From Chiloscyllium plagiosum (Eukaryota): a stretch of 33,635 nt of DNA. Numbering within the stretch: the first letter of the stretch is position 1; each line of letters begins with the position of its first letter. Positions 1-33,635 of the stretch are shown here, one piece after another. The position numbers and the translations under genes were made by a program. Location of the stretch: the NCBI RefSeq assembly GCF_004010195.1, contig NC_057718.1:94924702-94958336 (forward strand), in the 5' to 3' direction. The notes beneath the pieces are model-generated. The model worked only from the letters and a program-made list of their open reading frames with translations. It was not told the DNA's origin and searched no databases.

Positions 1-182
1 CTACAATCTTTAGTTGCCATGTGGATTTTTGTGAGAACAGAGTTGGATTTGCTTGTGATATTTCCCCTTTACAGTCAGATTATTATTTGATATTCTCCAT
101 GAGAAATTAGAATTCTGCTGGGCTGGGTTAACACCCAGAGATAAAGACATGTAGGAGATAATTTTAAAAAAACTTTTGGGTA

Positions 183-535
183 TGTGAGATGCTGCATTTT
201 GGAAAGGCAAATCAGGGCAGGACTTATACACTGAACAATGAGACCTTGGAGTACAGGTTCATAGTTCCTTGAAAGTAGAGTTCCAGGCAGACAGGATCAT
301 GAAGAAGGCGTTTGGTATGTTTGCTTTATTAGTCAGTATATTGAGTATAGGAGTTGGGAGCTCATATTGTGACTATACAGGACAGTGGTTAGGCCACATT
401 AGGAATACTGCATGTGATTCTGGTCTCCCTGCTTTAGAAAGGATGTTGTGAAACTTGAAAGGGTTCAGAAAAGATTTACAAGGATGTTTCTAAAGTTAGG
501 GGGGGGTTGAGCTACAGGGAGAGGCTGAATAGACT
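183..535 (+). mobile_element. CR1/HER1-type LINE 3' fragment, part 1 (decayed ORF2 C-terminus)
   Basis: Decayed KKAFGMFA and gtgaaacttgaaagggttcagaaaagatttacaaggatg ([13 protein letters not shown]), near-identical to the copies at 15117-15679 and 30741-31273. Interrupted by a SINE at 536. Confidence 0.85.
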
Positions 536-877
536 GGGATGGCACAGTGGCTTAGTGGTTAACACTACTGCCTCACAGCACCAGGGACCCGGATTTGATT
601 CCAGCTTCGGCTGACTGCCTGTGTGGAGTTTGCACATTCTCTCCTTGTCTGCGTGGGTTTCCTCTGGTGCTTGGGTTTCCTCCCACATCCAAAGATGTGC
701 AGGTCAGGTGAATTGGCCATGCTAAATTGCCCATAGTATTCAGGGATATGTAGGTTAGCTGCAATAGTCAAGGGTAAATGTAGAGGAATGAGTTTGGATG
801 AGATACTTTTCAGAGGATCCGTGTAGATTTGTTGGGCCATAGGGCCTGTTTCCACACTGCAGGGATTCTAAGTTCTT
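536..877 (+). mobile_element. tRNA-derived HE1-type (V-SINE) SINE inserted into a CR1
   Basis: A box TGGCTTAGTGG (548-558), B box GGATTTGATTCC (591-602), central ggtttcctc...ggtttcctcccacatccaaagatgtg domain, and a CR1-like tail gggcctgtttccacactg...gattcta. Homologous to 3977-4259. Confidence 0.9.
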
Positions 878-1260
878 CTATTTTCCCTGGAGCTTCGGAG
901 GCTGAGGGGTGACCTTATAAAGGTTTATAAAATCATGGGGTCATGGATAGCTAAGGTCTTTTTCCCAGGGTAGGGTAGTTCAAAACTAGAGGGCATAGGT
1001 TTAAGGTGAGGAGGGAAAGATTTAAAGGGACCTCAGAGGCAACGTTTTCATGAAAAGGGTGGTGTGTGTATGGAATGAGTTCCCAGTGGAAATGGGAACA
1101 ATATTTAAAAGGCATCTGGATGGGTATATGAATAGGAAGGGTTTAGACGGATATGGACCAAATGCCTGCAAATGGCTCTAGATTAATTTAGGATATCTGG
1201 TCAGCATGGGTGAGTTGGACTGATGGGTTTGTGTCCATGCTGTACAGCTCTATGACTATG
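878..1260 (+). mobile_element. CR1/HER1-type LINE 3' fragment, part 2, with tail
   Basis: Resumes at ctattttccctggag, includes actagagggcataggtttaaggtgag and ends in ctctatgactatg like the other CR1 copies in the window. Confidence 0.88.
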
Positions 1261-1683
1261 GTGGAGAGATAGGGACTGAACAAAGACTTGAACTAGAACA
1301 GCACCCCGGTTATGTCAGGGTTTTGAGCTTGAATGGAATCCAGAATTGTGGAAGCTCTTTGATTCTTGGCCCTCAGCTGCTCATTCCCACAATGAATAAT
1401 CCATTGGTGAGCAATTCTTAGATTAAAACAGATTTCCAAAATGGTTTCATGAGATCATCTTAGTTTTGTATGCTAATTGTTGGATATCTGCATTTCTTCT
1501 ATATGTATTAGTTTATTCATAATTTCTACACAAAATAATAATTTTGCAATTATATTATTTTCATCAATTAATACTGTGTTTCAGATGTTAACACTGAGGG
1601 TTTCAGGAGTGTTGAATATTTCAGGAAGGTCTGCAATACATTTAAAATAAACCACTACCTGTAATAGAAGAAAATTAACTTAA

Positions 1684-2131
1684 CTCCTCTCCCCCTACTA
1701 AAACATTTAAACCCTGGGACCTGCAACAGCCAATCCTGTCCCTGTTCTAGCCATGTCTCCGTAATAGCCACAACATCGAAGTCCCAGGTACCAACCCACG
1801 TTGCAAGTTCACCTACCTTATTTCGTATACTTCTTGCATTGAAGTATACACACTTCAAGCCACTTTCCTGTTTAAAGGCACCCTCCTTTGAGATTGATGC
1901 CATGTTCCTAACCTCCTTACACTCCAGGTCCTGCACCCTAAAGCTACAGTCTAGGTTCCCATGCCCCTGCAGAGTTAGTTTAACCCCCCCCCCCCAAGAG
2001 CACTAGCAAACCTCCCGCCAAGGATACTGGTGCCCCTCAGGTTCAGGTGTAGACCATCCTATTTATAGAGGTCCCACCTTCCCCAGAAAGAACCCCAGTT
2101 ATCCAAATACCGGAATCCCTCCCTCCTGCAC
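1684..2131 (-). mobile_element. CR1 LINE internal fragment (ORF1 end and ORF2 APE endonuclease start)
   Basis: ORF 1655..1936 contains LKCVYFNARSIRNKVGEL...DVVAITETWL (APE domain N-terminus). The upstream sequence matches the ORF1 C-terminus seen at 21836-22063. Confidence 0.88.
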
Positions 2132-2322
2132 ATCCAGATAGTCATTAGCATATGCAACTGGGTGGGGCTTTTGCTAAGAAACAAACGTGTCCAAAAGTAT
2201 TCAAATTATGTCAAAACCACATATATGAAAATAATTTGCTATGACCATGTTTGATGTTTGGTCAGTTGGTGAAACCATCATGTGGTGTGCAACTAACCCT
2301 ATTTGGGTTTCGGAATGATTTT

Positions 2323-3450
2323 AAGATGCTGGTGTTGGACTGCAGTAGACAAAGTTAAAATTCACACAACACCAGGTTATAATCCACAGATTAATTTAGA
2401 AGCACTAGTTTTCAAGGCACTGCCCCTTCATCAGGTAGTTGTGGAACATGACCATACAACACAGAATTTATAGCAAAAATGTTACAGTGTCATGGAGTTG
2501 TAATGACAAATTAAAAATCACACAACACCAAGTTATAGTTCTTAAATAAATTTGATTAAGTCTTTCATCTTTTAGAACAGGATGTGGTGCTTTAGGTTCT
2601 TTAAAATGTAAATCCCAGAGTTACATTCTCAAAGTGGCATCAGCTTTACTAACAATAGGTGTCATTGCAGCTCAGACAATGCATTAAATGTGTAAAGGTA
2701 AAGTCTGTACCAGTGTTGAGCCAATTCTATTTCTAAAGTGGGGTTTACAGAAGCTTATATAAGTTTATGCAGTTTTTGAGTAAAATAAAATGTAATTCAG
2801 CAAGTACAAATTCACCCCGTAAACATTTGTGTGCACTTGCAGGAGTGACAGAGTGGGTGTGTGTATGAGAGTGTGCACGTGTGTGGATGTGAGTGCATCT
2901 GAAAGAGTGTAAGTGTATGGGTGTGATGACATTTAAGCCTGTGAGAGGATGAGTGCAGGGAGTGCATGTATGTGTGTATGAGAAAGGGTCTGCATGAGTG
3001 AGTGAGTGAGTGTGAGATAGTGTATAGTGCAGTGGGGTCACCTGTAGTGTGACATGAACCCAAGGTCCCAGTTGAGGCCGTCCCTATGAGTATCCAACTT
3101 AGCTATCAGCCTCTGCCCGGCCACTTTGCATTGTTGCTTGTCCTGAAGTCCGCCTTGGAGAATGGTCACCCAGAGATCTGAGGCCAAATGTCCTGGACCA
3201 CTGAAGTATTCCCTGACTGGGAGGGAACAGTCCTGCCTGGTGATCATTGCATGGTGTCCATTCTTCTGTTGTCATAGCGTCTGTTCAGTCTCACCAATGT
3301 CCCAAGCCTCAGCGCATCCCTACCTGCAGTATATGAGAGAGATAATGTTGGCCGAGTCACATGAGTACCTGCTGTGTATATTGTGGGAATTGTCCCCATG
3401 ATTGATGGTGATATCTGTGTTGACACCGACACGTCTTGCAGCATCTGCTC
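2323..3450 (-). mobile_element. Penelope-like element, left arm (GIY-YIG remnant, 3' UTR and tail)
   Basis: Minus strand reads CDSANIISLIYCR*GCAEAWDIGETEQTL*...QRLIAKLDTHRDGLNWDLGFMSHYR (decayed GIY-YIG endonuclease C-terminus), then a CA-rich UTR and a tail with a hammerhead core. Confidence 0.85.
2403..2437 (-). ncRNA. Minimal hammerhead ribozyme motif (decayed)
   Basis: Minus strand: tacCTGATGAAGGGGCAGTGCCTTGAAAACTAGTG. The CUGAUGA and GAAA cores are present, but the helix III palindrome is mutated relative to the copy at 4517. Confidence 0.6.
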
Positions 3451-3636
3451 AACAGTCACCAGGCAGGACTTTTCCACATCTAGAGGCAAACCAATCAACT
3501 CCTCTCTTAAAAGACTGCTGTTGGTTTGTTATCCATAGTTCGCTGGGGAGTCGCAATGTGGTTTTTTTGGAACAAACAAAGCAAACTCAGTTTGTATATT
3601 GTCTGAAAATCCACTAAATACTGAGTGCGCGCTGTG

Positions 3637-3702
<66 letters not shown>
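3637..3702 (+). repeat. Compound microsatellite (TC)n(CA)n
   Basis: Directly visible perfect TC run followed by a CA run. Confidence 0.97.
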
Positions 3703-3708
<6 letters not shown>

Positions 3709-3976
3709 AGACCCACTCTGACCCGCACCCCCTCTCTCAGACTTATACCCCATCACATGCTTACATGCACTCACACTCAAACGCACACGCTCAAATGCAC
3801 CCACTGTCTCTCCTGTGTGCGCATACATATAAGTTTATGGGGTGAAATTGTATTTGCAGAATTACATTTTGTCTTGCTCAAAAACTGCATAAATCTATAT
3901 AAGATTCTGTAAGCCTCACTTTAGAAATAGAATTGACACAACATTGGTACAGACTTTACCTTCACACATTTAGTAG

Positions 3977-4259
3977 AGTGCCAGAGACACGGGTTCAATT
4001 CCCGACTCAGGCGACTGACTGTGTGGAGTTTGCACATTCTCCCTGTGTCTGCGTGGGTTTCCTCCGGGTACTCCGGTTTCCTCCCACAGTCCAAAGATGT
4101 GCGGGTCAGGTGAATTGGCCATGCTAAATTGCCCGTAGTGTTAGGTTAAAGGGGTAAATGCAGGGGTATGGGTGGGTTGCGCTTTGGCAGGTCGGTGTGG
4201 ACTTGTTGGGCCGAAGGGCCTGTTTCCACACTAAGTAATCTAATCTAATCTAATCTAAT
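3977..4259 (+). mobile_element. 5'-truncated HE1-type SINE with (CTAAT)n tail
   Basis: B box gggttcaattccc, V-domain ggtttcctccgggtactccggtttcctcccacagtccaaagatgtg, and tail taatctaatctaatctaatctaat. It splits the host sequence cacattta|atgcattg. Confidence 0.92.
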
Positions 4260-4516
4260 TTAATGCATTGTCTGAGCTGTGATGACACCTATTATTAGAT
4301 AGGCTGACTCCACCTTGAGAATTAATTCTGGCATTTACATATTAAAGAACCTAAACCACCATATCCCATGATGATGAAAGACTTAATCTAATTTTTTTTA
4401 AGAACTATTACCTGGTGATATGCGATTTTTAACTAAAGTTGTTTAATATATCATTACAACTCCATGACATTGTAACACTTTTGCTATTAATTCTGTCGTA
4501 TGGTCATGTTCCAAAC

Positions 4517-4551
4517 CACCTGATGAAGAGGCAGTGCCTCAAAAGCTAGTA
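4517..4551 (+). ncRNA. Minimal hammerhead ribozyme motif (GAAA core mutated)
   Basis: cacCTGATGA-A-GAGGC-agt-GCCTC-AAAA-GCTA-gt. Perfect 5-bp stem II and AGCT palindrome; CGAAA changed to CAAAA, consistent with CpG decay. Confidence 0.6.
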
Positions 4552-5688
4552 CTTCAAAATAAACCTGTTTTAGACTATAACCTGATGGTGGGTGATTTTA
4601 ACTGGGTTTAGGAAGATGCAGAAAAAGCAGGATCACTGTTACATTTACTTCATTCATTCTGCAAGCTCAAGCCCTATCTGCTCTTTGGGCATCCACTTAG
4701 TTGAGACAGTGTTTTAAGAGTCAAATCAGCAGCCATAAGCTCCAGAAGAAAATATATAAATTGTTTAGCAACATCTTTATGTTGTATCCATTCTAAATCC
4801 AAAGGGGACCATTGAGCCCAGCTTCAAATCTAGTCAACCCACAAGATCCGTATACCACTGATTTTTACTGGACTTTTTTTTTTAAAAAAAACAAAATTAC
4901 TTACCCTATGATTACGCTTTATAGTTAACCCATATGTGTGTGTCTGTGAACTCACAAATCTTTGTCTACAGAGCATTTTGTTTCTCATATAGACTAGGTA
5001 CTATGTACAATTCATAGTCAAAGTTTTTAAAACCTTTCAAGGAACCCTGTCCAAGTATGTCTTTTACAGTCTAAGCACATAAAAAGTTAGATGTTCACTG
5101 AGTTAGCAAGATTCTTTTTAAAGAAGAAACCTGTTAGAGTCAGACAGAGAATGGGAAAAGAGGGAAGCCTTTCAGCCCTTCCTCCTCTGATCTTATGATC
5201 GTGTTGTACAACACTATTATTTGAATCTTTTGAAAATAACTTAAAATTAATTAAGTGACCACAGTTGTTCTCTTGCTATGTTCTCTACTACATTTAAGTA
5301 TGCTTGACCTAACAATCTGATCTTTAGGTTACAGCAATAGCACAATCTCTTATGTTATGATTATACTATAATTGTGACTATATGAGTCTATTCTCAAAAG
5401 AAAAGAATTCATGTAGTCAAGAGAAAGATTACTCAGCAGGAGGCAAGGCCTGTCCTGTCCTCATTGTCATAGAATTATCTTTTTTGCTTTGTGGCGATTC
5501 ACTTATAGATTTTTTTTAATGTAAACTCCTAATCTATGTTCCTGAACCATTTGAGAGGTTATCTCTTTCTGCTTTCTACTGGTCATGAAAGTGTCTGAAG
5601 TGTGCACTTCGGAAGTACTTTATTAAAGGAACACTGAAAAAGTCAAACTACTTCTTTTTCATTCTACTCAAATGGCTTAGTTAATTAG

Positions 5689-5916
<228 letters not shown>

Positions 5917-6390
5917 TAACAATTCCATTATACAGCATTAATCTATATTTCAGATTTATACAGTTTATGGGCTATAATATGGCTTTCATGCTGGAAAGAA
6001 CATACTGAAATAATTTTTGAATAAAGTTATCAAAAATATATTACATTTTTAAATTTGTCTCCAATGTGTGAAACATTGTTAAAGAACCAGCCAAAATGGT
6101 CATGTTAGGAAAAAGCATATTTAATTCATTGTTTAATGGTCACAGTACGATATATTCCTTTCATAAAATACTGATGTTGTAATTGTCTGTATCTGTAAGC
6201 ACTTTGCTTAACTTGAATTATACAATAGTCTCATATAATATGAATTCTGTAAATAGCTGGCTCTTCATTAAGCTTTACAAATGATCAGAGTCTATGTACA
6301 TTTTATTACGATAGCTCCTAAGTTTTATTTTGTGGAATGAGACACTTCCTAAATACCAATCTTCCTTCAACCCAACTAGGTGCTTGATTA

Positions 6391-6607
6391 GAACTGAAAA
6401 CAAAAACTGCTGTAGATCACAGTGGGTCCATGGAGAAAGAGCAAGCTAACGTTTCAAGTCTAGATGACACTTCATCAGGACTGGTGAATGTGGAGGAGGC
6501 AGCATTCATGCAATAGTTTGGTGGGGTTGGTGGTTGGAGTACTGGGGGAGGAAGCATTTTTTATTTTCAGTTCAGATTCCAGTATCTGCAGTAATTTGCT
6601 CTTACTC
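6391..6607 (-). mobile_element. Short Penelope-like tail insertion with inverted ends
   Basis: TSD ggtgcttgatta (6379-6390, 6608-6619). Minus-strand hammerhead motif CTGATGAAGTGTCATCTAGACTTGAAACGTTAGC at 6445-6478. Inverted arms 6391-6411 and 6553-6573. Confidence 0.75.
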
Positions 6608-7043
6608 GGTGCTTGATTAACAGCAATCAAATGCTGAAGCCTCAGTTGGTAGGAGAATTCCATGCAGAGAATGACCTCACTTGGTCAGTGATTTGTAATA
6701 AATTCTGATATAACAATGAAGTGAATGGATTTAAGCAGTACATTTTGAAATATGGGACAGATGATTTTAAGATGCTCATTACCAAATCTTGAATGTGTAC
6801 CGAGTTTAAAGATTTGTGCCCAACGTATACAATAGTAAATGAAGAAACCTTTGAAGGATGACCTAACACAGAACTTAGGCTCAGAATTACTTCACCTGAC
6901 CATAAAGGACTTGGTAGATTTGTATTAATGATTACATATTCACACATTTAGGCACAGTCCTAATAATTGAAAGTGTCATTGCTTTATTATCTCTCTCTCT
7001 CTATCTTTCAGTAGTATTCCTTGAATCTTGTAATTTTCCACAG

Positions 7044-7201
7044 AAACCCGTCCATATTTTTGTGAACAGTGTGGAAAGGCTTTTACCCAGCAAGGAGCGC
7101 TTCGACGTCACCAGCGAATTCACACAGGGGAGAAGCCTTATAAGTGCAAGGCTTGTGAACGAACTTTCACAGACATGTCCACTTTGAGAAGACACGTTTC
7201 T
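7044..7201 (+). CDS. GZF1: GZF1-like C2H2 zinc-finger protein, penultimate coding exon
   Basis: Acceptor ttttccacag|AA, donor TCT|gtaagt. 158 bp, in frame with the previous exon: ETRPYFCEQCGKAFTQQGALRRHQRIHTGEKPYKCKACERTFTDMSTLRRHVS. Not present in the ORF track. Confidence 0.88.
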
Positions 7202-7485
7202 GTAAGTGCTGCCTGACTTTGCATTTAGAAATTATGCTGTTTTTTTACTTATTGAAAAATGTATCTTGGAATCACATTGTCAACAATTATTGCCAATAAA
7301 GGCTCTCATCCCCACAAATAAATATTCTTGAAAAATATAATTATAGTAAGTAAAATATTCCTCTATCATGTGATAGATTCATATTTCTTAAATACTTCAC
7401 AAGTTGGACATTTGTGCAGTTATTTAATTTTAGAAAAATTATCTTCCTGTTTATATTTTAAGAGTGACGGCACATTCCAGAGAGC

Positions 7486-7735
7486 ATAGGCTTACTCTCT
7501 TCCTTCATAAGATAAGCCCCCATCTCTGCAATCAATCTAGTGAACCACTTTTGAACAGCCAGTAATGCAAGTATTCCCCCCCCACCCCTTCTCAAGTAAG
7601 GAGGCCAGAATTGTTTGCAGTCCTCCAGGTGTGGTCTTGCTAATGCCTTGTAAAGTTGCAGCAACACCTGTCTACTTTTACACTCTATTCCTTTAGCAAT
7701 AAATGCCAAAATTCCATTATTATGTGCTGTACCTC
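7486..7735 (-). mobile_element. CR1 LINE ORF2 C-terminal fragment (intronic)
   Basis: ORF 7458..7739: GILAFIAKGIECKSRQVLLQLYKALARPHLEDCKQFWPPYLR...VQKWFTRLI. Confidence 0.85.
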
Positions 7736-7979
7736 GCACTGGTTTTCTATGATTTGAACTTGGGACTCATCTAACTTTTCACGTCACCAGACAAAACTTT
7801 TAGTCATCATTTTGCATATTCTGAAGACATTACTCCACTACACACGTATATTGTAAGCTGTCTTGTTTCTGGTCATTACTTCTATATAGGTTGCTCTTAA
7901 ATGATTAATGCTAAACATTTGCTACATGTTTATCCAACAGAGAATTTCATTTTCGGTTCACCTTACCTTTTGCTGTTAG

Positions 7980-8159
7980 GTTCATGACCGAAATGCTCAC
8001 TGGCGATCATACCTGATTGATCTTACCTCAAAGAAAGATCATAATTGGTCAAAAATTGAAACTTTAGGCGATGTTTGCCTTTCTGATGACCCTGTACCTG
8101 TGAAATGGATGAATATTCGGACTGATCTACCAGTGGAAGGAATACAGCCCGGTCATTGA
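7980..8159 (+). CDS. GZF1: GZF1-like protein, last coding exon
   Basis: Acceptor cttttgctgttag|GTT, phase 0. It supplies the last His of the split finger: VHDRNAHWRSYLIDLTSKKDHNWSKIETLGDVCLSDDPVPVKWMNIRTDLPVEGIQPGH*, stop TGA at 8157-8159. STLRRHVSVHDRNAHWRSYL resembles the GZF1 post-finger motif as I recall it (STLRRHTSIHDKNTPWKSFL). Confidence 0.82.
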   Translation, partial: VHDRNAHWRSYLIDLTSKKDHNWSKIETLGDVCLSDDPVPVKWMNIRTDLPVEGIQPGH

Positions 8160-9740
8160 TCAATATTACTAAAACAGATGGACACAACACAGTATGTATT
8201 GTCTTCAAACTTACAATGAAAAATTGGATATATTTTTATTTTTAATGCACTGTTTCTGTGAAAAGTTAGTAATAATTCAATCATATACACCACATTCACA
8301 GCTTCAGTTTGTCAAATGTACAGTAATCAGCCCGATTTTCATTCTTAGGGCTTTTATTGGGCATCTGTTGGAATTTTCTGAGTTTAGTCCAGCAATTCAA
8401 ACCAGAAATACCCTAAGTCTTTCACTTTGATTTGGTGATAGTGAGGTATAATGCGTAATCATTGTCAGACATTATTTATTTCCTACAGTTACAGTGAATA
8501 TTTAGTATTTTGCTGTTGGAGATCAGCATATCAACATGGCATTAACTAGTATTACAGAAATTAACTATTTTCATCAACACCATCATTTTCTTCTATATAT
8601 AAATTCTAAAATTAATAATTCTATATGTTAAAAAGCAGTTTGCTTCATTGATGCAATAAGCAAAAATACACTGAGAGTTTACATCTGTACAGTCAAATTG
8701 TTTTAATCATTTCAGTTGCAGGATTCCAAAATGTAATTCTACATTTGTTTGACATCTTATAAATAATCTGATCTGTTGTGTACCTGAAAGTATATTTCTA
8801 TTTCTTATAGCACTGGAGACTTATAATTATCAAACATTTTCTGTGAAGATTACTATTCGCATCACAGCTTGTATCCCTAAATTAATTTAAAATATATTTT
8901 AAGTGTTTAAATGCAATGGTGTAACTCCTCAAATGTTTAATAATTCTGAACTCAGGATGTTCAGAATAATTTGATTAATGACATAAATTGGCATGGGAAT
9001 ATTTCAGCATTATGCTGTGCTGTATTTAGAATCAGACATGTAGTGTAGGATTATGGAAGATGAATGGTTTGTAAATAGAGAAGCAAAATACCAAAAAAAA
9101 GCATTGTTATTTGATCAGAATAGCTTTCACAAGGTGTCTAACTTTGATACTTTTTGTAGACCTACTGTTGATCAATGTTTCAATGTTGTGGTACAGAAAT
9201 CTGATGATTGAATCTTCTTTTCCTCCACTGATCAAATCTACAAAGTTACATGTTTTGCAGCATACTACATGCCTGATCGTTTGAGGACTAGTTGTAATTT
9301 TCTAGAACTCTCACTAGACATGTATGTATTCAGTATCTAAAGGAACTACAATGTCTTGTTTGCCAATAGTGTCATAACACTACATTTTAAAGTGCTGTAG
9401 GAAGGAATACTACTAAATGATGTCATGTTACTGACTTTTTTGTGTATTGTGTTCCATTTATTTTCTGGTATGGTCGTATGGAGAGAACATCTGCTGTGGT
9501 ACAAAATCAGTTTTACAATTCATCCATTGTAATTTAAGGATGCATTCATTAATTCTAGTCTATTAAATGTACCATGATGGTATATTTCAATACATTTGAC
9601 TTTGAATTGTTAATAGAGATGTCACATTGAAAATTTCAGTGCAATAATAATTGCAAAACATGTATTGTTAATCTATTAAAGTAGCAGTATGAAATCAGAA
9701 ACATTAAAATGTTTTAATTCAATCAGATCTTTAAAAGTCA
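8160..9740 (+). other. Putative 3' UTR with candidate polyadenylation signals
   Basis: AT-rich and free of recognisable transposons. ATTAAA at 9562, 9675 and 9703, the last followed by a T-rich tract at 9742-9763. Alternative AATAAA at 10083. The end is uncertain. Confidence 0.5.
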
Positions 9741-10454
9741 CTGTTTTTAATTTGTTTTATTTTAGTAAGGCAACAGCATATGAACGTTTCTTTTAATACC
9801 CAGCTTCACAATTCTTCATTACTGAAACTTACATTTTACAATTAATGAAAAGTTCTATGCCTTTTGCAATTTTTTTTAAATATGTTGTTGAAATTTGCAC
9901 TAAAAATAATGGTAAGGTTGTAATTGAATAATCCCAAACATAAACAAGGGTGGGAGAGGAGCCCAATACTGATGCTGTCTCAAACATACAAGAGCAAATC
10001 TGATAATTCAATAGAGCAGAATACAATGCCACCATCTCATAGTGGCCTTGGGCACTGTCAGCCATTATGGTTGGTGATCGAAAATAAATTAGTAGTCAAG
10101 ACAATGTTACAGCAGAAGGTTGTGCTGTCAGACTTTCCAACATTTTTGGTATCACTTTTTATGAGCTGGCTTGTTCCCAGGCAGAGAAATCAGAGGTTGC
10201 TCTTGTCACTTGCTCAAAAAGAGGACACAAAATATGTTTAGCCCAATAATTTCAAAAATCATACTAAGATGAAGCTAGTCAGATTCAGAAAGAACTGGCA
10301 ATCTGTTTTTATTCTTTGTCACAAGTAACAATGTGTATTTTCATAAAATGTATTGAAAGAGGTACAATGTTTTTCTCTTAGTTCACTTAATAATTGTGCA
10401 GTAAACCAACTGTCTGATTTGTATTCTTTTGGAAGATAGACATATTTGGAAAAG

Positions 10455-10543
10455 GAGAAAGTGAGGACTGCAGATGCTGGTGATCAGAGTCGTAAAATGT
10501 GGTGCTAGACCGGCTGTGCTTTCCTAGCACCACACTTTTCGAT
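10455..10543. mobile_element. Tiny palindromic Penelope-like tail remnant
   Basis: TSD atatttggaaaag (10442-10454, 10544-10556). aaagtgaggactgcagatgctgg is the reverse complement of the tail at about 25115-25140. Internal inverted arms tcgtaaaatgtggtgctag / ctagcaccacacttttcga. Confidence 0.75.
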
Positions 10544-10744
10544 ATATTTGGAAAAGTGTGATTATTTGAACATGTTCAAATAAAATGAAGATTAATTGCT
10601 AAAATTTTGGGACACATTCACGTGACCATAGGATATAGGAGTAGAAAGAGGCCATTTGACCCATTGAATCTGCTCTGCCATTCGAACATGACTTGTACGT
10701 TTTTTTTATTTTGCCTGACCTGCTGAGAATTTGGAGCATTTTCT

Positions 10745-12040
10745 TTTTTTATTGACAGCAAAACAAGATACAGTCACAAGCAATAAACAACAGTAAACAA
10801 AACCCCAACCACCCTCTGCACAGCACATACCTCCCCCAAAAATATAAAGGGAGAAAAATGATAAGCAACCATAATAAATATAAACATATACAAAGCACAT
10901 AATATAATGAATTAAACCAGCAGTAAGAATAACTGCATTAACAAAAGGAAAAGAGATAAACAAGAAACAAAAAATAGTCACAGCAGAAGATACCTCAGTC
11001 TGGAACAGTTAAAAAGACAACACTATTAGCATATGAAAGAAAAAAGTTCAAATTTTTTGTAAATTTGTTAGAGGAGCAAGATAAGGATAATCTAATCTTT
11101 TCTAATTTTAAGAAAGTATAACACATCTCTAACCCAGTGTGTATTAGTAGGTGGAGTTAGGGATTTCCATTTTAACAATATCAATCTTCTGGCCAATAGG
11201 GTAGTGAATGCTATCCTGTCTTTTTTAGAGGAAGCAAGATTAGGTAAAGAGGGTGACACCCCAAACAAAGCGGTAATAGCATTAGGAGTAAGATTTTCGC
11301 CAGATATCTTCGATAAGGTGTCAAAAATATCAATCCAATATCTACACGTGCAGGAATTGTGTCAGATAGAACGGGTTCAGATTGGTTTCACAGGTCAACG
11401 CAATATTGAGGGCCGAAGGACCTGTACTGCGTTGTGATGTTCTATGTCCTATCTACTTAAAGAAGGACAAAGCCAGAACATGTGCATCTATTTTGCTGGG
11501 GTTTGTTCACACCGATCATAGAACAGAGACACCTCCTGAAATATTTTTGCAAGTCGAGCTTTAGTGTAGTGGGTGCGGTTTTGCACAGATAGAAAATCTG
11601 TGCATACTTTGTAAAATCTCATCCCATACATCACGCGGAATTACCTCTTCCAGATCTGCCTTTCAGGTAGCTTTTAATAGAGTCAAGAGAATCTGAACAT
11701 AATTTATGGATGTTTGAATAAATAACTGAAGTAGCCCCCTTTAGTGAAGAAGGTGGTTCTGAAAGATGTCAAAATCACAATCATTAGGAAGGGCATGAAG
11801 AACCTGAAACAAACAAAACTGCGAGCTTGGAGATAACTAAAGAAGTGGCTTTCAGGAAGTAAAAACTTATCAACTCATTTTTGAAAAGATGCAAAAAGGC
11901 CATCAACATATAAACCTTTCACCGTTTTTATTCCTAACTTAGCCCAACCAGAAAAGGCACTAACCACTGAAGATGGGGGAAAAAATATGATTTGCTGCCA
12001 ACGGCGCCTTTGTAGAAAATGACAGAAAGCCAATACTACC
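10745..12040 (-). mobile_element. L1-clade LINE 3' fragment
   Basis: Minus strand gives a decayed zinc knuckle DRCEQTPAK*MHMFWLCPSL, then YWIDIFDTLSKI...IAFTTLLARRLILLKWKSLTPPTNTHWVRDVLYFLKLEKIR, a T-rich UTR and AATAAA plus an A-tract ending near 10745. Confidence 0.8.
11346..11449 (+). mobile_element. Short CR1 3' tail inserted in the L1
   Basis: ttcagattggtttcacaggtc...gggccgaaggacctgtactgcgttgtgatgttctatg matches the tail at about 29620-29693. Duplication tatctac at 11339-11345 and 11450-11456. Confidence 0.75.
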
Positions 12041-14550
12041 TGTCCTTCTGCTGAACTTTGTGTTTTCTGCAAACTTAGCAACAATGCCTTCAATTCTTTC
12101 ATCCAGATAACTAAAGTCTAATGTGAATAATTGTGGTCCCAAAACTGATCCCTGCAGATCACTAGTCACCAGCTGCTACCCTGTAAAAGAGACCTTTATA
12201 TGCACTGTCTTCTGCCAGTCGGCAAATCCTTTATCCATGCCTATCCTTGTCCCTAAAACTATGGGCTTTTATTTTATTTAGCAGCCTCTTTTATGGCACC
12301 TTATCAGAGGCCTTGAGGAAATCCAAACAGATCATATCCACTGGCTCTCCTTTGTCTAACTTACCACCTCAAAGAATTCTAACAAGTTTGTCAGACATGA
12401 CCTTCCCTTGACGAGGACATGCTGACTCAACCCTGTTTTACCATGTATTCTAACGTTCCGTAATCTCATTCTTAATAATGGACTAAAATCGTACCAATGA
12501 CTGAGGTCAGGATAACTGGCCTCTAAGTTATTGTGTTCTGCCTCCCTCCATTCTTAAATAGGGATGTTACATTAGTCATCTTCCAGTCCTCTGGAACCTT
12601 CCCTAACTCCAGTGATTCCTGAAAGATGACCACCAACGCTTCCACAATCTCCTCATCAACTATCTCATTCTGAACTCTAGGGTGCAGTCCATCTGATCCA
12701 GGTGGTTTATCCATCCTCAGACTTTATAGCTTCCCCAGCACCTTAGTGTTGGCCACTTCACTCACCTCTGTCACCTTAAGTTCTGGTATGCTACTGGTGC
12801 CTTCCATCGTGATGCAAAGTATCTAGTAAGTTCCTCCATCATTTCTTTGTTCCCCTTTACTATTTTGATAATGTCATTTTCGAGCAGTCCAGTGTCCATT
12901 CTTGCCCCCCCTTACCTTTTTCGATAGCTAGACAAACTGCAGCAATCTTATTTTATATTACTAGCTATCTTGCCCTCGTATTTCATCTTCTCCTTTATTG
13001 CTATTTGGTTGCCCTCTGCTGATTTGTTTTAAAAGATTTCCCAATCTTCTCGCTTTGATCACAATGTACACTTTTTACTTAGCTTTTATGCTGTTTCTGT
13101 CTTCCCTTGTCCTCACTTTGTATGTTTCTCCTTCCTTGGAATGAGTTTCTGCTGTACCTCCCGAATTAACCCCAGACATTCCTGCCATTGCTGTTCCATG
13201 ATCTTCCTTGCTAGGCTGCTTTTCTAATCACCTCTAGCCAGTTGCTCCCTCCTGTCTTTGTAGTTACCGTTAAACAATTGTAATATCCTTGCATCTGATT
13301 CCAGCTTCTCCCTCTCAAACTCCAGAGTGAATTCCACCATATTGTGGTCATTACCCCCTAGGGGTTCCTTCACCTCACGTTCCCTCAAGTCTACTTCATT
13401 ACACACTACCAAATCCAGAGTTGCCTGTCCCCTGAGAGTTCTGCCATAAACTGACCCAAAAAAAAATCTTGTACACCTTTCACAAATTATTTTTCTTGGG
13501 ATGTGCTACCAACCTGATTTTCCCAGTCAACCTAGATATTAAAATCACTCATGAATATTGTAATAGTGCCTTTCTTGCATGCCTTTTATATCTCCTGATT
13601 TATTTCCTTCCCCACATCCAGATTAGTTAGGAAGCTTGTACGTAACTCCCATCAGAGTCTTCTTCCTTTGCAGTTCCTCAACTCTACCCCCATAAATTTT
13701 GTGCCTTCTGACCCTATATCAACTTTGCTATCAATGTAATTTCATTTCTAACTGAGAAGGCAACCCCGTTCCCACTGCTCATCTGCCTGACCTCTCGATA
13801 GGATGTGCATGTTTAGTTCCCAGCCTTGATCCCCTTGCAGAGACATCTCTGTGATGCCTACAGCACTGTATTTACCACTTTCAATCTGCACAAGAAACTA
13901 ATTTACCTTGTTTATGTATACAGCATACATTTAAGTGCAACATCTCTCGTCCTGCATTGACTTCCCCCTTTGTCTGCAGTGCCTGATGTTAGATTCCTGA
14001 CCCTTTCTGTACTCTGTCCTATTGTTCTAGAAACTTTTATAACCTCTCCTGAAACCTCCATCCACCCATCCCACTTAACTAAAGTTCCTGTGACCACCCT
14101 ATTTAGTCTTTCCACTAGGAACCTGGTGTCCAATCAATTCAGGTGGAGCCCATCTGGAAGATGCTGTTCCTTCCTGTCCCAATATTGATGCCAATACCCT
14201 TGCTAATGTTGATGCCAACGTGGACTACAACAACTGGATCCTCCCTCTTCCTCTCCAATATTCTTTCAAGCTAACTCAAGATTTCCTTCAATTTGGCACC
14301 TGGTAGGCAACACATCATGCAGGGTTCTCAATCCTGCTCACAAAGCATCCTCCCTGTCCCTTACCACTATCGTTTTCTTCTTGTTCCCCTGCTTGCATGG
14401 TTTCCTGGACCACAATCCAGTAGCGGTTTGATCATCATCCATGAAGACTTTTTTCCAAACAGGGAGCAAGTCCTTCATTCCTGTTCGACAAGGTCAAGGG
14501 CTGAGGCTCTTTCAATGCTACATTCAAGATCCCTTTACCTGCCTCACACT
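12041..14550 (-). mobile_element. Old, heavily decayed CR1 LINE (ORF1 part, APE, RT up to the FADD region)
   Basis: Minus-strand ORF pieces QGSVLGPQLFTL...VAKFAENTK, DKPPGSDGLHPRV...VPEDWKMTNVTSLFKNGGR and EPLGGNDHNMVEF, with ORF1-like CCLPGA near 14300. Confidence 0.85.
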
Positions 14551-15116
14551 TATTGAGGCTTTCAGACACTTTTGGGAAACATTATGATGCAGTGTATCAT
14601 ATGTACTCATAAATGGACCTCAGGCTGTCACATTGGGCTTTGAAAATTAGCAGACTACCTCAAATTACTGTGCAAGTATAAGGTATAGCAAACCACTGAG
14701 GAGTGGGTAAAGCTTGCTGCTTCATGTCATTTTTATGTGATAACAACACAATGGAATTTTCTACTTCCGATGCTACCCTTCAGCCAAAAATATGTTTTGT
14801 GTACTACACAAATGGGTTGTGATATACAAATTTTACTGCTGTTGCAAGGTCAGGTGTATCAGCTGTATATTCCAATGACTGGGAGATCATTTGTAACTCG
14901 TCCTTTTGGCTGCTTACAATGGAGTACTGGCCATACTCAATGGGCTTGTGTTTGCAAAACTCAGTACATAATGGTTAACAGATTTGATTCTGGAATTGGA
15001 CAAATGTTAATGAGCAATTCCAAGTGTGCTCAAAATGACACTTAACAACCCATTTAAGATTATCAGTGAGACACTCAATATGGTCCACTTACACTTCATA
15101 GAAGCTACATAAATAC

Positions 15117-15679
15117 GGCTGTACAGGACATTGGTTTGGCCACTGTTGGAATATTACATGCAATTCTGGTCTCCTTCCTATCAGAAAGATGCTGTGAAAC
15201 TTGAAAGGGTTCAGAAAAGATTTACAAGGATGTTGCCAGGGTTGGAGGATCTGAGCTACAGGGAGAGGCTGAATAGGCTGGGGCTGTTTTCCCTGGAGCG
15301 TCAGAGGCTGAGGAGTGACCTTTTAGAGGCTTACAAAACTATGAAGAGCATGGATAGGATAAATAGACAGTCTTTTCCCTGGGATCAGGGAGTCCAGAAC
15401 AAGAGGGGAAAGATATAAAAGAGACCTAAGGGCAACGTTTTCACGCAGAGGGTGGTCCGTGTATGGAATGAACTGCCAGAGGATGTGGTGGAGGCTGGTA
15501 CAATTGCAACATTTGCAAGGCATTTCGATGGGTATATAAATAGGAAGGTTTTGGAGGGATATGGGCCGGGTGCTGGCAGGTGGGACTAGATTGGGTTGGG
15601 ATATCTGGTCGACATGGACAGGTTGGACCGAAGGGTCTGTTTCCATGCTGTACATCTCTATGACTATTACTCTATGACT
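15117..15679 (+). mobile_element. CR1/HER1 LINE 3' fragment
   Basis: ORF 15131..15418 [35 protein letters not shown]; tail ctctatgactattactctatgact. Confidence 0.92.
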
Positions 15680-15858
15680 GAAACTCTGCAAGCAAAAGCA
15701 ACATATCCAGATGTGGCATCTTTTGTAAATTAAACAAAAAGCATGGTGAACAATACTTCACTTGTGCAATTGCAATAGAAATGTCTTGATCAATCAGAGC
15801 CAACTAATCAACACGTTTTTTGTGCAAAATAAATTGTTGTTCAATTTGAAATTCAATA

Positions 15859-16080
15859 CAGGGCGACCGCTCTAGCCACAGGTCCTATTACCATGGTTTC
15901 AGTCACCCGTGGTTTACCGCAGCCCAAACATATTACAGGGAACTTTCCAGAACTAGGGGCCAAGGGGCTGCTGGGAAGGTAAGTTTCCCATTTAAATGAA
16001 TGGGTTCACTACTATCCACGGTTTCGCGCTTCCACACAAGGTCTTTGAACCTATCCCCAGTGGGAACGCTGGGACTACTG
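15859..16080. mobile_element. Tigger/pogo-like MITE (degenerate)
   Basis: Bounded by TA|CAG ... CTG|TA. The right end reads cagtagtccc on the minus strand and there is an internal tatccacggtttc motif, both typical of Tigger-type elements. The TIRs match poorly. Confidence 0.5.
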
Positions 16081-16506
16081 TATTGTTGTATCTGTCCTGA
16101 TGAGTACAAGACAAAATGCTTCAATAGCGTATCTGTTCAACAATATTTGATACAATTTTATTGAAAGCTATTCTTTGTACTAAAAAGAATGAAGATTCAC
16201 TAGATTTGAATTAAAATGTTTCAAAAAAGCTGTCAGGTGAATTAAAGAAAACATCAGTGTTAATTCTGTAGATCAAGAAAAAAAACTTTAGGTAATAGAA
16301 AGTTTCTGTACAGGTTAAATCCAGTAGGTATGCCACTAAAACTTTTCCTATATAGTCATGCAAAAGGCAGGTTGAGGCTAAATATTTTGGACAAGATGTA
16401 GAGGATGGACATTTACATGATTAATATTCCCTAATTTACCATACCAAGTCATCATTACTACCAATAATGAGGCTGATGTTGGTTGCTGACCATGGTTCTG
16501 AACTAG

Positions 16507-17140
16507 ACCGTTCCCTCCGTGACTACCTAGTCAGGTCCACGCCCCCCTACAACCCACCCTCCCATCCTGGCACTTTCCCCTGCCACCGCAGGAACTGTAA
16601 AACCTGTGCCCACACCTCCTCCCTCACCTCCATCCAAGGCCCTAAAGGAGCCTTCCACATCCATCAAACTTTTACCTGCACATCCACTAATATCATCTAC
16701 TGTATCCGTTGCTCCCGATGCGGTCTCATCTACACCGGGGAGACTGGGCGCCTCCTAGCAGAGCGCTTTAGGGAACATCTCAGAGACACCCGCACCAATC
16801 AACCAAACCACCCCATGGCTCAACATTTCAACTCCCCCTCCAACTCTGCCGAGGACATGGAGGTGCTGGGCCTCCTCCATCCCCGCTCCATCACCACCAG
16901 ACGCATGGAGGAAGCACTCCACCCTCTCCTCCCTGACCTATCACCTTCATCTCCTTCCCCACTGACCTATTGTACTCTATGCTACTCTATCCCCACCCCC
17001 ACCCTCCTGTAGCTTATCTCTCCACGCTTCAGTCTCTCTGCCTTTATTCCTGATGAAGGGCTTTTGCCCGAAACGTCGATTTTGCCTGTCCTCGGATGCT
17101 GCCTGAATTGTTGTGCTCTTCCAGCATCACTGATCCAGAA
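16507..17140 (+). mobile_element. 5'-truncated Penelope-like element (GIY-YIG endonuclease and tail)
   Basis: Perfect 16-bp TSD catggttctgaactag (16491-16506, 17141-17156). ORF PCHRRNCKTC...NIIYCIRCSRCGLIYTGETGRLLAERFREHL. Apparent internal deletion after RRMEE near 16913. Confidence 0.92.
17046..17081 (+). ncRNA. Minimal hammerhead ribozyme motif with intact core
   Basis: attc-CTGATGA-A-GGGC-tttt-GCCC-GAAA-CGTC-gatt: both core boxes, a 4-bp stem II, ACGT palindrome and a GUC cleavage triplet. Helix I is weak. Confidence 0.7.
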
Positions 17141-17505
17141 CATGGTTCTGAACTAGTCAGGACATAGCTGTCCAAGGCTCAACTGGTATTTCCGATGTTT
17201 AAATAAGAAAATAGTAAATATAAAAAAGACTGTTCCAACAACCCTACTCCCCAAAGCTACAAAATTGAAGGATCTTTGGGTCAGCATTGGAGATGGACTT
17301 GTACATAAAATAAATAAAAAGTTAATAGTTTGGGAGAGCCCTTACACGAGATCAACTGTTACTCAAGTATATATGGTACACTCAAGGAAGAATCAATTAT
17401 ACTGTTGATACAAAATTTGAATCCTAAACAAGGTCTTTGACAACGTACTAACTGATACTTTGATAACCCTTTCCTTCAATGCTGGATGCTAAAGTTATAA
17501 CAGGC

Positions 17506-17905
17506 AGATAGAGTCATAGAGATGTACAGCATGGAAACAGACCCTTCGGTCCAACCCATCCATGCCGACCAGATATCCCAACCCAATCTAGTCCCACCTA
17601 CCAGATCTTGGCCCATATCCCTCCAAACCCTTCCTATTCATATACCCATCCAAATGCCTTGCAAATGTTGCAATTGTTCCAGCCTCCACCACTTCCTCTG
17701 GCAGCTCATTCCATACATTTACCACCCTCTGTGTGAAAAAGTTGCCCCGTAGGTCTCTTTTATATCTTTCCCTTCTCACCCTAAACCTATGCCCTCTAGT
17801 TCTGGACTCCCAAACCCCAGGGAAAAGACTTTGTCTATTTATCCTATCCATGCCCCTCAAAATTTTGTAAACCTCTATAAGGTCGCCCCTCAGCCTCCAA
17901 CGCTC
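17506..17905 (-). mobile_element. CR1/HER1 LINE 3' fragment
   Basis: ORF 17588..17860 RTRGHRFRVRRERYKRDLRGNFFTQRVVNVWNELPEEVV; tail at the left end (agagtcatagagatg). Confidence 0.92.
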
Positions 17906-17949
17906 TTTGTAATCCTATACATTGCTTTTACTCACATAATTATCCAATA

Positions 17950-18420
17950 GCCTGTTGAATGTATTGATACAGTCTGCCTCCACCATACCTCCAAGCAGTG
18001 CATTGTAGACCCTATTTTCTGTTTACAAAAGTTGTTTTTCTCAAATCAAACTTGCTTATTTTGCAAATTATTTTATATCTGTGCCCTGTCATTCTCAATC
18101 TTTTTACCAGTGGGAACAGTTTTTCTTTGTCCAGAACCTTCATGATTTTGTAAGCTTCTATAAACTCTTTTCCGAGGCTTCTCCCCTCCAATGAAAACAA
18201 TATCAACTTCTGTAATTGATTTTGATTATTGAAGTTTGGCATGCCTTAAACCATTTCTTGCAAACCTCTTCTGCAACCTCTCCAATGTGTTAACATCCTT
18301 TCTACTCTAGTTGAAGTCGAACAAGGGTCTTTTGCAAGTTCAGCATAACCTCCCCACATTTTCTACTCTGCGCCCCCATGAAAGTCTAGTATACATTATA
18401 TTTTATAAATTATTCTCTCC
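17950..18420 (-). mobile_element. Old CR1-like LINE fragment
   Basis: ORF 18012..18242 LFSLEGRSLGKEFIEAYKIMKVLDKEKLFPL...TGHRYKI. Confidence 0.7.
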
Positions 18421-21344
18421 AGTCGCTCCAGTCTTTCAGTGTAAGGTAATCCCGCCATTCCAGGAATTGACCTCGTGAACCTTAACTATGTTGGGGATCG
18501 ATTTTCCTCCTGATTCACTATGTCTAAGAATGGTGTGATTACTCTGCAAGCCTCAATGACCAATAATTAGTCATTGCTCATGTGGAGGCATGTTGTCACC
18601 ACATACTGTGAGCAGCAATGTCAGCACCAGAGTGTGTGCAGACAACCTACCTCTAGTTCATGTAAAGCAGATGCAGTTTGATTCAATGTGGGGCCAGCAG
18701 TGCTGGCTGATCTTTTGTGCTTTTTTGGCTTTTGTTGGTAACTCTTGCAACTCTTCACAGCCTGGAGAATCCCAGAAAATTTGGGATTCAGGAGACAAAG
18801 GGTAATACGATCTACAAATGCAGATCTGAAATATTGCATCCAATCTCAATAAGAGAACAAGATAAAACAAGCATTTGCACTCAACACTGAGGTACTCTGG
18901 TTTCTTCTTATGTTATATTACGGTTCACTAACATTTGGGTCCTCTGGAATTAAACTTCATGGCGATTTGTCCGTGCACTTCAATATCTGTGCCTCTTCAA
19001 CCTTGGGTTTTTTGTGAGCTGGTCTAATTCTCACAGACGTCCAACACAGCAAGCTATCTGCCAGTTACTCTTGGGTCAAGTTTGAATTCCATTTCAAACA
19101 CTTGAAGTTTCAAGTTGATTGTCCAGAACTTGTTTTGATTCTCATCAACCATCTGAGGAATGCTGATTGAAACATTTATTCTCTATCTTTAACTTCTTTT
19201 GGAATTTCTGTTTATTTTGAGATGATGTTGTTACCTGAGGATACTTTCTACATGTGTTCCAATTCCCTCTCCTAAACATTCATAGTGCTTGAATTTTATT
19301 TGGAGCTTATATGATCAACAATGTTTATTCCTGATGTTTTGTGTTTTAACAGGCTTCTGGAAAGGTGTTGATATCTCTTCAGACCCAAGAAACCATGTCA
19401 GACAAATCCCCAATGTTTCCTTGCAGTATTGACTGCTTCTGGCCCCTTATTTCCATTGAACTGGACTGCCTTTTTCAGTTTTAAATCTCCCTTGGACTGA
19501 AGAAGGTCTGGCAATTTCTCAACTTTCACACTAATGCCTATATGGTTTAACTAATTCAATCCTTCAACTTTCCATACCTGCAACAGAATGCTAGATTAGA
19601 CAAATCTGAAAATAATGGTTCTATTGATTCTCCTCAGTGCCAAGATCACTGATTAAGCCTCACCTAAGCTCCCACTAAATTTCTTTTGGCACTCAAGTAC
19701 ATGTCTTGTTCTAGTCATTGCTTCATAATCTGTAACACTTTCTTCTTTACTTTGTTTTAACAGAACATCATCAGTATTAGACCCACAGCATATTAATTCT
19801 CGCTGATTTTTGCATGCAGCCTGAAACTGTTCTCTAGTACATAACCTTCTAACAACACTGTGGGCATTATCAAATAAGATAGCAGCAAGACTTCTTTTTT
19901 CCACAGCTGCCATCCCTCCACACAATTGCACTGAATGACCCAAGTGGGTATTTGCGCTTTTCCTTTTTAAGATCAATGTGTTCTAATCCTGTGCTTTTCC
20001 TCTCTAGAATATTAATCCTTTTAACATTCCTTCTCACACCCTTCAGATTCTACTCCAATTATGCCTTTTTATTGTCTCAAAGTTTTCCAAGATCTAATGC
20101 TAACCTAACATGTTCTATCTAATGCTTAAAGCCAATACTGCCACCTGCCCATTATTGAATTGGACAAAATCAGGCTACCGGGCATTGTCTCTCAGGCTGC
20201 TTTTTCATTCTCATTAAATAAGACTTTTTAGCTGTAACATGTCTTTATTGACATCTGCATATTCATTGTTGTGAAATACAATTCTCTGGTGTCATGTTTA
20301 AGATCTCTCTTCTCACATACCCAACCTAGACTGGCGGTTTCTTCTTTCACTGATGTCTGAATCATGTGATCAGACAAAGAATTATGAATTACATGAATAT
20401 CATTTCACAATTATTTTAGTCAATGCCTGTATCACCTTCTTGCTCAGAAACTTTCAGCAATTGTCATGTAATAAACTTATTCAAGATTAAAGTTTTCCTT
20501 CTGCTTATTATTTAAGCTGGAATATTCACAATTCTAAAATGGGACTCCAAGAACTATTTAAATTCACAGTTTAAGGATCGCTGTTCAGGTGTACGTAGTA
20601 TGGTCATGACACATTGTATCCTCTTGGCTATCTTATCTACCTCACAGTGAGGAAAGGTCTTTCTGCCAAAGTACAGTGGGGATCTGTTCAGTTATCACAA
20701 CCTCTCGGTGATTCAAATGTAAATACAGTCCTGTATAAGTTAAAAAATGCCTTAGTTTTTTCACAACTGCAGGGATCGACAAATGCTAAAGTTTGTTTGT
20801 TCTTCAGGTGCAAAGACTGCATAGAACTGCTTCAGTAACTGTGTATGTACATAAAGACTTTCTATGAATGAAGCATACTTTTAAAAAGAATTGAGCTGCC
20901 TGACTATCTTCAGGGATCTGTATACATACACTTCAAGGAGCCTCTGTTCCTTGACAGTTTTCAGAATCTTAGCATTCACTTTACATTCCCTTGAGTTATG
21001 CCTTGCATTCTGGTGATCATATTCCTCTGAATTGACTACCTTTCTGCTCACCAGATGGATGACTGGTATCTTCCCACAGCCATCAGACTTCTTCTCACTC
21101 CCACAACCATTTGTTTTAAAAAATCTTAACTCTCAAATGTTCTACGTTTAAATCCAAATCATGGATTGTACACAAAGAACAGCAAGTGATCAGGCTTTGA
21201 GCCCTAATTCAAATGAAAGCAGCTTTCAGGTAATAGAAATACTCATCAACCCCAGCACTTTACACACTATCACTGAGTCAAGGCAAGCTGCTGCAGTGAA
21301 TATTGCAGGTGAATTGCAGGGTGAATACTGAAGTTCTTGCATGA

Positions 21345-22583
21345 AACCTTCAGTGAGGTTATTACACCAATCGTACCAGAAGAGAGGAGACGATGAGGAA
21401 GGCAGAGAGGAGACAGGTGCGAGGGACCCCGGGGGAAGTACCTGCCAGGAACAAGTTGAATCTTTTGGAAACAGTAGAGACAGATGACACTCCCAGTCCG
21501 CAAGGCGGCCAGGTCTGTCAATCAAAAGGTGGCGTGGAGACAGAGCGGAAGAATCTGACATTGCACAGAGCCATGGTAATAGGGGACTCCATAGTGAGAG
21601 GAACTGACCGGGGTTTTTGTGGCAGCAGACGGGACTTAAGAATGGTGTGTTGCCTTCCTGGTGCCAGGGTTAAAGACATCACAGACAGAGTGCAGGAAAT
21701 CCTCAAGGACGAAGGTGAAGAGCCAGAGGTGATGGTACATGTCAACACAAATGATGTCGGGAAGAAGAGGAGGAACCTACTACAGCAGGACTTCGGAGAG
21801 CTAGGAAGAAGGCTGAAAAGCAGGACGTCCAAGGTTTGCTTCCAGTTCCTCAGGCTGGTGAGGCCAGAAACAGGGAGATAATGGACTTGAACGTGTGGTT
21901 GGGGAACTGGTGCAGGAAGCAAGGATTTAAATTCTTGGATCACTGGGGTATGTTTTGTGGTAAGCATATATTCTACACGAGAGACGGTTTGCACCTTACT
22001 AGGTTAGGGACCAGCATTCTGGCAGGCAAGTTTGCTACTGCAACACAGCTATGTTTAAACTAAGTCGTGGGGGGGAGGGGACAAACTGGATGTTTAAGAA
22101 GGAAATTGGAGGGAAAGTTACAACAAGGGAAGTCAAGAAAGACAACTGTATCAATGAGGCAGAAAACTCAGAAAGGGATCATGCTGTAAGGTTGAGCGAA
22201 ATAGGAGTTGATAGGAAGGGTGAGGGCCGTAACAAATTAAAAATACTATACATGAATGCACGAAGCATTAGAAATAAGATGGATGAGCTGGAGGCTCTTT
22301 TGGAAATTAGCAGATACGATATTGTGGGGATAACTGAGACGTGGCTTCAAGTGGACAGGGCCTGGGAAATGAATGTTCAAGGCTCCACGTGCTATCGTAA
22401 GGACAGACTGATGGGCAGAGGGGGTGGGGTGGCCATGTTGGTAAGGGATGATATTCAGTTCCTTCGCGTGGGGGAACCTAGAATCAGGGGATGTAGAGTC
22501 AGTGTCGATAGAGCTGAGAAATACTAAGGTTAAAAAGACCTTCTTGGGAGTTATCTACAGGTCCCCAAACAGTAGTCTGGATG
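21345..22583 (+). mobile_element. CR1 LINE 5' portion: ORF1 SGNH/GDSL esterase and ORF2 APE start, 3'-truncated
   Basis: VIGDSIVRGTDRGFCG...VCCLPGARVKD...VHVNTNDVG and DGLHLTRLG (ORF1 esterase); LKILYMNARSIRNKMDEL...IVGITETWL...GRGGGVAMLV (APE). Frameshifted. Confidence 0.9.
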
Positions 22584-22759
22584 TTAATCCAGACTATACA
22601 CAGAATATCCAAAATATATACAGAAGTTTCTGTTCCTGCACACCCTTTATAGTACCCTCTGTTTTCCATGACCTCTCTATGTTCTTGCAGTAAATTGTTT
22701 CAGTTCAATCTTCATCTACCATTTAGCTGGCTAATCCACAAGCTTGTCTTTGATTGATT

Positions 22760-22910
22760 TAATGTTGCCACATACTGAAATACAGTGAAAAGTGTTGTTT
22801 TGCATGCTATACGTGTAGATCATACCAGAGTGCATCAGGATCGCAGAACCAAGTGTAGAATAGTGTTGCAGCCACAGAGAAGGTGCAGAGATAGGTCAGA
22901 ATTAACATTT
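22760..22910 (-). mobile_element. Probable LINE 3' UTR fragment (Rex/Babar-like)
   Basis: acatactgaaatacagtgaaaagtgttgttttgcatgctatac resembles a reversed LINE tail. Recognition only. Confidence 0.35.
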
Positions 22911-22959
22911 AAGCAGTCTGGGCACTGACTCATTGACTACTTTTCCACCTTCAACACAA

Positions 22960-23393
22960 TATTCAGAAAAGATTTACAAAGATTTGCTAGGGTTGGAGGG
23001 TTTGAGCTATAGGTGGGGGCTGTATTTCCTTGAGTGTAAGAGGCTGGGGTGAGTGTAGAGATTAATAAAACCATGACGGGCAAGGATGAGATGTCCAGAA
23101 CTAGAGGGCATAGGTTTAAAGTGAGAGGGGAAAGATTTAAAAGACACCTAAGGGGCAATTTCTTAATGCAGAGGGTGGTACGTGCATGGAATGAGCTGCC
23201 AGAGGAAGTCGTGGAGGCTGAGAAAATTACAACATTTAAAAGGCATTTGAATGAGTATATGAATAGGAAGGTTTTAGAGGGACATGGGCCAGGTGCTGGC
23301 AAATGGGACTACATTAATTTAGAATATCTGGTCAGCATGGACAAGTTGGACCGAATGGTTTGATTCCGTGCTGTACGTCTCTATGACTATGAC
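22960..23393 (+). mobile_element. CR1/HER1 LINE 3' fragment
   Basis: ORF 23049..23363 SRTRGHRFKVRGERFKRHLRGNFLMQRVVRAWNELPEEVV; tail ctctatgactatgac. Confidence 0.9.
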
Positions 23394-23409
23394 ATTAATT
23401 CTTAAAAAA

Positions 23410-24350
23410 AACCCATCTCTAAACTCCAAGACTTAGGTCTCAGCTTCCTCTTCTGTATCCTCAATTTCCTGACCCAGAGACCACAGTCATTAATGTCAGA
23501 AGTTAGACGACACCAGGTTATGGTCCAATAAGTTTATTTGAAATCACAAGCTTTCGACGTGTTGTCTGTTTGTCAGGTGAAGTGAGCGAGAATCTCTCAG
23601 GCACAGAATTTATAGGCAGAGAGATCAAAAGATCATATAAATGAATGGCGTGTTGACTCTTGTCCACCCAGTCTAATGGCGGCACCTTGCCAACATGACA
23701 ACCAATAAGAATGGCGACAACACCTCTTTCACCATAATCCTCAACACCAGTCTCCCACAAGGCTGCATACTCATCCCCTACTATACTCCTTATACACTCA
23801 GGACTATGTGGCCAAATTCCACCCCAACACCTTTGACAAGTTTGCTGACGACACCATCATTATAGTTTGAATCTCAAACAACAATGAGCCAGAATATAGA
23901 AAAGAAATTGAGTGCTTAGTGACATGGTATAAAGGCAACAATTTCCCCAGCGATGTCAGTAAAAGAAAGAAGCTGGTCATTGACTTCAGGAACCGGAGTG
24001 GAAGGCATGCCCCTGTCTGCATCAGTGGTACTGAGGTGGAAATGGCTGAGAGTGTCAAGTTTCTGGGAGTGATGATCACCAACAATCTGTCCTGGTCCAC
24101 CCACGTCGACACAATGGTCCAGAAAGCACGACAACAACTTTAATTCCTCAGGAGGCTAAGCAAATTCACTATATCCTCAAGGACTCTTACCAATTTTTAT
24201 AGATGCACCATAGAAAGCATCCCATCTGGATGCATCACAATGTGGTGTGGCAACTGCTTTTCCCAAGACCGCATGAAACTAGAGCACAGCCCAGTCCATC
24301 AAGCAAAACAACTTTCCATCCATTGACTCTATCTATACTTTCCACTACCT
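23410..24350 (+). mobile_element. Rex1/Babar-clade LINE RT fragment, interrupted by a PLE tail at 23494-23697
   Basis: KFADDTII near 23838; KKLVIDFRNRSGRHAPVCISGTEVEMAESVKFLGVMITNNLSWSTHVDTMVQKARQQL; FYRCTIESI downstream. Confidence 0.8.
23494..23697 (-). mobile_element. Penelope-like tail insertion with hammerhead motif
   Basis: Related to the tail at 2352-2475. Minus-strand tcacCTGACAA...GTCGAAAGCTTGTGA at 23544-23580. The right end carries the extreme tail in + orientation (cttgtccacccagtctaa). Confidence 0.7.
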
Positions 24351-24519
24351 TGTTTTGATACTTTCATGCCCTCTTCACAGTTTATCATGTTCCCAGATTT
24401 TGTAAAAACTGACTGCAGATAGTTCAGTCATTTTATTCATTCATGGAATACTGGCTATACTGTCATTTATTGCCCATCCCTCATTATCTAGAGGGACAAC
24501 TCACAGACCTTTAAAAATA

Positions 24520-24737
24520 CCACAAATAGGTGATGAAAGTAATCAAGAAGGCTAATGGAATGCTAGTGTTCACATCCAGAGTATAAGGATTTAGAAGTTA
24601 TGCTGCAGCTAAACAAAATCCTGGTCAGAACCCACCTGGAGTACTGTGAGCAGATCTGGGCACCACACCTTAGGAATGATATATCGGCATTGGAGGAAGC
24701 ACAACGTGAATATACAAGAATGATATGTGGACTTCAG
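24520..24737 (+). mobile_element. CR1 ORF2 C-terminal fragment
   Basis: ORF 24600..24794 MLQLNKILVRTHLEYCEQIWAPHLRNDISALEEAQREYTRMI. Confidence 0.8.
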
Positions 24738-24739
24738 AT

Positions 24740-25865
24740 TATTAGGTTTAGGTCAATTTATAATTATAAAAAAGACCACAAGATGAGTCTGTAGAATTTG
24801 GACCAGGAACAATTTATTATACGTCTTTACAAGTACACAGTCAGACCTAGATTGACCTAAATGTCCTGTTCTCTTTAAGCGGTAGCTTGCACCCCCAACT
24901 ACATTCATAATATCCCTCCCCGTTTATTTCAAAAACTCCCATTAATATATATTTACAATTGTAAAATATTATACAGGCATCATGGCCAACATATGTACAT
25001 AGATTAGGGTCCTGATGAAGGAAGGGCCTTTGCCAGAAATGCCGATTTTCCTGCTCCTCTGATGCTGCCTGACCTGCTGTGCTTTTCCAGCACCACTCCA
25101 ATTTAGGCTCTGATCTCCAGCATCTGCAGTCCTCACTTTTGCCTAACATATGTACATATTCAGGAATATTTACAGAAAGGGTGTGTGAACAACCACTACT
25201 TTTTCCCAATACAAGCTTCTGTAGTCTAAATCGACATGATTAGTCTCATGATGATCTTCAACAAAACCATCTTCTAGCCTTAGGAGCCTTTTCTGATGTA
25301 GTCTCCCAGACTTTCAAAAGCTCCCGCCATTCAGCAGATCCGCCCTTCTCTAATTTGCTGCCATTGTCCTGCAATGCAGCTGCTGACTGCTCCCTGGTTA
25401 TGGCCAATACCGGCTCAGTGACACAAGTTTCAGTTCTTACCCCTGGTTCCATCTGGCCCAGCTCTGTATTTTGAGGAACATACACCCCCCGTCGCAGTGC
25501 GGTGCAGCGAAGAGCTGGTCCGCATTTCTCCTCCAAACCAACTCATCACTGGTGTGCACAGTATATGACAACAGTTTTATTTGGACTATCACCATTGCTG
25601 TAACCCATTTTTCCCAAAGCACATCATTTCTGGCCATGATAGTTTCTCTTTTTGGAATATCCTCCACTTTGAGGTTTTTGGGCTTCTAGCCATTGGTTCC
25701 TCATGATTACGCTATACCACCTCTCCAATCTCTTCCAGCTACAGCAAATCAAACATGGTTCTCAGCTAGCGGTTGAACATTAAGGAGGCCAACAAGTACT
25801 GGGTTGTGTGTGGCATGTTACAAGATGTGCTAAGGAGACTTGAAGTCATAAATAAGGTTTCAAGG
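24740..25865 (-). mobile_element. Gypsy-type LTR retrotransposon 3' end (integrase C-terminus, PPT, probable 3' LTR)
   Basis: Minus strand LMFNR*LRTMFDLL and ETIMARNDVLWEKWVTAMVI...SYTVHTSDELVWRRNADQL (integrase C-terminal motif). Polypurine tract ggggaggga at 24913-24921 followed by tattatg (decayed TGTTATG) and an AATAAA. Confidence 0.6.
25002..25144 (+). mobile_element. Short Penelope-like tail beginning at the hammerhead motif
   Basis: 14-bp TSD aacatatgtacata (24988-25001, 25145-25158). cCTGATGAAGgaagGGCCTTTGCCAGAAATGCCGATTTT is homologous to 17049-17085. Confidence 0.85.
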
Positions 25866-28008
25866 TCGCAAGAGTCTCCCTACTGGCAGGAAGGTGATTT
25901 GAAGTGAGTCTACTTCAAAACCAGGAGCATCTGGAGTAAGGTGGGTGAACTTGCAGCATAAGTTGGCACCTGGGACTTTAATGTTGTGGTCATTTCGGAG
26001 ACATGGATAGAGCAGGGACAGGAATGGTTGTTGCAGGTTCCAGGGTTTAGATGTTTCAGTGAGATGGTAAAAGAGGAGGAGTGTGGCATTGTTAGTGAAG
26101 GACAGTTTTACGGTGGCAGGAAGGACGTTTGATGAGGACTCGTCTACTGAGGTAATATGGGCTGAGGTTAGAAACTGGAAAGGAGAGGTCACCCTGTTGG
26201 AAGTTTTCTATAGGCCTCTGAAACATTCTAGAGATGTAGAGGAAAGGACTGCAAACATGATTCTGGATATGAGCAAAAGTAACAGGGTAGTTGTTATGAA
26301 GGACTTTAACTTTCCAAATATTGACTGGAAGCGCTTTAGTTTGAGTACTTTAGATGGGTTATTTTTTGTCCAATGTATGGAGGGTTTCCCTCGATAGGCC
26401 AACAAGAGGCAAAGCCACATTGAATTTGGTAACCAGGCCATGTGTGAGATTTGAAGGTAGGTGAGCACTTTGGTGATAGTGACCACAATTTGGTTACGTT
26501 TACTTTAGCAATGGAAAGGGATAGCTAAAAACCTCAGGGCAAGAATTATAGCTTAAGGAAAGGAATTATGATGTGATTAGGCAAGATTTAGGTTGCACAG
26601 AATGGGGAAGAAAACTGCTGGAGATGGGCACAATTGAAATGTGGAGCTTATTCAAGGAACAGCTACTTGATAATTATGTACCTGTCAGGCAGGGAGGAAG
26701 TGGTTGAGCAACGTAGCCATGGTTTACTAAAGAAGTTGAATCTCTTGTCAAGAGGAAGAATGATGCTTACGTAAAGAGACATGAAGGCTCCATTAGGGCA
26801 CTTGAGAGTTACAAGTTAGCCAGAAGGGACCTAAAGAGACAGCTAAGAAGAGCCAGGAGGGGACATGAGACGTCTTTGGCTAGTAGGATCAAGTAAAACC
26901 CTAAAGCTTTCTATAGGTATGTCACAATTAAAAGAATGACTAAGTAAGATTGGGGCCAGTCAAGAACAGTAATGGGAAGTTGTGTGTGGAGTCTGAGGAG
27001 ATAGGAGAGGCACTAAATGAATATTTGTCATCAGTATTCACACTGGAAAAAGACAATGTTGTTGAGGAGAATACTAATATACAGGCTATTAGACTAGATG
27101 GGATTGAAGTTCATAAAGAGGAGATGATAGCAATTCTGGAAAGTGTGAACATAGATAAGTCCTCTGGACCAGATGGGATTTATCCTAGGATTCTCTGGGA
27201 AGCTAGGGAGGAGATTTTAGAACCTTTGGCTTTGATTTTTATGTCATCATTGTCTACAGGAATAGTGCCAGAAGACGGGAGATAGCAAATGTTGTTCTCT
27301 TGTTCAAAAAGGGGAGTAGAGACAACCCTGGTAATTATAGACCAATGAGCTTTACTTCAATTGTGTGTAAAGTGTTGGAAAGGATTAGAAGAGAGAGGAA
27401 TTAAAATGATTTGGAAAGGAATAATTTGATTAAGGATAGTCAGCACGGTTTTGTGAAGGGTAGGTCGTGCCTCACAAACTTTGAGTTCTTTGAGGTGACC
27501 AAACAGGTGGATGAGGGTAAGGCTGTTGATGTGGTGTATATGGATTTCAGTGAAGCATTTGATAAGGTTCCCCATGGTAGGGTATTGCAGAAAATACGGA
27601 GGCATGGGATTGAGGTGATTTAGCGGTTTGGATCAGAAATTGGTGAGCTGAAAAGAAGACAGAGGGTGGTGGTTGATGGGAAATGTTCATCCTGGAATTC
27701 AATTTCTAGTGGTGTACCACAAGGCTATGTTTTCGGGCCACTGCTGTTTGTCATTTTTATAAATGATGTGGATGAGGGCGTAGAAAGATGGGTTAATAAA
27801 TTTGCAGATGACACTGAGATCGGTGGAGTTGTGGGGAGTGTTGAAGGATGTTGCCGAGTTGTGAGCAGTGCCGAGGGACATAGCTAAGCTGCAGAGCTGG
27901 GCTGAGAGGTGGCAAATGGAATTTAATGTGGAAAGGTGTGAGATTATTCACTTTGGAAGGAGTAACAGGAATGCAAATTACTGGGCTAATGTTAAGATTC
28001 TTGGTAGT

Positions 28009-28999
28009 TGTTGTGGTTCTGTTCGCCGAGCTGAAAGTTTTTGTTGCAAACGTTTCGTCTTGCTCACACACACACACAAATGGGAATAGAGAGGAAATCC
28101 ACACACACAGACCAAGTCCTAAACTATGAAAGTAACCACCCCAACACACACAAACGAAGCTGCATCAGGACACTATTCAAAAGGGCCACAACACACTGCA
28201 GTACACCAGAACTGCAAAAAGAAGAAGAGGAACACCTATACAAGGTATTCGCCAAAAACGGAGACCCGCTCAACTTCATCAACAGATGCCTAAGAGAAAG
28301 ACCACGGAACAAGGACATACCACAACCAAAAGGACTAGCAACACTACCATACATCAGGAGCATCTCGGAACTGACAGCCAGACTACTGCGACCCCTAGGA
28401 CACATAACGGCACACAAACCAACAGCCACGCTCAGACAACAACTCACCAGAACGAAGGACCCGATACCCAACATGAGCAAAACCAATGTAGTGTACAAAA
28501 TACCATGCAAGGAATGCACAAAACACTATATAGGACAAACAGGAAGACAGCTAACAACCCGCATACATGAACATCAACTAGCCACGAAACGACACGACCA
28601 GCTATCCTTAGCAGCCACACACGCAGACAACACACGCAGACAACAAGCAACATGAATTCGACTGGGACAACACTACTATCATAGGGCAAGCCAGACAGAG
28701 AACAGCCAGGGAATTCCTAGAGGCATGGCATTCATCCACAAACTCCATCAACAAACACATCGACCTGGACCCAATATACCAACCACTACAGCGGACAGCT
28801 GAAACTGACAACTGGAAGCGGCAGGGACAGACCACTATAACACCGGAGGAAACATCAAAGAAGCGCTTCGCAGGAGGCTCCCAAGCACTGATAATGTCGC
28901 CTAGCCAGGAGACGAAACGTTTGCAACAAAAACTTCCAGCTCGGCGAACAGAACCACAACAATGAGCACCCGAGCTACAAATCTTCGCACAAACTTTGA
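28009..28999 (+). mobile_element. Penelope-like element (RT thumb and GIY-YIG) with an inverted tail copy at its 5' end
   Basis: 12-bp TSD attcttggtagt (27997-28008, 29000-29011). ORF RKSTHTDQVLNYESNHP...NVVYKIPCKECTKHYIGQTGRQLTTRIHEH. 28009-28060 is the reverse complement of 28910-28961. Confidence 0.93.
28885..28924 (+). ncRNA. Minimal hammerhead ribozyme motif (one core mutation)
   Basis: gca-CTGATAA-T-GTCgCC-tagcca-GGaGAC-GAAA-CGTT-tgc: helix I gca/tgc and ACGT palindrome. CUGANGA is changed to CUGAUAA. Confidence 0.6.
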
Positions 29000-29693
29000 A
29001 TTCTTGGTAGTGTGGATGAGCAGAGAGATCTCGGTATCCGTGTACATAGATCCCTGAAAGTTGCCACCCAAGTTGATAGGGTTGTTAAGAAGGCATACGA
29101 TGTGTTAACTTTTATTGTTAGAGGGATTGAATTTTGATGCCATGAGGTCGTGTTGCAATTGTATAAAACTCTGGTGTAGCTACACTTGGAATATTGTGTA
29201 CAGTTCTGGTCACCACATTATAGGAAGGATGTGGAAGCATTGGAAAGGATGCAGAGGAGGTTTACCAGGATTTTGCCTGGTATGGAGGGATGGTCTTATC
29301 AGGAAAGGCTGAGGGACTTGTGACTGTTTATGTAAGAAAGAAGGTTGAAAGGAGACTTAGTAGAGACATACAAGATGATCAGAGGATTAGATAGGGTGGA
29401 CAGGGAGAGCCTTTTTCCTTGGATGGCGATGGCTAGCATGAGAGGACATAGATTTAAATTGAGGAGTGATAGGACAGATGTCAGACTAAGTTTCTTTATT
29501 CAGAGAGTAGTAAGGGCATGGAACACCCTGCTAGCATCAGTGGTAGACTTTCCAACCTTAAGGGTATTTAAATAGATTGAATAAACATATGGATGATAAT
29601 GGAATAGTGGAGGTTAGATGGGCTTCAGATTGGTTTCACAGCTCGGTGAAACATCGAAGGCTGAAGGGCTTGTACTGCACTGTCATGTTCTAT

Positions 29694-29962
29694 TCCAGTT
29701 CCACCTCTGCTTTAGACTAAATGGCGTACCGTAGTGGATGCACCTCCAGACTCGATGGTTGAACATCTGACTTCAGCAGTATTTTAATTTCAACTCCTTT
29801 CATTTCCACCAGGATTCCTGTGAAGTCATCTTTATACTTGTCCAGGATGTCTTGTAAACTCCTGCTTGAGTCCGCTCCAATTTTTGTAACCAGGCGTATC
29901 TGACAAATGCAAGGTTTTTTGCCTTGTACAATGTATAGTGGTGATTCTGGACATGAGTCCCT
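29694..29962 (-). mobile_element. Gypsy pol fragment (protease-RT linker)
   Basis: PLYIVQGKKP...LQDILDKYKDDFTGILVEMKGVEIKILLKSDVQP...YAI*SKAEVELE, typical of the region preceding Gypsy RT. Confidence 0.7.
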
Positions 29963-30740
29963 TAAATTCATTTGTGGCATGAGGACGTCACTGGCTAGGC
30001 CAGCATTTATTCTCCATCCCTGACGATCCAGAGGGCATTTAAGAGTCAACTATATTTTTGTGGGTCTGGAGTCACATGTAGGCCAAATGCAGGTAAGGAT
30101 GGCATTTTCTTCCCTAAAGGGCATTCGTGAATCTGATGGGATTTTCTTGACAAAATGTTATGAAGGTAGAAGGGGTACTGTAATTCAAGAGAGTTGAAGG
30201 ACTTAGCAAGCACACAGAGTGCTGGAGAATTTACAATGTAACATTTGGTCCAGCAGCTAGCAGTACCTGAGTTGCTATGAGACCAAAACAAATTCAAATT
30301 CAGCCAACCAGTTTAAATTATGCCTCATGATACTAAACTCCAATCAAGTTTAAATTTGGTATTTTGACACTATTAAAACCAGTGAACGATCTGATGATAA
30401 GTTGAGCAATTGGAGGAGAACTGCCAAGCTCCCAATATATGCAGACTGCCCGCAGAATAGCTCTCATAAAGGTACCTTTATCTATCAACAACCTGTGGAA
30501 CAGAAGTCCAAAGAAGAAGACAGAAGAAGATATAAAGATAAGATTTGACAGCTGGCTGGTTTTTAAATTTGAATTTTTTGGTAAAGCTTAATCAGGGGTT
30601 TTTATCAGACCAGTATTAAAGAATGGTAAGTAAAAGATAGGTTTGAGAAAGGATTTGTAACCAGTTGTTAGTTAACTATTCTCTATTAGACTGTCAAAGA
30701 AAAAAAAAAGTTGTTAATTTTTTAACAACTTTGGGATAGT

Positions 30741-31273
30741 CATAGAGATGTATAGCACGGACGTAGACCCTTCGGTCCAACTCGTCCATTCCAACCAGAT
30801 AACCCAACCCAATGTAGTCCCACCTGCCAGCACCTGGCCCATATCCTTCCAAACCCTTCCTATTCATATATCCATCCAAATGCCTTTTAAATGTTGCAGT
30901 TGTACTAGACTCCACCACTTCCTCTGGCAGCTCATTCCATACACGTACCACCCTCTGAGTGAAGAAGTTGCCTCTTAGGTTTCTTTTATATCTTTCTCCT
31001 CTCACCCTAAACCTATTCCCTCTAGTTCTAGACTCCCCACCCCAGGGAAAAGATTTTGTCTATTTATCCTATCCATGCCTCTCATGATTTTATAGACTCT
31101 ATAAGGTCACCCCTCAGCCTCCGACACTCCAGGGAAAACAGCCCCAGCTTATTCAACCTCTCCCTACATCTCAAATCCTCCAACCCTGGCAACATCCATG
31201 TAAATCTTTTCTGAACCCTTTCAAGTTTCACATCTTTCCGACAGGAAGGAGACCAGAATTGCATGCAATATTC
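30741..31273 (-). mobile_element. CR1/HER1 LINE 3' fragment
   Basis: ORFs 31082..31264 and 30694..31005 ([21 protein letters not shown]..., RGNFFTQRVVRVWNELP); tail at the left. Confidence 0.93.
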
Positions 31274-31626
31274 AACCTCATTGATCCTGCCAGTAGCATA
31301 TGCTTGTCTTAAAGATTAAGCCACTCATGTCTAAGTACAGTAAAACTGCGAATGGCTCATTAAATCAGTTATGGTTCCTTTGATCGCTCCAAACATTACT
31401 TGGTTAACTGTGGTAATTCTAGAGCTAATAAATGCAAACGAGTGCTGACCTGTGCAGGGATGCATGCACTTATCAGACCAAAACCAATCCAGGCTCACCC
31501 AGCAGCTCTGGTGACTCGAGATAACCTCGGGCACATCACAAGTCCTTGTGACGGTGACGTCTCGCTCGAATGACTGCCCTATCAACATTTGATAGCACTT
31601 TCTGTGCCTACCATGGTGACCACAGG
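31274..31626 (+). rRNA. 18S rRNA 5' fragment (pseudogene, about 350 nt)
   Basis: acct..ttgatcctgccagtagcatatgcttgtcttaaagattaagcca, aaactgcgaatggctcattaaatcagttatggttcctttgatc, ctgtggtaattctagagctaata, tgccctatcaac and gcctaccatggtgaccac are universal eukaryotic SSU motifs in order. It carries substitutions and a deletion between two GTAC repeats near 31335. Confidence 0.95.
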
Positions 31627-31959
31627 ATAGTTCTTGGCCTCTCGAATTTTAACAGATTACAGCATAGGTTAAATCTTTTCTGTGTTGCTGGTTTAAATTA
31701 GCAGGGGGTTTACACCGTGTCATAACAAACGGCAGTGGTTTCATGGTCAGTAGAGCTCTTAATTCCAGATTTTCATTAAGTTCAAATTCCACCATCTGCT
31801 GTGGCAGGATTCAAACCTGGGTTCCCAGAGCATTACCTGTGTCCCTGGATTGACAGTCCAGAAATAATACCATCAGGCCATTTCCTCTCCATTGTTCCAT
31901 CTTGGCAGGCTTCAATGGTAGTGCCCTTTATTTCTCCCTGTAGATTGATTTGAGAAATA

Positions 31960-32452
31960 GAAAACCAAAAGCAAAACTAATGTCATTTACAAAATACTGT
32001 GCAAGAACTGTAACAAACACTACATTCCACAACAGACAGAAAACTGGCCACCACGATACATGACTCTCTCTCACTAATATCCTTACATACAGATAAGGAA
32101 GGATACCACTTTGACTGGGATAACACATCCATCTGAGGACAAGCCAAACAGAGTTCCTAGATGCATGGCATTCCAGCCGGAACTCTATCAACTAACACAT
32201 TGACTTGGATCCCATTTACCACCCTCTGAGAAAAAGAACCGAAAATGATGTCACCACAGGAAATGACATCACCAACCCTAGGAAACTCAAACATATGAAT
32301 AAAAAGCAGGCTACACCACCAATGCTTCATTCGGAGGCTTACTGAAGATGTTACCTAGTGTGTTGACAAAACGTCTGAAAACGAACCTTTCAGCTCAGCA
32401 AGCAAACTTACATTCAGAACCTCAACCTGAGCTACAAGTCTCAAAACTTGCT
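31960..32452 (+). mobile_element. Decayed Penelope-like 3' fragment with hammerhead motif
   Basis: KTNVIYKILCKNCNKHYI (GIY-YIG), homologous to 28480-28990. CTGAAGA-T-GTTACC...TGAC-AAAA-CGTC-tga at 32342-32378. Confidence 0.82.
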
Positions 32453-32601
32453 AAAACCACTTCCATCTTTACTTCTTTAATTTGGGAAGGACCCAGAAAT
32501 GACCAGCTTCACCTGAAACTCTACAAACTGTGTAATACTTCTCAGCTGGCAACATGTACCCAGAGAGTAGGGGTGTTGAGCAGGGAAGCTCCTGTACCTA
32601 T

Positions 32602-32830
32602 GTTAAGAGTCAGCCACGTTACTGTGGGGCCTGGAGTCTCATGTATACCAGCTAAAGACAGCCCTTTCTTAACCTAAAAGGACATTGGTGAACCAATTTT
32701 TTTTCCCTCAGAATGGAGAATGGTTTCATGGTCATTGTCAGACTCTTAATAATTGCAGATTTCCAAATTCAAATCCCACCATTTGCCAACGCAGGACTCG
32801 AACCGTTTTTCTAGATTTATTGACAGTGCT
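32602..32830 (-). mobile_element. Deu-type SINE fragment
   Basis: ttaagagtcagccac...ctggagtctcatgta...aaaggacattggtgaacc...tggtttcatggtca...ttcaaatcccaccat...ggactcgaacc, homologous to the split SINE. Confidence 0.75.
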
Positions 32831-33635
32831 CGCAAATGCGTCTCTAAACCTCACCCAATCGCCGGCAGGGGGCAAAGGGCGAAACGCAGGCGCAGTGAGG
32901 TCTTGGTTTTGACGGGCGGGGTGTGGAGAACAGGCGATGGGCGGCCGCGCTCAACTGCGCTTGCGTCGTGCGGAAGGGCCGGCGTCTGTGCGCAGGAGCG
33001 AGGGGAGCGCGAGGCGCGGCCGTTTGGTGGTTAGACCCTGACAGTTGGTGCGTGAGCGCGCACGCGCTGCTGCGTCGCGTCGTCCACACCTCCCCGGAAA
33101 GCTCGCCGCCTGCTCGCGCCGAGGGAGAGGGGCCCTGCGCGAGAGGCGTCCGATGGCGACCTAGAACCCGCTGGCCCGCGGGTGGGGGGGGGAAAGGAGG
33201 TGTTTGGGTGTGGGAAACCACCGCCTTCCCCCTCCCCCCTGCACTATCCCCCGCCCAATAACTTCCATATCTCCACATACACAAGCACCTCTCTACAACT
33301 CTTCACACTGCCCCGGGCCGTCGGAGACCGAGGGAGCCGAGAGCAGGTCAGTCTGTCCCGGGCGGGGAAGGGAAACGTTTTCCCGTTCGGGTGGCGGGAG
33401 CAGAGTACGGTGCGCTCGGTGGTACCTCCCTTCCCTTTCGGGCTGAGGGCAAGTGAAGTCTGGGCCCTGGAGGAAGGGCTGGGGAGAGACTGTGACAGCC
33501 TTAAGGGCAGTGGTCGGTGAGGCATTGTTGTCTGAGGGCGGACAGATTGAGGGAGTAGCAAAGGCGGCCATTCGGTTTGGAGGAACTCAGTGTGGGGGAG
33601 GGGTATGACTGGGAGTGTCGGGGTGGGTTTGATTG
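32830..33635. promoter_or_regulatory. CpG island / promoter of an unidentified gene
   Basis: Abrupt rise in GC and CpG against a CpG-depleted background. CCAAT at 32855, CTCF-like CCGGCAGGGGGCAA at 32862-32875, GC box GGGCGGGG at 32914, NRF1-like cgcaggcgca and tgcgcttgcg, YY1-like gatggcg. Confidence 0.8.

Follow-up and report, generated by a model that had tools for sequence, protein, structure and literature searches.

Seven chimeras of snRNAs with L1 or SVA in opposite orientation were described by Doucet et al. (2015), who drew a two-RNA twin-priming model for L1 with U1, U2, U5 and U6; in the same account L2 and RTE LINEs form U6 chimeras only by template switching, and a single U6/CR1-like copy in turkey is uncharacterised (PMC4476161). 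L1 chimeras with antisense 5S rRNA, U5 and tRNA halves, in which the start of the RNA lies at the junction, were added by Law and Burns (2026), whose study concerns human L1 only, whose 28S chimeras are mostly same-direction and whose main text contains no occurrence of '18S' (PMC13174262). The 5' inversion of L1 is similar in that each target strand primes once, the second end shows microhomology and the junction is 5' to 5' (PMC2912911, PMC4245944).

In human cells such inversions are found almost only with L1, with target-site duplications (TSDs) of 10–20 bp, and twin priming has been regarded as peculiar to L1 and dependent on a long overhang; the element ZfL2-1 gave no inversions in cell assays, and the 5-nt overhang of L2/CR1-type LINEs may be too short to prime the second end (PMC4245944). 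The TSD lengths collected in that source peak at 3–5 bp for L2 and CR1 (a second-hand value), range over 1–8 bp for ZfL2-1 and are 13–15 bp for L1 (PMC4245944). A further class, the tailless retropseudogenes of Noll et al. (2015), stands alone within a TSD and tracks relaxed L1; none are given for chicken or platypus, only two tailless 18S cases, both 5'-truncated, are given for human, and sharks are not mentioned in the main text (PMC5322556).

An opposite-orientation CR1/18S insertion

The window, by which is meant the whole stretch of 33,635 nucleotides analysed here, comes from the 3.56 Gb assembly of the shark Chiloscyllium plagiosum (G000:C9:94924702-94958336). The features around the insertion are:

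30156..30733, plus strand: left part of the host LTR-like repeat, beginning TGT (high-copy family; best other copies 76–87%)
30734..30740, plus strand: left TSD copy, 7 bp, whose last 3 bases also belong to the CR1 tail repeat
30741..31273, minus strand: 3' end of a 5'-truncated, dead CR1-type LINE, with ORF2 C-terminus, 3' stem-loop and octamer tail
31274..31274, no strand: single junction base, either a mutated 18S nt 1 or an untemplated base
31275..31626, plus strand: 18S rRNA nt 2–366, 3'-truncated and tailless, with one 13-nt deletion
31625..31631, plus strand: right TSD copy, whose first 2 bases are common with 18S nt 365–366
31632..31727, plus strand: right part of the host LTR-like repeat, ending ACA, which in other copies directly continues the left part

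An earlier, sequence-only reading of this DNA had drawn a minus-strand CR1 3' fragment fused without spacer to the 5' end of a plus-strand 18S fragment, all within a single duplication inside an LTR. This anatomy stands: the halves abut, with one base between them, at 31274, which may be a mutated 18S nt 1 or an addition. GGATAGT flanks the whole unit (30734-30740 and 31625-31631) and can be extended on neither side, its overlaps with the CR1 tail (3 nt) and with the 18S continuation (GG, 2 nt) are both real, and the unit lies within an LTR-like repeat that runs from 30156 to 31727 (TGT...ACA). The minus-strand piece at 30741-31273 reads as an ORF2 C-terminus with stops and frameshifts followed by a 3' UTR.

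The 18S piece matches Rfam RF01960 with 120 bits and is 87% identical to this genome's rDNA. In the alignment to that rDNA it begins at nt 2, at about the mature 5' end as had been claimed, and contains no 5' ETS, which indicates an RNA template. It is 3'-truncated and untailed, with a 2-nt match to the target end at nt 366 that is weak when taken alone. Should both overlaps be counted as part of the insert, the duplication in the strict sense comes down to 2 target bases, yet both insert ends still fall in the same 7-bp site; between random 12-nt end zones, seven or more common bases occur in 0.3% of trials. There is no second duplication at the inner CR1/18S junction.

The CR1 (minus) and 18S (plus) parts thus lie on opposite strands, joined by their 5' ends, in the layout of a two-template twin-priming chimera. 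As in the twin-primed snRNA/L1 chimeras, a 3'-truncated cellular RNA stands opposite a 5'-truncated LINE within one TSD, with short complementarity between RNA and target end; the carrier, however, is CR1-type and not L1, the partner is 18S, the TSD is 7 bp and the RNA part measures 365 nt, against 36–48 nt for U5 (PMC4476161). L1 5' inversion uses one RNA, whereas the window insertion uses two (PMC2912911, PMC4245944). With the template-switch chimeras (U6/L1, U6/L2) it shares a cellular RNA at the truncated LINE 5' end and a single TSD, but those are same-direction and it is opposite (PMC4476161); same-direction 18S chimeras do occur elsewhere in this genome (L031, L043, L046). Like the tailless retropseudogenes, the 18S part is a 3'-truncated, untailed, internally primed copy (PMC5322556), but it does not stand alone in its duplication, being separated by 534 bp from the left 7-mer, which is on the far side of the CR1.

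By anatomy, the window insertion belongs to the two-template twin-priming chimeras. The sequence-only reading had offered this mechanism as one not yet established, when it has already been described for L1 (PMC4476161, PMC13174262); within the literature searched, what is new is the carrier (CR1-type, and also Penelope-like, see below), the 18S partner and the lineage. No report of an opposite-orientation CR1/rRNA chimera was found in that mainly open-access literature. The insertion itself is a real, non-functional, dead pseudogene with no sign of function.

The CR1-type element

The best 39 other copies of the window CR1 piece are 89–91% identical to it. The tail unit of this family is ACTCTATG, which matches the chicken octamer at 7 of 8 positions, the CR1 tail repeat of chicken being ATTCTRTG (PMC2612034). 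The stem-loop in the 3' UTR folds at -22.5 kcal/mol, a value without shuffle control, and aligns with the 3' end of a SINE at 4150-4260 of the window. A 3' stem-loop common to SINE and LINE is likewise a feature of the HE1/HER1 pair given for sharks (PMC3747384), and by this sign the window's repeats resemble those of cartilaginous fish. The element therefore has the stem-loop shared with a partner SINE that marks the stringent type.

The ORF2 C-terminus of a sister copy matches chordate reverse-transcriptase clusters, with no match to a Pfam family or a PDB entry, and we take the window ORF2 C-terminus to resemble those of CR1 elements. The assignment to CR1 as against L2 rests on the 3' features and is accordingly provisional.

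A second CR1 family is represented in the window by a long plus-strand copy at 26050-29700. This is broken at approximately 28008-29010 by an element whose inverted arms measure 53 bp and whose duplication measures 12 bp; it appears Penelope-like by eye and has no Pfam match.

One insert in one host site

The empty site was judged from paralogous copies of the host repeat, not from an orthologous allele. With the two flanks aligned separately, both window 7-mers fall on one position in 16 of 19 other host LTR copies, as a single insert requires; of the three exceptions, one is truncated, one has lost the site to a deletion and one carries a different insert. The exact 7-mer is present in 12 of the 19, and two 7-mers within 45 nt in none. 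Host LTR sequence between the CR1 and 18S parts, which would have pointed to separate insertions, is absent, and no host sequence has been lost.

A search with the junction, in which 40 of 4183 candidates were scored, listed 41 matches, and among these the window alone spans both halves. A SINE family with an rRNA head and a CR1 tail is thereby rejected, and the orientation would also be wrong for it. Divergence of the two halves is similar: 30 of 519 non-CpG sites in the CR1 half differ from the majority of nine other copies (5.8%), and 22 of 314 in the 18S half differ from this genome's rDNA (7.0%; Fisher p 0.55). Fourteen other 18S fragments range from 0.5 to 12.8%. Equal divergence appears compatible with joint arrival, without being proof of it, and is a weak test of age.

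Three of the 19 host LTR copies (L056, L059, L064) are followed by a stretch resembling a primer-binding site, presumably of the tRNA-Pro type. The host repeat may be a retroviral or Gypsy-type LTR, of which the window holds a solo copy.

A second CR1/18S insertion and the genomic survey

A search with 18S as query gave 42 matches (best 40 of 54 candidates scored), namely the window, five rDNA-array contigs, two second hits and 34 dispersed loci. Flanks were examined for 32 of these 34 loci, 24 of them with about 1.5 kb and eight with 60–180 bases, and since two loci (L082 and L085) record one event, 31 independent other 18S fragments result. The survey of rRNA fragments for adjacent, inverted CR1 sharing a TSD, as proposed with the original observation, yielded one more case among the 31.

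This second head-to-head insertion lies at G000:C4:114337000-114339239 (L084, L083, L076) and involves a different CR1 family. An antisense ORF2 interior adjoins 18S nt 2–112 with no spacer and no microhomology, and the CR1 tail lies about 2.1 kb away, near the place predicted from the window's copy of that family. ATACAA (6 bp) stands at both ends, its AT being common with the 18S end. The case is known from its two ends, the middle 1.56 kb lying outside the sequence examined, and the copy exceeds by about 200 bp the length that the window's copy predicts. The 18S part differs at 8 of 111 positions and the CR1 in pairwise comparison at 15 of 134 and 66 of 382, so that the ages of the parts look compatible with each other.

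As the window case was chosen for its layout, only the C4 case constitutes an independent test. CR1 density amounts to 33 fragments in 140,868 bases, or at least 0.23 per kb, which is a lower bound drawn from a five-sequence library with 8% coverage. At this lower-bound density, the probability is 1–4% that among 30 further fragments one would by chance adjoin the 5' end of a CR1 on the opposite strand. Six common bases occur between random end zones in 1–3% of trials; under a reading as two insertions, the TSD is not independent evidence.

The same head-to-head layout was found with the 3' piece of a Penelope-like element in 2 of the 31 fragments (L042 and L082), both with 14-bp TSDs. The orientation of this piece is taken from the window's copy, in which a GIY-YIG frame is followed by that repeat. 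At L042 the unit occupies L042:1403-1643 and its parts are 2.5% and 8.8% diverged, the latter against one other copy, while at L082 both parts are about 1% diverged. L085 carries the junction and right flank of L082 on another contig with a longer Penelope-like left end, which somewhat weakens the TSD reading of L082. Tailless solo 18S copies with TSDs occur at L032 and L033, and L049 is probably another. The same-direction chimeras mentioned above join 18S to a poly(A)-tailed element (L031, with a 13-bp TSD, L043 and L046).

Proposed mechanism and alternative explanations

The window insertion is probably the product of one two-template event (twin priming) started by a CR1 element, whichever polymerase worked on the second end. 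The single host site, the equal ages, the start at mature nt 2, the lack of an inner duplication and the recurrence on C4 all speak for a single event. In this scheme the CR1 endonuclease would nick the plus strand after the 7-mer, and the freed 3' end, pairing with three CR1 tail bases that are still visible, would prime a 533-nt copy of the CR1 RNA. The other strand would be cut 7 nt away, its 3' end would pair with GG inside mature 18S rRNA, and the second cDNA would run to the 18S 5' end. The cDNAs, whose blunt 5'-to-5' join is seen, may have been united when the reverse transcriptase jumped to the 3' end of the 18S cDNA, which was already anchored, or else through end joining, and fill-in would then yield the 7-bp duplication. 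Microhomologies at both outer ends are what priming from both cut strands predicts. Against the scheme, the pairing with 18S amounts to just two bases. Folding of 18S nt 1–450 did not show the truncation points to be consistently single-stranded: nt 112 is open and nt 366 paired.

The earlier proposal that two RNAs were reverse transcribed from the two cut strands and joined 5' to 5' therefore survives as the best reading, but its attribution of the 18S copy to the CR1 enzyme is less secure: a Penelope-like element has the same layout and a poly(A)-tailed element makes 18S chimeras, so that another polymerase may have been at work. Even so, a single event in which CR1's own reverse transcriptase copied both RNAs is the best explanation, with about an even chance of being correct. 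In its favour, besides economy, the TSDs of 7 and 6 bp in the window and C4 cases lie near the short-TSD class and far from that of L1, and the poly(A)-tailed element's chimera at L031 has a 13-bp TSD by comparison. Against it, 49 CR1 fragments whose 5' end could be read included no case of ordinary 5' inversion of the element's own RNA, so that CR1 does not obviously twin-prime in cis here. What looked like a cis inversion at L074 is a copy of one CR1 family lodged in ORF1 of a different family.

It is distinctly less probable that, within the same single event, CR1 gave only the cut and the first strand while some other polymerase copied 18S from the second end. This could be a host repair polymerase able to copy RNA, for which polymerase theta is presumably a candidate, or the reverse transcriptase of a relaxed, L1/Tx1-like element with a poly(A) tail. 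The Penelope-like cases (2 of 31, with 14-bp TSDs) show that the layout is not tied to CR1, although each carrier using its own enzyme would explain the recurrence equally well. The same-direction chimeras (L031, L043, L046), the solo tailless copies (L032, L033), the published link of tailless copies to relaxed L1 (PMC5322556) and the lack of cis inversions in the 49 CR1 fragments also fit a second polymerase, but two machines would be needed at one break, and the poly(A)-tailed element is known from its 3' end alone, its L1/Tx1-like clade being putative. Two separate insertions are improbable, whether a tailless 18S copy with a 7-bp TSD came first and a CR1 then landed flush with its 5' edge and made no duplication of its own, or the CR1 preceded the 18S. 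In favour of this reading are the high density of CR1 pieces (at least 0.23 per kb), the solo 18S copies within TSDs, CR1 insertions here with almost no duplication (L015 and L026, by eye), 18S pieces nested in CR1 (L027, L034) and the fact that a scan over many windows selects such coincidences. The coincidence would, however, be needed twice, in the window and on C4. Both times the CR1 would have to lie flush with 18S nt 1–2 and in opposite orientation to it, the inner join would have to be free of duplication and deletion, and the parts would have to agree in age, when one further abutment alone has the 1–4% chance given above before these extra conditions.

Capture at the DNA level, in which repair would have added a fragment of rDNA or of an older 18S pseudogene to the 5' end of the CR1 insertion, is very improbable. 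Pieces of rDNA that include ETS are indeed dispersed in the genome (L027, L028, L030, L045), but in both CR1 cases the 18S begins at mature nt 2 and includes no ETS base, and no 18S match listed exceeds 88% identity to the window copy, bar two short ones at 94%, so that no donor pseudogene is seen. An assembly artefact joining the end of a CR1 contig to rRNA-like sequence is just as hard to credit: the 18S part is 87% identical to rDNA and not near 100%, the halves are equally decayed, and the duplication agrees with the unoccupied site in other copies of the host repeat. Three of the 24 sequencing runs listed contain at least half of the words sampled, a figure that carries no weight here, since about three quarters of the stretch consists of high-copy repeat.

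Implications

For retrotransposon specialists the insertion is a modest surprise, because the CR1/18S chimera recurs and runs against the stated model. It can be suggested, with rather more doubt than confidence, that abundant rRNA routinely serves in sharks as the template for extending the second cut end, no matter which element made the cut, as the layout is seen with two CR1 families and a Penelope-like element. If so, two-template twin priming would be general to target-primed integration or to host RNA-templated repair, not a speciality of L1, and stringent LINEs with short overhangs would move unrelated RNAs though rarely inverting their own. Second-strand synthesis and the formation of the 5' junction of LINE insertions are still poorly understood. 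CR1-type head-to-head 18S chimeras with 6–7-bp duplications would show that stringency governs the first priming only and would give stringent LINEs a route for copying host RNAs into genomes; they would also provide a countable fossil marker for testing which enzyme is responsible for the second strand. The single insertion itself is junk; it is the class that matters.

Other 18S fragments and associated elements

The poly(A)-tailed element (L031, L043, L046, L030, L032, L071:2960-4370) stacks in tandem, is present several times on an rDNA contig shortly after 28S begins, and in some copies has a common target in another repeat. It is possibly a target-preferring L1/Tx1-like family, a putative assignment made from its 3' end.

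At L036, L038 and L034 an 18S 5' fragment is followed by an A-run and then by a SINE in the same direction. These loci may record oligoadenylated rRNA decay fragments caught by template jumping; no convincing TSD was found at L036 or L038, and none was seen at L034. L034 was also considered as a head-to-head case, since a short CR1 tail meets 18S nt 125, and was rejected because the CR1 resumes on the far side. Similarly, L027 is not a same-direction 18S/CR1 chimera, as CR1 lies on both sides of the 18S, which places the piece within a CR1 copy; at both loci the surrounding CR1 is the older element. L047, in which two 18S pieces lie tail-to-tail, does not have the twin-priming layout.

Seven 18S fragments (L032, L033, L044, L048, L049, L031, L038) start at about the mature 5' end and stop at nt 217–229, a possible truncation hotspot. 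In the window itself, about 1.1 kb to the right of the insertion, the segment 32800-33635 is rich in GC and CpG and is probably a gene promoter with a first exon. Finally, L026 carries 18S nt 1–428 together with about 170 GC-rich bases between two inverted copies of the window's host LTR family.
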